This document shows positions 1-64,000 of a stretch of 64,000 nucleotides of DNA, one piece after another. Each line of letters starts with the position of its first letter. Within the stretch, counting starts at the first letter, position 1. The translations under genes were made by a program, and so were the position numbers. Origin of the DNA: Thermodesulfobacteriota bacterium (GTDB lineage: Bacteria; Desulfobacterota; Desulfarculia; JACQYL01); contig CAXXLZ010000002.1 in the NCBI GenBank assembly GCA_963675595.2, forward strand, positions 4,448,001-4,512,000. Direction: 5' to 3'. The notes beneath the pieces were generated by a model. The model made no database searches. It saw only the letters and a program-made list of their open reading frames with translations, and was not told the origin of the DNA.

Positions 1-3
1 CCT

Positions 4-930
4 TTGCTTTTCTGCGGCAGCTCCTGTCGTGAATTGTGTGAGGATATCTGCGGCTATCTCAAGCTGGAACCCGGCTCCGCCCTTCTCCGCAGATTCAGCG
101 ACGGCGAGCTGTTCGTTGAAATTCAGCAAAACGTCCGCGGAACGGACATCTATATCGTCCAGTCCACTTCGACCCCCGTCAATGAAAATCTCATGGAACT
201 CCTGATCATGATCGATGCTTTCAAACGGGCTTCGTCCGCCAGCATCACCGCGGTAATCCCCTACTATGGATATGCACGGCATGATCAGAAGGTTCTGCCG
301 CGAGTGCCCATCAGCGCGAAGTTGGTGGCGGATCTGCTTACGGTGGCGGGTGCCGGCAGAGTGGTGGGGTTGGACTTCCACGCGGGTCAGATCCAGGGCT
401 TCTTCGACATCCCGGTGGATCACCTGTACGCAGCGCCGGTGTTCACCAAGCATGTTCATGAACACTTCGATTCGTCGTGCGTCATTGTGTCCCCGGATGC
501 CGGAGGGACCGAACGTGCCAGGTATTTTGCGGAACGGGTCGGGATGCAACTCGCCATTACCTACGCTCCCAGGGAGCGAGGGGAGGACAGCGGGGACGTG
601 GACATCATCGGGGATGTGCACGGCAGGACGGCGATTCTTCTGGACGATATGGTGGATACCGGGGAAACGATTTGCAGGGCCGCCGAAGGCCTGAAGGCTC
701 ACGGGGCCTCCCGGGTGTTCGCCTACTGTACCCACGCGGTGCTTTCCGGAGATTCCATCGAGCGCATCATGGCGTCTCCTCTCGAGAAACTGGTGGTCAC
801 CAATTCCATTCCGGCGAGGGCTCGAGTGAAGGAATGCCCCAAGATTGAGGTGTTGTCCATTGCCGGGCTTTTAGGGGAGGCGATCAGCCGTATTCACAAT
901 GAGGATTCGGTGAGTTCCCTTTTTAGTTAA
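4..930 (+). CDS. prs: Ribose-phosphate pyrophosphokinase family protein with divergent catalytic motifs; true start may lie upstream of the window
   Basis: Motifs RFSDGE, ELLIMIDA, VIPYYGYAR, VSPDAGG, LLDDMVDTG, THAVLSG and C-terminal SVSSLF; sits in the usual prs-rplY-pth order. Confidence 0.9.
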   Translation: MLFCGSSCRELCEDICGYLKLEPGSALLRRFSDGELFVEIQQNVRGTDIYIVQSTSTPVNENLMELLIMIDAFKRASSASITAVIPYYGYARHDQKVLPRVPISAKLVADLLTVAGAGRVVGLDFHAGQIQGFFDIPVDHLYAAPVFTKHVHEHFDSSCVIVSPDAGGTERARYFAERVGMQLAITYAPRERGEDSGDVDIIGDVHGRTAILLDDMVDTGETICRAAEGLKAHGASRVFAYCTHAVLSGDSIERIMASPLEKLVVTNSIPARARVKECPKIEVLSIAGLLGEAISRIHNEDSVSSLFS

Positions 931-1135
931 AGGGCTTGTGAAAAATGTCATAAATTCCGGGACATCCGCAACGGCCTCTACCGATCTCCATCGGGAAGGA
1001 GTCGACCTGCGTCGGCTGCGCTCGAATCAAGGCCGGAGAGGAAGTGCGAATGAATGGAATGCCCGGTTGCCAAACAACAAAAGCGCATGAAAGACGGACG
1101 AGTCACAGCGGTCGGCCGTCGGAGGAAACCATTTT

Positions 1136-1777
1136 ATGAGAAGAATCGACATCGAAGCCAACGTTCGAACGGAAACGGGGAGAGGGCCTTCCCGAAGGTA
1201 TAGAGCGCAGGGAGAAATCCCCGCCATTCTATATGGTCCCAAGACGGAGCCCATCAGCCTGACCGTTCCTGAGAAGGGCATGACTCGGATTCTGTCCAGC
1301 GCGTCCAGCCAAACCGCTCTTTTCAACCTGACCATTTCGGGCGGAGAAGGCTCGGCGTTGAAAAAGACGACCATGGTCAAGGAGGTGCAGTGGCATCCCA
1401 TCGGCAGCAGGCTTCTGCACGTGGACTTCTTTGAGGTGCAGCTGGACAAAATGATTACCGTGGATGTTCCCGTGCGCCTCGAAGGCTCTCCCAAGGGCGT
1501 GCAGTTGGGCGGCGTCCTGGAGCAGATCCGTCACGAAATCACCATCTCCTGCCTTCCCACGAACATTCCCGAGGCGATCATCGTGGACACGTCCGATCTG
1601 GATATCGGTGAAGCGGTTCACGTTGCGGACATCGACCTGGGCGAAGGGCGGGAGGCCGTAGCCGAAACGAATTTCACCATCGCAACGGTGGTTACCACAC
1701 GCGCTGCGGTGGAAGCAGAGGAAGAAGCCGAGGCTGAAGAAGAAACCGAAGCATCGCAGGAGGGAGGTGAAAGCTGA
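1136..1777 (+). CDS. rplY: 50S ribosomal protein L25 / general stress protein Ctc
   Basis: IPAILYG, VKEVQWHP..LLHVDF, GVQLGGVLE, acidic tail; GGAGG upstream. Confidence 0.95.
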   Translation: MRRIDIEANVRTETGRGPSRRYRAQGEIPAILYGPKTEPISLTVPEKGMTRILSSASSQTALFNLTISGGEGSALKKTTMVKEVQWHPIGSRLLHVDFFEVQLDKMITVDVPVRLEGSPKGVQLGGVLEQIRHEITISCLPTNIPEAIIVDTSDLDIGEAVHVADIDLGEGREAVAETNFTIATVVTTRAAVEAEEEAEAEEETEASQEGGES

Positions 1778-1807
1778 GAGAGGAGGACATCGGGATGAGG
1801 AGGCGTT

Positions 1808-2386
1808 GTGCACCTGATCGTGGGATTGGGTAATCCCGGGAAAAAGTATTCCGGGTCCCGGCACAATCTGGGCTTCTTGGTCGTGGATCGTCTGGCGGAG
1901 AAACGGTCCATTCGAGTCCAATCCGCAAAGTTTTCGAGTCTTTACGGAAGAGGAAGCATTGAAGGATGTTCCGTCGTACTGGTCAAACCGCAGACGTTCA
2001 TGAACTTGAGTGGGGAGTCGGTGACGAAATGGGTTCACTATTTCGATCTCGCTCTGCATGAAGTGTTGATCGTGCATGATGACCTCGATCTGGAAACCGG
2101 AAGAATCAAGCTCGTGCGCAGCGGGGGCCCTGGAGGACACAAGGGAATGGACTCCATCATCCGGATGTTGGGAAGCAGAGAACTCCCTCGGTTGAAGCTG
2201 GGCATAGGGAGGCCGCGGTTCCATGAACCGGTGGAAGAATATGTACTGCGAGGTTTTTACGGCGACGAAGAGTCGGCCGTTGAAGAAAGTCTGAGAAATG
2301 CCGTCCCGGCCGTGGAAAGTTGGGTGATTCATGGTCCGGACAGAACGATGAACCAGGTGAATCAACATCAATTAACAAGGAGGTAG
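1808..2386 (+). CDS. pth: Peptidyl-tRNA hydrolase
   Basis: [45 protein letters not shown]. Confidence 0.95.
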
Positions 2387-2394
2387 AAAAGAAA

Positions 2395-4398
2395 ATGCTG
2401 GAATGGACGGTGTATGCACCCTTATTGGGTGGAGTAGGCATCATCGTAGCGTTCATGATTTACAGCTACGTGAAAAGCCAGCCCAACGGCAACGAGACCA
2501 TGCAGGAACTGGAAAGCATGATCCGCAAGGGAGCCATGGTCTTTCTGAAACGTGAATATTCGATCCTTTTCTTCTTCGCGGCGGCGGTGTTCGTTCTGCT
2601 TGGCGTGGGGCTGGGTTGGAATACCTCCATCGCCTATGCTTCCGGAGCGCTGTGTTCCATGTTCGCAGGCTTCTTCGGCATGACCGCGGCTACCAAGGGG
2701 AACTCGAGAACTGCGGAAGCCGCCAACAAACACGGCCGTGCCAAAGCGTTGAACATTTCCTACCTGAGCGGCTCGGTCATGGGACTTTCCGTGGCCTCCC
2801 TGGGTCTCCTGGGTGTGGGTGTGTTCTTCTATCTGTATGGTAAGGACCCGGCCACGGCCAGCACCATCAACGGCTTCGCCATGGGCGCCAGCTCCATCGC
2901 TCTGTTCGCACGTATGGGCGGCGGTATCTACACCAAGGCCGCCGACGTGGGTTCCGACTTGGTGGGTAAGGTGGAAGCGGGCATTCCCGAAGACGATCCG
3001 AGAAACCCGGGCGTTATCGCCGACAACGTGGGCGACAACGTGGGCGACATCGCCGGCATGGGTGCTGACATTTTCGAATCCTACGTGGGTTCGATCATCG
3101 CCACCATCGCCATCGGCGCCACCATGACCCTCACCAAGGAAGAAGAAGTCCTTAGATCCGCCTATATGGCCATTCCTCTGCTGGTGGTCATGGGCGGTCT
3201 CATAGCTTCCTTCCTGGGCGTGGCCTCCATCAAAGTGCTCAAGAACGCTGCTCCGGCGGCGGCCCTGCGCTACTCGACGTTCGTGGCGGCGGCCGGTTTG
3301 ATCGCGGCGACTTATTACGCGGTGAAGGGCCTGGGATTGCCCGTCGGCGTGTTCTGGGCGGTGATTTCCGGTCTGGTCGCCGGCATCATCATCGGCCTCT
3401 TGGCTGAGTACTACACATCCGGCGCTCCCGTTCGCAAGATCGCGGCTCAAACCCAAACCGGTCCGGCCACGGTGATCATCACCGGTATCGCCGTCGGTTT
3501 TGAAAGCTGCGCTCTGCCCCTGCTGGGAATCTGCGCCGCCACCTTCGTGGCCTATTACACGGCCGGGATGTTCGGGATCGGCATCAGCGCGGTGGGTATG
3601 CTGAGCACCGTCGGCGCCACCATGACCGTGGACGCTTACGGACCCATCGCGGACAACGCGGGGGGCATTTCGGAAATGGCGGGACTTGGGCCTGAGACCC
3701 GCGCCATCACGGACGAACTGGACGCTCTGGGCAACACCACCGCCGCCATCGGCAAAGGCTTTGCCATCGGTTCCGCGGCTCTCACCGCCCTGGCTCTGTT
3801 CGTGGCCTACAGCCAGGCAGCCGGTCTGAGCAATATCGACATCACCAATCCCTATGTGGTCATCGGCATCTTCATCGGCGGTATCGTTCCTTACCTGGTC
3901 GCCGCCATGACCATGACCGCCGTGGGCAAAGCGGCGAACGAAATGGTCGAAGAGATTCGCCGCCAGTTCCGCGAAATCCCCGGCCTCATGGAAGGCACCG
4001 GCAAGCCCGATCCGGCCCGTTGCGTGGACATCTGCACCCGGAGCGCGCTTAGGATGATGATCGCTCCCGGCTTGGTGGGTGTGTTGACCCCCGTGGCCGT
4101 GGGCTTCTTGATCGGACCCAACGCGCTGGGCGGCATGCTGGTCGGCGCAACGGTCACCGGCGTTCTGCTGGCACTGTTCATGGCCAATGCCGGTGGTGCG
4201 TGGGATAACGCCAAAAAGTACATCGAACAGGGACATCACGGCGGGAAGGGCTCCGACAACCACAAAGCCGCCGTGGTCGGCGATACCGTGGGCGACCCCT
4301 TCAAGGATACTTCCGGACCGACCATGAACATCCTCATCAAGTTGGTTTCGGTGGTGAGCTTGGTGATCGCTCCCCTTCTGCTCGTCTACTGGAAATAA
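2395..4398 (+). CDS. hppA: Membrane-bound ion-translocating pyrophosphatase, K+-dependent type (probably Na+-pumping)
   Basis: [45 protein letters not shown] (Ala at the K+-dependence position), [10 protein letters not shown]; start moved to ATG 2395 after AGGAGG. Confidence 0.93.
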
Positions 4399-4427
4399 AC
4401 TTCTCCCCGAGTTTTTGACTCGGCAGC

Positions 4428-4463
4428 ATAAGGCCGGTCCCGTCAGAGGGGCCGGCCTTATTT
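4428..4463 (+). terminator. Probable intrinsic terminator after hppA
   Basis: ATAAGGCCGGTCCC / GGGGCCGGCCTTAT inverted repeat followed by a short T run. Confidence 0.65.
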
Positions 4464-4977
4464 GCGGTCAAGGTGAGCTTGTCTCGGGGTGGAATAGGGC
4501 ATCCCGAGACGGGACTTCGCATCTTCATGCGTAGAGAGAATTCGATATCGAACGATCCTGGAAGGAAAGGGCGGGCAAAGAGGGGCAACCGCCTGAGATG
4601 CCGATGATAAGCCCCGCCCTGAGCGCGAGAATAAGCCTTGTTATTTTTTTGTGAAGATGCTAATTTCTTTTTTCGGAGTTGTGGATGTCCAGTGCTCTGC
4701 GGAGGATTTCTACCGCGCGTTCGCGGCGTGGAGGAAGCGCCGACTCGGCCGGCGGAGCGGAGCCTGCCGAAACTTCCCGAAGAACGTGCCTCTTATTGTT
4801 CCTTCGGGCGTGCGGTCCCGCTGGGTTCAACTTGGGCGGCACCGAGCCCCACATCCGCCGAAATCGGACCTAAGCAAAAAACGAGATAATCCCGAACATC
4901 AGGCTCACGGGTCGTTCGCTGCCCGTAATCTTTCCGAGCGCAGACTCGGAACGGAAGCGCCGGATTCGGAGAGGTGA

Positions 4978-5466
4978 GTGAACATGTTCAGCGCCGGTGA
5001 TATGGCCGTCTATCCCGCCCACGGGGTAGGAGTGATCGAGGCCATTGAAACCAGGGAAATCATGGGTGAAGCGCAGGACTACTATATCATGCGAATCCTG
5101 GACACAGGCATGATCATCATGATTCCCACAAAGAACGAAAACAGCGTAGGGCTCCGGCAGCTGATCTCGAAGAACGACATCGACAAGATCTATGATCTTC
5201 TAGGACAACGAAACATAGAGATCGACAATCAGACATGGAATAGGCGTTATCGAGAATACATGGAGAAGATCAAAACTGGGTCGCTTTTCGAGGTGGCGGA
5301 GGTCCTGCGAGACTTGAGCATTTTGAAGTCCGACAAGGAACTCTCCTTCGGTGAACGAAAAATGCTGGACACGGCCAGAAATCTGCTAGTAAAAGAGATT
5401 TCGTTGGCGACGGGTATGGAGGAAAGACTCATCGAGCAAAACATCAACCGCCTCTTCGAAGCCTAG
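4978..5466 (+). CDS. carD: CarD/CdnL family RNA polymerase-binding factor
   Basis: GDMAVYPAHGVG, GLRQLI, WNRRYREYMEKIKTG, LSFGERKML. Confidence 0.9.
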   Translation: MNMFSAGDMAVYPAHGVGVIEAIETREIMGEAQDYYIMRILDTGMIIMIPTKNENSVGLRQLISKNDIDKIYDLLGQRNIEIDNQTWNRRYREYMEKIKTGSLFEVAEVLRDLSILKSDKELSFGERKMLDTARNLLVKEISLATGMEERLIEQNINRLFEA

Positions 5467-5523
5467 ATTCGGAACAGATTCAAGCCCTTGGCTTAAGTCC
5501 GAATATCCCAGCCCGACGTTTCC

Positions 5524-6483
5524 TTGGACGGCAAAATACATTCTTTCGAAGTAGAGCGCGGGGACGGGAGCGACCGTATTGACGCGCTGGTTTCCAAAAG
5601 GCTCCCTTTTTTGTCCAGGTCGCGCGTACAGTCTTTGGTGCGCGACGGACGGGTACACGTCAACGAAAAGACGGTCAAGAACAGCTATAGACCAAAGTCC
5701 GGCGATCGAATTCAGGTTTGGGTACCCGACGCCGTCCCCCTGGAAATACTGCCTGTAGACCTCCCCTTGGACGTTCTTTACGAGGACGAGAACTGCTTGG
5801 TGATCAACAAGCCTCCCGGGCTCGTGGTTCATCCCGCTCCGGGGCATCGGAACGACACATTGGTCAACGCGCTGCTGCACCACGTATCGGGGTTGTCGGG
5901 GATTGGGGGAGTCCTGCGACCGGGCATCGTGCACAGACTGGATAAGGATACCTCGGGTGCGCTGTTGGTCGCAAAGAACGATACATCTCATCTCGCATTG
6001 TCGATGTTGTTCCGTGAAGGTCGAATGCGGAAGACCTACTTGGCTCTGGTTGGAGGGCGCCTCCCCTCGATGGAAGGCGTTGTGGACTTGCCGGTGGGTA
6101 GACACCCTACTCAGAGAAAAAAGATGAGCGTCGTGAGCAAGAGGGGTCGCAGGGCCCTCACATCCTACAGGGTCGATCGGTATTATGAAAGAACCGATGT
6201 ATCCCTTCTGGAAGTGCGCATCCATACCGGCCGGACCCACCAGATCCGTGTTCACATGGCCCAATTGGGCACTCCGGTGTTGGGCGACGCTCTTTACGGG
6301 GGAGGACGTCGAACCGAGAAACTCCTTGTGCGGAGCGGCATTGAAGTAGAAAGGCAGCTGTTGCATGCCTCCAGACTCGAATGGACCGACCCGATCAAAG
6401 GAGTGGACCGATGCGTTGAAGCTCCTTTGCCCGAGGATATGGCGTCCATTCTGGAGGACCTCGACGGGTTCGAGGAGAGTTGA
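5524..6483 (+). CDS. rluD: RluA/RluD family 23S rRNA pseudouridine synthase
   Basis: N-terminal S4-like domain, NKPPGLVVHP, RPGIVHRLDKDTSG, TGRTHQIRVH, GDALYG. Confidence 0.9.
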   Translation: MDGKIHSFEVERGDGSDRIDALVSKRLPFLSRSRVQSLVRDGRVHVNEKTVKNSYRPKSGDRIQVWVPDAVPLEILPVDLPLDVLYEDENCLVINKPPGLVVHPAPGHRNDTLVNALLHHVSGLSGIGGVLRPGIVHRLDKDTSGALLVAKNDTSHLALSMLFREGRMRKTYLALVGGRLPSMEGVVDLPVGRHPTQRKKMSVVSKRGRRALTSYRVDRYYERTDVSLLEVRIHTGRTHQIRVHMAQLGTPVLGDALYGGGRRTEKLLVRSGIEVERQLLHASRLEWTDPIKGVDRCVEAPLPEDMASILEDLDGFEES

Positions 6484-6788
6484 GTCTTCGACTTCGTCGG
6501 ATTGCGTGGAAAGCCTCGAGCAGGGGGGAGAGGAAAATATCCGAATCGGGGAGTACGTGTGCGATGGAACGCGATGAACCGATTCGGGCTGCATGGGGGG
6601 ACTCCGGAGGGCGGGAACCGCCAAAGGGATTTTCTTCGGTGAGACTTTCGATAACTCTTTGAACGGTGATTCGGGAGTGTCGTTGGTCGAGCTCAAGGTG
6701 GGCGGGGGCAGTCACAGAAACGACGTATGGGTATTACGGACTGAGAATAGAGGAAACCATTTATTTACATAAATCGGACCGAATACGC

Positions 6789-6817
6789 TTGACATCTCCA
6801 TACCGGCGACTCAGAAT
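6789..6817 (+). promoter_or_regulatory. Sigma70-type promoter upstream of rho
   Basis: TTGACA-N17-CAGAAT about 185 bp before the rho start. Confidence 0.6.
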
Positions 6818-7001
6818 ATGTTCGAAGTACCCACCATTCTAACCAGAGTAAGTGACTATCGAACATTCCTGAACCCATAGAACTCTTTTTTTCGTCCCCA
6901 TTGATAGACTTTCGAACGTAGGGACCTTTCACAAGATCGCGCTGACAACAGAAGTCTGTCCGTTGGCACAACCTGCTATAAGTTTGCTTATAGGAGTTGG
7001 A

Positions 7002-8255
7002 ATGAACCTCGTAGAACTAAAAGGGAAGAGTATCAGCGAACTGACGGCTCTGGCCAGACAGTACGGTCTCGAAGGGGCCAGCGGCATGCGAAAGCAGGAG
7101 CTCATCTTCGCGATTCTCCAGGCTCAAACCGAGAAGAACGGGATGATCTATGGAGAAGGGGTCTTGGAGACCCTTCCGGACGGCTTCGGTTTCCTGCGGG
7201 CGCCCGATTACAACTATATCCCCGGACCGGACGACATCTATGTGTCGCCGTCTCAAATCCGTCGTTTCAATCTTCGGACGGGAGATACGGTTTCCGGCCA
7301 GATTCGTCCGCCCAAGGACAATGAGCGGTATTTCGCTCTCCTCAAAGTGGAGCATGTGAATTATGAGGAGCCCGAGGTCGCTCGCGACAAGATCCTGTTC
7401 GATAACCTGATTCCGCTTTATCCGGAAGAGAAGCTGAAACTCGAGCTGGAAGCCGAGCCGAAGAACTACTCCTTGCGGATCATGGATTTGCTGACCCCCA
7501 TAGGCAAGGGGCAGCGGGGCTTGATCGTGGCTCCCCCCAGAACGGGCAAGACCATGCTGCTCCAGGCGATCGCCAATGCCATTGCGGGGAACCATCCCGA
7601 AGTGATCCTCATTGTTCTCCTCATCGACGAGAGGCCGGAAGAAGTAACGGACATGCAACGTTCCGTGAAGGCTGAAGTCGTCAGCTCCACCTTCGACGAG
7701 CCCGCCCAGAGACACGTACAAGTGGCCGAAATGGTCATCGAAAAAGCGAAACGTTTGGTGGAGCACCGTCGGGACGTGGTCATCCTTTTGGACAGCATCA
7801 CCCGGCTGGCGAGAGCCTACAACACCGTGGTGCCTCCGAGTGGAAAGATTCTATCCGGCGGCGTGGACTCCAACGCCCTGCATCGACCCAAACGGTTCTT
7901 CGGTGCCGCCCGAAACATCGAGGAGGGCGGCAGTCTTACGATTATCGCCACCGCGCTGATCGATACCGGGAGCCGAATGGACGAAGTGATTTTCGAGGAG
8001 TTCAAAGGTACGGGCAACATGGAGATCCATCTGGATCGCAAATTGGCCGACAAGCGTATCTTCCCCGCCATCGACATCAACCGTTCGGGCACGCGCAAGG
8101 AAGAACTGCTGCTGACGCCGGAAGTGTTGAATCGCGTCTGGATACTAAGAAAGCTCCTCTCTCCTCTCACCTCGGTGGACAGCATGGAGTTCCTGCTCGA
8201 GAAGATGGAAGGCACCAAGAGCAACCAAGAATTCCTGGATTCCATGAGTCGCTGA
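7002..8255 (+). CDS. rho: Transcription termination factor Rho
   Basis: [65 protein letters not shown]; ATG 7002 after AGGAG. Confidence 0.97.
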
Positions 8256-8372
8256 GTGAGGAACACTTCTTCGACCTCTCTCCGCTCCGAAGTATGCGAA
8301 GCGTTTTGAGGCGTGCCGGCGGCTGTGGATACGGGGGCGTTCGTGTCCCGTCACGAAGGTGTGCATCTTCTC

Positions 8373-8400
8373 TTGATATCCTGCCGGAAATGGTTAAAAT
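8373..8400 (+). promoter_or_regulatory. Possible sigma70 promoter for the rpmE operon
   Basis: TTGATA-N16-TAAAAT. Confidence 0.45.
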
Positions 8401-8470
8401 AAGTGTTTCATTTGTAAGCATGGGCGTTGTGCGCCCAAAGACGCTTTTTGATTTCCAAGGAGCATGGTTC

Positions 8471-8683
8471 ATGAAAAAAGACATCCATCCCGAATACAAG
8501 AAGACCATCGTCCGCTGCGCCTGCGGCAACGAAATGGAAATCGGATCCACCAAGTCGGACATCCGTGTGGAAATTTGTTCCAAGTGCCATCCCTTTTTCA
8601 CGGGCAAGCAGAAGCTCGTGGACTCCGAAGGCCGTGTTGAGCGTTTCCTGAGGAAATACAAAGGCTATCAAGCCCAGTCCTGA
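8471..8683 (+). CDS. rpmE: 50S ribosomal protein L31 (Zn-binding type)
   Basis: [32 protein letters not shown]; AGGAG upstream. Confidence 0.95.
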
Positions 8684-8699
8684 ATCTGCGCGGAGCGTT

Positions 8700-9653
8700 A
8701 TGAGAAAGCTTAGCGTCGGAGGACAAGCGGTCATCGAAGGCGTCATGATGCGGGCTCCCTCCTCTCTTGCCGTTGTGGTTCGCCGGTCCAATGGTGAAAT
8801 CACTAGTCGGGAGGACGCGTGGAGGTCTGTCGGGGCGAGATATCCCGTCTTGAGTTGGCCGCTTGTGCGAGGGACGGTTGTGCTCATAGAATCCCTCGTG
8901 CATGGTTTGCAGGCGCTTAATTTTTCCGCCGGAGTGGCCATAGAGGATGAACTCCCTTCGGGGAAAGAGTCAAGTAAATGGGCTTTGGCCGCAGTGCTGA
9001 TTTTCGCGTTGAGTGCGGGGCTGGGGCTCTTTGTAGCATTACCGCACCTTCTGGCATATTGGGGGGGCAGGTTGCCCCTTCTGCAATATGATGTTGATTC
9101 CATGGCCTTCCATCTGGTGGACGGCGGAATTAAGCTGTTCTTTTTTCTCGCATATGTGAAGGCTATTTCTCTTTTTCCCGATATCCAAAGGGTTTTCCAG
9201 TATCACGGAGCAGAGCACAAAGCGATCTTCACCTATGAAAGCGGTGAAGAGCTGATTGTTGAGAATGCCAGGAAATATCCCACGCTGCACCCGCGCTGCG
9301 GCACGTCGTTTATTCTTCTGGTATTGTTCATCAGCATCATCATGTTTTCCGTGGTTTTTCCGCTCCTCGACCTGCCCCGCGGGCGCTCCGGGTTTACGGA
9401 AAATCTGGGTTTTATCGGACTGAAAATGCTGCTGATGTTTCCTGTAGCGGGTCTGGCGTATGAGGCCATCCGCTGGGGAGCGAAGCACATGAATTTAGTG
9501 CCGGTCAAGATGGTTATGGCCCCCGGGCTTTGGCTGCAGCGTATGACCACGCTGCCTCCTGCGGACGAACAGCTCGAGGTGGCGTTACTCGCCTTGGCAC
9601 GGGTTATTTCCCTTGAGAAGAAGCGCGGAGTCTCTTCCGCCGCCATTGTGTAA
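8700..9653 (+). CDS. DUF1385 family membrane protein
   Basis: VGGQAVIEGVMMR, RVFQYHGAEHK, HPRCGTSF, PGLWLQRMTT; conserved position between rpmE and prfA. Confidence 0.85.
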   Translation: MRKLSVGGQAVIEGVMMRAPSSLAVVVRRSNGEITSREDAWRSVGARYPVLSWPLVRGTVVLIESLVHGLQALNFSAGVAIEDELPSGKESSKWALAAVLIFALSAGLGLFVALPHLLAYWGGRLPLLQYDVDSMAFHLVDGGIKLFFFLAYVKAISLFPDIQRVFQYHGAEHKAIFTYESGEELIVENARKYPTLHPRCGTSFILLVLFISIIMFSVVFPLLDLPRGRSGFTENLGFIGLKMLLMFPVAGLAYEAIRWGAKHMNLVPVKMVMAPGLWLQRMTTLPPADEQLEVALLALARVISLEKKRGVSSAAIV

Positions 9654-9677
9654 GCGCGGCATGAGCCGTCGATATCC

Positions 9678-10751
9678 ATGGAACTTATAGAACAGCTTGA
9701 AAAAATCGAAAGTCAGTACCTCGACCTCGAGAAAAAACTCAGTGATCCGGAGATAATCAGGGATCAGGATAGTTATCAGAAGTACGCCAAAGAACTTTCT
9801 TCTCTTTTACCCATCGTTTCCGCTTATAGGAACTACCGGGAAACTCTCGAGGAAATCCGCAAAAATCAAGACCTGTTGGATGAGTCGGACGAGGAACTAC
9901 GCCAGCTCGCTCGCGAGGAAATCCGTGCTTTGAAGCCTGTTTCCGAGGATCTGGAGCGGGAACTCAGAGAAATGCTCACTCCAAAGGACCCGAACGACGA
10001 AAAGAACTTGGTGCTTGAAATCCGGGCCGGCACCGGCGGTGAGGAAGCCGCTCTTTTCGCCGCGAGTCTGTTTCGGATGTATACCCGGTTTGCCGAATTG
10101 AAGCGATGGAAGGTGGATATCCTCAGCAGTCACACCACCGGGGTGGGGGGCTTCAAGGAAATCATCGCGCTGATCGAGGGGAAGGGCGCTTACAGCAGGC
10201 TCAAATTCGAAAGCGGCGTTCATCGGGTTCAGCGGGTTCCCGTCACCGAGACTCAGGGCAGGGTGCACACTTCCACCGTGACTGTGGCCGTGCTCCCTGA
10301 AGCGGAGGAGGTGGACGTGGATATCGAACCGGAGGAGTTGCGCATCGACGTCTATCGATCGAGCGGCCCGGGCGGACAGAGCGTGAACACTACCGATTCC
10401 GCGGTAAGAGTGACGCACCTGCCCACCGGCATCGTGGTGACCTGCCAGGACGAGAAGTCCCAACACAAGAACAAGGCCAAGGCTCTCCAGGTGCTTCGGG
10501 CGCGCCTGATGGACGCCAAACAAAGAGAACTCCATGAGGAAATCTCCAAGAGCCGAAAGAGCCAGGTGGGAACCGGGGAGCGCAGCGAAAGAATTCGAAC
10601 CTACAATTTTCCTCAGGGGCGGGTCACGGACCATCGAATCGGTCTGACCCTTTACAAGCTCGATACGATTCTGGAAGGAGAGCTTGAGCCGGTTATCGAA
10701 CCCCTTATCGCCAACTATCGAAGCCGGATGCAATCGTCTGATCAGCTTTGA
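9678..10751 (+). CDS. prfA: Peptide chain release factor 1
   Basis: [17 protein letters not shown] motif in QRVPVTE, GGQ motif, [17 protein letters not shown]. Confidence 0.97.
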
Positions 10752-11626
10752 CCACGACCAAGCCGGAACGTACCTGGACGATCCTGGAAGTGCTGCGGTG
10801 GACCGCCGATTATTTTTCGCAGCAACGGATCGCGGAACCGTGCGCTGCTGCGGAAGTTCTCCTGGCCCACGTGTTGGGTGTGGAAAGGATATCTCTCTAT
10901 CTCGACTTCGATAAGCCTCTCAGCCGTGAGGAACGTACGCGTTTTCGAGGCCTGATCCGAAGGCGGGCGGCCGGTGAACCCACCCAGTATCTCACAGGTC
11001 GCCAGGAATTCTGGTCGATGCCTTTCCAGGTGGATCGAAGTGTACTGATACCTCGGGTTGAGACCGAGCACCTGATCGAAGAAGCGATCCGGGTTTTCGA
11101 TAAGGGGCATGAGGGTGTATTCCTGGATATCGGCACGGGGTCCGGAGTGGTGGTCGCCTCTCTGGCCAAAGAGTTTCCTGGAGCACGTCTCGTGGCCACC
11201 GACCAATCCCTTGAAGCGCTTCAAACCGCGCGCCGCAATGTGGAACGTTTGGAACTCTCCGGACGCATTTCTTTCGCGGCCATGGACTTGTTCTCCGCTT
11301 TGCGGAGCGGACCGCACTTCGATCTGATCGCCGCTAATCCCCCCTACGTGTCCACGGAAGAATATTTCAACCTCGAAAAGGAAATCCGGGAGTTCGAACC
11401 GAGGGCGGCGCTTGAGGCGGGGGAGGACGGGCTGAGCTGTCTGAGGCGCATCCTGTTGGAGGCCCATCGTTTTCTGAAGCCCGGTGGTTGGGTTCTGCTG
11501 GAAATCGGCTCCGGACAGGAAGAAGCGGTCCGAAAACTGGCCCTTGAGGCAGGTTCTTACTCGTCCGTGGACGTGTCGTGTGATTACGCCGGACTTCCAA
11601 GAATACTTCGAGCCCAAAGAGGATAG
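10748..11626 (+). CDS. prmC: Release factor glutamine methyltransferase
   Basis: [30 protein letters not shown]; overlaps the prfA stop. Confidence 0.95.
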
Positions 11627-11629
11627 GCC

Positions 11630-12943
11630 ATGGATAAGATTGGAATCGAAGGTGGTCGGCGCCTTTGCGGGGTCGTGGAGGCGAGCGGAGCCAAGAATGC
11701 CGCTTTGCCGATCCTCGCCTCATCGATTCTGACGGAGGGCCGCAACGTTTTCCGAAGCATTCCAAAGTTGCGGGACGTCGCCACGATCAGAGAGCTGTTG
11801 GGCTCCTTGGGGGTTCGGTTCGAAGAAACGCAGGCCGGCCTGGAGGTGGATGCAACGGACATTTCCGGCTGGGAAGCTCCTTATGATCTGGTAAAGACCA
11901 TGCGCGCTTCGGTACTGGTTTTGGGGCCTCTGGTCGCCCGTTTCGGGAGGGCCAAGGTCTCTTTGCCTGGTGGTTGCGCCATTGGGGCCCGGCCCATCGA
12001 TTTGCATTTGGCCGGTCTAGAAAAGATGGGGGCCGAGATCACCCTTGAGCAGGGATACGTCCTGGCAAGAGCAGGCCGGCTTAAGGGGGCGGAAATCGAT
12101 CTGGATCTGCCTACGGTAACGGGAACCGAAAACCTTCTTATGGCGGCGGGGCTCGCGCAAGGGGTGACGGTAATTCGCAACGCCGCCAAAGAGCCTGAAG
12201 TGGTGGATCTTGCCGAGGCGCTGATCAAAATGGGTGCCCGGATTCAGGGCCAGGGGACTTCGGTCTTGACCGTGGAAGGGGTGGATTCCCTGCACGGTGC
12301 CACGCACACGGTGATTCCCGATCGAATCGAAACCGGGACCTTGATGGTGGCGGGAGCCATCACCGACGGCGACGTTTGGATACGTAACGCAAGGCTGGAT
12401 CATTTGCGCGCTTTCGGAGAGAAACTGTCCGCAGCCGGAGTCGATCTCAGAGAGGAAGCTGAAGGTGGGGTTCGCGTATTGGGTCGACAGGCCGTTCGAG
12501 GCGTGGACATCACTACGGCCCCTTTTCCCGGCTTCCCGACGGACATGCAAGCGCAATTCATGGCTCTCATGAGTATTTCCAATGGTCTGAGCGTGATCAC
12601 GGAAAATGTTTTCGAAAATCGTTTCATGCATGTGAGTGAACTTCGCCGCATGGGAGCCGATGTACAGGTGGTAGGGAGAAATGCGGTGGTTCGGGGCGTT
12701 CCCAAGTTGGATGGAGCCCCCGTCATGGCCACGGACCTTCGTGCCAGTGCCTCCCTTGTGTTGGCCGGTTTGGCGGCGAAGGGGAGAACGGTGGTTGATC
12801 GGGTATATCACCTGGACCGTGGTTACGAAGCGCTCGAACTCAAACTATCTTCACTGGGCGCGGCCATAGAAAGAGTTCAGGAAAAGAAGGCCTCGCAAGC
12901 GGAGTCGGTTCAGGAGGATATGCTGCAGAAACGTATCTTCTGA
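11630..12943 (+). CDS. murA: UDP-N-acetylglucosamine 1-carboxyvinyltransferase
   Basis: [57 protein letters not shown]. Confidence 0.97.
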
Positions 12944-13024
12944 CCCCTGCCATCCGGTTCCGGTCGTGCCTGAGGGTATAAGGCGTTCATTCCGCCCAAG
13001 CCTGCTCGAGTTCTGGAAACCTTC

Positions 13025-15442
13025 ATGGTGACCCGACCCCTGGTGATTTGCGTCCTATCTTTCGCGGCCGGGATTCTCTCGGCTGCCCAACTCCTCCCTT
13101 TTTCCGGTTCGTTTCTTGTTCCCATTCTTTGTGCATCCGCCGCAGCCCTGGTGTTCGTCGGACTTACCAGGCTCAGGGCGGCCTCATGCGTGTTGTTGTT
13201 TCTTTTGCTCGGAATGCTTTACGGAATGCCTGCGGCTGAGCCGGGGAGAAGTGAAGACCATGTGGTGAGGTTGTGTGACCGGGGAGGTCTTTTCCCGGTG
13301 CTGGCACGAATCGTTGACGACCCGAGACACCAAGAGGATCGGGTGATTTTCACCATTGAGGCCGAGGGACGGCTTAAGGGGGGGCGTTGGGTGCCTTGCC
13401 GAGGAAAAGTCCGCACCACGATCCTGCGGCCGCAACACAATTACTGCTCGGGTCAGTGGTTTGTACTGCCGCTCAAGCCCGGGCGTCCCCGGAACTATCA
13501 AAATCCAGGAGCGTTCGACTACGTTTCGTATCTTGCACGAAGGGGTGTTTATGCCACCGCCTTCCTCAAGAATGATGCAAACGTGGTACCGGTAATTCCT
13601 CAAAGCCGCTCCTTCATGGACAAGGTTCAGGCATTCCGGAGCCGTCTTGCCGAGTTCTTCGAATCCAGACTCGCCCCTTTGGAGAGCTCGGTGCTCAAAG
13701 CAATGGTACTGGGTAACCGGGGATATGTAGGTGCGGAAGTGCGTGAAGCGTTTCAGCGCACGGGCACTGGGCACCTGTTGGCTGTTTCCGGGCTGCATAT
13801 GGGCATGGTGGCTCTCACGTCGTTTTTTGTGATCAACCGGCTGCTCAGGCGAAGCCCTTGGCTGCTCGCCCGGATCAACGTATCCAAGGCGGCCTTGACG
13901 GCGGTCATAGTTCCTTTAGGGGGCTATGCGCTCGTAGCGGGAGGGTCCGTATCCGCTTTACGGGCGTTCTTCATGGTGGTGTGTTTCCTGGCGGCTTGGC
14001 TCCTGGATAGGGACGGGGACCCGTTGTCCGCACTGGCTCTGGCCGGACTGGTGACTTTGGCCGGGCGGCCGCAGGCGATCCAAGAGGTTTCCTTTCAATT
14101 CTCCTATGTTGCCGTCACCGCCCTCATCTGCATGGGAGGACTTGGGCGGACCGGACCCGGCGCGGGAAAAGTCGCCGGGTACGCAAGAGGCCTCGTCGTG
14201 GTGTCTGCCGTTGCGTGGTTGGCGACAACTCCCATTGGGGCGCGACACTTCAATCAGATTTCTTTGCTCAGCGTTCCCGCCAACTGCCTACTGGTGCCCG
14301 TGGTCGGACTTTGGGTGCTTCCATTGGGGCTGCTCTCCGCACTGCTTCATCCATTACAGTCGAGTCTTTCGGGCTGGGTGTTGGATATCGCCGCCTTTCC
14401 ACTATACTGGGCTGCGGATGCCGTCCGAACCATTGCCCGTTGGCCTTGGTGCACGGTAAAGGTGTTTACTCCTCGCTGGATCGAGATCGCGGGTTTTCTA
14501 ACCGTACTCCTGCTCGCATTGAACTTTCGACGATGGAAAGGGGCCAAATGGGCGATTGCCGGTGTCCTGGTATTGGGTCTCGCGGATACGGCCTACTGGG
14601 TATATCGTTCGATGAGTCCTCAAGAGTTTTCCATTACTTTCTTGGATGTAGGACAGGGGAATTCTGCAGTGGTGACATTTCCCGGCGGATCCGTGATGGT
14701 TGTCGACGGTGGGGGTACGTGGTCGGAATCATTTGACATGGGTGAACGGGTGGTGGCTCCCTATTTGTGGTGGAATCGGATTATGCATGTGGACACTTTG
14801 GTGCTGACTCATGCTGAAAGGGACCATATGGAGGGTCTGGTCTATTTGGCGGAGCACTTCGGGGTTCGAGAGCTGTGGACTTCGGGCCGAGAAGGAGATT
14901 CGGAAGTCTGGCGGCGTCTCATGGAAGTCGTTGGAAGAAAGGGAATCCGCCATCGCGTGATGTCGGCGGAGATGCCGACGGTGGTGACGGGCGGCGTGTC
15001 GACACGAGTGCTTCATCCGGGGAGGGCGACGGTAGGCGATGAGGGAATGAGCTGGAATTCCAACAACTACTCCCTTGTGCTGCAGATGAGCATGGACGGT
15101 TTGGGCGTGCTCTTGCCGGGAGATATCGAGGCGCTGGGGGAAGAGGCTTTGGTGGTTTCAGGTACTTCCTTGTCGTCGGACGTGATTCTTGCGCCGCATC
15201 ACGGTAGCGGGACATCGAGCACCAATCTGTTTCTGGACGCCGTGAATCCGGGTGTTGTGGTATTTAGCGCAGGGTCGAGAAACCCATGGGGATTTCCGGC
15301 GGCAGACGTGGTGCGCAGGTATTCCGAGCGAGGTTGCGCGGTCTACCGAACGGACCGTGACGGCGCGGTGAGTCTGGTCGCAAATGAGGGAGGAGTTGCG
15401 GTGCGAACGTACGTGGGGCGGAATTCCGGCGGAGAACCTTGA
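13025..15442 (+). CDS. comEC: DNA uptake competence protein ComEC/Rec2
   Basis: NPGAFDY, HLLAVSGLH, FQFSY, and a metallo-beta-lactamase domain (LDVGQG, THAERDH, PHHGS). Confidence 0.92.
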   Translation: MVTRPLVICVLSFAAGILSAAQLLPFSGSFLVPILCASAAALVFVGLTRLRAASCVLLFLLLGMLYGMPAAEPGRSEDHVVRLCDRGGLFPVLARIVDDPRHQEDRVIFTIEAEGRLKGGRWVPCRGKVRTTILRPQHNYCSGQWFVLPLKPGRPRNYQNPGAFDYVSYLARRGVYATAFLKNDANVVPVIPQSRSFMDKVQAFRSRLAEFFESRLAPLESSVLKAMVLGNRGYVGAEVREAFQRTGTGHLLAVSGLHMGMVALTSFFVINRLLRRSPWLLARINVSKAALTAVIVPLGGYALVAGGSVSALRAFFMVVCFLAAWLLDRDGDPLSALALAGLVTLAGRPQAIQEVSFQFSYVAVTALICMGGLGRTGPGAGKVAGYARGLVVVSAVAWLATTPIGARHFNQISLLSVPANCLLVPVVGLWVLPLGLLSALLHPLQSSLSGWVLDIAAFPLYWAADAVRTIARWPWCTVKVFTPRWIEIAGFLTVLLLALNFRRWKGAKWAIAGVLVLGLADTAYWVYRSMSPQEFSITFLDVGQGNSAVVTFPGGSVMVVDGGGTWSESFDMGERVVAPYLWWNRIMHVDTLVLTHAERDHMEGLVYLAEHFGVRELWTSGREGDSEVWRRLMEVVGRKGIRHRVMSAEMPTVVTGGVSTRVLHPGRATVGDEGMSWNSNNYSLVLQMSMDGLGVLLPGDIEALGEEALVVSGTSLSSDVILAPHHGSGTSSTNLFLDAVNPGVVVFSAGSRNPWGFPAADVVRRYSERGCAVYRTDRDGAVSLVANEGGVAVRTYVGRNSGGEP

Positions 15443-16084
15443 TGGGATGAAGAGTAAGGGGGCTGAATTCATGGTCGAGGGAATAGGTGCCCGCACCGTC
15501 GAACAGCCTGAATTAGTCGAATGCGACGCCTAGTGATTTGCTCGGCGATCATGATGCCGAAACGGTTCGGACATAACGAAACTTGTCGGCTCGGAGGTAA
15601 GAAGTCTCTCCCTTTGGAACTTGCCGCGGGATCCTCGGAGAGAAAGGGGAAAGGGCCGGGATATGTCCGGCATACATAATGGTCCAGGTGCAGGAAATCT
15701 CTTGCTAAACTCCGTTGATTTGTGTAAAGTTCCCAACGGATTATCAGGCCGAATGCCGAATAATCGAGCGTATATTGAATTTTCCAAAGAAATCGGGAGA
15801 ACTCTTCGAAGACACCATAAGAGATGGTGAAGCAACTTCACGGCCTGCGTGTGGATACTCGTGATGTGTCTTTGAAAGAACAATCTTACGATCTGTAATG
15901 CATTCATGGTTCGGTTTCGAGTCCTTCCGGTGCGCGGCGGAACAAAGGCGGCTCTCACGATTCGGAGGACGGGTGGCTCATTCCGACCGGCGGTGGGCGA
16001 AATGGTCCGGGCGGAGAAACAACGGTCCGGCGAATGCGAGGCGGGATCCGCAGCGGATGTGCTTTGTGGCCTTGTGTGCATGAG

Positions 16085-16098
16085 GGCATAATTCTTGC
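16085..16098 (+). promoter_or_regulatory. Probable sigma54 (-24/-12) promoter for the large surface protein
   Basis: GGCATAATTCTTGC gives GG-N10-GC with TTGC at -12, in an ~880-bp intergenic region with room for an upstream activator site. Confidence 0.55.
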
Positions 16099-16319
16099 TT
16101 TCAGTTAGTGAAGGGTTTTTTTGTCCTTCCTTCACACTTACGTTTTCGATGTATGGAAGAAATTTGGGTGAGCCGAAAGGGGGAAAGCCGGTCGGCCGGT
16201 GTGAGATGCCGGTGGCGAGGGCCGCACCGCGGCCGGAGCATCGCGGAAACCGCGCGCCCTTCGTGGGGGCAGCGTGAAGATAAATTAAGCGACATTTTTT
16301 TGGAATAGGAGCGAACCAA

Positions 16320-19300
16320 ATGAAAGTACGTTACGTTCGGCTGTTATTCATCGCTGTCGCCCTGTGCTGCGTGGTCCTGCCCGCGATGCAGGCAAAGGCC
16401 GCGGTGGACATTGCGGGGTGGGACCATTCCATGGTCTTGGTCAATTGTCCCATCCACACCGGTGTTCTCGCCACGCGCACGGTGACGGCATTCGGCGACA
16501 ACACCCATTACCAGTTCGGTAACCCTGCGTTGGGGGCCGGACCGGGAGTGGTGCTCAACGGCGCCACGACTAATCCGCTGTATGGGGTCATTGCGGTGGC
16601 GGCGGGAGAACGTCATACGATCTTCCTCAGGTCCAACGGCACGGTGTGGATCGCCGGGACACAGTTGCCGGGCCACAGCGGCAGCGGGGAGGCTGTAAAT
16701 TATATGGCTTCTCCGGTTCCCTGGCTGACCAACGTGGTGGCCATCGCCGCCGGAAGGTATCATTCCATGGCACTCACCTCGGCGGGCCTGCTCTACACTT
16801 GGGGGCTGAACACCAACGGGGAATTGGGTTTGGGGAACACCACGCACACTCCCTATCCCAAGCTCGTGGCCGGAACTTATCGGGCCATCGCCGGGGGGTG
16901 GGAACATTCCGCCGCGGTGGGAACCGACGGAAAACTGTATTTGTGGGGGAAAAACGCCTCCGGTCAGCTCGGGGACGGCACCGTGGCGCAGAGTCTTTCT
17001 CCCAAGGTGCTCTCTTCCTCCAGCAACGTCATTGACGTGGCTCTCGGCAAAGGCTTCACCATCTATGTTCAGGGCGACGGCACCGTCTACGGCATGGGAA
17101 GGAACGACAAAGGCCAATTGGGCTTGGGGGATTTCACCAACCGATTGACCCCCGTTGCCATCGACGGGCTTGAGCGTGCCGATAACCCCGATGCGCGCGT
17201 TTTCGACGTGGCGGCCGGCGAAAATCATGCCTTGGCGTTGTACGATGACGGAATCATCTATTCCTGGGGCGACAACGCCTGGGGGCAGCTCGGCAACGGG
17301 GCGTTCGCCGAAGTCAAGAATATTCCCGTGAAAGTCAACAACATCAATTCCGGCGGCCAGATCGATGCGGGCGCCAACCACTCCATGGTGGTGACCAACG
17401 CCGGCTGCGATACGGCCGGCGGGGTCTACATGTGGGGTCTGAACAATAAGCGGCAGGTGGTTCCCACCGGCACGCCCGCTGAATTTTACGTGAACCCCAC
17501 CACCATCGGATTGACCACCTGTTCCCAACTACCCACTTTGTACCTGTCAAACAACAGTTGCGTGGAAACCACCGACCCCGAACAGCAGATCGAGGTGGCG
17601 GTGAATATGGTGGATGCCGTCAACCCGGTGAAGTTTCTCAAATTCGACATCGTCTTCCCGGATACTTGTCTGACGTGGACCGGTATGAACACCGCCAGCC
17701 CGTCTTTGCTTCAGAACTGGACCAAGTCCTGGGTTCGAACGGGGAACCGCATTCGCACCATTTTCACCATCGGAGCGGACGCGAGCAAGACTCTGGCGGC
17801 AGGCACCAGCGGGAAACTCTTCGGCATCAAATTCAACGTCAACGACTGCCGATGCGACTGCGCCGACGTTTACCTGGACTCTCTTCCGGACCAGGCCAGT
17901 CCCGATTCGGATGATACGTTGCTCTTCGGTATATACGGGACCGCCGACGACGTAACCGCTGCGGACAACTGGTGCCAGGATTGGGGCAAGGTGACCCGCG
18001 TTCCCATTATCGAAGAATTTACGGCCAACGACATGAGCGTTGCGGAGATCGAGCAGGGAGACCCGGTGACCCTCCAGTGGTCGGTGGATCCCAACGACAC
18101 CGTACCGACCGTGTTCCTGGTGCCCAACCCGGACGACGGAGTGGTTGTCTTTGTTGAAGAATTGTGGTCGCTGTACGGCGGAGTGGGCACCAAGGACGAC
18201 AATCCCGTCTATGATACCGTGTACGGACTCATCATCAACAACAGCTGCGGTGGAGCGGCCTCCGAGTCCGTGACCGTGGACGTGACCAACGTCGGCCCCC
18301 AACCGCCGGTAGCCGTGATCACCGAACCGGCGGCCGCGACCAGCACGGTGGACCGGGCCACGACGAGTATCGTGTATCTCGACGGCTGCGCTTCCTACAC
18401 CGTGCCGGCGGGGGGGACCCTGTCCTACCTTTGGCAGAAAGTAAGCGGCCCAGCCGTCACCATTCAGAATACCGGTACACCGTGTCGAGCCTACTTCGTG
18501 CCTCCGACAACCACGGGAACCCTCGTGTTCTCCTTGACGGTGACCGATACTTCCACGGCGCTCACCGACGTGGAAACGCGCACCATCATCATTACCGACA
18601 GCGGATCCGGGGGCGGCAACACGGCTCCGGTGGCCGACGCGGGTCCGGAAACGGTGACCGTGCTGGAAGGCCAGACCGTGGTGTTGAGCGGTGTGAATTC
18701 CTATGATCCGGATGGAGACACGCTCACCTACCTCTGGGAGCAGATATCCGGTCCTGCGATCACCATCGCTGCGCCGACCAACGCGACCACCTCTTTTGTG
18801 GCTCCGGCCGTGGGTTCCTCCGGCGCGGAAATCGTGATCCGTCTGACGGTTCGGGATACGTCCAACGCAGCGGACACGGATTCTCTTCTGGTGGGCGTGG
18901 TGCCCGAAGGTTCGGAAACCAACAACCCGCCGGTGGCCGTCATTGCCGGTGCCGAAACCCAGGTGGCCGTGCCGGGTCAGACTTTCACCCTCAATGGAGC
19001 CGGTTCGTACGATCCGGACGGAGACACCATTACCTACAAGTGGGTACAGATATCCGGACCCACCGTCACCATCAACGGCTCCACTTCGGCAACCGCGAGC
19101 TTCCTGGTCCCGAATGTGACGGGTAGTGCGGAAATCGTCATTCAGCTCCAGGTAAGGGATACCAGCAGCGCCTTGGGCACCGACGGAATCCTCATTGGAG
19201 TAGTGAGTGAAACACCCACCGAAAACGACCCGCCCGTGGCCAACGCAGGTCCTGACCAGGTAGTGACGACCGGACAGGTTGTCATTCTCGACGGCACCGG

Positions 19301-20441
19301 TTCCTATGATCCCGACGGAGATACGTTGACCTACCAGTGGGGTCTTACCTCCGGTCCCGCCGTGGCATTAAGCAGCGACACGTCCGCCTCGCCGACCTTT
19401 ACCGCTCCCTCTGTGGGGAGTTCGGGGGCCACGTTGGTGTTCACCCTCCAGGTGGGCGACGGTAAGGGCGGAGCCGCCTCCGATACCGTGCAGATCTTCG
19501 TGGAAAGTGCCGGACCTCCGGTGGCCAACGCCGGACCGGATCAGGTGGTGATGGAAGGCCAAACGGTGATTCTGAACGGGTCCAATTCCTATGATCCCAA
19601 GGGCGGACCGCTGACCTTCGCATGGACCTTGCTCAACCAGGGCATCTCCATTGATCCGGAGGACGACACGGGAATCGTTACCTGGTTCCAAGCGCCTTCC
19701 GTGCCCGCAGGCACCGGCCCGGACGGCATCGTGTTGAACATTAAACTGACCGTTGCGGACCAGTACCTGGAAACAGCGACCGATCAGGTCAACATTACCG
19801 TGCTGCCGGCCGCATCCTTGTCGCCCGTGACCGTGGGAGGCATCTACAAGAACGTGCCCATGGGATCGGGAGATACCGTATCGTGGAACGCGTACCTGCA
19901 GACCTACACGGACGGTTCGTTGCTGGTGATCCTGACCCAGGACTTGGTGAAGTTTTACGTGTTCACGGATTCGGATTGGACCGACGGCGTGACCATGAAG
20001 GCGGACGACACCGGATCGGGACTCAACCTGACCCTTGAGTACAACGGGGACGGCAGCATGTCGGCCGGCTTGGTCAACGGAGGCGATCCCATCGCGTTCA
20101 CTTTGTACAAGTGGTTCGAGTCCATAGACAGCGACTCTCCGCTGGATGGAATCCACAAAGAGTTGTTCAAGATCAATCTGTTTGCCCAAACCTATAAGGC
20201 ATACCAATCGGCGATCTTCATCTATACGGTGGATTACTCGAAGTTCTACGTATTCGTGGATCCTGATTGGACCGATGGAACCAGCCTGACCAACGATGAG
20301 GGAAATCACGGCTGGGATATGAATCTGGTCGAGGATGGAGGGGAGGCCACGCACATCGCCACCCTGACCCTTGATAGCGGAATTCCCAACGCCTACAATC
20401 TGGTGAAGGTTATGGATGCTCCGGCCTACCAGGCCGAGTGA
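16320..20441 (+). CDS. Large secreted surface protein: signal peptide, RCC1-like beta-propeller, cohesin-like and Ig-like domains, five PKD-like repeats, two copies of an unrecognised C-terminal domain
   Basis: Signal peptide ending AKA; repeated IAAG..HS.A..WG.N..GQLG; KFLKFDIVF...GKLFGIKFNV; 5x PVA.AG...L.G..SYDPDGD.LTY.W.Q.SGP. Confidence 0.85.
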   Translation: MKVRYVRLLFIAVALCCVVLPAMQAKAAVDIAGWDHSMVLVNCPIHTGVLATRTVTAFGDNTHYQFGNPALGAGPGVVLNGATTNPLYGVIAVAAGERHTIFLRSNGTVWIAGTQLPGHSGSGEAVNYMASPVPWLTNVVAIAAGRYHSMALTSAGLLYTWGLNTNGELGLGNTTHTPYPKLVAGTYRAIAGGWEHSAAVGTDGKLYLWGKNASGQLGDGTVAQSLSPKVLSSSSNVIDVALGKGFTIYVQGDGTVYGMGRNDKGQLGLGDFTNRLTPVAIDGLERADNPDARVFDVAAGENHALALYDDGIIYSWGDNAWGQLGNGAFAEVKNIPVKVNNINSGGQIDAGANHSMVVTNAGCDTAGGVYMWGLNNKRQVVPTGTPAEFYVNPTTIGLTTCSQLPTLYLSNNSCVETTDPEQQIEVAVNMVDAVNPVKFLKFDIVFPDTCLTWTGMNTASPSLLQNWTKSWVRTGNRIRTIFTIGADASKTLAAGTSGKLFGIKFNVNDCRCDCADVYLDSLPDQASPDSDDTLLFGIYGTADDVTAADNWCQDWGKVTRVPIIEEFTANDMSVAEIEQGDPVTLQWSVDPNDTVPTVFLVPNPDDGVVVFVEELWSLYGGVGTKDDNPVYDTVYGLIINNSCGGAASESVTVDVTNVGPQPPVAVITEPAAATSTVDRATTSIVYLDGCASYTVPAGGTLSYLWQKVSGPAVTIQNTGTPCRAYFVPPTTTGTLVFSLTVTDTSTALTDVETRTIIITDSGSGGGNTAPVADAGPETVTVLEGQTVVLSGVNSYDPDGDTLTYLWEQISGPAITIAAPTNATTSFVAPAVGSSGAEIVIRLTVRDTSNAADTDSLLVGVVPEGSETNNPPVAVIAGAETQVAVPGQTFTLNGAGSYDPDGDTITYKWVQISGPTVTINGSTSATASFLVPNVTGSAEIVIQLQVRDTSSALGTDGILIGVVSETPTENDPPVANAGPDQVVTTGQVVILDGTGSYDPDGDTLTYQWGLTSGPAVALSSDTSASPTFTAPSVGSSGATLVFTLQVGDGKGGAASDTVQIFVESAGPPVANAGPDQVVMEGQTVILNGSNSYDPKGGPLTFAWTLLNQGISIDPEDDTGIVTWFQAPSVPAGTGPDGIVLNIKLTVADQYLETATDQVNITVLPAASLSPVTVGGIYKNVPMGSGDTVSWNAYLQTYTDGSLLVILTQDLVKFYVFTDSDWTDGVTMKADDTGSGLNLTLEYNGDGSMSAGLVNGGDPIAFTLYKWFESIDSDSPLDGIHKELFKINLFAQTYKAYQSAIFIYTVDYSKFYVFVDPDWTDGTSLTNDEGNHGWDMNLVEDGGEATHIATLTLDSGIPNAYNLVKVMDAPAYQAE

Positions 20442-20472
20442 TCCTGAAGTACAAGATCACCTGATTTGAATC

Positions 20473-20506
20473 AAAAGGCCCCGGCTTGGAAGTCGGGGCC
20501 TTTTTT
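20473..20506 (+). terminator. Intrinsic terminator
   Basis: AAAAGGCCCCGGCTT-GG-AAGTCGGGGCCTTTTTT. Confidence 0.85.
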
Positions 20507-20746
20507 CGTCATAGGATCGAGATGTCGCAGACGGCGGGCCGGAACCCGAGGCGTCGTCCGCCGTCGTCCCTCATCACCTCGGATCGTGAACGCGAAGAAC
20601 AAGAAATATCCCTCTCATCCGAGCGCTTTTCGGATTGCTTGAGTAGGGAGGTCACTTTGAATAGTCTGGAGTTCGCGAACTTGGTTTCGGACAAGGTGGA
20701 ACGGTATGTTTGATGGGTCGATTTCCCAAGTCGCGGGAGGGGGCAT

Positions 20747-21409
20747 TTGAGAAATCTTGTCGTGGTCGGCGCGTCGGGTCACTGCAAAGTCGTTTTGGAT
20801 GCGGTGGAGAAGTCCGATTCGTTCCGAGTCATGGGGCTTCTGGACGCCGGCGGGACGCCGGGGGCGGAGTGGTTCGGCTACAGGATTCTTGGGGCGGAAG
20901 ACCGTCTGCCCGAACTGGTTGCCTCGGAAAATGTGGAGTCCTATGTAGTGGCGGTTGGGGACAACTGGACACGAAGACGGATCGCTTTGTCCATGGAGTC
21001 CATCGCACCGGGACTCCCCATGGCCGCCGTAGTCCATCCGTCCGCTCAGATCGCGAGAGGCGCTCGAATCGAAGAGGGGGCCGTGGTTCTGGCCGGTGCG
21101 GTGATCGGCAGTGATGCTCGAGTCGGCAGGGGATGTATTGTGAACACCCGTGCCTCACTGGACCATGACTCCGTCATGGAGGAATTCGCAAGTCTGGCTC
21201 CGGGAGTCACAGTGGGGGGGAATGTTCGAATAGGGGTCTGTTCCGCGGTTTCCATCGGGGCTCAGGTGATCCACGGTGTCCATATAGGAAACCACACGGT
21301 AATTGGGGCGGGCGCTACGGTACTAAGAGACTTTCCCGACCATTGTATGGCTTGGGGGACGCCTGCACGGGTGATCCGCGGACGGGACGAAGGAGAAAAG
21401 TACCTTTGA
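20747..21409 (+). CDS. Sugar acetyltransferase, NeuD/PglD family
   Basis: VVGASGHCKVV, VAVGDN..R, HPSA, hexapeptide repeats, DHD, GTPARVIR. Confidence 0.88.
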   Translation: MRNLVVVGASGHCKVVLDAVEKSDSFRVMGLLDAGGTPGAEWFGYRILGAEDRLPELVASENVESYVVAVGDNWTRRRIALSMESIAPGLPMAAVVHPSAQIARGARIEEGAVVLAGAVIGSDARVGRGCIVNTRASLDHDSVMEEFASLAPGVTVGGNVRIGVCSAVSIGAQVIHGVHIGNHTVIGAGATVLRDFPDHCMAWGTPARVIRGRDEGEKYL

Positions 21410-21600
21410 CCGGGAAATACTACTTTCATCCTCAAGTCGGCACCAGCCGTCAAAGATCGGGATGCGCCGATGGAGGTTCGCCTTCCGTGTCCCTTGAAGC
21501 GGGATTCGTAGGCGACGAAACCATGGGACTGTCGCACATCGTTGAGTCCCCGCCGGTTGCGGAGGAATCTCGGAGCCGCGTCGCAATGGGAGTCGGTAGG

Positions 21601-22491
21601 ATGAAGATCGCGTTCTCGATGATCCTGGTATTGATGTTTCTTTTTCAGGGAGTCCTGCCGTTTGACGCCGGCGCGGGTCAGGCCTATCGGCTGGGACCCG
21701 GGGATGTCCTGCTGATCAGCATTTTTGCCGGTGGGACCGTTCAAGAAAGCGTTGAGGTGGCGGTGAGTTCCCAAGGCGACATCGAGTTTCCTTTTCTGGG
21801 GCCGGTACGGGCCGAGGGGCGCACCGTATCGGAGCTTGCCGAAGCGGTGACCGGACCACTGGAAAGGGACTATTTCGTCCGTCCTCAAGTGCTGATCAAG
21901 GTGAAGGAATACAGGAGCTTCAAGGTTTATGTGGCCGGCGCGGTCGACAGACCCGGATTGTACGTTTTGGAGGAACCGAACACGATTTTGGAGATTTTGG
22001 CCAAAGCGGGCGGCGTCACCGAGCACGGCGGCAATCGAGTGCTGATTCTCAAAGGGTCCGTTGAGGCCGTATCGGGCGAGGCGGATGTGGAGCAGCTGGC
22101 GCGCGATGGGAAAACCGTTTCTTTGGACCTGAAATCCGTCATGGCGCGAGACGGTGCAGGCAAGAACGTCTTCTTGGAGTCCGGAGACGTGGTGTACGTA
22201 CCGCCTAAGACGTCTTCAGAGCCCGGCCGATTCAAGATTTCCGTCCTGGGCCAAGTGAAAAAACCCGGGCTTTATGATTTCCAGGAAGGCATGACGCTGA
22301 TTGACGTGTGCACCATGGCGGGAGGATTCGGTGAGTTCGCGGCGGTCAATCGTGTACTCATCACTCGGAAGTCGTCCGGTGGGACGCAGGAATCCATCGA
22401 AGTGAATGCGAAAAACGTGATTCACGGCGAGGAAAAGGACCCGGTGCTGCAACCCGGCGACCGGGTTTATGTGCCCGAATCGTGGTTCTGA
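21601..22491 (+). CDS. Polysaccharide export protein (OPX/Wza family: Poly_export plus SLBB domains), short periplasmic type
   Basis: Signal peptide with no lipobox Cys; YRLGPGDVL, GDIEFPFLG, GQVKKPG, LQPGDRVYVPESWF; start placed at ATG 21601. Confidence 0.85.
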   Translation: MKIAFSMILVLMFLFQGVLPFDAGAGQAYRLGPGDVLLISIFAGGTVQESVEVAVSSQGDIEFPFLGPVRAEGRTVSELAEAVTGPLERDYFVRPQVLIKVKEYRSFKVYVAGAVDRPGLYVLEEPNTILEILAKAGGVTEHGGNRVLILKGSVEAVSGEADVEQLARDGKTVSLDLKSVMARDGAGKNVFLESGDVVYVPPKTSSEPGRFKISVLGQVKKPGLYDFQEGMTLIDVCTMAGGFGEFAAVNRVLITRKSSGGTQESIEVNAKNVIHGEEKDPVLQPGDRVYVPESWF

Positions 22492-22608
22492 TGAACGAAA
22501 CCGGTGACGATTGAGGTATGCGTCGGTTTCGGAATTCGACTGCTCGGGCCACACCGGATTTGCGTGGGCCGCTCGTTCATGGGAAGTCCCCGCCGGAGCA
22601 AGGAGTTC

Positions 22609-25413
22609 ATGATGGGACAAGACAACGCAGAGTGGGACCGGACCGGAGGCGCGGTTTACCCGGACTCGAGGCTTTCGGTACCGGCTTCAACCGGCGGCAG
22701 GCATGCGGCGGACTATTTTTTCCTGCTGCGGTCCCGTCTGACGGTGGTCTGTTCGGTCTTTCTGTTGGTGGTGCTTCTCACGGCTTGGATTACCTATTCC
22801 ACCAAGCCGGTTTATCGCGCGGAAACTCTCATTGCCGTGGAACCGGATATAAGACGTTCTCCCCTTTCGGGCGAACTCACGGACCCTGCGTCCGTATTAT
22901 CGGAACAGGTGATTCTAAGCACCCACGTCGGTATGGTAACGTCGCGCCCGGTACTTGAACGGGTGGCGAAGGATTTCAAGGTAGTTCCCGATCCGCCTTA
23001 CCGGGGTGCCTTGCTCAGTTTGTCCAACGTTTGGCGGCGCATGATGTCGGCTCTCGCGGGAATCTTTGAATCGAGCCCGGAACCGCCTTCGACGAACGGA
23101 CGCGCTTCTTTGGCAGGGGAAGACACTCTCCACGTTTTGAAGGAAAAAATCCACGTAGAGGAAGTGAGAAACACGAGGCTGCTCCGAATCCGGGTGGAGG
23201 ATCATAATCCCGCTGCGGCTCGTGATTTGGCGAATCGATTGGCGGAGGCATACATTGCTTACGACTCGGATATACGCACCGAACGGGCCCGCAAGAGCAT
23301 TGAGTGGCTTTCCAGGGAGTTTACCGACATCGGGAAACGACTTGAGGAGTCCCAAAGCGCTTTTCTAGACTTCAAGGAACGGGAAAGCGTGTTTTCCATT
23401 GAGGGCAAGCAAGGCCTGAGCGAGGACAGGATACGGGAGATGAACGCCGAGCTTCTGGCCGCCGGAAGCAGACGTCGTCAACTGGATACGACGATTCGTG
23501 AACTCGAAGACTTGAGTCGATCCGGAAACCGTTATGAGGCCGAAGGCTTGACCGGGCTCTTTCAGGACAATTTACTGGCGACCCTGCAAGCGGAGCTTGT
23601 GAAGACCGAAGTGGAGCGGGAACGGCTGTCGCAGGTTTATAAGCATAAACATCCCGAGATGGTCAAAGTCGACGCCAAGTTGCAGGAGTTGAGGCGGAGA
23701 ATTGCGGGAAGATTCGAGCAGGTCCTGGAGAACTTGAAATCCGAACGGGCCGCGCTGCTGAACAAAGAGAAGGCCATCAAGGAGGCGCTTTCAGGCTACG
23801 AGGCCGAGGCATTGGCCATGAACCGCAAAGGAGCTCGATACTCCCAACTGGAACAGGAGTTTAGAAGCGACCAGGAACTGGTGAACCTGCTTCGCGCCCG
23901 CATCCGGGAAATGGATCTGGAAAAGAGTGCGCCCCGACCTGTGGTGCGGTTGGTCGAGGCGGCCGAACTGCCCAAAGAACCGGTAAAACCGAATACCGTA
24001 CTGAACCTCCTTCTCGGAGTGGTATTGGGCGGCATGCTGGGAGTGGGCGCCGGATTTATTGCCGAATACCTGGATCGTACCATTCGGGGACTGGATGACG
24101 TGGAGCGTCACCTTGGGGTCGACGTTCTCTCCGAGGTGCCCAGGGTGAAGGGTTCGTCGGACGCAAAGGGAGACGGCACCGGGCCCCGGTTTCCATCCGT
24201 GAGCCGAAAAGGAATCGAACCCAGGTTTGCCGAAGCCTTTCGCAGGCTGGCCTTTCAACTCGGTCCCGACCGGAGACGCTCGGGCTCGGTAGTGCACCTG
24301 ATTTCGAGTTCCGCCGCCATGGAAGGTAAATCCACCGTAGCCCTCAACCTCGGTATGGCCCTCGCTCGGATGGGCCGGAAGACCTTGGTGCTTGAGGCCG
24401 ATCTGCACATGCCGGGATTCGAAGCTCGTCTCGGTTTGGACCCCGGCCCCGGGCTGGCCGAGGTTTTAGGGGAGGTGATGAGGGAGGAGGTCACCGCGGG
24501 AACCCTTCGAACACGCTCTCCCGGAGACCTTCATGTTCTCCTCAGAGCTAGAGGGTGCACGGGCATGTTGATTTATCGGGACGGAGACCAAAGCACCCAA
24601 TTGACATTTATCGACGGATTGCCGGTGAGTCTCAAGCGCTCTCCGGAACTCCCGGAAGCCACGATGACCGGGCTGTTGCTCGCGGCTGGACGAATCAGCC
24701 GGAGCGAAGCAAACGCGGCGGATTCCGTCGGACGCCTTCCAGGACCCACCGTTGAACAACGGCTGATTCAGATGGGAATCCTGACTCCGGAAGAGCTGGC
24801 CGCATTCACGACTCAGATCATCAAAGAGGCTGTTGGGAAGCTGAACGGGGAGTTGGATATTCGGTACGAGTTCAGGCCGGAAGACTCTTTGACCAAGTTC
24901 AAGAACGATCCGTCACTCAACCGATTTTTTCAAAGCATCGAGCAGGAAATGAGATGGAATCCGGGCAAACCGGAGCACCTTCTCAACACCATTCTCGGGT
25001 TTGTTCGTTCATTACCCTACTCGGGAGCGCACATCTTATCCGCAGGAACTCATGACGGCCGACCTTCGGACCTTTTCACGGATGGAAGATTCGAAGCTCT
25101 GCTGGGAATATTGTCCTGGGAGTTCGACCACATCCTGGTGGATACTCCGCCGGTGGGAAACATGAACGACGCCCTGATGATGGCGCCTTTTTGTGACGGC
25201 ATCATCGTGGTCATTCGAGCGGGACGTACCCATGTGGACGAAGTGCTCCGTACACTCAGGGAATTTTCCGTGCCCCGGCCGCGGATCCTGGGCGTTGTGG
25301 TCAATATGATGAATTTCAAAAAGGACCATTACTACTACGGTAGGTATCTGCGCAAATACGACAAGTATTACCGTATGGAATCGAAACGAACGTCCGGAAG
25401 CGAATCCGGATGA
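22609..25413 (+). CDS. Polysaccharide co-polymerase / BY tyrosine kinase (Wzc/GumC-like) with an inserted DUF4388-like module
   Basis: TM-KPVYRA, coiled coil, PKEPVKP-TM, Walker A SSAAMEGKST, A' EADLH, Walker B LVDTPP, Tyr cluster HYYYGRYLRKYDKYY; ATG 22609 after AGGAG. Confidence 0.88.
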   Translation: MMGQDNAEWDRTGGAVYPDSRLSVPASTGGRHAADYFFLLRSRLTVVCSVFLLVVLLTAWITYSTKPVYRAETLIAVEPDIRRSPLSGELTDPASVLSEQVILSTHVGMVTSRPVLERVAKDFKVVPDPPYRGALLSLSNVWRRMMSALAGIFESSPEPPSTNGRASLAGEDTLHVLKEKIHVEEVRNTRLLRIRVEDHNPAAARDLANRLAEAYIAYDSDIRTERARKSIEWLSREFTDIGKRLEESQSAFLDFKERESVFSIEGKQGLSEDRIREMNAELLAAGSRRRQLDTTIRELEDLSRSGNRYEAEGLTGLFQDNLLATLQAELVKTEVERERLSQVYKHKHPEMVKVDAKLQELRRRIAGRFEQVLENLKSERAALLNKEKAIKEALSGYEAEALAMNRKGARYSQLEQEFRSDQELVNLLRARIREMDLEKSAPRPVVRLVEAAELPKEPVKPNTVLNLLLGVVLGGMLGVGAGFIAEYLDRTIRGLDDVERHLGVDVLSEVPRVKGSSDAKGDGTGPRFPSVSRKGIEPRFAEAFRRLAFQLGPDRRRSGSVVHLISSSAAMEGKSTVALNLGMALARMGRKTLVLEADLHMPGFEARLGLDPGPGLAEVLGEVMREEVTAGTLRTRSPGDLHVLLRARGCTGMLIYRDGDQSTQLTFIDGLPVSLKRSPELPEATMTGLLLAAGRISRSEANAADSVGRLPGPTVEQRLIQMGILTPEELAAFTTQIIKEAVGKLNGELDIRYEFRPEDSLTKFKNDPSLNRFFQSIEQEMRWNPGKPEHLLNTILGFVRSLPYSGAHILSAGTHDGRPSDLFTDGRFEALLGILSWEFDHILVDTPPVGNMNDALMMAPFCDGIIVVIRAGRTHVDEVLRTLREFSVPRPRILGVVVNMMNFKKDHYYYGRYLRKYDKYYRMESKRTSGSESG

Positions 25414-25483
25414 AACGGGCCGATAGGCGAAGGGACCGACCGGTGCCCGGTCGTGACCGGACCCTCGGTTTGCACGGCCGATC

Positions 25484-27136
25484 ATGGGGTCGTCGCCGAG
25501 CTCTTCCGAGTCACTACGTTTATGGCATGCCGACCACCGCTTCCGTATACCGCTGGACGACCACGCCGTGAGAGGAAACGGAAAAGATTTTCCCTACGCA
25601 CCGGTAATGGGACCGTTTCCATTGCCCGCCGCCGCCGTGGCGTGTGCGGCTTGTATCATGACGGTGTGCTTGCTGGCCTTGTGGTCCGAAAGATTCCAAC
25701 ACTGGTTTGTAATTCCTCTGGTCCTCTGTGGAAGTTTGATGGGTGGAGACGCGGTGGCGTGGCTCCGGGGAGAGTTGGATACGCTGGACCCCAAAGGGCT
25801 TGTAGGATTTTTCGGCGTCCATTTCTTCTTCCTTTCACCCCTGTTACACGTATTCTGGGGTTATTGGATGTGGTCCATGGATTCGCCGGAAGACTGGCGG
25901 ACCTGGTTGGGATGGCTGGGCGTCCTCAATGCGGTGGGGATCCTGTGTTATCTCCCCGTGGCAAACAAGATCGCCGAGGGAGTTCCCTACAATCAGGGAC
26001 GAGGTTTCCGGGAAATCGTGGAGCACCGCTTCGTGGTGTGCGCCACGGGCCTCCTCGTGATGTCCGCCGCATTGCAGATCCTGGTTTATTATCGATTGGG
26101 CGGGCCGGCGGGGTACGTGCAGGCGGCCGCACACCGGACGGGCGGCGATTCTTTCCAGGGGTTGGGCTGGTTGGTCATTGCAGCGGAAGTCTTTCCCTTG
26201 GTGGCGCTGATGGCCTTCGCCGTCTGGGCTCGCGGGCGGAGTTGGGTCCGGCGTCGTCCGGTGCTGTTTGTTGCGGCGATCGCTTTTTTTGTCCTGAAAT
26301 TCGCCTTCGGAGGACTCCGCGGAAGCCGGACGAGCACCATCATCGTGCTTGTGTGGTTCGCGGGCATCATCTACTTCTGGGTTCGAAGATTTTCAGCAAA
26401 AACGGTTCTTTTAGGGTTGGGCTGCCTGATCGCTTTCAGTTACGGATACGGTTTTTACAAATCCATGGGAACGGATGCGTTGCAGGCGTTTGGAGACTCA
26501 GGGAAGCGTGAGCGCTTGGTGCGGCAAACGGGCAGGTCCATGCAGGCTCTACTGCTGGGGGATTTGGCCCGAAGCGATGTGCAGGCCTACCTCTTGTACC
26601 GATTGTACGGAGGGGAAAGAAATTATAGGTTCGCATGGGGCAGAACCTATCTGGGAGCGGCGGCGTCCGTGGTGCCTTCGTGGATTTGGCACAATCGCCC
26701 TGAAACCAAGGTCCGAGAAGGGACGGAGATTCAATACGGGATTTATCCCGGAGCTCACACGTCACTCGTGTCCACCCGTCAATATGGGTTTGCGGGTGAG
26801 GCCATGCTCAATTTCGGCCCTGCGGCGGTCCCGATCTTTTTTGCGGCATTCGGAGCCTTTGTCGGCTTACTGAGACGATTTCTGAGAAGCTGGACTTATC
26901 CCGACGCGCGACTTCTGTTTCTGCCGTTTCTTTTGGGATTTCCTTTTGTGCTGTTGCTCGGGGATTCGGACAATTGGGTGGTGCTTTTCGTCAAGGACGG
27001 GATGCTCCCCTTGGCCTTCATGCTGATCTCTTCGCGGCGAATCCCAAGATACATGGAAAGGGCCGGAAGGGAGGCGGGGCTTCGAGAGGAGATAAAAGAG
27101 CACGACAGGCCGGGTCGGAGGCGTAGGATCGGTTGA
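25484..27136 (+). CDS. Polytopic membrane protein, probable Wzy-type polysaccharide polymerase (start uncertain)
   Basis: More than 10 hydrophobic segments, RGSRT motif, periplasmic loop GRTYL...P.WIW..RP, GEAMLNFG; lies within the EPS cluster. Confidence 0.7.
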   Translation: MGSSPSSSESLRLWHADHRFRIPLDDHAVRGNGKDFPYAPVMGPFPLPAAAVACAACIMTVCLLALWSERFQHWFVIPLVLCGSLMGGDAVAWLRGELDTLDPKGLVGFFGVHFFFLSPLLHVFWGYWMWSMDSPEDWRTWLGWLGVLNAVGILCYLPVANKIAEGVPYNQGRGFREIVEHRFVVCATGLLVMSAALQILVYYRLGGPAGYVQAAAHRTGGDSFQGLGWLVIAAEVFPLVALMAFAVWARGRSWVRRRPVLFVAAIAFFVLKFAFGGLRGSRTSTIIVLVWFAGIIYFWVRRFSAKTVLLGLGCLIAFSYGYGFYKSMGTDALQAFGDSGKRERLVRQTGRSMQALLLGDLARSDVQAYLLYRLYGGERNYRFAWGRTYLGAAASVVPSWIWHNRPETKVREGTEIQYGIYPGAHTSLVSTRQYGFAGEAMLNFGPAAVPIFFAAFGAFVGLLRRFLRSWTYPDARLLFLPFLLGFPFVLLLGDSDNWVVLFVKDGMLPLAFMLISSRRIPRYMERAGREAGLREEIKEHDRPGRRRRIG

Positions 27137-27360
27137 AGAGTTGATGGGTTCGGGACCTGCTCCTTGACGACGCTTGCCGGGCATTCTATATTAATTGATT
27201 AATTATTGCATCATCTGAAACGATAATCGCCGCATCGACGTACTCACCAATAAGCGGCGTCCGAGTGCACAGCCGTAATGCTTAAAGGCCGGCGGTGCCG
27301 AGAAGCCGGCGGAGACTGAGACGACTTCCGTACCATTGGATCGGACACCGAGTGCGCACA

Positions 27361-29046
27361 ATGAGGAACATTCAGGAAAAACTAAGAAAAGGCCGCCGTG
27401 AACCGGCTGCTGCGGGCCTCCTTATGTTGTTGGTCTTGATTTCGGTGTCGGCCGGCGCTCAGGGATGGCCTTCTTCGGACCAGACGCTGAACTACATGGA
27501 AGTGGACCTGTACACCTCCACGTACCCGACCTATTACGACAGAGTCCGAAACGCCCGGATCATTGTGGGTTTTCGAATGAATACCGACTTTCCGGATCCC
27601 ATCGTCACGGATGAGGAGTTCCTAGGGAGTTATACGGAAATTCCGGATCCGCCGGAGACGTTCAAGTCGGCGTACCAGGCCGAGAACCACTTCTCCGATT
27701 TCCTGACTTACTACCAAACCGAGAACCCCGAAACCTTGATCGGTACCTACATATCGGGACGGGATTGTCAGACCTCGGCCACTTATTATCCGGTTGAAAC
27801 CGTCGCCTGCAGCGCGCTGACGGAGTGTTTCGACGATCCCGAAAACCTCGAACCGGGTCGGTACTGGGTGGATATTTCCAAGCAATCCTGCGCCGATCAG
27901 TTTGCCGATCTCATCGTGGCTGAGGCACAGGCCCGCGGGCTTCCCTTCCTCTATCTGGACAACATTATCCATCCCAGCAGCGGAGGCTTGGACGGCACGG
28001 AGATCACTTGGCAGAATATGGTGACTCATCTGCAGACCGTGCGATCTCGTCTAAACGCTCAAAATATTCGATTAGTGGCCAATGTGGCCGGTTCTCCCTG
28101 GTTGTTTTCCCTCAACAGCTACGAGGACGCGGACCTGCTCGACGGCGCGGCTGACGGAATGAGCTTTGAACTGCCGTTTAATCGGCGTTTCGCAAGACCG
28201 TATTTCGATCGGATGATCTCGGGCATGGCGGTTTACAAACGTTGGCTGGCCGACGGCAAACTGATCCTGTTCATCCCCGTGCCGGGTGAGACACAGGAAG
28301 AGCGACTTCAAGAGAAACAATTCATCGCCGCCATGGTCATGTTGATGCGTGATTCGGGACAAGCCGGCTACGTGGACAGTTGGTATTGGACCGATGAGCA
28401 GAATTTCCCTTGGCGATTGTGGCCCGGGAAGTACGGCGCTCCTTCCGGGGCCGCCGAGTCTTTGGTCCAGACGACCTATGGTTGGAAAACCGGCCGTGTT
28501 TTCGCCAACGGCAAGATCGGCGTTCTTCAGGTGAACGCTACCGAAGATAAGAAAAAGACGTTCACGTTGTCCGATGCGTCGTCCTTTACGCTTGTGTCCG
28601 AACCCCTTCAAGGAACCGTCGATATTTCCGCGCTTCCCACGATCAGCTACACGCCGGGCAAGGATTTCGACGGCACGGACGGATTCACCCTTGGGGCGGA
28701 CTGGGATGAAGAGCACCAGATTTTTCGGAATTTATTGGTGGTCAACGTTTATGTTGCGAATTGCGATCCTCCGTTGATTCTCTCTTGGACTTCGACCCCG
28801 CGTGTCTTGCCCATGGAGGGCGGCACCGCCACATTGAGCTGGTTGGTGAGCGATGCCACTTCAACTGTTATCAACCCGGGCGGCGTTTCGGTGAGTCCGT
28901 TGGAGGGGACGTACGATGTAACCGTACCCCGGAACACCAAATACACATTGGTCGCCTCCAACGCTTGTGGGAGCTCGAGTCAGGACGTGGGAGTGGCCGT
29001 GTATTGTCCGCTTACCTGGCTCCCCATTTTGTTGGAAGATGATTGA
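27361..29046 (+). CDS. Secreted putative glycoside hydrolase (TIM-barrel-like) with Ig-like domains and a hydrophobic-acidic C-terminal tail
   Basis: Signal peptide ending AGA; YWVDIS, FLYLDN, LVANV, DGMSFE; ISYTPGKDFDGTDGFT (Big_9-like); tail PLTWLPILLEDD. Confidence 0.55.
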   Translation: MRNIQEKLRKGRREPAAAGLLMLLVLISVSAGAQGWPSSDQTLNYMEVDLYTSTYPTYYDRVRNARIIVGFRMNTDFPDPIVTDEEFLGSYTEIPDPPETFKSAYQAENHFSDFLTYYQTENPETLIGTYISGRDCQTSATYYPVETVACSALTECFDDPENLEPGRYWVDISKQSCADQFADLIVAEAQARGLPFLYLDNIIHPSSGGLDGTEITWQNMVTHLQTVRSRLNAQNIRLVANVAGSPWLFSLNSYEDADLLDGAADGMSFELPFNRRFARPYFDRMISGMAVYKRWLADGKLILFIPVPGETQEERLQEKQFIAAMVMLMRDSGQAGYVDSWYWTDEQNFPWRLWPGKYGAPSGAAESLVQTTYGWKTGRVFANGKIGVLQVNATEDKKKTFTLSDASSFTLVSEPLQGTVDISALPTISYTPGKDFDGTDGFTLGADWDEEHQIFRNLLVVNVYVANCDPPLILSWTSTPRVLPMEGGTATLSWLVSDATSTVINPGGVSVSPLEGTYDVTVPRNTKYTLVASNACGSSSQDVGVAVYCPLTWLPILLEDD

Positions 29047-29354
29047 TGATGATTTCGGCGAATTCCGTGTCGCGCGCGCTTACGGTCGTGTCCTTCCAAC
29101 GGGGATAACGGAAGACAAGTCGTCGTTATTGGGAGACGACTTCAGGATACGGATTCTCCTCTTTTTTCCGGATGTCTTGCCGCACCGGTCGACCCCTCGG
29201 GTGGAGGGCGGCCCTCGTAAGCGGATCACGATCGGGATGCTGAGGCGACCCGTCGCCGGAGTCCGATGTCCCGGCCGGATGCCGCCGTCTTCCGGGAAAG
29301 TTTGCCCCGGTTCCCTCGGAATGGACACCCAAACGGTTTTCCGGACCACAAACC

Positions 29355-30728
29355 ATGGTGACGCAAAAGGCCGTTCGGTATGGATTCCATTGGACGTTCA
29401 AGGCGCTATGTGGAATTCCCTTCCGCTCCAAAGTACGAGAGGCCTGGGGATTGTCCCCGGCGGAGTACCGGCTCTTACAGGCCCGCGTTTTTCGAGAATG
29501 TTACTCCGACGCCCTGCGAACTTCCGATCATTACGCAGCACGTCGCGAGGTCTACCCCGACCTTCCCGCCGTCGGCGGGTTTGAACTCCTGAAGTTTCTC
29601 GAAGGGCTCCCCGTTGTCTCAAAAGAGGAAGTCAGGAGACGTCCGGAATCCTTTTGGGCCTCCAATCATCCGTTTCGAGCTCCGGTGCATACCACCAGCG
29701 GTACCTCGGGAACCCCTCTTCGTATACGTTCCTCCATCGGGGAACGCAGCCTGTCGCAGGCGATCCTGCAGGACTGGTTCGCCCGGCTTTGCCGTACGCG
29801 CCGACCTCGGACTTTGTTTCTATCCGGGTTCATGTCGCCGTCGGAAGGATCGAGAGAACTCTTCTGGCGCGACCCCCTGACCCAAAGCGTCTTCCTGTCC
29901 ATTTATTCCCTCGGGGAGAGGAATCGGGATCGGGTGCGGCGGCTGTTGAAGTCCTTCGATCCGAATCTCGTGTACGGGTATGCCTCCGCCGTGCACCAAC
30001 TGGCCCGCCTTACGGGGTCCGGTTGTCTGAAAAACACGGCCGGGCGTGCCGCAGTGACGACCTCGGAAGTGCTTTATCCCGATTGGAGGAATGAAATCGG
30101 GGAAGCCTTGGGTGCGCGGGTGTACAATCTGTACGGCTCTCAGGAAGGATGCCACCTGGTTTTGGAATGTCCACAGGGCGGGATGCACATCCATCCATTG
30201 ATCGGGATCATGGAGATTGTGGATGAGGCGAACCGCGGCGTCCTTCCGGGCCAAATGGGGAGGGTGCTGGTTACCGGGTTGAACCGGAGAACCATGCCCC
30301 TCATTCGGTACGATTTGGAGGATTGGGTGGAATACACGGGATATGATACTCAATGTTCTTGTGGGCTCGGTTGGCCCACCATCGGCCGGATTGTGGGGCG
30401 AAGCGAGGATTTGGCGGTTAAGAGAAGCGGTGAACGCATCGGTTACCTCTGTTTTCACGCCACGAAAAATCTGAAAGGGATCGTGGAAGCCCAGTTGGTG
30501 CAAACAGGTTTTCAACGGTTTGTCATGAATGTGGTTCTCGATTCTCACTGCGCCGCCGATCGCCGAACGACGGAGTCCTCCGTTCGCGGAGAGATTACCC
30601 GGAGAATGGGGGAGCCTGTGGAGATCGAATTCCGCTATGTTCCCACCGTTCCCAGAAGTGCCCGGGGGAAATTCAAGGCGGTGGTGGTGGACTTCCAATG
30701 CAAGGAGCCGTCTGAACGAGGGGCTTGA
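29355..30728 (+). CDS. Phenylacetate-CoA ligase / CapK-like adenylate-forming enzyme
   Basis: TTSGTSGTP, YGYAS, NLYGSQE, MPLIRY, GR.ED, GKFK. Confidence 0.85.
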   Translation: MVTQKAVRYGFHWTFKALCGIPFRSKVREAWGLSPAEYRLLQARVFRECYSDALRTSDHYAARREVYPDLPAVGGFELLKFLEGLPVVSKEEVRRRPESFWASNHPFRAPVHTTSGTSGTPLRIRSSIGERSLSQAILQDWFARLCRTRRPRTLFLSGFMSPSEGSRELFWRDPLTQSVFLSIYSLGERNRDRVRRLLKSFDPNLVYGYASAVHQLARLTGSGCLKNTAGRAAVTTSEVLYPDWRNEIGEALGARVYNLYGSQEGCHLVLECPQGGMHIHPLIGIMEIVDEANRGVLPGQMGRVLVTGLNRRTMPLIRYDLEDWVEYTGYDTQCSCGLGWPTIGRIVGRSEDLAVKRSGERIGYLCFHATKNLKGIVEAQLVQTGFQRFVMNVVLDSHCAADRRTTESSVRGEITRRMGEPVEIEFRYVPTVPRSARGKFKAVVVDFQCKEPSERGA

Positions 30729-30917
30729 TTCCGGAATTTCCAAAGCCCTTTCCGTCACTTCAGAGAAGGGAGATGCCGGGTTGTCCAAGCCGGTCCAAGG
30801 GAACGCAGCATATGAGAGCAGCGGGCTTCCGAGGGGAGGAGTATTCATGGCCGATAATATCCCATTGACAAAGCGTAAGCCCGCGGCCGAAAATTCTTCG
30901 TTCTTCCGACGGTTTCG

Positions 30918-32120
30918 GTGAACGTTCTTGTCGGTCTTGAAATGCGGTTCGTCCGAACGCCCGATGGGCGGGTTTGGACACCCGGCGTATTCACTCCCGA
31001 TTTCTGGGCCAGGTATTTGGATGTCTTCGATGAGGTACTCGTGGCGGCGCGTGTACTGGCTCGGGCCCGGCCGCAAAGGGATTGGGTTCGAGCGGATGGA
31101 GATCGGATCGCTTTTCTGGATTTGCCGCCCTACAGGGGGCCCCGGGAATACTTACGCAGCCGAAGGCGCTTGGGGGCCATTCTACGGCGAGGACTGCGGC
31201 CCGAAGATGCGATTATTTTGCGGGTCCCTTCCCAGATCGCCCTGGCGATTGAGAAAAGTCCGGGAAGACACGGCCGGCCCTTCGCACTCGAGGTCGTTGG
31301 GGACCCCGGTACCACTTTTACCAAAGGCGGTGTGTCGCATCCCCTGAGATGGTTTTTTCGTCTTTGGTTCGGGATTCAGCTGCGGAGGCAGTGCTTGCGA
31401 TCCTGTGGGGTGGCCTATGTGACCTCCGGCACGTTGCAGAAGCGTTACCCGGCCGGATCCGGTGCGATGACCGCGGCCTATTCAAGCATCGACCTTCCAG
31501 ACGACCGGATTTCTTCGGCTCCGCGGATCCATGGAAGGCATCAAGGGCCGTATCGGCTGATTTCGGTGGGCTCCATGGAGCAGCCCTACAAAGGATTCGA
31601 CGTTCTTCTCGACGCGGTGGCGAGATGTATGTCCCAAGGGTGGGACCTGGAACTTGAAATCCTCGGAGAAGGCCGGTATCGAAGACGCATGGAGTCGCTT
31701 CGGTCGGTTCTGGGGCTTGAGCGGCGGGTGATTTTCCGGGGACACGTTTCCGGCGAAACGGTTCGGAGTCGGATGGACGCCGCTTGCCTGTTCATACTAC
31801 CATCGAGGACCGAGGGATTGCCCCGGTCCGTGATTGAAGCCATGGCCTCCGGATTGCCGTGCATCGGGACTCGGGTGGGCGGAATCCCCGAGTTGCTCGC
31901 CCGCGAAGATCTGGTCGAGCCGGGCAATGCCTCGGAATTGGCCGAAAAGATCATGGAAGTGCTGGCCGATCCCTCACGTTTGGACAAGATGTCCTACAGG
32001 AACTTGCGGGAGGCGGGCAGGTTTGCCGACTCGGTGCTTCGGGTTAGAAGGAGCGAGTTCTATCGGTACGTGAAGCGGGCGACCTTGGATTGGGTCACGA
32101 ATAAGGAAAAGCCGCAGTGA
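30918..32120 (+). CDS. Glycosyltransferase family 4
   Basis: YKGFDVL, PSRTEGLPRSVIEAMASGLP, VGGIPE. Confidence 0.9.
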   Translation: MNVLVGLEMRFVRTPDGRVWTPGVFTPDFWARYLDVFDEVLVAARVLARARPQRDWVRADGDRIAFLDLPPYRGPREYLRSRRRLGAILRRGLRPEDAIILRVPSQIALAIEKSPGRHGRPFALEVVGDPGTTFTKGGVSHPLRWFFRLWFGIQLRRQCLRSCGVAYVTSGTLQKRYPAGSGAMTAAYSSIDLPDDRISSAPRIHGRHQGPYRLISVGSMEQPYKGFDVLLDAVARCMSQGWDLELEILGEGRYRRRMESLRSVLGLERRVIFRGHVSGETVRSRMDAACLFILPSRTEGLPRSVIEAMASGLPCIGTRVGGIPELLAREDLVEPGNASELAEKIMEVLADPSRLDKMSYRNLREAGRFADSVLRVRRSEFYRYVKRATLDWVTNKEKPQ

Positions 32121-33253
32121 GAGTTCTGCACTTGCTGAAAACCTCCGTGGGAGCTTCTTGGGCCCTCCGTCAGACGCGTGAGCTGGCCCGGCTCGGTGTG
32201 GAGGTGCATGTGGCCCTTCCTTCGGGACCTCTCGTGCAGCGGTATGTCGACGTCGGGGTGAGAGTACACGAAGAATGCTTCGATATCCCGTTGGGGCGCC
32301 CCTGGGAGATTCCCCATATTCTCTCGCGGCTCAGGCGTTTGGTCGCTTTGGTACGGCCTGATCTGATTCACAGTCATTTCCCGGCGACCACGCTCATGGC
32401 CAGGGCGGCCTTGGGGAAGGACCACAAGACGCCCAGAGTCTTTCAAGTACCGGGGCCTCTGCATCTGGAGCATCCCTTGTTTCGCGATCTGGAGGTTGCT
32501 TCGGCGGGTTCCGCGGACTACTGGATCGGTTCCTGTCGTTGGACGGTCCGGAAATATCGGACCCTCGGAATTCCGCCGGACCGGATCTTCTTCTCCTACT
32601 ATGGGACCGACGTGGAATACGCCGAAGAAGGCAAGAAAGGAGCGCTTCGGAACCTGATCGGAGTGGGGGCGGAAACACCGATTATAGGCATGGTGGCCTA
32701 CATGTACGCCCCGAAAAGACTGTTCGGGCAGTGCAAAGGGCTGAAAGGGCACGAAGACCTGATCGACGCTCTGGCATGGTGCCTCGACCGACGGCCGGGA
32801 TTGAAGGGTGTTTTTATCGGCGGAGCCTGGAACGGCGCCTTCCGATATGAGGGGAAAATCAGAGCCTACGGGAGAGCTCGATGCGGGGATTCGGTCGTTT
32901 TCTTGGGTACGAGGGATGATGTGCACAAGCTCTATCCGGATTTCGATTTGGCCGTACATCCTTCCCATTCCGAGAACGTGGGAGGAGCGGTGGAGTCCTT
33001 CCTGCACGGTATCCCGACCGTTACCACGGATGTCGGCGGATTCCCGGACTTGGTGGAACCTGGAGTGACGGGTTGGCTGGTTCGGCCTCGGGACCCGGTG
33101 GGCTTGGGCCGTGCCGTGCTCGGGGCATTGGAAGACCCCGAACGATCCCGCCGGATGGCGTATGCGGGACGGGAAAAGACCCGAAAGTTGTTCGATGTGA
33201 TCAAGACCGCCAAGGAAGTGCGGGAAATCTATCTGCGAATTCTGAACGCCTAG
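32117..33253 (+). CDS. Glycosyltransferase family 4
   Basis: KGHEDLIDA, FLGTRDDV, PSHSENVGGAVES, DVGGFPDLV. Confidence 0.9.
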   Translation: MRVLHLLKTSVGASWALRQTRELARLGVEVHVALPSGPLVQRYVDVGVRVHEECFDIPLGRPWEIPHILSRLRRLVALVRPDLIHSHFPATTLMARAALGKDHKTPRVFQVPGPLHLEHPLFRDLEVASAGSADYWIGSCRWTVRKYRTLGIPPDRIFFSYYGTDVEYAEEGKKGALRNLIGVGAETPIIGMVAYMYAPKRLFGQCKGLKGHEDLIDALAWCLDRRPGLKGVFIGGAWNGAFRYEGKIRAYGRARCGDSVVFLGTRDDVHKLYPDFDLAVHPSHSENVGGAVESFLHGIPTVTTDVGGFPDLVEPGVTGWLVRPRDPVGLGRAVLGALEDPERSRRMAYAGREKTRKLFDVIKTAKEVREIYLRILNA

Positions 33254-33389
33254 CTGTTGTCCGGCACGATTTTCCGCAAACCTTCATGGAGTGAACCCGG
33301 CCAAAGGTTAATTTCACGGCGGGAGCTAGGGCGGAGTGCCGGGCCGCCTCTCACGCGGACTTGGGTAAGGCCCCTTTCTGGAACAACCG

Positions 33390-34076
33390 ATGCGGCGTAG
33401 CGAAGTTTCGACCCCCATATTCGCCGGATGCGCGCGGTTCGAAGCCGGCAACCGGCTTGATAGTCGGTTCAAACGTCGAATGGATTTCTGGGGTGCGTTG
33501 TCGGCCCTGGTCTTACTATCTCCCGTGTTCCTGCTGGTGTATTGTCTGGTCTTCAGCTTCATGGGAAGACCCGTGTATTTTTCCCAGATCAGAGCGGGAC
33601 GGAGGGGCCGTCCCTTCAGGTTGTACAAATTTCGAACCATGGAGGATACCCGGGACGATCAAGGCCGACTATTGCCCGACGCGGTCAGGATCACTCCCCT
33701 GGGGCGTATGCTCCGGTCCTCTTCGTTGGACGAGTTGCCCCAACTCTGGAACGTACTGAGGGGCGATATGAGTCTGGTGGGTCCACGTCCACTCCCCGTC
33801 GCCTATTTGGAACGTTACGATTCGGTACAGATGCGCAGGCACGATGTGAAGCCCGGATTGACCGGACTGGCCCAGGTGTTGGGACGAAACCGGTTAGGTT
33901 GGGATGAGCGATTCCGATTGGACGTTTGGTATGTGGACCACAGGTCTTTGCTCTTGGAGCTCGGAATCATCGCGAAGACTTTTGAAAAGCTCCTGAAGCG
34001 GGACGGCATTTCGCATCCGGGTTCGGCGACCATGTCGGAATTTCGGGGGAATTCCGGTCTGGAATCCGCCTCCTAG
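33390..34076 (+). CDS. Initiating polyprenyl-phosphate sugar phosphotransferase (PglC-like)
   Basis: KRRMD, FRLYKFRTM, LRSSSLDELPQLWNVLRGDMSLVGPRP, KPGLTGLAQV.GRN. Confidence 0.92.
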   Translation: MRRSEVSTPIFAGCARFEAGNRLDSRFKRRMDFWGALSALVLLSPVFLLVYCLVFSFMGRPVYFSQIRAGRRGRPFRLYKFRTMEDTRDDQGRLLPDAVRITPLGRMLRSSSLDELPQLWNVLRGDMSLVGPRPLPVAYLERYDSVQMRRHDVKPGLTGLAQVLGRNRLGWDERFRLDVWYVDHRSLLLELGIIAKTFEKLLKRDGISHPGSATMSEFRGNSGLESAS

Positions 34077-34212
34077 CCGCTGAGATCGTCCTGCCCGATG
34101 GGCGGCGACGTCTTTTTGCGGGTATGGAAGAAACCGGCCGGGGAAACTCGGTCGTTTCTTGTTATAAACGAAGACCGTTTTCGGCCTTTAACTGAGGACG
34201 AGTTCCAAGCAT

Positions 34213-35391
34213 ATGGTTGAAGGCAAACAAGTGGGGGAACCGGTTATCGAGCAACGGCATGGAAAGTCGGATTTCATCTTTCTTTCTCCTCCTCATCTTT
34301 CGGGGACGGAATTGAAGTATGTAGCCGAAGCCTTCGCAACGAATTACGTGGCTCCTTTGGGTCCCATGACCGAGGCGTTTGAAGAGGAGTTCCGTCGCAG
34401 GTTGGGATTCAAAGCGGCCGTATCCGTGAACAGCGGCACCGCGGCGCTGCATCTCGCGCTTCATGTGTTGGGTGTGAGCAAGGGCGATGAGGTGTTGGTT
34501 TCCGACTTGACGTTCATCGGAGGTGTATCCCCAGTGGTCTATTTGGGGGCCACGCCGGTATTCATCGATTCCGAACGGGCTTCGTGGAATATGGACCCGG
34601 ATCTCCTGGCCGAGGAATTGGCCTGCCGTGCCGCGAAGGGGAATCCGCCCAAAGCCGTGGTGCCCACGGATCTGTACGGACAGAGTTCGGACGTGGACCG
34701 CCTTGTCGAGGCATGCAACCGGTACGAGGTTCCCGTGGTGCTGGATTCCGCCGAGGCTTTGGGGGCCACGTATAAGGGCGGGAGCGCCGGCTTGGGAGGC
34801 AAAGCCGCGATCTTCTCCTTCAACGGCAACAAGATCATTACGACCTCGGGGGGAGGCATGCTCGCCTCCAACGATCCCGATCTCATCGCCAAGGCCCGTT
34901 TCCTGGCACAACAGGCCAGAGAGCCCGCGATCCATTACGAGCACAGGCAAATCGGATACAATTACCGCATGAGCAACATCCTGGCGGCCATCGGCTTGGG
35001 ACAGATTTCCGTCCTGGACGAAAGAGTTCGGCAGCGGCGAAAGGTGTTTTCCTACTACCAAGACCGACTTGGGGATCTTCCCGGAATTGAGTTCATGCCG
35101 GAGGCCTCGTACGGGGTTTGCTCTCGTTGGCTGACGGTGGTTCTGATCACCCCGGAACTTTTCGGACGGAATCGCGAGGATGTGTGCACCGCTTTGAAGG
35201 AGGCGAACATCGAGTCGCGACCCGTGTGGAAGCCGATGCACCTGCAACCCGTGTTCGAGGGTTTTCGGGTCCGCGGGGGCGCGGTGAGCGAAGACTTGTT
35301 TCGGCGAGGCTTGTGTTTGCCCTCGGGCTCGGCCATGACCGAGCAGGACCTGGATCGCGTGGTTTCCGTGGTTCGGTCGTGCGGCTCCTGA
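34213..35391 (+). CDS. DegT/DnrJ/EryC1/StrS aminotransferase (PglE/EpsN-like)
   Basis: IFLSPPH, SGTAALHLAL, DSAEALG, SFNGNKIITTSGGG, GYNYRMSN, SRPVWKPMHLQP, LCLPSG. Confidence 0.92.
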   Translation: MVEGKQVGEPVIEQRHGKSDFIFLSPPHLSGTELKYVAEAFATNYVAPLGPMTEAFEEEFRRRLGFKAAVSVNSGTAALHLALHVLGVSKGDEVLVSDLTFIGGVSPVVYLGATPVFIDSERASWNMDPDLLAEELACRAAKGNPPKAVVPTDLYGQSSDVDRLVEACNRYEVPVVLDSAEALGATYKGGSAGLGGKAAIFSFNGNKIITTSGGGMLASNDPDLIAKARFLAQQAREPAIHYEHRQIGYNYRMSNILAAIGLGQISVLDERVRQRRKVFSYYQDRLGDLPGIEFMPEASYGVCSRWLTVVLITPELFGRNREDVCTALKEANIESRPVWKPMHLQPVFEGFRVRGGAVSEDLFRRGLCLPSGSAMTEQDLDRVVSVVRSCGS

Positions 35392-35507
35392 AGTACCGAG
35401 TGCCGAGAGGGGGGCTGCCCGGCAAAGGAGTCCGGCCGAAGAGTATGACGACCTATTGACAGTTGCCGATTGAATTGCTAAAAAGAGCCATATTACCTTC
35501 ACAAGAT

Positions 35508-35612
35508 GGGCTTGGATCCAGAGGGTCGGACCGAGACTCGAAAGGGAATTCCGAACAGCGCCCGAGACCGGATGAGAAGCGTCACCGGTACAAGGGAGAT
35601 CACGCTCGGAAG
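35508..35612 (+). ncRNA. Probable pan RNA motif (cis-regulatory leader of pantothenate genes)
   Basis: Tandem hairpins with bulged A residues (CTTGG-A-TCC/GGA-CCGAG-A-C; CCGG-A-TGA/TCA-CCGG) directly upstream of panC; pan RNAs are known from deltaproteobacteria. Confidence 0.55.
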
Positions 35613-35626
35613 AGGTTGAATCCTTG

Positions 35627-35659
35627 AACCTTTCGGTCGCCCGGCCGGAGGGTTTTTTT
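35627..35659 (+). terminator. Leader terminator/attenuator hairpin that also covers the panC RBS
   Basis: AACCTTTCGGTCG/CGGCCGGAGGGTT stem then T tract; GGAGGG lies in the 3' arm and the GTG start follows at 35660. Confidence 0.7.
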
Positions 35660-36505
35660 GTGGAATTGATTCGGGATGTCCGACAAATGCGTTTGTGGTC
35701 CCTCGATTTGAGGAGGGAAGGCAAACGCATTTCTTTTGTTCCCACCATGGGATTCCTGCATGAGGGACATTTGAGCCTCATCAGGGCCGCCCGGAAGGCC
35801 GGCGATGCGGTGGTGGTGAGCATTTTCGTCAATCCCACTCAATTCGGCCCCCAGGAGGATCTGGATGCCTACCCGCGAGATCTGGACCGGGATATGGCTT
35901 TGTGCCGTGAGGAAGGTGTGGACCTCATCTATCACCCGGAACCCGGAAGTATGTACCCCGAGGGGTTTCAGACCTACGTGGAGGTGGAAGGTGTGAGCCG
36001 AGGGCTGTGCGGAGCGAGCAGACCCGGCCATTTTCGCGGGGTGGCCACGGTGGTGGCCAAGCTGTTCAATCAGGTGGCTCCCCACGCGGCGTTTTTCGGC
36101 ATGAAGGACTTCCAGCAGGTCGCCGTCATTCGCCGGATGGTTCGGGATCTGGACATGGACGTGGAAGTGCTCGGATGCCCCACGGTGAGGGAATCCGACG
36201 GTCTGGCCATGAGTTCCAGGAACGTCTACCTGAGCCCGGAGGGTCGCAAGGCGGCTCTGTGTCTGCATCGCTCCATCCTGCTCGCTCGGAAACTGCTCGA
36301 CGAAGGGGTACGGGAGAGCTCGGAGATCACGGAAAAAGTGACACGGCTCATTGGGGATGAGCCGTTGGCGCGGATCGATTACGTGGAAATCAGACACCCG
36401 GATACATTGGAACCGTTGCCCGTAATCAGCGAGCGTGGAGTGCTCCTCCTTGCCGTGCGGGTGGAAAAAGCCAGGCTCATTGACAACGGTTTGTTGCCGG
36501 AATGA
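35660..36505 (+). CDS. panC: Pantoate-beta-alanine ligase
   Basis: VPTMGFLHEGH, SIFVNPTQF, RPGHFRGVATVV.KLF, FGMKDFQQ, DGLAMSSRN, RLIDN. Confidence 0.96.
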   Translation: MELIRDVRQMRLWSLDLRREGKRISFVPTMGFLHEGHLSLIRAARKAGDAVVVSIFVNPTQFGPQEDLDAYPRDLDRDMALCREEGVDLIYHPEPGSMYPEGFQTYVEVEGVSRGLCGASRPGHFRGVATVVAKLFNQVAPHAAFFGMKDFQQVAVIRRMVRDLDMDVEVLGCPTVRESDGLAMSSRNVYLSPEGRKAALCLHRSILLARKLLDEGVRESSEITEKVTRLIGDEPLARIDYVEIRHPDTLEPLPVISERGVLLLAVRVEKARLIDNGLLPE

Positions 36506-36516
36506 AAGGGAGAAAC

Positions 36517-36912
36517 ATGGAGCGCATCCTGTTGAAGTCCAAAATCCATCGGGCCACGATTACGGAAGCGGACCTCCACTATGAAGGAAGCATGGCCATT
36601 GACCTGAACCTTCTGGAGGCGGCAAACATTGTACCCTACGAAATGGTGCGGGTGTACAACATCAACAATGGAGCGCGCTTCGAGACCTACGCCATCGAAG
36701 CGCCGCGTGGATCCGGTACGATTTCCCTGAATGGAGCGGCGGCCCGGATGGGGCATAGAGGCGATTTGGTGATCGTCACCACCTTTGTGAACGTGAAGGA
36801 AGAGGAAGTGGCGAAGCACCGGCCGGTGCTGGTATTCGTTGGTGAAGGGAACGGGATCGGCGAAATTACCCGTGAACCCGAGGAACCGTGTAGAGTGCGT
36901 TCCGTGGGCTGA
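36517..36912 (+). CDS. panD: Aspartate 1-decarboxylase
   Basis: LKSKIHRATIT.ADL.YEGS (self-cleavage site), NGARFETY, LNGAAAR. Confidence 0.96.
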   Translation: MERILLKSKIHRATITEADLHYEGSMAIDLNLLEAANIVPYEMVRVYNINNGARFETYAIEAPRGSGTISLNGAAARMGHRGDLVIVTTFVNVKEEEVAKHRPVLVFVGEGNGIGEITREPEEPCRVRSVG

Positions 36913-36933
36913 AACCGGCGGACCGGGAGCGTG

Positions 36934-36970
36934 AAAAGATCGGGGCGGGAACGGGAGCCCCGATTTTTTT
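36934..36970 (+). terminator. Intrinsic terminator after panD
   Basis: ATCGGGGC/GCCCCGAT stem followed by a T tract. Confidence 0.75.
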
Positions 36971-36971
36971 A

Positions 36972-37005
36972 TTGACGAATAAACGATCGTTTGATACGAA
37001 CGTTC
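36972..37005 (+). promoter_or_regulatory. Promoter with palindromic operators, probably bound by the downstream TetR regulator
   Basis: TTGACG followed by perfect palindromes AAACGATCGTTT (36981-36992) and CGAACGTTCG (36996-37005). Confidence 0.6.
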
Positions 37006-37028
37006 GAAACATCCGGAAGCAGGGCTTC

Positions 37029-37775
37029 ATGACCCAAATCTCGAATAATGAAAAAGTCGAAGACACGAGGGAGCGAATCCTGGACGAGGCGGAAATTCTT
37101 TTCGCCGGGCAGGGCTACCACGCCGTCAGTGTCCGTGAAATTACCTCCGCGGCTCAGTGCAACCTCGCCGCGGTGAACTATCATTTCGGCAACAAACACA
37201 ACCTCTACCTCGAAGTATTCCGTTCCCGCGTGATCCCAAGGGCCGAAAGGCTCCATAGAGCCTTTGAAGCTTTTCTGGAGGAAGAACCGGAAACTTCAAC
37301 CGAGGCGGTCGTTCGTTCCCTGGCGCGAACGTTTCTCCAAGGCCCTTTGAGCGATGCGGAGCGGGAACGACATTACAGCCTGATCAGCCGTGAATTGGCT
37401 TTGGCCACCGAGGCTTTCGAGATGCTGGCTCAAAGAGCCTTCCAACCTTTCCTTCAGAGACTCTACCGTCTCCTGTTTCCGCAGCTTGATCCGGAGAGGT
37501 ACAAAGTCGAGGGCAAATTGCAGCTTCTGTGCCTCATCGCCCAAGTGCTCTATTTCAACTTTGCCAGGGCCAATGTCACACGGGTAACCGGATGTGAATA
37601 TGATGAACGCTTCAAAGCCCAAATCGTGGAAGCCATCACCCGGTTCTCGTTGCATGGCCTGACTTCCGATCCACGGGACTTCGACGGGAACGCGTCGGCC
37701 CTCGGCCGGGAAGCCGATCCCGAACGCAACGTGACGCGCCCGGAGCGTCTCGCATCCATGTCCGCCAAGGAGTAG
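37029..37775 (+). CDS. TetR family regulator (CecR/YbiH-like)
   Basis: TRERILDEAEILFA.QGY..VSVREIT..A.CNLAAVNYHFGNK..LY HTH. Confidence 0.88.
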   Translation: MTQISNNEKVEDTRERILDEAEILFAGQGYHAVSVREITSAAQCNLAAVNYHFGNKHNLYLEVFRSRVIPRAERLHRAFEAFLEEEPETSTEAVVRSLARTFLQGPLSDAERERHYSLISRELALATEAFEMLAQRAFQPFLQRLYRLLFPQLDPERYKVEGKLQLLCLIAQVLYFNFARANVTRVTGCEYDERFKAQIVEAITRFSLHGLTSDPRDFDGNASALGREADPERNVTRPERLASMSAKE

Positions 37776-37944
37776 CCGTGGATTCCGTCGGACGGCAAGA
37801 CCCCGGTCGATTCTTTCCCGAGCCGAATTTCCGCCGGGTATCGTAAATTCCCGGTTCTCGCGGCACGACAATCCGGGCGGAGCCGGAAGCCCGGGCCGCA
37901 ATAGTCCACCTTCTCGTAATCTCATGCCGTTGGCCGGTGAAACG

Positions 37945-39363
37945 ATGAAACAGACGATTCGAATCCTTTGTTTGGTTATGATGCTGCCTTGGTTGGGAAG
38001 TTGCATCAAGCTCGGTCCGGAGTATCGAAGGCCCGACCCTCCGTCCCCGGTTCCCCCGGCGTATCAAAACGCCGGCACGGACGAAGCCGATTCATGGTCG
38101 GATGCCTGGTGGCGGGAGTTCGCCAATCCCGAGATCGATCAATACGTCCGGGAGGCGCTGGGTCACAATCTGGACATCCAACAGGCCACCGCACGTATCC
38201 TCGAGTTACGCGCGGACCTGCGGGTGACTCGTTCGGATCGGTTTCCCTCGCTGGACGTCCGTGGACAATTCGAAAAAGAAAGATATGCCGCCCGAGAGAC
38301 GGACACCTTCAGTGTGTCTCTCCCGGCAAGCTTTGAATTGGACCTATGGGGGCGCTTGGCCGGATTGGAGGAAGCGGCGCGGGCCGATCTCCTGGCGGTC
38401 GAATCCAGTCGGAGGACCGTCGCCCAAGCCGTCATCGCGGAAACGGTGAGCCTGTACCTCGAAATGGAATCCTTTGAACGACGCATCCAAATCACGGAGC
38501 AGAGCATCGAGAATTATCGTCGGAGCCTGCGGTTGGTTCAGGGGAGGTACGAACGCGGGTTGACGTCGATTCTCGATCTGCGCCAAGCAAGAAGAACGTT
38601 GGCGGGAGCCGAGGCGGAGCTGCCTCTGCTGCGCAGGAGTCTTGGAATCACGCAGCAGAAGCTTTCCGTGCTCATCGGACGATATCCGGAGACGAGGCCG
38701 GCTCGAACCCACCCTCCGGATTATTTCAAACATCTTCCGCCGATACCCTCGGGCCTGCCGTCGGAACTCGTGGAACGCCGTCCCGACATAGCGGCGTCCG
38801 AGGCCGCGTTAACGGCGTTGAACGCTCGAGTGGGCGCCGCATTGGCGGCTCGTTTCCCCAGAATCCAACTAACCGGAAACTTCGGGTACGCCAGCGAGGA
38901 ACTCGGTTCTCTGGTTACGCCGGGAAACCAGATTTGGAGTCTGGCCGCGGGGATCCTCCAACCTCTGTTCGACGCGGGTGCACTGAAGGCTTCTCAGAGG
39001 AGGGCCGAGGCCCGCTACAGGCGGGGCGTCGCCGAATATGCCAGAACCGTGCTCGATGCCTTTGCGGAGGTGGAGGAGGCTTTGCTCTCCAGGAAAGAGC
39101 AGCTGGAAAGGCGGGAACGAGTGCTGGTGTTTCTGGAGGAGGCACGGGCCACTCAGCAGGTGGCGGAAACGCGTTATGAGCGGGGCGTACAGGATTACCT
39201 CTCCGTTTTGGACGCGCAACAGACTCGTTTCGGTGCGGAAGATACCTTGGTGCAGGCGGACTTGGCCGTGCTCGCCAATCGGGTGACACTGCACAGGGTC
39301 TTGGGTGGAGGATGGGGGGAATTACCTCCGGTGAACACCGAAGACACCCTCTGGATTTTTTGA
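37945..39363 (+). CDS. Outer membrane efflux lipoprotein (NodT/OprM family)
   Basis: Lipobox LGSC, GPEYRRP, WWREF, FELDLWG, PSELVERRPDI, VLGGGW. Confidence 0.92.
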   Translation: MKQTIRILCLVMMLPWLGSCIKLGPEYRRPDPPSPVPPAYQNAGTDEADSWSDAWWREFANPEIDQYVREALGHNLDIQQATARILELRADLRVTRSDRFPSLDVRGQFEKERYAARETDTFSVSLPASFELDLWGRLAGLEEAARADLLAVESSRRTVAQAVIAETVSLYLEMESFERRIQITEQSIENYRRSLRLVQGRYERGLTSILDLRQARRTLAGAEAELPLLRRSLGITQQKLSVLIGRYPETRPARTHPPDYFKHLPPIPSGLPSELVERRPDIAASEAALTALNARVGAALAARFPRIQLTGNFGYASEELGSLVTPGNQIWSLAAGILQPLFDAGALKASQRRAEARYRRGVAEYARTVLDAFAEVEEALLSRKEQLERRERVLVFLEEARATQQVAETRYERGVQDYLSVLDAQQTRFGAEDTLVQADLAVLANRVTLHRVLGGGWGELPPVNTEDTLWIF

Positions 39364-39483
39364 CGGAAGATATTGAGGAGTAAGGCGGCGTCGCCGCCGA
39401 AGTCCGAGAGAACTCGGATGAAAGGGACTGAAAGCGATCCGCTTTTCGGTCCGGAATGACTCAAACCAAAGAGTGTTAAAACC

Positions 39484-40665
39484 ATGAGCAAAGCAAAGAG
39501 AAGAGTCATCCACATTGTGCTGACCCTGGCCCTGGTTGGTTCCGGAATCATGGGGTTGGCGGCGTTGACCGCGAGCAAAAGCGAAATCAAGAAGGATTTG
39601 CCTCCGCCTCCGGTGCCCGTGGTGCGAACCCGGGCCGTGGAGGCCGGAAACCTCGTGATTCCGATCCACGGACAGGGAACCGTGAGCGCGTTGCGCGAGA
39701 TCAGCATGGTCCCGCAGGTAAGCGGTAAAGTGGTCCATATGTCGCCGTCCCTGATCAATGGAGGCGAGTTTCAAAAGGGCGACGTGCTGTTGAAAATCGA
39801 TCCGGTGGATTACGAGTTGGCGGTAACCCTGGCCCGCGCCAAAGTGAAGGACTCGGAAAGCAACCTGAGGATCGCGGAAGAGACGGCGGCCATGGCCGTC
39901 GAGGAGTGGAGAGAGCATGTCGGCGGTTCCGGAAAAGAACGGACGCCTCCGCCCCTGGTGGCCAAGGAGCCTCAACTCCTCGCGGCGCAAGCCAAGCTGG
40001 ACGCCGACCGGGCGGAACTGCGCAAGGCGGTCCTGAACCTGGATCGGACGGTGATTCGCGCACCCTTCGAGGGGCGTGTGGACTCCAAACGCGTGGATAT
40101 CGGCCAGTACGTCACCGCGGGCCAGAATCTGGCCACCCTGTTTTCCACGGAAGCGGTGGAAATCGTAGTGCCCTTGGAGGACGCGGATTTGCAGTGGTTC
40201 CAGGTACCGGGCTTCACTCAGGGGAAAGGCCCCGGGTCCGAGGCGGTGGTCGGGGCCCGACTGGCGGGAGAGGAGCGAACCTGGAAAGGCCGAGTCGTGA
40301 GGGCCGAAGGCAAGATGGATGAGGAATCCCGCATGGTGAGGGTGGTGGTTCGGGTGGAACGGCCTTATGCGGCAAGGCCGCCCCTGGCGGTGGGTCTTTT
40401 TGTGACCGTGGATATTCGGGGTGACGCGCTACCCCAAGCCGCGGTCATTCCCCGGGCCGCTCTGCGCGCCGGGGACATGGTTTGGGTGGTGGAGGACCGG
40501 ACGCTCAAGTTCAGAAAGGTTTCGGTGGCCCTGGTGCAGGGAGACAGAGCCGTGATTGCGGGTGGGCTTTCCCATGGAGAGCGGGTGGCGGTCTCCGGCT
40601 TGAAGGCCGTGACGGACGGTATGACCGTGCGCCCGGTGGCCGAAGAGGAGCTCGAACAGTCATGA
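39484..40665 (+). CDS. RND periplasmic adaptor subunit
   Basis: N-terminal TM, PQVSGKV, KGDVLLKIDP, IRAPFEG, GLFV.V.I. Confidence 0.9.
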   Translation: MSKAKRRVIHIVLTLALVGSGIMGLAALTASKSEIKKDLPPPPVPVVRTRAVEAGNLVIPIHGQGTVSALREISMVPQVSGKVVHMSPSLINGGEFQKGDVLLKIDPVDYELAVTLARAKVKDSESNLRIAEETAAMAVEEWREHVGGSGKERTPPPLVAKEPQLLAAQAKLDADRAELRKAVLNLDRTVIRAPFEGRVDSKRVDIGQYVTAGQNLATLFSTEAVEIVVPLEDADLQWFQVPGFTQGKGPGSEAVVGARLAGEERTWKGRVVRAEGKMDEESRMVRVVVRVERPYAARPPLAVGLFVTVDIRGDALPQAAVIPRAALRAGDMVWVVEDRTLKFRKVSVALVQGDRAVIAGGLSHGERVAVSGLKAVTDGMTVRPVAEEELEQS

Positions 40666-43600
40666 GAGGCATGGTGGCCTGGTTCGCCGAGAACCACGTG
40701 GCGGCGAATCTCCTGATGATCTTCTTCATATTGGCGGGCGCGGCCATCGGTTTGACCATGAAGCTGGAAGTCTTCCCCGAGAGCTCCCTGGACATGATCT
40801 CGGTTACCATGGAGTATACCGGGGCTTCGCCGGCCGAAGTGGAGGAGGCGATCGTACGGCGCATCGAGGAAAAGGTGGCCGGTCTGGCGGGGATCAAGCG
40901 CATCGATTCGACGGCCCGGGAAGGCTATGCCGTCGTGCTCATCGAAGTGGTCAAAGACTGGGACCTGAAGACCCTTTTGGACGAAGTGAAGGCGGAGGTG
41001 GACCGGATCACCACGTTTCCCGACGAGGCCGAGCGCCCTATCGTGCGGGAAGTGACCCGTCGAAACGAGGTGATCAGCGTGGCGGTTTACGGGGACGCCC
41101 CGGAATTCACCATCAAGCACCTCACGGAAAAGATCAAGGACGAGATCACCAATCTGCCGGGCATCACTCTGGCGGAATTGTTCGGCGTACGGAAGAGCGA
41201 AATTCACGTCGAGGTTTCCGAGGAAATGCTCAGGCGGTACGGGCTCACCCTGGAAAAGGTGTCCGAGGCGGTGCGAAAGGCCAGCCTGGACCTGCCGGCC
41301 GGCAGCGTTCGCACGGCACGAGGGGAGATTCTTATCCGGGCCAAGGGCCGCAAGTACTGGGCGAGGGACTACCAGGACATCCCGGTGATCACTCGATCCG
41401 ACGGCAGTGAGGTCCTGCTTGGACAGATCGCCAATCTGGTGGACGGATTCGAGGAGACGGACGTGTTCGCCCGTTTCCAGGGAAAACCGACCGGCATCAT
41501 TCAGGTGTTCCGCGTGGCGGACCAGAACGCCCTGGACGTGGCGGACAAGGTGAAACGATACATCGACGAAATCCGACCCAGCCTGCCGGCCGGAGTGGAC
41601 ATCGGATTTTATTCGGACATGTCCAAGATTCTGCGCAGCCGTATCGAACTGCTCCTCAGAAACATGGCGCTGGGACTCGTTCTGGTCACGGTTCTGCTTG
41701 GAATATTCCTCAGCGTGCGTCTGGCCTTCTGGGTCACTTTAGGAATCCCCGTCTCGTTTTTGTTCGGTCTCATGGTGCTGCCCCAATTCGACGTGTCCAT
41801 CAACATGGTTTCCCTGTTCGCCTTCATTATGGTGCTGGGTATCGTGGTGGACGACGCCATTGTGGTCGGGGAGAACATCTATCAAAAGCGGGAAGAAGGC
41901 ATGCCCCCTCTCAAGGCTGCGGTGGAGGGGACCCTGGAAGTCGGTCGCCCCGTGATTTTCGCCGTGCTCACCACCATGGTGGCCTTCTGGCCGTTGCTTA
42001 TGGGCGGCGGCATCATGGGGAAGATCATGCGCAACATCCCCGTGGTGGTGATTCTGGTCCTGTTGGGCTCTTTGCTGGAAAGCCTGCTGATATTGCCTTG
42101 CCACCTCGCGTTCGGGAAGCAGGTTCCAAGGCACCGGAAGAAGCCGAACGTGATCGCCCGAATGCTTCGTCGTTTCATCGAAGGCCCCTATGCCCGCACC
42201 GTGGAATTCTGTGTGCGGTGGCGCTATGCTACCATTGCCGGAGGACTCGCATTGCTGCTGCTTATCATGGGGACCTGGACCGGCGGTTTGATCAAGTTCA
42301 CCCTGTTTCCCAAGGTTGAAGGCGACGTACTCAATTGTACCTTGACCATGCCGGCGGGAACTCCCGTGGAGCGGACCCAAACCGTAATCTCCAAAATCGA
42401 AACCGTGGCCCGGGAAATCCTCGAAGAGGAGGATGCTTCGCGGAAAGCAGGAGCACCGTCCCTTTTCGAGTACAGCATCGCGTTGGTGGGTCTGCAAATC
42501 TCGGGTCACGGACCATCGGCGGGGAATGCGGAATCGGGCGGGCACTTGGGGCAGGTCTTCATACAATTGTTGGAGGGCGAAAAACGGGACGTGAGCGCCG
42601 CTCATCTGGCCAAGTTGTGGCGGGAACGAGTGGGGAACGTGCCGGACGCCGAGTCGATCCAGTTTCAGAGCGACCTGTTTCGAGCGGGAAATCCCATCGA
42701 GGTCCATCTCTCCATGGAAGACCACGATCAGTTGCTCGATGCCGCGGATGATCTGAAGCAGCAACTCGAAGGGTATCCGGGCGTCTTCGATGTGAGCGAT
42801 AGTTTTTTGCCCGGGAAAAAGGAGATGCAGCTCCAGCTCAAGCCCGCGGCGGAACCTCTGGGCCTGACCTTGAATGATCTGGCTCGGCAGGTAAGGCACG
42901 CTTTTTATGGAGCGGAGGCGTTGCGCTTGCAGCGGGACCAGGACGAGGTCAAGGTCCTGGTGCGGTATCCGGAATCCGAGCGAAAGTCGTTGGGATACGC
43001 CGAGGAAATGCGGATTCGAACTCCGGACGGCGCCGAAGTCCCGTTCAGCCAGGTGGCTCGGGTGAAAATGGAGCAGGGCTATGCGTCCATTCAGCGGGCC
43101 CAGCGCCTCAGGGTGGTCAAGGTGACCGCCGACGTGGATGAAAAGACGGCCAATGCCAACGAAATACGCATGATGCTGAACAACGGGGTGCTGGAAGACC
43201 TGAAGTACAAGTATCCCTCTTTGAGATACACCATGGAGGGCGAGGGTAAAGAGCAGCAGGAATCCCTGTCGGACGTGATGCGCTCCTTCGTGATTGCGCT
43301 GTTCTGTATTTACGCGCTGTTGGCCGTTCCCTTCAAATCCTTCACCCAACCCCTCATCGTCATGTCCGCCATTCCCTTCGGCATCGGGGGGGCGATCATC
43401 GGGCATATCATCATGGGGCTGAACATCAGTCTGTTAAGTCTGTTCGGAATGGTGGGACTGGCCGGAGTGGTGGTCAACGACTCACTGGTGCTGATCGACG
43501 CGGCCAACCGCTTTCGGTCGGAAGGGGCCACCGCCCTTGATGCGGTGCTGCGCGCCGGAGGGCTTCGATTCAGGGCCGTTTTGTTGACTTCGCTTACCAC

Positions 43601-43820
43601 ATTCGCCGGTTTGACGCCCATGATCCTGGAACGGAGTCTTCAAGCCCAGTTTCTCATTCCCATGGCCGTGAGCCTCGGGTTCGGCGTCTTGTTGGCCACG
43701 GGCGTCACTTTGGTGCTGATCCCCTGCGGCTACATGGTTCTCGAGGATGTTCACGATCTTCTGGAAAAGATCAAGAAACGGTTGTTGTTGGCGATTCCGA
43801 CCCACGATTCCTCCAAGTGA
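40662..43820 (+). CDS. RND efflux permease (AcrB/AcrD/AcrF family)
   Basis: GASPAEVE, GIVVDDAIVVGE, GVVVNDSLVL, RFRAVLLTSLTT; ATGA overlap with the adaptor gene. Confidence 0.92.
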   Translation: MRGMVAWFAENHVAANLLMIFFILAGAAIGLTMKLEVFPESSLDMISVTMEYTGASPAEVEEAIVRRIEEKVAGLAGIKRIDSTAREGYAVVLIEVVKDWDLKTLLDEVKAEVDRITTFPDEAERPIVREVTRRNEVISVAVYGDAPEFTIKHLTEKIKDEITNLPGITLAELFGVRKSEIHVEVSEEMLRRYGLTLEKVSEAVRKASLDLPAGSVRTARGEILIRAKGRKYWARDYQDIPVITRSDGSEVLLGQIANLVDGFEETDVFARFQGKPTGIIQVFRVADQNALDVADKVKRYIDEIRPSLPAGVDIGFYSDMSKILRSRIELLLRNMALGLVLVTVLLGIFLSVRLAFWVTLGIPVSFLFGLMVLPQFDVSINMVSLFAFIMVLGIVVDDAIVVGENIYQKREEGMPPLKAAVEGTLEVGRPVIFAVLTTMVAFWPLLMGGGIMGKIMRNIPVVVILVLLGSLLESLLILPCHLAFGKQVPRHRKKPNVIARMLRRFIEGPYARTVEFCVRWRYATIAGGLALLLLIMGTWTGGLIKFTLFPKVEGDVLNCTLTMPAGTPVERTQTVISKIETVAREILEEEDASRKAGAPSLFEYSIALVGLQISGHGPSAGNAESGGHLGQVFIQLLEGEKRDVSAAHLAKLWRERVGNVPDAESIQFQSDLFRAGNPIEVHLSMEDHDQLLDAADDLKQQLEGYPGVFDVSDSFLPGKKEMQLQLKPAAEPLGLTLNDLARQVRHAFYGAEALRLQRDQDEVKVLVRYPESERKSLGYAEEMRIRTPDGAEVPFSQVARVKMEQGYASIQRAQRLRVVKVTADVDEKTANANEIRMMLNNGVLEDLKYKYPSLRYTMEGEGKEQQESLSDVMRSFVIALFCIYALLAVPFKSFTQPLIVMSAIPFGIGGAIIGHIIMGLNISLLSLFGMVGLAGVVVNDSLVLIDAANRFRSEGATALDAVLRAGGLRFRAVLLTSLTTFAGLTPMILERSLQAQFLIPMAVSLGFGVLLATGVTLVLIPCGYMVLEDVHDLLEKIKKRLLLAIPTHDSSK

Positions 43821-44170
43821 TCTCTCCGGCAAGGTTCGGAGCGTGCCCGAAATCGTGCGACATGCACGACATCAGGGGTCGCCCCTGCATAACACGTTAC
43901 CAACGGCGGGGGCCGGTTCTCGGCCCCCGTATCCAATGATTCCCCTTTCATCGAGCGTCTTCTCACGTCTTGTCCTTTGACAAGGAAACGCCTGTTTTTC
44001 GTCTCCCTCCACCACGCCGTCACTCACGGCTCTTCCCGAGCTACGACTCCGAATATTAGGAAATCACTCACATTACGGTCACGGTTTTGTAATCCGCGTG
44101 TTGTTTATTCGGAAACGCAGCTCGAACCATTCATCCACAGTTGGAAAATCACCGAGGGAGATACACGCTC

Positions 44171-46687
44171 ATGAATTTGCGAAGATGGTCGCTGGGAGTG
44201 AAGATCGGAACCGGGTTCGCAGTGCTGATCCTGGTGTTTCTGCTGGTGGGCGGTGTCATGTTGTACGGAGTTGCGGACGTGGCCGAGCGGGCGGGGCAGG
44301 AAATTCGGAGCAATCGGTTGTCGGGGCTCTTTGTGGAACTCGAAATGGATCACTTGCAGTGGCTCAACCGCATAGGCGCGCTGCTCACGGGAAGCGGCGG
44401 CACTGAGAGTGCCGAGGACCTCAACCTGTCCGAGGGTGAAAGCGGTCTGGGTCAATGGCTGACCGGGGAGGAGCGACGAAGCGCGGAGACTCGGTTTTCC
44501 GGCGCTTCGAAATTTTTCACCGCCTTGGAGAGTCAAAACCGGGAGGTCTACGCGGCGGCGCGAGAAGTCGCGGAGGGATTCAGGACGCCTCATGCAGGCC
44601 TGATCTCAAGGCTCCAATCGGTGATGGATCGGCAGAATCTCTACGTCGGCAAACTGGCTCGTTCCGTGGAACAGGAAGCCGGAGCCATTCACACGTACCG
44701 GGTGTTGCTCCGAAACGCGCTGAAACAGGCCACTTCCGTACTCATGGCCTGTGAGCGGGAGCCCAGCTTCGGAGAAAGTGAAGAACGACGGGCCATCGGC
44801 ATGTCCATCATCAAGAACCTGCGCTACGGCATTGAAGGGGAGAACTATTTCTGGGTGACCGACCTGAAAGGCACGATGGTCATGCATCCCACGCGTTTCG
44901 AACTGTTCGCGCAGGACGTTTCGGAATACGAGGACAAGAACGGAAAGAAACTGTTCAAAGAAGCGCTGGCCATGGCCAAGGATTCGGGGTCCGGGTTTCT
45001 CACCTATTTCTGGCCCCCGGATTACGGGGAGGAGCCCAGGCCTGTTTTGGCCTACGTGGAATATTTCGATCCCTGGTATCTGGTGGTGGGCACGGGCGTT
45101 TTTCTCGACCCCGCGGATCCGGGATTGCCGGCGCGGGTCCGGGCGTTCGTAGCCGGGGAGTCCGTCAAACTGAGTGCGGCCGAAGACCCGGGCAAATTCG
45201 CTTTTCGCGAGTTCCTGGACGATCCTGAAACCGGTCTGCTGCGTGGGACGTTTCCCCTACTCCATGAGGCTCTTACCGATGCCGAGGAATCGTACGCCGA
45301 ATTTCTCCGGGCGGCGGCCCAAGTGGAGGAATTGGGCGGTCATATGGAAATCGAATCCGCCAAGCGAGTGATGGCGAACGACCTGGAAACCGCCAGGCAA
45401 CGAATGGAATCCCGGCTGGCGGAAGTGATCCGGGAAGAGGCCGCCATCCGGGCCGAAGCCGTGCACGCGGAACAGGCGTTCTCCGAGCGGCTGATTCCCG
45501 CGTCCCGCGAACTGGTTCGCCTGGTGGGGGAAACCAGAGAGCATTTCATCAACGCCGGCGGGAAACAAAACGTGGTGCTCGAAACCGCCCTGCGCACCAA
45601 GCAGCGGGTCATGGTGGGACTGTCCTTGGCCGTGCTCATCGCCTTGGGTGTGGCCGTGTTCATGATCCGAACCCTCTCCCGGATTCTGCTTCGGGTTTTC
45701 TCGTCCCTCAAGGAAGCCGGAGACGAAGTGGCCGGGACTTCCGGAAAGATTTACGAGTCCAGCCTGGATTTGGCCGAAAGCTCGTCCAAGCAGGCGGATC
45801 ACATCCGGGATATATCGACCACGCTCACCGAACTGGCTTCGAGCACGCAGTCCAACGCGGAACGGGCTCGGAACGCTCGTGGAATCGTGGGGGACTCCAT
45901 GGATGAGCTGAAAAAGGCGACCAAAACCTTGCGTTCTTTGACCGATTCCATGGAGGCCATTCGCCGGTCGGGTCAGGAGAGCAGGAAAATTATCGGCACC
46001 ATCGACGAAATCGCGTTTCAGACCAATCTGCTGGCTTTGAACGCGGCCGTGGAGGCGGCCAGGGCGGGCGAGGCGGGCGCCGGTTTCGGAGTGGTGGCCG
46101 AGGAGGTCCGGAATCTGGCTCGGCGAAGCGCCACGGCCGCGAGCGACACCGCATCCATCCTGGAACAGGCGGCGAGGTCCGTTGAGGCGGGGGCGATTTT
46201 GATTTCCGGCTCCACGGACGTGTTTACACGGATGGAGCGGGAAGCCCAACGGACCATGGAGCTCGTGGAAGAAATCGCGGGCGCATCGGAACGTCAGGCG
46301 CGGGACGTGCGGCACGTGAGCGATGCCGTGGCGGAAACCAACGAAACCGTGGCGGAAACGGCGGCCGCGGCCAAAGCCTCGTCCGAGACCTCGGACGGCA
46401 TGAATCTCCAGGTGGAGAAGATGCGCGACGTGGTGCTGGATATCTCCGCCCTGGTCCGATCCCGGAACGGCAAGGGACTTTTCGGAAGCGAACCGGCCCC
46501 GGCCCGCCTCGAACATCCCGTGCGGCCGTTGATCGAAGATCGGCCGAGCGGAGGAAACGGGCACAAGGAACCCTCGCCCGGAAATTCGGCGTCTCCTTCG
46601 GAGGAAGCCCAAAGCGCGGTCGTTCCTCGGGACGGAAAAAAGGCCCCGGTGGTCGTCGACTCGGAGTACCGCCTGCCGACATTTTAG
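44171..46687 (+). CDS. Methyl-accepting chemotaxis protein with periplasmic CZB-like and Cache domains
   Basis: Two TMs; DHLQWL; Cache motifs [28 protein letters not shown]; [37 protein letters not shown]. Confidence 0.9.
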
Positions 46688-46702
46688 GGCTTGGCGTAAG
46701 GA

Positions 46703-46743
46703 GCCTCTCCGACGGAGGCGGTGAGGCCCGCTTGAAATGTTTT
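46703..46743 (+). repeat. Left part of an intergenic palindromic repeat (family R1), interrupted by MITE and IS110; continues at 48451-48490
   Basis: GCCTCTCCG.CG.AGGCGGTGAGGCCCG matches copies at 58098 and 59040. Confidence 0.65.
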
Positions 46744-46849
46744 AGACATAATGGCTGCACGTGCAGGAAAGTAGGCCCGTCTCCTGCGTTGTTGGGTTAT
46801 GGTGCGAGTAATCAGCACGCCCATCGAACCAACACCAAGGAGGCAGGCC

Positions 46850-47956
46850 ATGACCGATTTTATCTATGTTGGATTGGATGTTCACCAGAAATCGATAGAC
46901 GTTGCCTTGGCCGAAGGGTCCCGTGATGGAGAAGTCCGATCTTACGGCAAGATCAACGGGGAGCCGTCGGATGTGGATCGATTGTTTCGCCGGCTGGGCT
47001 ACAAGAAGGATCGGCTTCGAGTGGTCTACGAAGCCGGCCCATGCGGCTACGTTCTTTACCGGCACCTGCATGCCCGGGGAATCCATTGCACGGTCGTGGC
47101 GCCCTCGCTGACGCCCCGACGAGCCGGCGATCGGATCAAGACGGATCGACGGGATGCGGTCACCCTGGCTCGTCTTCATCGGGCGGGAGAACTCACGGGG
47201 GTGTATGTTCCCCGTGTGGAGGACGAGGCGATACGGGATTTGACCAGGGCCCGGGAGGATGCCAAGAGCTCGGAGCGAAAGGCCAAACAGCGGCTCAACG
47301 CCTTTTTGCTGCGCCACGGTCGGAAGTACGGCGGGCCGCGGAAGTGGAGCCGGGCCCACCGGAGGTGGCTTTCGGACCAGTCGTTTGAACACCCGGCCCA
47401 GCAGATCGTTTTTCAGGAGTATATCGACACCATTGAAGAGTGCGAGCGCCGGGTGGCGCGATTGGTGGAGCAGATTGGCGAGCAGGTGGAGCACTGGCCT
47501 ATGAAACCGGTCGTGGAGGCCTTCCAATCGATGCGAGGCGTGTCGTTGATCGTGGCCGTCACTGTGGTGGCCGAAGTGGGCGACATGACGCGATTTGATG
47601 AGCCCGGGCAGTTGACGGCGTATCTGGGTTTGGTCCCCTCGGAGAGTTCCAGCGGAGGACGGCGCAAACAAGGAGGCATTACCAAGTCCGGCAACGGACA
47701 TGCGCGCCGGGTATTGATCCAGGGGGCCTGGACCTATCGCTATCCGCCCCGAGTGGGCCGCAGGCTGAGGGATCGGCGGGAGGAGGTGCCGTCCGAGGTC
47801 TGCAAGATCGGCTGGAAGGCCCAGCTGCGTCTGTGCGGCCGGTACCACCGGCTGATGGCCCGGGGTAAGCCGTCGCAAGTGGCCGTTACGGCCATTGCAC
47901 GGGAGATGGCCGCCTTTCTGTGGGCGATCGCCCGAGAGGTTCCCGTTGCCGCTTAA
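46850..47956 (+). CDS. IS110 family DEDD transposase/recombinase
   Basis: YVGLDVH, YEAGPCG, KTDRRDA, AYLGLVPSESSSGG (catalytic Ser), GITKSGN; AGGAGG upstream. Confidence 0.95.
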   Translation: MTDFIYVGLDVHQKSIDVALAEGSRDGEVRSYGKINGEPSDVDRLFRRLGYKKDRLRVVYEAGPCGYVLYRHLHARGIHCTVVAPSLTPRRAGDRIKTDRRDAVTLARLHRAGELTGVYVPRVEDEAIRDLTRAREDAKSSERKAKQRLNAFLLRHGRKYGGPRKWSRAHRRWLSDQSFEHPAQQIVFQEYIDTIEECERRVARLVEQIGEQVEHWPMKPVVEAFQSMRGVSLIVAVTVVAEVGDMTRFDEPGQLTAYLGLVPSESSSGGRRKQGGITKSGNGHARRVLIQGAWTYRYPPRVGRRLRDRREEVPSEVCKIGWKAQLRLCGRYHRLMARGKPSQVAVTAIAREMAAFLWAIAREVPVAA

Positions 47957-48019
47957 CTTCTCATCAAGTCCACATCGTTCGATTTGGAAGGAGGACGGCG
48001 CCGTAAAGGAGGGAAACAC

Positions 48020-48220
48020 GGGCTTCAACCTGAGAGCAGGGGCGCAACCGCGGTTAGGAGAATCCTCGTGACCTGTTAGGAGATCAGGCATCTGCCGAAT
48101 CCTCGTCTGTAGAAAGAGGCAGCTCCGCGACGAACCAAGTCCGGCGGTAACCAACCCGCGAATATCAGCATGATCCACCGTCGCTATGCAGGTTCCGCCT
48201 CTGTCCGCAGGTTGAAGTTC
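48020..48220 (+). ncRNA. Predicted bridge/seekRNA of the IS110 element
   Basis: Closed by GCTTCAACCTG/CAGGTTGAAGT; internal loops carry CCTGTTA (complement of the target) and ATATCAG (matches the circle junction). Confidence 0.7.
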
Positions 48221-48296
48221 CATAAATGGTAGCCATACCCCAACGCTACAAGGGGCGGAAGAATGCTGCGCCCTATTGACGTGTGCAGCCATATCA

Positions 48297-48448
48297 ACAG
48301 GCTGTTGAAAAACGCGATCTGCCGCGTTGCGCTTCATCCCTCGTCACTGCGACGTACTCTATGTACGTCTCATTCCTCAGGATTTGCGCGCCTTGCATCT
48401 CATCGTTTTTCAGCAGCCTGCTGCAACCGGCTTTTTTCAACGGGCGGT
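48297..48448. mobile_element. MITE-like element with ACAGGCTGTTGAAAAA ends
   Basis: ACAGGCTGTTGAAAAA ... TTTTTCAGCAGCCTG (ends 48420) and an outer TTTTTTCAACGGGCGGT; flanked by TA once the IS110 is removed; second copy at 61490-61635. Confidence 0.75.
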
Positions 48449-48450
48449 TA

Positions 48451-48490
48451 AGGGGGGAGCACGGGGGGAACTTTTTCAAAAGTTCCCCCC
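48451..48490. repeat. Right part of the interrupted palindromic repeat
   Basis: GGGGGGAACTTTTTCAAAAGTTCCCCCC hairpin. Confidence 0.65.
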
Positions 48491-48523
48491 GTGAATGTCA
48501 ATTTTGATTCTTGCCGAGACCGG

Positions 48524-49822
48524 CTACTCCGTCACCATCTGCCGGCAACGGGTTTCCCGGGTCAGGCTCAACAGGATCACCGACACCAGGGTCCAGGCGG
48601 TCATGAGCAGAAACGCGCTTCGGAATGCTTCCAGGTCGTAGATGCGCACTTCTCCGTTAAGAGCGCCCCGCCATTTCAGGTCCAATACCCATCCCATGAT
48701 CGGCTGGAGAATCATGGGGCCCATCATCACCCCCATATTGCATACCCCGGCCACGGTGCCCGCCAATTTTGGAGGCACGGATTCCTTGGCGTAGGCGAAG
48801 CCCAGGATGATGCATCCCGAGGCGAATCCCACCACGGCCAGCAGCACGGCCAGAACCGAGAAAGGAAGGGCTTCCACGTAGAGAATCACGCCCCACCCGC
48901 CCAAAGCCACCAGGCTTCCAGCCAGATAGATGGGTTTTCTGCGATGGATGCGGTCGGACAGGTAGCCCAGCACCGGACCTCCGAGGGCCCAGGCCACGAG
49001 CAGGGTCGAGGTGAACAGCGCGCTTTCCGACTGGGACAGGCCGTAATGCGTGGACAAGAAGGGCACTCCCCACAGGCCGGAGAAGGCCAAAACCGGACCC
49101 ACCACTCCGCCGGGGGCCAGGGTGAGGAGCCAAGTGTTGCGATACCGGAAAATGGCCCGCAATCCGGACAATGCGGCCCCGAACGTGGCCCCGCCCTTTT
49201 GGCGGGTCGATTCATGGGCGTAGCCTTCGTATCCCTTGTCCGAAGGATCGTCCCGCACCACCGCCCACACGGCTGCGGTGAGCAGGAGGGAGACGCACGC
49301 CGATACGAACATGACGGAGCGCCATCCAAAGGCATTCACCAACAGGCGGAGCGGGACCCCGGCGGTGACCGCTCCCAGAATCCCGCAAAAAAGAGCCATC
49401 CCGCTCACCATGGCGAAGCGCTGTGGCGGGAACCAGTGGGAAGCCAGTTTGAGCAAAGCGACCCACGCCACGGCCACGGAGCCCCCGATGAGAAGCCTGC
49501 CCAGGTCGGCCAGAGCGATGTCCGGGGCCAGGGCGAAGAGAAAGGTCCCCAAGGCGGACACCAGCGCGCCGGCGGCCAGCAGCTTTCTGGGACCCAGATG
49601 GTCCGCCAGGATTCCGGTGGGAATCTGCATGAACACGTAGCTGTAGAAATAGAAGGCGGAGAGATTGCCGAGCACCGCGGCTCCGATGTGAAACTCGGCC
49701 ATGAGCAGGTCCGTCATGACCGCGGGCGCCACCCTCTGGTAGAAGCCTGTGCAGTAGAAGAGCGCTCCCAGTCCCCAGATCATCCAGGACAGGCGGGCCG
49801 GGGGAAATTTTTCGGAATGCAT
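48524..49822 (-). CDS. MFS transporter
   Basis: QIPTGILADHLGPRK, GRLLIG, WFPPQRF, GYLSDRIHRRK, about 12 TMs; the longer ORF start lies in repeats. Confidence 0.88.
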   Translation of the reverse strand: MHSEKFPPARLSWMIWGLGALFYCTGFYQRVAPAVMTDLLMAEFHIGAAVLGNLSAFYFYSYVFMQIPTGILADHLGPRKLLAAGALVSALGTFLFALAPDIALADLGRLLIGGSVAVAWVALLKLASHWFPPQRFAMVSGMALFCGILGAVTAGVPLRLLVNAFGWRSVMFVSACVSLLLTAAVWAVVRDDPSDKGYEGYAHESTRQKGGATFGAALSGLRAIFRYRNTWLLTLAPGGVVGPVLAFSGLWGVPFLSTHYGLSQSESALFTSTLLVAWALGGPVLGYLSDRIHRRKPIYLAGSLVALGGWGVILYVEALPFSVLAVLLAVVGFASGCIILGFAYAKESVPPKLAGTVAGVCNMGVMMGPMILQPIMGWVLDLKWRGALNGEVRIYDLEAFRSAFLLMTAWTLVSVILLSLTRETRCRQMVTE

Positions 49823-49867
49823 ATGGGAAAGCCGCCTCGGCGTTGATTCGGAAGATGAGTTCATCTG

Positions 49868-50005
49868 CGGGGGAGGACTTTCGGGAAAGTCCTCCCCCGC
49901 ACCCCCTCTCAAAGCATGCTGGACGGGCCTCACCGCTTGCGGTGCGGCCACGCTGCAAAGTTTTGCGGGGGGCGTGGGGGGCGCTTTTTCAAAAGCGCTC
50001 CCCAC
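49868..50005. repeat. Composite palindromic repeat (reversed R1 plus R2)
   Basis: GGGGGAGGACTTTCGGGAAAGTCCTCCCCC then CCGCTTGCGGTGCGGCC...GGGGGGCGCTTTTTCAAAAGCGCTCCCCAC. Confidence 0.75.
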
Positions 50006-50101
50006 CCATATGAAAATATGCAACCGGGCATGCTCCGAATCTCCTCGATGAGCATGCTTGGCCGAACAAGAACCCGCTCTCTGAATTGGAGTCCGGGTTT
50101 T

Positions 50102-50127
50102 GTAGGGGCAGGCCACAGTGCCTGCCC
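50102..50127 (+). repeat. GTAG-type REP palindrome
   Basis: GTAGGGGCAGGCCACAGTGCCTGCCC, identical to 52039-52064. Confidence 0.75.
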
Positions 50128-50160
50128 GCCTGCCCATTGATCTTTTTTCCCCGGGGCGCT

Positions 50161-50233
50161 CCGCTTGCGGTGCGGCCGCGCTGCAAAGTTTTGCGGGGGG
50201 TGTGGGGGGCGCTTTTTCAAAAGCGCCCCCCAC
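50161..50233. repeat. Palindromic repeat, family R2
   Basis: Near-identical to 49933-50005. Confidence 0.75.
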
Positions 50234-50255
50234 CCTTCCGAAAATATATCATCAT

Positions 50256-51617
50256 TTAAATAAGATACCCGTAAATCTTGGCCAGCTTTTGTTCCGCGGC
50301 CAGGACCGCCGCTTTGGCGGAACGCTTCTGCACCAGCACTTCCTCGAACAGGTTCACGATGACGTACTCATGCATGGCCGCGGCGGAAGCGGCTCCCAAC
50401 GGCCCTTCGTATCCGTTCCACAGCATGCGGCTGATGCAGTCGCGGAAAGGGGTCACCCGAGGATCGTCATCCCAGGACGGATGTTCGGCGTAGGACTTGA
50501 GGGTCTGGGTGATGTAGCCGGCCGCCCCGGCGAGCCACGCCTCGTATTGCGTGCGTTCCATCATGAAGCGCAGGTAGTGCTTGGCCGTCTTGGGAACGCG
50601 GGTTCTGCGGAATACAAAGGCCAGGCTCAGGAGGGACAGCTCCGTGGGGTGTCCCACGGGTCCCACGGGATAATTGGCGGTGGCCAGGTCTCTGTTGATC
50701 GCGGGTTGCTTTTTGGCGGCGGCGTCCAGCAGGCTGGTTCCGTTATTGGTCAGGGAGATGTCTCCCGCAAGGAAGGCCAGGTTGTTGTCCGCGTCGTCCC
50801 AATGTTCCACGCCGGGAATCATGGTTTCGTACAGTTCCCGCCCGGCTTCCAACGCCTGCAGCGTCTCGGGGCTGCGTATGGCCACGGTCTTGCCGTCGGC
50901 CTGCACCGCTTTGCCTCCGAAGGACCAGAGCCACCAGTGGGTCCAGGAGTTGGCGTCTCCCACCGCGTGCCCCAGGGGAAAACCCGTTCGGTAGCCTTTG
51001 GATTTGAGGGCCTTGCAGCAACGCAGGAATCCCGCCAGGTCGTCCGGCAGGCTGTCGTACCCGGCTTCCATGAGACGACTGAGCCGAAAATTGATGCACA
51101 GGCCGGCGCAAACCATGGGCAGCGCGATCCAGCGTCCCGACTTGGAATCCTTACCGTATTTTTCGCACACCGGGTACCAGCCGCCGTATCGACTTCCCAG
51201 GGATTCGGCCGTGTCCGAAAGGTCCAGCAGTTTGTCGGGGTAGAGGTGGGGATCGTCGAACCAGCCGAGCACCACGTCGTGACCGTCCGCCAGAGCCGAC
51301 TCCATGGCCGCGCGAGGCCGAAGTTGATCCCAGGGAACGGTTTCGGTGAACACCTTGCCCCCGGTCAGGGCTTCCCATTTCCGGGTGTTGGCGTTCCACA
51401 CGTCTTCCTCGGACTGCACAAAGCTGGACCACCGCAGCACCTTGAGGACCGGATATTTCTCCAATTCCCCGAGGGCTTCGGATTCTTCGGCGGCCCATGC
51501 GGACCCGCGGAAAAGAGAGTTCATTCCGGGCAAGGAAGCGCTCAAAGCGGCGGCGCCGGCCACGGAAGTCTTGAGAAAATCCCTCCGGGAGGGGAGGTTC
51601 GGCTTGCGGCGTTTCAT
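50256..51617 (-). CDS. Tat-exported ABC transporter substrate-binding protein (carbohydrate family), orphan
   Basis: SRRDFLK twin-arginine signal; LRWSSFV, SLGSRYGGWY, GFPLGHAVGDAN, WDDADNN.AFLAG; no permease or ATPase nearby. Confidence 0.85.
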   Translation of the reverse strand: MKRRKPNLPSRRDFLKTSVAGAAALSASLPGMNSLFRGSAWAAEESEALGELEKYPVLKVLRWSSFVQSEEDVWNANTRKWEALTGGKVFTETVPWDQLRPRAAMESALADGHDVVLGWFDDPHLYPDKLLDLSDTAESLGSRYGGWYPVCEKYGKDSKSGRWIALPMVCAGLCINFRLSRLMEAGYDSLPDDLAGFLRCCKALKSKGYRTGFPLGHAVGDANSWTHWWLWSFGGKAVQADGKTVAIRSPETLQALEAGRELYETMIPGVEHWDDADNNLAFLAGDISLTNNGTSLLDAAAKKQPAINRDLATANYPVGPVGHPTELSLLSLAFVFRRTRVPKTAKHYLRFMMERTQYEAWLAGAAGYITQTLKSYAEHPSWDDDPRVTPFRDCISRMLWNGYEGPLGAASAAAMHEYVIVNLFEEVLVQKRSAKAAVLAAEQKLAKIYGYLI

Positions 51618-52038
51618 GAGCGGGTCTCCTCCTAATTGAACGCAACAGGCAAGGGCAGGGCGGCCGATCCCGCGGGGTCCGCCGCGCCGAGTCGTCGTTC
51701 AGCCCGCATGGGAGCCCGCCGGCCAACGGGTGCGCAAGCGGTCCATGGGGCTGAGGTTTCCTTAGAAAAAGATGGAAGGCATGCATTCACGGGGTATCCG
51801 GGACAACCTTTTGAAAAAGGTTTTCCCGGCCCCTTTCCCAAACTTCTTGAGCGTGTTGTTCGATCGCGCCTCGCAAGCGGGGTCGGGGGTTCTCTATGAA
51901 CAGCCCGCCGGGTCCGAACAACCGGAACTTTCGACAAGGTCGTCGCCGTTTGAATGCGCTGAATCGGCAAGTAAGCTCACCCTGTAAATCAGTGCGACGG
52001 AAGAAGCGGCCATCGCTCACGGGAGGAATTTCTTTATT

Positions 52039-52064
52039 GTAGGGGCAGGCCACAGTGCCTGCCC
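52039..52064 (+). repeat. GTAG-type REP palindrome
   Basis: Identical to 50102-50127. Confidence 0.75.
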
Positions 52065-52375
52065 AAGAGGCGGCCGAAGGCCCACCTTCTCCCCTGTGCT
52101 CCCGTGCCGGCGCTCCCCCGGTGATCCTGTGCATGAAAACGCATGCAGGATACCTTTGCGGCGGGGTTCGTGTCCAGCCGGGAGAAAAGCATCCTGTCGA
52201 TTCAGGATGAAGAAGTGGATTCGGAATCAGCGGGACTGGGAGGAATGTATCCAGAAATCTCCATGAGTGAGCCTTTGGGGTGGATATTCGATACATTTTG
52301 CTTGATCCCCGGGAACCCATTTCCCTATTTTGATCTCAGACGAAAAATTGGCGATTGCTTTCGTCAACCGATGCA

Positions 52376-52494
52376 ATTCCGAACGAGGTTTTGTTGGGCT
52401 CCAGTTTGATGTTGATGCAAGGATTATTGAGCGTAAGCGTTCAGATAGGCCGGTTCTTGAGTGGAATGAAGAAGTTAAGAGGCAAGACCTGACC
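52376..52494 (+). repeat. ~119-bp direct repeat, copy 1, ending in GGCAAGACCTGACC
   Basis: Ungapped match of roughly 80% to 53465-53583. Confidence 0.8.
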
Positions 52495-52561
52495 GCACAG
52501 CCAGGAGCGTTATTCTGAAAACCACTCTATATTACAGATTAAAGGCTAAGAGGAGGAGGAC

Positions 52562-53410
52562 ATGAAAACAAGATTCCGGAAGACATCTCTGCTTATGGCT
52601 CTGCTGTCGTTTGGGCTGTTCTGCGGATGGGCCGCCTCCTTGCCCGCTTCAGAAACCGGCCGCCAACTTCAGGCAAACTCGGATTCCGGGCAAGGCCGGG
52701 CCGTCAAGACCATCGGCATCATCGGTGGGGTCAGCTGGGTGTCCTCGGCCGAGTACTACAAATTGATGAACCAAATGGTCGCGGAAAGGTTGGGTGGATT
52801 GCACTCGGCGCAACTGCTGATGTTCTCCATCGAGTTCGGCGAGTTTTCCAAACAGGAGCGCCTTGCCGACCTGGGTGATTGGGCGCCCTTGAAGAAAACA
52901 ATGCTCGATGCCGCCCGGCGGTTGAAGAGCGGGGGTGCCGATTTTGTCGTGATCGCCTCGAACACGTTGAACTCCCAAGCCGGTCTCATCGAGGCCGAGG
53001 TGGGAATCCCCGTCCTGCACATCGCCGACGCCGTCGGCCGGAAGATACAAGAAAAGGGGCTGCGAAAGGTGGCCTTGCTGGGCACGAAATATACCATGGA
53101 GCAACCGTTTTACCGCGATCGCCTCGCCAAGTACGGCATAGATGTGGTGACCCCGAACAAGGACGAGCGGGACTATATCAACGCGGTGATCTTCGACGAG
53201 CTGTGCGCGGGCAAGATCGAAGCGGAGTCCAGGCGCAACTACGTGCGGATCATCGAGCGTCTGGCCGAGGAAGCCGGCGCCCAGGGAGTGATTTTGGGTT
53301 GCACCGAGATTCCCCTGCTGGTCAAGCAGGCGGACGTAAGCATTCCCGTTTTTGACACCACGCTTATACACTCGGAAGCCGCAGTCAAGCACGCTCTGGG
53401 GAATGAATGA
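52562..53410 (+). CDS. Aspartate/glutamate racemase family protein (YgeA/RacX-like) with an N-terminal signal peptide
   Basis: KTIGIIGGVSWVSS.EYY, LGGLHSA, IASNT, LLGTKYTM, ILGCTEIPLL, PVFDTT; strong AGGAGG RBS. Confidence 0.9.
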   Translation: MKTRFRKTSLLMALLSFGLFCGWAASLPASETGRQLQANSDSGQGRAVKTIGIIGGVSWVSSAEYYKLMNQMVAERLGGLHSAQLLMFSIEFGEFSKQERLADLGDWAPLKKTMLDAARRLKSGGADFVVIASNTLNSQAGLIEAEVGIPVLHIADAVGRKIQEKGLRKVALLGTKYTMEQPFYRDRLAKYGIDVVTPNKDERDYINAVIFDELCAGKIEAESRRNYVRIIERLAEEAGAQGVILGCTEIPLLVKQADVSIPVFDTTLIHSEAAVKHALGNE

Positions 53411-53443
53411 CACGGGTTCGGCTGGAGCTGTAAAAGCGCTTTT

Positions 53444-53585
53444 GGGGTCACCCAGACATGCTTCATTCCGAACGAGGTTCTGTTGGACTCCAGCTTGGTG
53501 GTGGTGAAAAGATTATTCGACATAACAGTTCAGATAGACCGGTTCGGGAGTGGAATAAAAAAGTCAAAAGGCAAGACCTGACCCC
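53444..53585 (+). repeat. ~119-bp direct repeat, copy 2, bounded by GGGGTCA...TGACCCC
   Basis: Matches 52376-52494; inverted terminal heptamers at 53444 and 53579. Confidence 0.75.
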
Positions 53586-53780
53586 GATTTCGCTTGCATA
53601 CCCCTCCCCCTTTGGGGCCGCAATCAGGGTAGTCCGTCGAACAGCTGGGCGCAGGTCATGCTATTTGACGCTTCTAATCGTTCAACCAGACGATTTACAG
53701 AGTCGTCTCGCATATGCGGAGGAAGCAGCTCGGTGTTTTGAGCGGACACATCCAATGATCGTTCGAAGGACGGTGATGGA

Positions 53781-54998
53781 ATGAAAAAAGAGTTCTGCAT
53801 CCTGTTTATGGTGATCATGGCGTTTTGTGCCGTTCCCGTGTCTTCGCAGGAGGTGAAAGGAACTGGTACGGATGAGCTTCGAAAGGAGGCGGATTCGGTA
53901 TTGAGGCAAGGCGCAGCGCGCAGAAAGATAGAGGTGGTATTCAATCTGGTTGATCGATTGCTGGAGGAGGGCAGTGAGGATGCCGTGCTGTATCTTGAAG
54001 AGGGTCTGGAGTATTTCCCTTGGAACCTGAAATACCAGATGATTTATGCGGAACTGCTCGCCAAAGGAGGCAGACCGACCCGGGCGAGAGAGAGGGCGGA
54101 ACTCGTTCTCCAATATGGAGAGACGGACGACCTGATCGAGCGGGCGCGGAAACTGTTGGGTAAGGAACCGCTCCCGACATTGGACAAAGTGGGATCGGTT
54201 CCCGGATCGAGTTGTTCCGTGGTGCTTGTCCCGTTGATGGAGGCCGACGTGTGGCTCCTCGAACGAGTCAAAGACCGCCTTTCCGCGACCCTGGGCATTC
54301 CGGTGTACATTCGGACGATGGAAGCGGACTATCCTCCTTTTGCTCGTGATCGTCGCGGTGCGGTGCTGAACGGGTTACGAAAGGATCTTAAGAAAGACAT
54401 CGACAATTTTTGGGTCGCCAAGGTCTTGAAAGACTCGGGAATGACGCCGAAGGACCTGGATGATGAAGCCAAACTTCTCCGCGTCGTGAAGACGCTGATG
54501 AGCGGCGCCGGCCCGGAAGCCATGGCGGAATTCGAAGCCGAGCTCGAACGGTCGCGAGGCAAGGATCCGCAGTGGGATTCCGAGGCGTTGCTGACCGTTC
54601 TGGTTCGAACGGTGAAACCTCACCGCAGGAAGAAGGTTGCGTATCTCGGTGTCACATCCGTGGATATGTATACCAAAGACTACAATTTCCTCTTCGGATG
54701 GGCGGGTCGACGCGGAGGCGTTGTATCGTACCATCGATTCACGGCCGCCTTCAACGACGAGGTGCCGAATCAGGAACGACTGATCAAGAGAACCCTCATG
54801 CAATGCCTTCAATCGATAGGGCATATCTACGGTATGGAAAATTGTACGAACCCGACGTGCGCCCGCGCCTATCCCAATTCCCTGGAGGAACACGACGCAA
54901 AGGAGGATACGCTTTGTCCGCAGTGCAGGAGCCGATTCGAAAAAATCTTCAAACAAGCCCTTCCGAGCGACGTGCCGAAGGCCGGGGCCGAGAAGTAA
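53781..54998 (+). CDS. Secreted TPR plus archaemetzincin-like (M54) protein with a degenerate catalytic site
   Basis: Signal peptide, TPR-like helices, LGVTSVDMY...NFLFG, VVSY.RF, GHIYG..NC.NP.C...YPNSLEEHDAK...LCPQC. Confidence 0.75.
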   Translation: MKKEFCILFMVIMAFCAVPVSSQEVKGTGTDELRKEADSVLRQGAARRKIEVVFNLVDRLLEEGSEDAVLYLEEGLEYFPWNLKYQMIYAELLAKGGRPTRARERAELVLQYGETDDLIERARKLLGKEPLPTLDKVGSVPGSSCSVVLVPLMEADVWLLERVKDRLSATLGIPVYIRTMEADYPPFARDRRGAVLNGLRKDLKKDIDNFWVAKVLKDSGMTPKDLDDEAKLLRVVKTLMSGAGPEAMAEFEAELERSRGKDPQWDSEALLTVLVRTVKPHRRKKVAYLGVTSVDMYTKDYNFLFGWAGRRGGVVSYHRFTAAFNDEVPNQERLIKRTLMQCLQSIGHIYGMENCTNPTCARAYPNSLEEHDAKEDTLCPQCRSRFEKIFKQALPSDVPKAGAEK

Positions 54999-55006
54999 CG
55001 TTAGGG
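54948..55006 (+). other. Degenerate attC-like site overlapping the end of the gene
   Basis: TTCAAAC ... CTTC ... TGCC-GAA-GGC ... GAAG-TAAC-GTTAGGG, 59 bp, ending in a GTTRRR core. Confidence 0.4.
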
Positions 55007-55306
55007 TTTGGATAAATGGCGATTTCAAGCCGGTGGTATCCGGAATGCCTCACTTTGCAGGAATGACCCCTCGCGCCGTCGTTTGAGGAGCCGGGTCTTC
55101 CGGACGAAGTCAACAGGCGGGGTCCGCCGTTATCTATTGAGACCGCGCGACTGCACTATAATCGGTAGTGTCCAGATTTTTTCGCACTTTGTAGGGGATG
55201 AGCTCAAACGGCCGGACTGCTTGCCGGCCTTGGGGCTTGAGCGGGGATTTGAGCCGGCGGGAGTCGGCTTGCCGTGCTTCGGCAAATAAAGGCCCCGAGA
55301 GATGGG

Positions 55307-55537
55307 TCAGCACTCGTCGAGGAGCTTGAAGTATGCTTCTCTTGACAGTTCCGCCGTCTTGATCAGCCCGAGGATGATGTCCTCATCCACGGCGGTGTAT
55401 TCCGGAATGATAAGAGGTCGCTTTATCCCCGCCTTTTTGTAGGCTCGATGTGAGCCCTTTTGCCTTGCAAAAACGAACCCCGCTTTTTGAAATACGCATT
55501 CCAATTTCCGCCAATGCACGGGCGTTATGCGTGGCAT
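55307..55537 (-). CDS. hicA: HicA family toxin (mRNA interferase)
   Basis: 76 aa; GF.FARQKGSH, PLIIP, LSREAYFKLL. Confidence 0.85.
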   Translation of the reverse strand: MPRITPVHWRKLECVFQKAGFVFARQKGSHRAYKKAGIKRPLIIPEYTAVDEDIILGLIKTAELSREAYFKLLDEC

Positions 55538-55848
55538 CTCTCGGGCATCATTTCGTTAATGATGAACGGTAATGGAATATCCAAGAACTCTTCTTCAGGA
55601 GCAACCTCGTCCTTTTCGATGACACCGGAGAAGGCGGGCGAGAATCCGCACTCTTTCATGATTTCTTCCAGTGTCCCCATTTCATAGGCCGTCTGCAGAA
55701 AAAGCTCCAAAGCCTCCTCGATGTTATGCCTGGCTTCTTCCTCGGTCCTCCCCTGTGACGCGACATTAAACGCGTCGCAATGAGATACGACCCACTCCCC
55801 TTTATGCGCCAATCTGATGGGTACCCGGAAGGTGATCGTCACTCGCAT
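55525..55848 (-). CDS. hicB: HicB family antitoxin
   Basis: VASQGRTEEEARHNIEEALELFL; overlaps the hicA start. Confidence 0.85.
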   Translation of the reverse strand: MRVTITFRVPIRLAHKGEWVVSHCDAFNVASQGRTEEEARHNIEEALELFLQTAYEMGTLEEIMKECGFSPAFSGVIEKDEVAPEEEFLDIPLPFIINEMMPERCHA

Positions 55849-56087
55849 CTTATCGTCCTCGCAAAAGTGGCAATAAAGACAGCCGGTTCACAAAGCATAA
55901 ATCTTCATGTCTCATCTATTTATTATTAAAACGGTGGTTCCGGCCGTCAAGCAGTTTGAGTGCGTTCACACAGCCCCTGTTCCGGGATCAACCCAAACCG
56001 CGCCGAGTTCAGGTCACCCGAGCCGGATTCCGACAGGCTTTTTGATCCGGGGACATCCATACTGTTCATTGAGATGGACGCTCCCTT

Positions 56088-57728
56088 TCAATACGCCAAC
56101 GCGTACCCGTCGCCCCTAGGGTCGGCCCCTCCCTGCAACACGCCGGTGTTCTTGTCTCTCAGAATGCCCTGGGCGTGACCCATGTTCCAGGTCCAGTCGT
56201 CGAGCACGTTGACCTCGTGTCCCAGGTCGAACAGTTTCCGGATGACCGAGGAAGAGATTCTTCCTTCCAGGTTGAACATGGATTTGGGGTCCCCGAGGAT
56301 AACGCTGCCGTGGAGCCATCGAGGGGCTTCGATGGCCTGCTGCATGTGCATGCCGAAGTCGAGCACATTGCTGATCACGGCCAGATGGGTTTGAGGTTGG
56401 CCGTCTCCCCCCATGCTGCCGAAAACCATAAAGAGCTCGTCCGATTCGTCGAATACCATGGAGGCGATGAGGGTGTGCATGGTGCGCTTGCCGGGTTCCA
56501 GGCGGTTCACGTGGGTGGGGTCCAGGGAGAAATAGGCTCCCCGGTTCTGGGGAATGATGCCCGTGCCGGGCACCGCCATGCCGCAGCCGAAAGGAAAATA
56601 GATGCTCTGGATGCAGGATACGGCATTGCCCCATTGATCCATGATCGCAAAGTAGGTGGTGTCCCCCCGAGGGTCCCCGGCCGGCGCCGGCGAAGACATG
56701 GCGCGATCCGGGTTCAACAGGGACCGTCTCCGGTCGGCATAGTCCTTGCTCATTAGTTCATCCAGGGGAATGTCGGCGAATTCCGGGTCCGTGATGTACC
56801 GATCCCGGTCGGCGCAGGCCGTCTTCTTGGCTTCGCACATGAGGTGCAGGCATTCCGCGGAATTGTGCCCCAGGGAACGCACGTCGAAGGCTTCCATGAG
56901 ATTGAATTCCTGGATCGCCTGGAGCCCCTGGGTGTTGGGCGGAGTCTCGTAAATCCGATAGCCTCGATAGGTGGTGGAAATGGGGTCTCCCCAGTCGGAA
57001 TGGTGACCATGCAAATCCTCCTCCCCAAGGAAACCGCCCACACTGTGGGAGAATTGGAGCATCTTCTCGGCGATCTCTCCTCGGTAGAACCCGTCCCGCC
57101 CGTGCGCCGCCAAGGTGCGTAACGTGCGGGCCAGGTCCTTCTGAATCAGGACGTCGCCGGCGCGGGGAGCCCTGCCGCTAGGAAAGAAAATTTCAGCGAA
57201 GGACGGGAACACGTTGAGGTCCTCATGACCCGCGATCCACCACGCAACCTGGTGGCTCAAGGGAAAACCGTCTTCGGCGTAACGGATCGCCGGAGCCAGC
57301 AGGTCCTTCCAATCCATGGAACCGTATCGGTTGAGCACCTCATGCCATCCGTCCACGCATCCGGGCACGGTGATCATGGCCATGGGACCTCGGAACGGGA
57401 TGGCGTTGAGTCCACGGCTTCTGAAATAGTCTCCGTGGGCCGCCCGCGCCGCACGGCCGCTGCCGTTGAGAAACACGACCTTGCCTTCCCGCGCGGGGAA
57501 GAGCAGGTAGAACACGTCGCCCCCCACGCCGCACATGTGAGGCTGAGTCACGTTGAGTACGGCATTGACCGCCACCGCGGCGTCAAAGGCGTTGCCGCCT
57601 CGTTTCAAAACGTCGAGGCCCGTGTCCGAAGCCAGAGGATGAGCCGACGCCACTACGCCTCGACGACCCATGACCGCGGGTCTGGCCGCGAACGCGTCGC
57701 CGCCGATGAGGGGAGAGTGCAATGCCAT
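56088..57728 (-). CDS. ggt: Gamma-glutamyltransferase family protein (cytoplasmic, no signal peptide)
   Basis: GGNAFDAAVA, GVGGD, TVPGCVDGW, PPNTQG, GDTT autocleavage site, PGKRTMHT, GGDGQPQ, GADPRGDG. Confidence 0.92.
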   Translation of the reverse strand: MALHSPLIGGDAFAARPAVMGRRGVVASAHPLASDTGLDVLKRGGNAFDAAVAVNAVLNVTQPHMCGVGGDVFYLLFPAREGKVVFLNGSGRAARAAHGDYFRSRGLNAIPFRGPMAMITVPGCVDGWHEVLNRYGSMDWKDLLAPAIRYAEDGFPLSHQVAWWIAGHEDLNVFPSFAEIFFPSGRAPRAGDVLIQKDLARTLRTLAAHGRDGFYRGEIAEKMLQFSHSVGGFLGEEDLHGHHSDWGDPISTTYRGYRIYETPPNTQGLQAIQEFNLMEAFDVRSLGHNSAECLHLMCEAKKTACADRDRYITDPEFADIPLDELMSKDYADRRRSLLNPDRAMSSPAPAGDPRGDTTYFAIMDQWGNAVSCIQSIYFPFGCGMAVPGTGIIPQNRGAYFSLDPTHVNRLEPGKRTMHTLIASMVFDESDELFMVFGSMGGDGQPQTHLAVISNVLDFGMHMQQAIEAPRWLHGSVILGDPKSMFNLEGRISSSVIRKLFDLGHEVNVLDDWTWNMGHAQGILRDKNTGVLQGGADPRGDGYALAY

Positions 57729-58097
57729 GGTCGCTCCCGTTGTGACAGGTTTCCGCCTGCTTCCGAAGATATCCGGTATCCGTTCAGAGGATATACCGCG
57801 GGGGGACGCCGTCCCCCCGGACCCCCGTTGCGTTTTTTCGAATCGCGTACGCGATTCGAAAAACGAGCGGCATGTGCCGTCCAGCCGATTAAAACATCTG
57901 AAGCTTTCAAAAAGGGTTCCTTCGGATACCCTTCCGAATGCTCATCCACCTTGTGAAAGTGATCAATGGTACCTCAAGAGAATCCGGTATTGCATCTCCT
58001 TTACCGGATCGTTGAAGGATGCGATGCGCGGCAAGCGCTTCGTCCTTTTTGTCCATTCACGGAATTTCTTTGCCGATTCACGAAAAGTCAAGATCAG

Positions 58098-58181
58098 CCT
58101 CTCCGCCGAAGGCGGTGAGGCCCGTCCAAAGTGCTTTGGGAGGGGGTTTCGGGGGAGGACTTTCTCGAAAGTCCTCCCCCG
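58098..58181 (+). repeat. Palindromic repeat, family R1
   Basis: GCCTCTCCGCCGAAGGCGGTGAGGC...GGGGGAGGACTTTCTCGAAAGTCCTCCCCC. Confidence 0.75.
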
Positions 58182-58284
58182 TGCATTGCGACGAACACCG
58201 GACGCGGAACGCCTCGCTTGTTCTCGTTCCGAGGACCGAACTATAATGGGAATGGTTCACTTTGGGGGATCTTGTTATGGGTTC

Positions 58285-58967
58285 CCCGGGGAACGGCATC
58301 ACCCCGGCCCCCCGGATGCGGGCTCCGTCTCTATCGGGACGAAGTCCCGGACTTTGGCCCTTTATGATAATGCTTGGAACATGATTTGCACGAAATACCT
58401 AATTAATTGCGTATAGTGCAGCGGATTTCAGATTGGGTCTTGTATTTCCGTGCGTTCGTGCCGGAGTCCCTATGTGCACCAACGTCTCAAGAATTTTCGA
58501 GCCGGCATCGAGTCGGGAATATTCTACCTCAAACGCTGTCTTGGGTTGGATCGCTGCAACTAATAAGGGTGGCGCTTCTTCCAGAGCTATGTGCGGGCCT
58601 TGATCGTTTCGGGCAACCTGCTCACGCTTGCTAGGCCAAGTACTGCGGATTAACCTGCAGGAAGAACATTGTTACCGCACATGCATGGAGCATCTCAGGA
58701 TACGAGTGTCATCATAACCACAAGTATTGACGAATAAAATTGCATAGCATCGGTTTAACCAACAGAATACTCTATGTGGCCGGCAACCACCGAACCCGAC
58801 CATAAGTCTGCAATCAGGCCTTTATGGGAATATACTAGCCGTTAGAAGGTTGTAGGATAAATGTTCAAGAAAATATTATTGATTAACTATCTTATTCGGT
58901 ATAATTCACGCAAATTACAGATAGTCAAAGGCCATACAGGTAGGGGCGGTTCGCGAACCGCCCCTAC
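58285..58967 (+). repeat. Structured AT-rich non-coding element, copy A (with an extra 311-nt domain), ending in a GTAG REP
   Basis: Aligns without gaps to 60171-60540 apart from 58383-58693; long-range stems; GTAGGGGCGGTTCGCGAACCGCCCCTAC at 58940-58967. Confidence 0.8.
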
Positions 58968-59039
58968 GGGAGGATGTTAGCCGATTCAGCGGATGTCAGG
59001 AACGTTGGGAACTGGTGAGGAAACCCGGTTTGTTCAGCA

Positions 59040-59124
59040 GCCTCTCCCCCGAAAGCGGTGAGGCCTGTCCAAGGTGCTTTGCAAGGGGGTTTCGGGGGAG
59101 GATCTTCCCGAAAGTCCTCCCCCG
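59040..59124 (+). repeat. Palindromic repeat, family R1
   Basis: Close copy of 58098-58181. Confidence 0.75.
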
Positions 59125-59223
59125 TGAATCCGCATCTAGAATAAGTCGTAACCCGGAGTTGCAGCCGGGGGCTTTTTGAAATTCCTCGAACGGGGAGTGC
59201 GATCAACCGGAAGGGAGGAATGC

Positions 59224-60162
59224 ATGAAACGGATGGTTTTGGTCGTTGCGGGGATGTGCGCGTTGGTGGGAGCTTCGGCGTGGGGGGCGTTCGCCGCCCG
59301 CATGGAGAACCAAATCGTGATTCCGGTGCAGTGGGACTACTGCCTGTTTCGCATCACCGCGCCCGGAGGGGCGGACGTGACCATCGACATGGGTCTGATC
59401 GCCGAGCAGGGCGATCTCAACCTGTACCTCAAGTACGGGGCACCTCCCTATCCGGACTTTGACTACAAATCGGACAACTACGGACTGCACGACGAACAGA
59501 TCGTTCTGGAGAACCCCATGTCCGGCGTGTGGTACCTGGAGATCAACGCCCGCTATCAGGGGGAAGCGCTTTTCTATCTGGACGACGGGGATGCCGGAGT
59601 CGTGTTGGAATGGATCGGTGGGGCGTTGGACGCGGCTTTCTCCGCCTCCTCGCCCAGAGAGGGACCGGCGCCCTTGACGGTCGCCTTCAGCGGCGACGCA
59701 TCCGGAGGCGACATTCAGTCCTATTCGTGGGACTTCGGAGACGGTTCTTCCGTGGAGGGACAGGCTGAACCCACGCACACCTACACAGCGCCGGGAGTGT
59801 ACACGGTGACCCTCACCGTGAGCGACGGGGACACGGACAACGCGGAGACCAAAGCGGACTATGTCACCGTAACAGCCGCCGCTCCCGCCGACGGCGTGTG
59901 GAAGACGTCCGACAACTTGGCCTTCTTTCTTCAGAAATACGCCACAGGCTCCTGCATCGTGGTGGTGTATGGAGCCTGCCCCACGGTGTTTCTGGATGCC
60001 GACTACACGGACGGCGTGGACTGCCCGGACCTGGAAGGAGCGGGCTACCGGATGCGGTTGGACCTGACGGACGCTTCTCACGGAACCCTGACGGCCGACT
60101 TGCCGGAAGAATCCGTGAACCAACCGGCGGAACTGGTCTTCCCCACGGCGGAGACTTTTTAA
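59224..60162 (+). CDS. Secreted protein: PPC domain, PKD domain and the C-terminal domain shared with the 1373-aa protein
   Basis: Signal peptide; DLNLYLKYGAPP...DEQI.L.NP.SG.WY (PPC); YSWDFGDG...HTYTAPGVYTVTLTV (PKD); GGAGG before ATG 59224. Confidence 0.85.
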   Translation: MKRMVLVVAGMCALVGASAWGAFAARMENQIVIPVQWDYCLFRITAPGGADVTIDMGLIAEQGDLNLYLKYGAPPYPDFDYKSDNYGLHDEQIVLENPMSGVWYLEINARYQGEALFYLDDGDAGVVLEWIGGALDAAFSASSPREGPAPLTVAFSGDASGGDIQSYSWDFGDGSSVEGQAEPTHTYTAPGVYTVTLTVSDGDTDNAETKADYVTVTAAAPADGVWKTSDNLAFFLQKYATGSCIVVVYGACPTVFLDADYTDGVDCPDLEGAGYRMRLDLTDASHGTLTADLPEESVNQPAELVFPTAETF

Positions 60163-60170
60163 TTGGTTTG

Positions 60171-60540
60171 CCGGGGGAACACGGTTCCCCCGGACCCCCT
60201 TGTGTGGGCTTCGTCCCTTTCGGGACGAAGTCCCGGACTTTGGCCCTTTGTGATAATGCCTGGAGCATCCCAAGATACGTGTCTCATCATAACCACAAGT
60301 ATTGACGAATAAAATTGCAGAGCATCGGTTTAACCAACAGAATATTCTATGCGGCGGGCAACCACCGAACCCGACCGTAAGTCGGGAATCAGGTCTTTAT
60401 GATTAGACACTAACCGTTAGAAGGGAAAATAATAAATTATCAAGGAAAGTTTATTGATTCTCTATTTTATGCGGAATAATTCACGCAAATTACAAATAGT
60501 CAAAGGCCATACAGGTAGGGGCGGTTCGCGAACCGCCCCC
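60171..60540 (+). repeat. Structured AT-rich non-coding element, copy B
   Basis: About 87% identical by hand alignment to 58681-58964; starts with hairpin GGGCTTCGTCCC/GGGACGAAGTCC and ends in a GTAG REP at 60515. Confidence 0.8.
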
Positions 60541-60568
60541 CCGCAAGTGCTCAGGAGCAACGAATCTT

Positions 60569-61474
60569 TCAGCAAGTCCGATAATCGGTTAGGAACAACC
60601 CCGGAAAATGCGACGTGCATTCCATGACGTGCGTAATGGCATTGAAGTCGTATTCGTCTCCCGACCGATAGTCGGTGAAGAACGCGTTGACCCGCTTCAC
60701 CCTTTCCGGCCGGGTTCCCACGGCCTGCAATCCCAGAGACACTCCGAAGTTGGTGAAGGCGAATTTGATCTCCGTCATGCCCGGTCCGCGGCAGAAGTAG
60801 CCGGGGGGATCGATCCACAGCCGGTCCAGCATGGAAAGGGACGCCGCTCGTTGGGCTTGGGCCCACCGCTCCTCGGGAAAGAAATGGGTCATCCAGAGCA
60901 TCATTCCCAGGCCCAGGTCCTGGGCGATTTGCAGGGAAGGGTAGCTCAGGTCCGCCAATGCTTTCATTTCCCGTATTTCATGGGAGAGCGCTTTTTTATC
61001 CAATAGGCGATAGACCACGTAGCCGTGGAAGGCGTCCAGTGCGCCGAATCCGTAACCCGGATAGGGGCCGCTCAGGTCTTCGAGCATTTTCCAATGGACC
61101 CCCACGCCCGGAACCACGAATGCTGGGTGGATTTGCCGCACCAACTTCAGGGCCCGGGCGCGGTAGGCCGGAATGGTGTCGCCCAGCCGAGTCAGAGCGA
61201 AGACCCACATGCCCAGGTAGTGGAAGTACTGCCCGTCGCGATCCGGTTCTTCTCCGATGCGCACGCCGCGAGTCCGCCCCAGGACCCGATCCACCTCGGA
61301 TACGACTTCTTCGGCTTGTTTTAGGAATCGGCGGTCTTTGAGTTCCAGGTAGAGCCCGGTGAGGAGCACCACTCCGAAGGCGTCGGTCCACAGGTATCGC
61401 AGGCCGTTGGGCCAGATTCCTTGTTCCCGCATCCATTGAAGCTTGTCCAACACGAAAGGGATGTCTCTCTCCAT
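60569..61474 (-). CDS. Conserved uncharacterised protein (RYLWTDAF / DGQYFHYL family)
   Basis: GGAGG RBS before ATG 61474; motifs RYLWTDAFG, DRDGQYFHYL..W, WKM..DLS, DLGLGM, AFTNFG, AITHVM. Confidence 0.75.
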   Translation of the reverse strand: MERDIPFVLDKLQWMREQGIWPNGLRYLWTDAFGVVLLTGLYLELKDRRFLKQAEEVVSEVDRVLGRTRGVRIGEEPDRDGQYFHYLGMWVFALTRLGDTIPAYRARALKLVRQIHPAFVVPGVGVHWKMLEDLSGPYPGYGFGALDAFHGYVVYRLLDKKALSHEIREMKALADLSYPSLQIAQDLGLGMMLWMTHFFPEERWAQAQRAASLSMLDRLWIDPPGYFCRGPGMTEIKFAFTNFGVSLGLQAVGTRPERVKRVNAFFTDYRSGDEYDFNAITHVMECTSHFPGLFLTDYRTC

Positions 61475-61489
61475 GGCTATCCTCCATTC

Positions 61490-61635
61490 GGCAGGCCGCC
61501 GCAAACCGCGACCTGCGGCGTTGCACTTCATCCCTAGTCACTGCGGCGTACTCCATGTACGCCTCCTTCCTCGGGATTTGCGCGCCTTGCATGTCATCGG
61601 TTTTCGACGGCCTGCGGCAACCGGACTCTTTTCCT
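61490..61635. mobile_element. Degenerate second copy of the MITE-like element
   Basis: CGTTGCACTTCATCCCT.GTCACTGCG.CGTACTC.ATGTACG...GGATTTGCGCGCCTTGCAT matches 48297-48448. Confidence 0.75.
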
Positions 61636-61722
61636 CATCCAACCGTTGTTGCCGCTTGGGAAAGAAAGCAGGTTATTGTACGATGAAGTCCTGTATGGAG
61701 GATAGTCATTGCCGGAATCCCC

Positions 61723-63867
61723 ATGACGTCCGGCCTAGCCCGACACGTTGATGCAACGGAGCCCCCGGGAAGCGATGTGAACTCCCCTCACGACAAGGGC
61801 GTGCAAACCGCCGCGAACCGGATGAAGGAGTCCGAGAAGCCGCCGCCGAGGCCTCGGAACCGGCGGTGCCTGTTGATCTCCCTGGTCGCGGCGTCCTGGT
61901 CCCTGTTTCAACTGGCTCTGCCCGAGGTGCTGCTGCTTCAGGCGGTCACCATCCGCGCAGTGCACCTGGCATTCGCCATGGTGCTGGTCTATTTGAGCTT
62001 TCCCTATTTCACCAAGAGGAGACGAAGGGAGGATCGGGATTCTCCCGCGGGAGCCCGATCGGGGGGATGGAGGAATCTCGCGACGGCCCTGGCGGCCGGG
62101 GCGTCCTCCTTGTACCTGGCGATCTTTTATGAGGCATTGAGCGTCCGGCAGGGCTCGCCGAACCTCGCGGACATCATCGTGGGCGTTGTCCTCATTCTGC
62201 TGCTGCTGGAAGCGGCCCGCCGGTCCCTGGGACCGGCCCTTCCCGTGGTGGCCGGGCTGTTTATGCTGTACGCGTTTTTCGGCCCCTATATGCCCGACGT
62301 CATCGCGTTCAAAGGCGTGAGCTTTTCCAGGTTCATGAGCCAGCAGACCATCAGTACGGAAGGCATCTACGGAATCCCTCTGGATGTGTCGGCCAACCTG
62401 GTCTTTCTGTTCGTGTTGTTGGGCTCCATGCTGGAAAAGGCCGGCGGAGGGGAGTATTTCGTGGACCTGGCTTTCAGCCTGCTGGGAACCTTCAAAGGCG
62501 GACCGGCCAAGGCCGCGGTGCTGGCTTCCGGCGCCACGGGGCTCATTTCGGGAAGTTCCATCGCCAATGTGGTGACCACGGGCACCTTTACCATTCCCCT
62601 GATGAAATCCGTGGGCTATCCTCCCGAAAAAGCGGCGGCCGTGGAAGTGGCCGCCAGCACCAACGGTCAGCTCATGCCCCCCATCATGGGCGCCGCGGCC
62701 TTCATCATCGCGGAATACTGCAACATGCCCTACATGGAAGTGGTCAAGGCGGCGTTCGTGCCCGCCATGCTGAGCTATGCCGCGCTGTTCTACATCACCC
62801 ACCTGGAAGCGGGAAAGCTGGGCCTCAAGGGCCTGTCCAAAGAACAAACGCCCCGGTTCCTTTCCACCTTTTTGGGCGGGATTCATTTTCTGATTCCTAT
62901 TGCGGCTCTGCTCTACTTCCTGATGGTGGAGCGCCGAAGTCCCTCATTCGCCGCTTTCTGGTCCATTATGGCGCTTCTGGCCCTTATCGGGATCAAGGAA
63001 CCGTGGGCGGCCGTACGACGCGGTGAATCCTTGAGCCGGGGCCTCGGCAGGGCCGGCGTGATCATTTGGGAATCCCTGGTCGCCGGCGGACGCAACATGA
63101 TGGGCATCGGCGTGGCGGTGGCCGGGGCCGGCATCATCGTGGGCGTGGTGACCATGGGGTTGGGCGGGCTCATCACCGAGGTGGTGGACGTGATCAGCGG
63201 CGGGAACCTGTACCTTCTGCTGATCCTCACCGCGGTCGCCTGTCTGTTGTTGGGCATGGGACTGCCCACCACGGCCAACTACATCGTAATGGCCACCCTC
63301 ACCGCCGGAGTCATTGTTGAACTGGCGCCGGCCGCCGGGTTGGAGGTGCACCTGATTCAGGCGCACCTTTTTGTGTTCTTTTTCGGTATCCTGGCGGACG
63401 ACACCCCGCCGGTGGGGCTGGCCGCCTACGCGGCGAGCGCCATTGCGCGCAGCAACCCCATCGCCACCGGGGTTCAGGGATTTCTGTACGATGTCCGCAC
63501 CGCTGTTTTGCCCTTCATGTTCATCTTCAACGAGCGACTGCTGCTCATCGGCGTGGATTCCTTCGGAACCGCGGCCTGGATCTTCATGAGCGGGATCGTG
63601 GCCATGTTCGCCTTCGCCTGCGCGACGCAAGGATTCTTCATCGCCCGCAACAAACCTTGGGAAACCGTGATTTTCCTGCTGATTACCTTTATGATCCTGA
63701 GACCGTTCAGCGCGACCGGCTGGTTGGGCGCGACCGATCCTTATTCGGCGGGTTTCATGGGAATCGGCGCGGCGGATTGGGTGAAAGCGGGCGGCATCGG
63801 CTTGTACGGTCTGATGTACCTATCACAGTTGCCGCGCGCGCGCAGGGCAAGGGTCGGATCGGCTTAG
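61723..63867 (+). CDS. TRAP transporter 4TM/12TM fused permease (start may be ATG 61822)
   Basis: EGIYGIPL.VSA..VFLFVLLG, GGPAKAAV, SGSSIANVVTTGTFTIP, ASTNGQLMPPIMGAAAF, LGMGLPTTANY, TPPVGLAAYA. Confidence 0.92.
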   Translation: MTSGLARHVDATEPPGSDVNSPHDKGVQTAANRMKESEKPPPRPRNRRCLLISLVAASWSLFQLALPEVLLLQAVTIRAVHLAFAMVLVYLSFPYFTKRRRREDRDSPAGARSGGWRNLATALAAGASSLYLAIFYEALSVRQGSPNLADIIVGVVLILLLLEAARRSLGPALPVVAGLFMLYAFFGPYMPDVIAFKGVSFSRFMSQQTISTEGIYGIPLDVSANLVFLFVLLGSMLEKAGGGEYFVDLAFSLLGTFKGGPAKAAVLASGATGLISGSSIANVVTTGTFTIPLMKSVGYPPEKAAAVEVAASTNGQLMPPIMGAAAFIIAEYCNMPYMEVVKAAFVPAMLSYAALFYITHLEAGKLGLKGLSKEQTPRFLSTFLGGIHFLIPIAALLYFLMVERRSPSFAAFWSIMALLALIGIKEPWAAVRRGESLSRGLGRAGVIIWESLVAGGRNMMGIGVAVAGAGIIVGVVTMGLGGLITEVVDVISGGNLYLLLILTAVACLLLGMGLPTTANYIVMATLTAGVIVELAPAAGLEVHLIQAHLFVFFFGILADDTPPVGLAAYAASAIARSNPIATGVQGFLYDVRTAVLPFMFIFNERLLLIGVDSFGTAAWIFMSGIVAMFAFACATQGFFIARNKPWETVIFLLITFMILRPFSATGWLGATDPYSAGFMGIGAADWVKAGGIGLYGLMYLSQLPRARRARVGSA

Positions 63868-63890
63868 CGCCTCTTGGATTGAGACAGCCG

Positions 63891-63975
63891 TTCCGGGGGG
63901 CGCTTTTGGAAAAGCGCCCCCCGGACTCCCCTGAAAACTTTCGAGCGTGGCCGCACCGCCTACGGCGGAGCGCCT
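63891..63975. repeat. Palindromic repeat, family R2 (reverse orientation)
   Basis: CCGGGGGGCGCTTTTGGAAAAGCGCCCCCCGG...AAAACTTT...GGCCGCACCGC. Confidence 0.7.
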
Positions 63976-64000
63976 GCCGGGAGTGGGGAGAAGATTCGTG

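Follow-up and report, generated by a model that had tools for sequence, protein, structure and literature searches.

An IS1111-group insertion sequence with a predicted guide-carrying two-module RNA at the edge of a MITE-like repeat

The bridge RNA of IS621, an element of the IS110 group, is reportedly treated by Hiraizumi et al. (2024), and insertion into repeated sequences is said to have been the subject of Tobes and Pareja (2006), Partridge and Hall (2003), and Post and Hall (2009). Closest in layout to the element described here are the seekRNA elements of the IS1111 group, ISEc11, ISPa11, ISKpn4 and ISPst6 (Siddiquee et al. 2024, PMC11187229). In the passages of that paper used here, the IS1111 transposase has 330–350 amino acids and a GL-P----S(t)G motif in its C-terminal domain, the subterminal inverted repeats are usually 11–13 bp (7–17 is also quoted), and the extensions beyond them are 7 (or 6) nt on the left and 3 nt on the right. 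A long non-coding region downstream of the transposase gene marks the IS1111 group, according to sections of both PMC11187229 and the description of the IS621 bridge RNA (Durrant et al. 2024, PMC11208160). The sections of the latter considered here also state that pairing to both strands of the core is strongly preferred by IS621, and note a multi-loop donor arrangement for IS1111 orthologues.

The window, by which we mean the whole stretch of 64,000 nucleotides from a Thermodesulfobacteriota bacterium, very probably contains at 46744–48295 (plus strand, 1552 bp) an intact IS1111-group insertion sequence (IS110 family) that was active recently and is equipped with a guide-carrying two-module RNA. 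The element belongs to an already known kind, the RNA-guided IS1111-type insertion sequences. Its first bases at 46744 are AGACATAATGG and its last bases at 48295 are GCCATATC, and taking it out of the window leaves ...TGTTTT|AACAGGCTG. In accordance with the IS110 family, the very ends (AGACAT... and ...CATATC) carry neither terminal inverted repeats nor a target-site duplication. The left terminal extension AGACATA (46744–46750, 7 nt) opens with the donor 'core' AG and is followed by the left subterminal inverted repeat ATGGCTGCAC (46751–46760), the perfect complement of 48283–48292. The right end (48283–48295) consists of the right repeat GTGCAGCCAT (48283–48292, read directly) and the 3-nt terminal extension ATC. 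The subterminal repeat is thereby 10 bp long and perfect, with extensions of 7 nt on the left and 3 nt on the right. All the sequence statements in the preliminary description of this locus, which was made from the letters alone, were found in place.

The positions of the ends are ambiguous by 1 nt, because a single A alone is common to both junctions in all five copies of the element in the genome. Free ends of the repeat beside which the element lies (see below) read ...T|A-N-CAGG with nothing in between, which fits these boundaries. Two other placements, TA as core with the boundaries moved by 3 nt and the AG inside CAGG as core, were ruled out by the unoccupied repeat ends. Among contigs from four sequencing runs no circle junction was seen. 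One of these contigs joins 46737 to 48296 and may represent a paralogous empty site; the many other contig joints come from other copies of the flanking repeats.

The transposase gene (46850–47956, plus strand) encodes 368 amino acids from an ATG preceded by AGGAGG; a longer frame begins at 46799, and from its first ATG the protein would have 385 residues. Non-coding DNA extends over 106 nt upstream and 339 nt downstream of the gene. The translation matches Pfam PF01548 (4.5e-17, 62.7 bits, cutoff 29) and PF02371 (3.3e-22, 79.1 bits, cutoff 21.3) as well as NCBIfam NF033542, 'IS110 family RNA-guided transposase' (276.8 bits, cutoff 140), and relatives at 55–61% identity align over nearly the full length. 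These three matches support the family in the preliminary name 'IS110 element', whereas the group is IS1111 rather than IS110 proper: the C-terminal motif is present as GLVPSESSSG, the non-coding region lies 3' of the gene, and subterminal repeats with asymmetric extensions are found. Like the elements in the cited part of PMC11187229, the window element thus combines a DEDD transposase, a downstream non-coding region and subterminal repeats with 7/3-nt extensions. It differs from them in the length of the transposase (368, or 385, versus 330–350 amino acids), a minor departure, and in having the terminus of a MITE-like repeat as its target. The likeness to the tested seekRNAs described here is one of layout, and the window element is known from its sequence alone.

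The downstream region is predicted to encode a structured, bridge/seekRNA-like non-coding RNA (48022–48218, plus strand). Minimum-free-energy folds close it with a stem of approximately 48022–48044 with 48196–48218. In 80 of 82 relatives, the locus's own 5' and 3' flanks pair better in this stem than chimeric pairs do, as judged from duplex energies. Inside it, the outer stems of the target loop are formed by the 5' strands GGAG (48057–48060) and CCTC (48064–48067), together 48057–48067, with GAGG (48116–48119) and CTCC (48123–48126), and an inner hairpin (48080–48104; GAG 48080–48082 with CTC 48102–48104, in the family register) separates the two guide strands. From a MAFFT alignment, RNAalifold retrieved the stems of the target loop together with the small hairpin. 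The inner stem covaries, both sides being changed in 34 and 31 of 82 relatives at two of its pairs, and the outer pairs are neither supported nor contradicted by the alignment because they are invariant in 82 of 82. The closing stem and the GCGACG/CGTCGC stem described below were missed by RNAalifold because the alignment edges are poor; the window row, which MAFFT had shifted by one base at the 5' loop, was set in register by hand.

A search of Rfam with 46400–48700 at E-values up to 1 gave no match within the element and two weak matches outside it; Rfam 15 may lack a bridge/seekRNA family. None of the sequencing runs carrying the stretch is on record as RNA. A promoter scan of 46650–48450 found no sigma-70-like promoter on the plus strand upstream of the RNA, which is evidence neither way; the single promoter-like site in that scan lies on the minus strand. 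Solo copies of the RNA were sought in the genome, and only the five elements were found.

The two strands of the target loop carry the candidate guides. The 5' guide CCTGTTA (48072–48078) is complementary to the top strand, resembles an RTG and reads T-AA-CAGG of the target. The 3' guide TCTGT-AG-AAA (48106–48115) has the sense of the top strand, resembles an LTG, and consists of left-flank bases, AG and three nucleotides similar to those with which the left end begins; TGTAG occupies 48108–48112. In this order, with the complement of the top strand 5' of the complement of the bottom strand and the two overlapping in the target, the element is like IS1111 members in the cited part of PMC11187229. 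At the level of sequence, the bridge/seekRNA-like region proposed for this element is borne out, and guides on two strands (48072–48078 and 48106–48112), as in a seekRNA or bridge RNA, are present.

Taken alone, the 7-nt matches of the target guide and of the donor loop to the junction (see below) are no better than chance. When the mononucleotides of the 339-nt non-coding region are shuffled 2000 times, a complement of at least 7 nt to the 20-nt target appears in 15.8% of the shuffles (28.3% when either sense is allowed) and a 7-nt match to the junction in 27.6%. The matches gain meaning because they are placed in loops of a conserved, covarying scaffold whose loop sequence changes with the flank.

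This correspondence was examined in relatives comprising 119 metagenome loci, from a DNA pattern scan that fixed part of the donor module, and loci from protein searches that included genomes; a locus search with a single protein gave 3 loci. The distinct loci compared number 82–83, with 103 available for promoter spacing and 44 for the left flank. Against the complement of right-flank bases 3–10, the 5' loop matches over at least 5 nt in 52% of 82 loci, with 2.7% as the corresponding figure for mismatched pairs. The right flank starts with AG in 73 of 83 loci, and each of the other ten has the matching dinucleotide in its 5' loop (10/10). The 3' loop agrees with the left flank at positions −1, −2, −3, −4 and −5 in 93, 93, 55, 43 and 25% of the 44 loci (controls 77, 33, 24, 26 and 20%). 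The loop code of this subfamily, as read from these alignments, is a right guide of about 7–9 nt and a left guide of about 2–4 nt plus AG. In the window copy the left flank fits its own 3' guide at two of five positions, and at position −2 the guide has G where the flank has T. The match that the preliminary description called weak is therefore indeed poor, but it is no defect: it is normal, because the opposite loop strand specifies only about 2–4 left-flank bases, from −1 to about −3, throughout the subfamily. The role of 48072–48078 as the right-hand target guide, also proposed there, stands, with the loop tracking the flank both within the genome and across the 82–83 related loci.

The genome contains five copies of the element, each 1552 bp and 98–100% identical. 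The window copy has T at base 48076 where its four sisters have A (CCTGTTA versus CCTGATA), and G at base 48109 where they have C. The window copy occupies T|AACAGG and the sisters T|ATCAGC, T|ATCAGG, T|AGCAGC and T|ATCAGG, so that the flanks of the other copies, a proposed check, share T|A(A/T/G)CAG(G/C). Setting 48076 against the second site base after the insertion point, the guide base fits the site in four of five copies; at one sister's site two bases mismatch the 5' guide, and at another's, which lies outside the repeat, one does. Two sublineages, differing at guide base 48076 and correspondingly at their sites, therefore coexist in one genome. The differences specific to the window copy number 23 in 47787–48109 (323 nt), 3 in the preceding 1043 nt and none thereafter. 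This tract of approximately 320 bp, which contains the target module and is about 7% diverged, points to recombination with a relative absent from the genome. Both target-module variants occur in contigs of sequencing runs from two studies, at a depth ratio of about 1:3.

The second module is the donor loop (48127–48184), bounded by GCGACG (48127–48132) and CGTCGC (48179–48184) and surrounding a hairpin of GCGG (48144–48147) with CCGC (48156–48159). ATATCAG (48162–48168) equals the last five nucleotides of the element plus its first two, in agreement with the earlier remark that it is identical to the circle junction, and GTC (48139–48141) is complementary to the GAC of the left end. For the second donor guide this 3-nt GTC/GAC correspondence is the only one with the left end; it is weak and follows two clades. 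Covariation on the donor side splits into two clades and is weak, because the pattern used to gather the metagenome loci fixed part of the donor module. Joining of the ends would also create a promoter, as had been proposed: a −35-like hexamer TTGACG lies in the right end (48276–48281) and a −10-like hexamer CATAAT in the left (46747–46752), predicted to serve as a promoter element only where the left end directly follows the right, with a spacer of 17 nt across the joint. TTGACA stands at the former position in 83 of 103 relatives, and the spacer is 17–18 nt in 94 of 103. A promoter at the circle junction, here predicted from sequence features, is likewise a trait of the seekRNA elements in the part of PMC11187229 used here.

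To the right of the element lies a MITE-like repeat of about 155–160 bp with inverted-repeat ends (48296–48450, plus strand), whose left terminus is the target. It has 162 and 170 blastn matches in the genome, 55 near full length, corresponding to about 160 copies. Four of the five element copies adjoin repeat termini, always with the right end beside the terminus, and the insertion point is 2 nt outside the conserved CAGG terminus; because of this offset, half of the window site is non-repeat flank. As for a target duplication of the repeat itself, TTAA is found at the window copy and no consistent rule holds across copies. The locus is nested in three layers, a repeat being split by the MITE-like repeat and the insertion sequence lying at the edge of the latter.

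The guides alone do not explain the restriction to repeat ends, because a site of 7–9 nt occurs 130–526 times in the genome (TATCAGG 526, CTATCAGG 130 and TAACAGG 206 occurrences); the restriction needs selection or a further determinant. The proposal that the guide targets the MITE end as a safe harbour thus holds for the location, four of five copies being at repeat termini, but programming for the repeat is not shown by the guide alone. One account, to which we give slightly less than an even chance, is that the guided site is short and degenerate and that the concentration at repeat termini comes mainly from purifying selection or from an additional determinant of the repeat, such as a hairpin. 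Under selection, insertions at matching sites inside genes would have been purged; an additional determinant could be the hairpin of the repeat's inverted ends, as reported for the target stem-loop of ISPpu10. The abundance of the three sites in the genome favours this account, as does the finding that, among 60 CTATCAGG sites listed, only two are recognised as free repeat ends, yet repeat-end CTATCAGG sites are occupied by two sister copies and the listed non-repeat ones by none. The pattern CAG-S-C-Y-G, common to all five sites, reaches past the loop pairing, and for an IS110 element a target stem-loop is described, in the cited part of 10.64898/2026.03.19.712850, as adding a second layer of specificity. 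Against it, one copy in five occupies a site outside the repeat that nevertheless has T|ATCAGCCTG, so the repeat is not required, and the occupied 5' termini of the repeat have a variable base that fits the guide in three of three cases. At 24 free T|A-N-CAG repeat ends, this base N is A in eight, C in eight, T in four and G in four.

A more radical doubt would be that the 7-nt matches are coincidental, that the protein picks the target, for example via the subterminal repeats, and that the downstream region is a structured untranslated region. Matches of such length in 16–28% of shuffled non-coding regions, together with the absence of an RNA-recorded run with the stretch and of an Rfam match, would agree with this, but we regard it as very improbable: the loop tracks the flank in 82–83 distinct relatives in which the surrounding scaffold is constant, guide base and site co-vary within the genome, and, in the experiments reported in the part of PMC11187229 used here, the downstream RNA of IS1111 members is required and reprogrammable. 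We give similarly little credence to the idea that the copies came to differ at 48076 only once the element was in place, for example by drift or because the guide DNA was converted against the target close by, and that this base is uninformative on targeting. There is one window-type copy only, so the association within the genome amounts to few events; yet 23 differences packed into 323 nt suggest exchange of a tract rather than a single-base change, runs from two studies contain each of the variants, and the same correspondence is seen at the equivalent position in relatives.

For an RNA-guided element, a proposed sequence of events can be outlined. By analogy with ISEc11 and IS621, the element would excise as a circle in which the right end, joined to the left, forms a promoter facing the transposase gene. 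The DEDD/serine recombinase would bind the structured RNA of about 200 nt encoded 3' of the gene, and in its target module the 3' strand (48106–48112), with the sense of the top strand, would specify the last 2–4 left-flank bases and AG. The expected outcome is an orientation-specific insertion 2 nt outside the CAGG terminus of an abundant MITE-like repeat. We infer expression of the RNA, formation of the circle and base pairing during recombination from the features set out above.

At the core, the donor junction and the 3' guide keep AG, whereas the dinucleotide in the target and in the 5' guide is AA for the window copy and AT for the sisters (the sites of three of them); the core complement in the 5' guide is accordingly TT or AT, versus CT in the consensus. 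The 'AG-core recombinase' of the preliminary description thus applies to the subfamily consensus (73/83) but not to the target here. Donor and target do not share one core dinucleotide to which both guides pair, as they do in IS621, and 10 of 83 relatives depart similarly. By predicted pairing, the second core base of the target is read only by the 5' guide. In all five informative cases (the window copy, three sisters and L060) the left junction keeps the donor AG and the right junction the target's own dinucleotide. It is possible, though we think it rather unlikely, that the second core base need not be common to donor and target and that target modules are swapped between related elements. 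The second core base could then be reprogrammed on its own, via the 5' guide strand, and the geometry of strand exchange would be unlike the two-base staggered exchange of IS621, with either a one-base overlap or a single-strand exchange completed by replication. Whole target modules may swap by recombination in the invariant scaffold flanking the loops, as suggested by the approximately 7% divergence of 47787–48109 in the window copy; if so, sublineages would divide the repeat copies among themselves by the variable bases next to the terminus. A donor and a target that disagree at the second core base provide a sequence-level handle on strand exchange in the IS1111 group.

Like the IS621 bridge RNA in the cited sections of PMC11208160, the predicted RNA has two modules, target and donor, with the core in each pairing. 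Unlike in IS621, it lies at the right end of the element, its guide strands come in the opposite order, its left guide covers only about 2–4 nt plus the core, the donor-side pairing appears to be split around a hairpin, and the second core base of the target differs from that of the donor and is matched by one guide strand only. As with ISPpu9 (PMC12288879, in the part used here), insertion is specific for site and orientation and falls in a repeated, mostly intergenic sequence that offers many harmless sites. The window element differs from such repeat-targeting elements in that its target is the outer edge of a MITE-like repeat of about 155 bp; a limited literature search, which is no proof of absence, found no paper on a MITE terminus as a target of IS110/IS1111 elements.

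In this element the guide of a bridge/seekRNA could be read correctly from raw sequence, and the co-resident sublineages, differing at one guide base and the matching site base, offer a natural example of reprogramming. The relatives, more than 100 from metagenomes and genomes, define a subfamily of IS1111 whose scaffold is invariant and whose loops follow a simple code. Because the bridge RNA of IS621 is better described than those of the IS1111 type, the subfamily could help to annotate such elements; a relative may already figure in the supplements of the seekRNA or bridge RNA papers. ISSso6 of Escherichia coli and Shigella ('IS110-like element ISSso6 family transposase') has a different target, and the remainder of its non-coding region has no blastn alignment with that of the window element. 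Like the window element, it has a right end finishing in ...CATATC, and its downstream region contains a 40-nt donor-module core, including the hairpin and GAATATCAG, that is 92.5% identical to the window element.

The insertion sequence of the window spans 1552 bp on the forward strand (46744–48295), starting with AGACATAATGG and finishing with GCCATATC, and carries a transposase gene (46850–47956, forward strand) of 368 aa, with AGGAGG in front. The transposase contains both IS110-family transposase domains of Pfam (PF01548, 62.7 bits; PF02371, 79.1 bits) and scores 276.8 bits against the NCBIfam model NF033542, 'IS110 family RNA-guided transposase' (cutoff 140). The non-coding DNA comprises 339 nt downstream of the gene and just 106 nt upstream, and the two copies of a perfect 10-bp inverted repeat lie 7 nt inside the left end (46751–46760) and 3 nt inside the right end (48283–48292). 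According to PMC11187229 and PMC11208160, a downstream non-coding region, subterminal repeats and 7-nt and 3-nt extensions are marks of the IS1111 group. In addition, the transposase contains GLVPSESSSG, an instance of the GL-P----SG motif given for transposases of this group; its 368 aa are somewhat above the 330–350 aa quoted for the group. These defining features place the element in the IS1111 group (IS110 family), with a predicted seekRNA/bridge RNA, and we infer that its way of working (expression, circle formation and RNA-dependence) is that of the group.

The host genome (6.79 Mb, three contigs) holds five copies of the element, each 1552 bp long and 98–100% identical, and the transposase frame is open in all five. 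In element orientation, the window copy lies between ...TGTTTT and AACAGGCTG, and the other four, here sisters 1 to 4, lie between ...CCCCCT and ATCAGCCTG, ...GGCCCT and ATCAGGCTG, ...ATCTGT and AGCAGCCCG, and ...GAGGCT and ATCAGGCTG, respectively. Comparison of these flanks gives the common site T/A-N-CAG-S-C-Y-G, where the slash marks the insertion point. A target duplication is absent at the five sites, and a single A is common to both junctions. Empty ends of the flanking repeat read ...T/A-N-CAGGCYGTTGAAAAACG with no intervening bases, and these unoccupied ends rule out alternative boundaries in which the shared core would be TA or an AG farther downstream. We note that one empty repeat end (minus strand, near position 1536351 of contig G000:C2 of the same genome) has the flank ...GAAAGAATGTTT/AACAGGCTGTTGAAAAACG, closely like the restored site of the window copy, and is a paralogous empty site fitting the window-type guide.

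The flanking repeat, to the right of the element (48296 to approximately 48450), is a MITE-like sequence of approximately 155–160 bp with inverted-repeat ends, with 162–170 genomic matches by blastn, of which 55 extend over nearly the full length. Three element copies adjoin the 5′ terminus of the repeat and one adjoins the 3′ terminus of another repeat, seen in reverse, with the right end of the element toward the terminus in all four; the fifth copy is at an unrelated, non-repeat site reading T/ATCAGCCTG. The insertion point is 2 nt outside the conserved CAGG of the repeat, so that ordinary flank makes up half of the site; the two bases adjoining the terminus differ among repeat copies. TTAA is present on both sides of the repeat at the window copy, and a search for a constant target duplication across the repeat copies of the genome yielded no definable rule. 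In some of them, the bases that border CAGG on the outside at one end are complementary to those at the other end, rather than forming direct repeats with them.

The stretches on either side of element and repeat (46680–46743 and 48451–48515) are the halves of a second repeat family, so that the locus is nested three deep: the second repeat is interrupted by the MITE-like one, with the insertion sequence at the edge of the latter. Each half has more than 110 matches in the genome by blastn, and the halves are usually 2–45 bp apart; contigs from sequencing runs contain many joints at this family, in the same pattern. The right half includes a strong hairpin, GGGGGGAACTTTTTCAAAAGTTCCCCCC, at approximately 48463–48490. 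Directly upstream of the element, an open frame of 848 aa (44141–46687), whose translation resembles a membrane-bound sensor of the methyl-accepting chemotaxis type, ends approximately 55 nt before the insertion point, which places the element in intergenic DNA downstream of that gene.

The downstream RNA region, which has no match in Rfam, is predicted to be closed by a long stem (approximately 48022–48044 with 48196–48218) that encloses two modules. Relatives gathered to test this fold comprise three loci found by protein, approximately 12 loci (55–61% protein identity) from 400 genomes belonging to the phylum of the host, and 119 metagenome loci found via a pattern from the conserved scaffold; 82 non-redundant sequences were aligned. 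Their common plan consists of GGAGAAYCCTCG, a variable 5′ loop strand and an inner stem in the 5′ part, G, a variable 3′ loop strand and GAGGCAGCTCC in the middle, and CGACG, a GCGG/CCGC hairpin, GAATATCAG and CGTCG in the 3′ part. RNAalifold recovers the target-loop stems, of which the outer ones are invariant and neutral as evidence, and at two pairs of the inner stem, 34 and 31 of the 82 sequences, respectively, have changes on both sides. Because the closing stem is poorly aligned, it was tested by duplex energy: at 80 of 82 loci, the 5′ and 3′ flanks from the same locus form a much more stable duplex than chimeric combinations do (mean −49.9 versus −26.0, as printed by the program).

Across the relatives, the 5′ loop strand complements the right flank, matching the complement of right-flank bases 3–10 over at least 5 nt in 52% of true pairs versus 2.7% of mismatched pairs (82 distinct loci). 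It mostly ends in CT-A, corresponding to T-AG in the target; the right flank starts with AG at 73 of 83 loci (AA at 7, GG at 2 and AC at 1), and the 5′ loop has the matching dinucleotide in all ten non-AG cases. The 3′ loop strand, in top-strand sense, is composed of left-flank bases, AG (84 of 86 loci) and three nucleotides like bases 3–5 of the left end. The match of this strand to the left flank drops quickly with distance (44 loci), from 93% at position −1 (controls 77%) and 93% at −2 (33%) to 55% at −3 (24%), 43% at −4 (26%) and 25% at −5 (20%). In this guide order, the complement of the top strand lies 5′ of that of the bottom strand and the two overlap at the insertion point, as PMC11187229 describes for IS1111 members. 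On one metagenome contig (L109), two tandem copies of a relative have pattern matches approximately 1.9 kb apart, and one copy has a left flank (ACTCGCGATAAC/AG...) identical to the 3′ guide region of its neighbour. DNA that encodes a left guide inherently looks like half of the target, and insertion here appears to have taken place within the DNA encoding the element's own left guide.

The ends, site, loops and junction read in the preliminary description are all present where it placed them, and its interpretation is mainly right but needs correcting on group assignment, core and how firmly targeting of the MITE is claimed. The 5′ guide of the window copy, CCTG-TT-A (48072–48078), reads T-AA-CAGG, its own site in seven of seven bases. 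The 3′ guide, TCTGT-AG-AAA (48106–48115), predicts ...TGT/AG, which the left flank ...TTT fits at −1 and −3 only. All four sisters have A for T at 48076 and C for G at 48109; their 5′ guide reads T-AT-CAGG, exact at two sites and with one and two mismatches at the others, and their 3′ guide predicts ...CT, found at three of four sites. Guide base 48076 thus fits the site in four of the five copies. The three occupied 5′ termini of repeats all have the fitting variable base, and the 24 free T/A-N-CAG ends have A (8), C (8), T (4) or G (4) as N. The 7-nt matches by themselves are not significant, being reached by 16–28% of shuffles, and the case for these putative guides rests on their place in conserved loops and on guide–flank correspondence. 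The window copy has 26 private differences, 23 within 47787–48109, three in the preceding 1043 nt and none after, and the tract terminates within the 3′ guide. It looks like a target module exchanged with a relative, which would make the window copy a mosaic; no second copy of the tract was found in the genome. Sequencing runs of two studies contain both module versions in their contigs, at a depth ratio of approximately 1:3.

In the donor module (48127–48184), ATATCAG (48162–48168) equals the last five and first two nucleotides of the element. This stretch was fixed by the metagenome search pattern, so its conservation there proves nothing; it is also present in genome-derived relatives, and E. 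coli ISSso6 copies carry ATATCAG with the surrounding 40 nt at 92.5% identity in their downstream region. The 5′ side of the donor hairpin reads xGTC with left ends starting AGAC (22 of 25 loci) and GAYY with left ends starting AGTC (17 of 18), a correlation that fits pairing with left-end bases 2–4 but follows two clades. When the ends are joined, TTGACG and CATAAT come to lie upstream of the transposase gene with 17 nt between them, and 94 of 103 related loci have a TTGACA-like hexamer 17–18 nt from a −10-like hexamer. At one E. coli ISSso6 locus (L152:1800–1960), the right end reads ...CATATC/AGCGTGATTCACCGTCGG..., and the sequence past it repeats that after ATATC in the donor module approximately 110 nt upstream, which suggests insertion of this copy into the donor-guide DNA of a second one.

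The core has AG in the donor junction and 3′ guide, but AA or AT in the target and 5′ guide. In all five informative cases (the window copy, three sisters and one related locus, L060), the left junction retains AG and the right junction the dinucleotide of the target. This departs from IS621, for which PMC11208160 gives a strong preference for RNA pairing to both core strands. A preprint reports that IS621 transfers mostly one strand and accepts half-matches, and such a single-strand mechanism could account for the departure. As to specificity, TATCAGG occurs 526 times in the genome, CTATCAGG 130 times and TAACAGG 206 times, and two free repeat ends were recognised among the 60 CTATCAGG sites listed of the 130. 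Since the short site is common genome-wide and the copies are at repeat ends, 'safe harbour' is a fair description of the outcome, not a demonstrated design. This leaves two explanations: insertions at other sites are lost to selection, or the repeat supplies an additional determinant. For ISPpu10, a target stem-loop is reported as such a determinant in 10.64898/2026.03.19.712850.

Targeting of repeated sequences by the IS110 family is already known, with REP sequences as targets of ISPpu9, ISPpu10 and IS621, transposon inverted repeats of IS4321/IS5075, and attC sites of the IS1111-attC group; a literature search of limited extent found no MITE terminus named as the target of an IS110-family element. 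A second IS110-family transposase, 30% identical to that of the window element, is present in eight copies in the same genome (for example contig C2, 1357651–1358640, 2980330–2981319, 3244223–3245212 and 3699033–3700022, and contig C1, 343083–344072), some of them, by coordinates, within a few kb of MITE copies.

Follow-up and report, generated by a model that had tools for sequence, protein, structure and literature searches.

The two copies of an AT-rich repeat found in the window are very probably the relics of a single nested transposition, in which one insertion sequence (IS) entered another, and do not represent a new RNA. The window, i.e., the whole stretch of 64,000 nucleotides that was analysed, corresponds to G000:C2:4448001-4512000 and is part of a 6.79-Mb genome (G000) with a GC content of 56%. 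A reading of the sequence alone had proposed a new structured RNA of 270 to 580 nt or, alternatively, a mobile or non-autonomous element possibly moved by an HUH/RAYT enzyme, and had stated that matching a decayed protein-coding gene would speak against the RNA. Its alternative was right in kind, as both copies appear to be internally deleted, non-coding IS derivatives that have kept the two termini of one IS. The outer part of the repeat is homologous to an IS701-family element, here called X, and the inner part to an ISNCY-family IS.

The segments 58681-58964 (copy A) and 60256-60539 (copy B) can be aligned without gaps, as the sequence-only reading had stated, and share 87% identity. Its estimate of about 36 substitutions without codon periodicity was also confirmed: 36 substitutions occur over the 260 shared nucleotides before the REP sequence, and they are distributed over the three phases as 13, 12, and 11. 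The 105 nt located upstream are likewise similar in the two copies (58278-58382 versus 60164-60268, 81% identity), which means that A corresponds to B with about 300 additional nt (58383-58680). This extra segment of A is flanked by two 13-nt stretches, 58370-58382 and 58681-58693, which are alike at 11 of 13 positions, and a hybrid of both stretches is located in B at 60256-60268. The complete elements have lengths of 593 nt (A) and 282 nt (B) and contain no intact ORF. The cores of the copies have a GC content of only 37 to 39%, and this AT-richness is the usual composition of non-coding IS ends in a genome with 56% GC. A and B are present in the same orientation with 1.2 kb between them (1.9 kb from start to start). 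The intervening region harbors a plus-strand gene for a secreted protein with PPC and PKD domains (59176-60162; Pfam PKD_4, 9.8e-20; PPC, 7.2e-07), which probably starts with the ATG at 59226 and lies outside the element. When the entire 6.79-Mb genome was searched with sensitive blastn and nhmmer settings, copies of the core were found only in A, in B, and in the parent IS described below.

The parent of the inner part was identified by means of the ~300-nt extra segment of A, which matches C2:3831430-3831655 with 86% identity; at that locus the core continues immediately downstream. C2:3831430-3831655 forms the 3′ end of an ORF of 455 aa, and what follows the stop codon of this ORF corresponds to the core shared by A and B. 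The ORF encodes an ISNCY-family transposase with the Pfam domains DDE_Tnp_1 and DUF772 (NF033593, 442.8 bits versus a cut-off of 325, scored for the parent copy alone, L031 3961-5328 on the minus strand). The sole full ISNCY copy of G000 (G000:C2:3829600-3832968) has inserted into the end of an element of the IS1380 family; its 11-nt termini match each other, and a target duplication of 6 bp fixes the borders of the full element. The 3′ non-coding region of this ISNCY copy is interrupted by a second IS1380 copy of 1,667 nt, without which the ISNCY sequence comprises about 1.7 kb. Elements of the ISDol1 group are 1.6 to 1.9 kb long and cause duplications of 6 to 7 bp.

At the DNA level, the full IS copy and copy A are 82% identical over 317 nt. 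Copy A has retained the last 64 codons of the transposase gene and its stop codon (58459-58653, plus strand), which according to tblastn are in frame and show 81% identity to residues 392 to 455; two in-frame stop codons are present at 58561-58566. Copy A thus carries the C-terminus of a transposase, and the decayed protein-coding gene that had been named as speaking against an RNA was in fact found. The coding remnant is followed by the 3′ non-coding region of the IS (58654-58835, plus strand), which was delimited by alignment with the copies described in the following and by the 6-bp duplication of the full copy. In total, the window retains the last 380 nt of the ISNCY IS in A and the last 155 nt in B, the latter being entirely non-coding (60256-60410, plus strand, based on alignments with ISNCY relatives).

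The right end of the ISNCY IS was located with the help of relatives. In genome G001, which belongs to a sister genus, eight ISNCY right ends are present, and all of them finish at an identical ...GACAC. Their flanks are unrelated from 0 to 3 nt outside this end, mostly past a common TA or TAG. A 94%-identical ISNCY copy on a metagenome contig (L054) has the same ...GACAC end, giving a total of nine different flanks together with G001. The combination of a common end with differing flanks places the right end of the ISNCY IS at positions 58835 (A) and 60410 (B). Of the two ISNCY termini, only the right terminal inverted repeat is left in the window; it is intact in B (60397-60410, plus strand) and decayed in A (58822-58835, plus strand).

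The ISNCY element also contains an internal repeat-like site (58706-58717 in A and 60279-60292 in B, both on the plus strand), which precedes the right terminal inverted repeat by ~130 nt. Such a site was found in all relatives examined, at a distance of 93 to 136 nt from the right end. Among these relatives are four elements with a transposase identity of only ~50%; in their case MAFFT placed the site out of register, and the comparison was made through anchored extraction. We know of no previous description of an internal repeat-like site near an ISNCY right end, and its position ~90 to 140 nt inside the right end of one ISNCY lineage, with retention even in relatives that share only ~50% transposase identity, may be of interest to the IS field. 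The presence of seven matches of ~135 nt in G001 suggested that the 130-nt stretch from the internal site to the right end might be a miniature element (MITE), and this idea was rejected. Six of these matches are located at the last bases of their contigs (C25, C27, C47, C132, C126, and C127) and the one on C56 at the first base, which indicates assembly breaks within full IS copies. The constant match length of ~135 nt presumably reflects the word size of the assembler. The sole contig-internal match in G001, on C102, is a shortened end of 72 nt.

The sequences enclosing the ISNCY remnant in A and B correspond to the two termini of X. Intact X is present on contig C68 of G001 (L049, 1 to ~1820), and X also occurs in genome G002. 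It codes for a transposase of 446 aa (L049 53-1393, minus strand) and for an upstream ORF of 94 aa, both of which are oriented opposite to the plus strand of the window. The transposase contains a DDE_5 domain (Pfam, 3.5e-14) and was assigned to the IS701 family by NF049999 with a narrow margin (177.4 bits versus a cut-off of 170). Profile searches with the 94-aa ORF gave no family match.

Terminus 1 of X is present in A as a stretch of 112 nt (58347-58458, minus strand) that includes the last ~19 codons of the transposase gene and its stop codon. Blastn revealed 82% identity between 58349-58458 and positions 3 to 112 of X from G001 (L049), and three further X ends of G001 and G002 support the assignment; in tblastn, residues 413 to 446 of the X transposase showed 56% identity to the window. 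In B only the first 36 nt of terminus 1 are left (60233-60268, minus strand), of which 60235-60268 are 88% identical to positions 3 to 36 of X (blastn) and of which the last 13 nt (60256-60268) form the hybrid deletion junction. The AT-rich 104 nt located 3′ of the ISNCY end (58836-58939 in A and 60411-60514 in B, both minus strand) align with the other terminus of X, i.e., the AT-rich region upstream of its operon, in G001 and G002, and are 83% identical between B and A. This terminus 2 also aligns with a solo remnant in G000 (L032, C2:1876576-1876671), which is 76% identical to X and 77 to 81% identical to B and A. The match between A and L032 (58857-59047, 81% identity) extends past the end of X into the REP and a repeat array. 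The assignment of the right terminus of A and B to X is a transitive one via L032, combined with the alignment with the termini from G001 and G002.

Neither intact X nor its transposase was detected in G000, where the best tblastn match had an identity of only 25% and is part of a different IS701-type IS. As X is nowhere intact in G000, its assignment relies on DNA identities of 76 to 88% over stretches of ~35 to 110 nt with elements of other genera. The alignments show that both termini of X are retained in A as well as in B and that the inverted repeats are short. The "ends that pair" of the sequence-only reading are therefore the terminal inverted repeats of X; an inverted repeat indeed exists at this place, but it is weak. 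The insertion point of the ISNCY IS within X is a palindrome upstream of the X genes. Neither a target-site duplication of X nor any direct repeat at the borders was identified for A and B.

Outside the element, both copies are bordered by REP-type hairpins, in agreement with the earlier statement that each copy is preceded by a hairpin and followed by a GTAG REP. The hairpins on the 5′ side belong to one REP-like GC-rich family with ~15 to 27 copies in the genome. The hairpin of A (58278-58346) ends 0 to 2 nt before the IS terminus, and that of B (60164-60232) begins 2 nt past the stop codon of the PKD-domain gene. On the 3′ side, the same GTAG-type palindrome follows both copies (58940-58967 and 60515-60542), and its 25-nt core occurs in exact form at at least 10 other loci. 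The left REP flanks of A and B share 75% identity, and the core of the right REP does not differ between them. The ends of X were found within 0 to 3 nt of a hairpin at six of six left and five of five right junctions examined, which comprised C38, C3, C87, and C68 of G001, G002, and A, B, and L032, with A and B not being independent; this adjacency is an observation on these junctions. The direct contact of the ends of an IS701-family element with REP hairpins, seen in three genomes, may be of interest to the IS field. Two REP pairs spaced by ~1.3 kb (C2:563800-565180 and C2:1199415-1200831) were considered as further insertions and dismissed, as they enclose ordinary GC-rich coding-like sequence.

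The junctions and homologies described above are consistent with the following history. X, an IS701-family element of ~1.8 kb with a transposase gene and the 94-aa ORF, would have inserted between REP-type hairpins, and the ISNCY-family IS of ~1.7 kb would then have entered the palindrome just upstream of the X genes. An illegitimate deletion at a short microhomology (58456-58462) would have eliminated ~1.3 kb from the start of the ISNCY element together with the greater part of X; the product, copy A, would have consisted of 112 nt of X terminus 1, the ISNCY 3′ end, and 104 nt of X terminus 2. This A-type structure would have been copied once, and one of the copies would subsequently have lost a further ~300 nt between the 13-nt imperfect direct repeats, the microhomology in this case being provided by the X stretch 58370-58382 (plus strand) and the ISNCY stretch 58681-58693, which would have resulted in copy B. 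The fact that A and B have the same ISNCY/X junction argues for their common descent from one nested insertion. The steps themselves follow from the junctions and homologies; their order and the lack of a present function are what we infer. Both copies are devoid of coding capacity and most likely of function, and they undergo neutral decay.

Several properties of the repeat that had been taken to indicate an RNA can be attributed to the two ISs. An Rfam search of positions 57000-61500 on both strands gave no match at E ≤ 1. The "inner long-range stem" consists of the right terminal inverted repeat of the ISNCY IS paired with the internal repeat-like site. In B this stem is present but imperfect, with 13 of 14 positions paired and a C.U at 60285/60403; in A it is degraded to eight Watson-Crick pairs, three G-U pairs, and three mismatches. 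In the close ISNCY ends, the stem is 81% paired, as counted in six close sequences (four further rows were gaps), and 413 of 500 shuffles reach this value. The supposed C-G to G-U change within the stem does not represent a compensatory exchange: four of six close ISNCY ends keep a G.G mismatch, which is the ancestral state, and A and B each changed one side independently. The second cited example, the G-C/A-U pair at 58856/58891, also failed as evidence for covariation. Among five X homologues this pair is A-U in one, G-C in one, and unpaired in three, and its helix is 65% paired, a value reached by 417 of 500 shuffles.

Covariation was also analyzed for the whole minimum-energy fold of B, which comprises 70 pairs. 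In A, 45 of these pairs are unchanged, 6 are kept by a change on one side and 2 by changes on both sides, and 17 are broken. When the substitutions were placed at random, 14.9 ± 2.3 pairs were broken and 0.63 double changes were obtained (P(≥2) = 0.115), and the claimed covariation is thus no better than chance in tests that have low power with two copies plus four to eight IS homologues. Threading of A on the fold of B gave an energy of −14.2 kcal/mol, compared to −58.2 kcal/mol for B. In comparison with shuffled sequences, the fold of B had z-scores of −2.46 on the plus strand and −2.52 on the minus strand, and that of A a z-score of +0.60. The proposed preference for the plus strand was therefore not observed: the excess of B is equal on both strands, which is what DNA inverted repeats produce, and A shows none. 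Since IS homology covers every nucleotide of both copies and the low-power tests lend no support to an RNA, the interpretation as a new structured RNA of 270 to 580 nt is not supported.

A comparison with contigs of a related strain (study P2) provided additional information on the two copies. In these contigs, B shows 0 to 2 differences in 240 to 359 nt. The corresponding values are 22 of 801 for A, 31 to 32 of 1,107 for the gene in between, 15 of 365 for the downstream flank, and 4 of 424 for the region 57700-58123. As the contigs hold both copies, the duplication predates the split of the strains. The near-invariance of B could be caused by a constraint on this copy or, equally, by mosaic recombination, with which the few differences in 57700-58123 would agree, or by a mixture of strains in contigs of low depth.

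The origin of the second copy may also be explained by transposition. According to this possible but rather unlikely explanation, an A-like chimera would have behaved like a MITE: an X transposase no longer present in the genome would have mobilised it in trans, and it would have landed again beside REP hairpins. Both X termini are present in both copies, A and B have homologous flanks only where these consist of members of multi-copy REP families, with the homology stopping right past them, and the adjacency of X ends to hairpins at all junctions examined would fit a REP-directed choice of targets. However, only two copies exist, neither of them with a visible target-site duplication, and G000 lacks the X transposase. 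The distance of 1.2 kb and the same orientation also fit a local duplication, and the similarity of the left and right REP flanks would allow for a duplication that included the REPs. Given these observations, mobilisation in trans is no more likely than a local duplication. An extended version, which we regard as improbable, holds that the A-like chimera was itself mobile and was reinserted by a REP-directed IS701-family transposase and that B later became constrained, for instance as an RNA or terminator module at the 3′ end of the PKD gene; such a constraint would explain the near-invariance of B between the strains. It is highly improbable that B or both copies function as a plus-strand structured non-coding RNA, be it new or exapted from IS debris. 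The fold z-score of B and the fact that B is almost invariant between two strains whose surrounding sequences differ by 2.8 to 4% would be in line with such a function, but the minus strand folds equally well, A folds no better than shuffled sequences and breaks 17 of the 70 pairs, with the loss of folding energy given above, neither of the cited compensatory pairs holds up in outgroups, Rfam gave no match, and the sequence is wholly explained by IS homology.

We attach hardly any probability to a REP-associated element moved by an HUH (RAYT/Y1) transposase. REP-type hairpins do occur on both sides of both copies, and the genome encodes three proteins with a Y1_Tnp domain. However, the hairpins are separate multi-copy families that are present at many loci without the element, and the termini and the interior come from two DDE-type ISs. 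The Y1_Tnp genes are far from the window, as they are located on C1 or, where they are on C2, at a distance of more than 1 Mb. The suggested HUH/RAYT mover is at odds with the fact that both parents encode DDE transposases. In genome-wide blastn and nhmmer searches, no REPIN-like core copies bounded by REP pairs were found. Unlike in REP/RAYT systems of the REPIN type, the REPs at this locus are flanks contributed by other families, and Y1 genes are distant.

The parent of the inner part resembles the ISNCY family in its NF033593 transposase with DDE_Tnp_1 and DUF772 domains, its terminal inverted repeats, its 6-bp duplication, and its length of ~1.7 kb; the copies in the window differ from it in being shortened non-coding remnants. 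ISNCY is the "not classified yet" category of ISfinder and includes the IS1202 and ISDol1 groups (PMC10132070, PMC8147514). With the IS701 family, X from G001 shares the NF049999/DDE_5 transposase and short terminal inverted repeats, and the window has retained both termini. In contrast to this family, no transposase is present in the window or in G000, and X has an additional 94-aa ORF and adjoins REP hairpins at both ends. Like MITEs and other non-autonomous IS derivatives, A and B are short, non-coding, and AT-rich, carry the inverted repeats of an autonomous IS at their ends, and can form a long hairpin on either strand. Unlike these, they are represented by two copies and one solo terminus, show no target duplication, and have no autonomous partner in the genome; moreover, what they enclose is part of another, unrelated IS and not a plain deletion product. 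The position of the IS ends directly beside REP palindromes, both in the window and in X, is shared with REP-targeting ISs, which have been reported for the IS3, IS110, IS4, IS256, and IS5 families (Tobes & Pareja 2006, PMC1525189). The text of PMC1525189 contains no mention of IS701.

A pair of nested IS remnants is in itself an ordinary finding, and its wider import is small. For the annotation of this genome it means that the region should be read as the remnants of two insertion sequences and not as a candidate RNA. It also calls for caution in similar cases, as terminal and subterminal inverted repeats of ISs, when present in two diverged copies, mimic long-range RNA stems with seemingly compensatory changes.

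Copies A (58347-58939) and B (60233-60514) of the window share as their core the 3' end of an ISNCY-family insertion sequence, of which a full copy lies elsewhere in the genome under study (L031; G000:C2:3829600-3832968). Comparison of the right ends of L031, the metagenome contig L054 (1090-1226) and the further loci L055-L060 revealed, at a distance of 93-136 nt from the right end, an internal site that is similar to the terminal inverted repeat of this ISNCY lineage and is in inverted orientation. The site is present at 58706-58717 in copy A and at 60279-60292 in copy B, and it is retained even where transposase identity is only ~50%. The site may serve as an additional place for transposase binding, or it may form a hairpin. 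L054, a 1763-nt contig whose record is titled Woesearchaeota MAG, carries a copy of the bacterial ISNCY transposase (94% identical) and its right end; mis-binning of the contig is a more probable explanation than an archaeal insertion sequence.

Two copies of an IS1380-family element, whose transposase has 460 aa (NF033539, 328 bits), were found at L031 (G000:C2). One (2159-3825, minus-strand index of L031) lies within the 3' region of the ISNCY copy, and the other (about 5470-6001 of L031) was the target of the ISNCY insertion, resulting in a three-layer nest of insertion sequences.

Contigs of a related strain (study P2) were compared with the window at 60171-60529, 58154-58954, and 59093-60199. 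Copy B (within 60171-60529) showed 0-2 differences, whereas copy A, the PKD gene between the copies, and the downstream gene were 2.7-4.1% different in the same contigs. In run X1, a variant contig over 58458-58662 had a depth of ~105, compared to ~16 for the surrounding genome, and extended upstream into ISNCY transposase sequence. Depth and continuation together indicate that the sample contained more full ISNCY copies than the assembled genome shows; the surplus stems from copies that were collapsed or from other organisms.

Intergenic stretches in this part of the window consist of arrayed GC-rich interspersed repeats of at least four families (58094-58186, 58968-59129, 57796-57945, and 60160-60243), with roughly 140, 60-100, 30-60, and 15-27 copies by blastn. 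The genome has three above-cut-off matches to Y1_Tnp (PF01797), at C1:1663050-1663400, C2:143813-144133, and C2:3350153-3350401. These are candidate RAYT or IS200-type genes, with a possible link to the many REP copies.

GC-rich REP-type hairpins adjoin both ends of X, the IS701-family element whose termini are kept in copies A and B, at a spacing of 0-3 nt. This holds true for 6/6 left and 5/5 right junctions in three genomes, counts that include A and B, which are not independent of each other: 58320-58350, 58935-58967, 60206-60235, and 60510-60542 in the window, 2150-2200 of the solo remnant L032, L049 (1-1860) and L050-L052 in the sister-genus genome G001, and L035 (1440-1610) and L053 (1-90) in G002. 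The adjoining hairpins differ in sequence. No report of REP-directed target choice in the IS701 family was found in one paper on REP targeting (PMC1525189). The adjacency observed here may be due to such REP-directed target choice by the IS701-family element.
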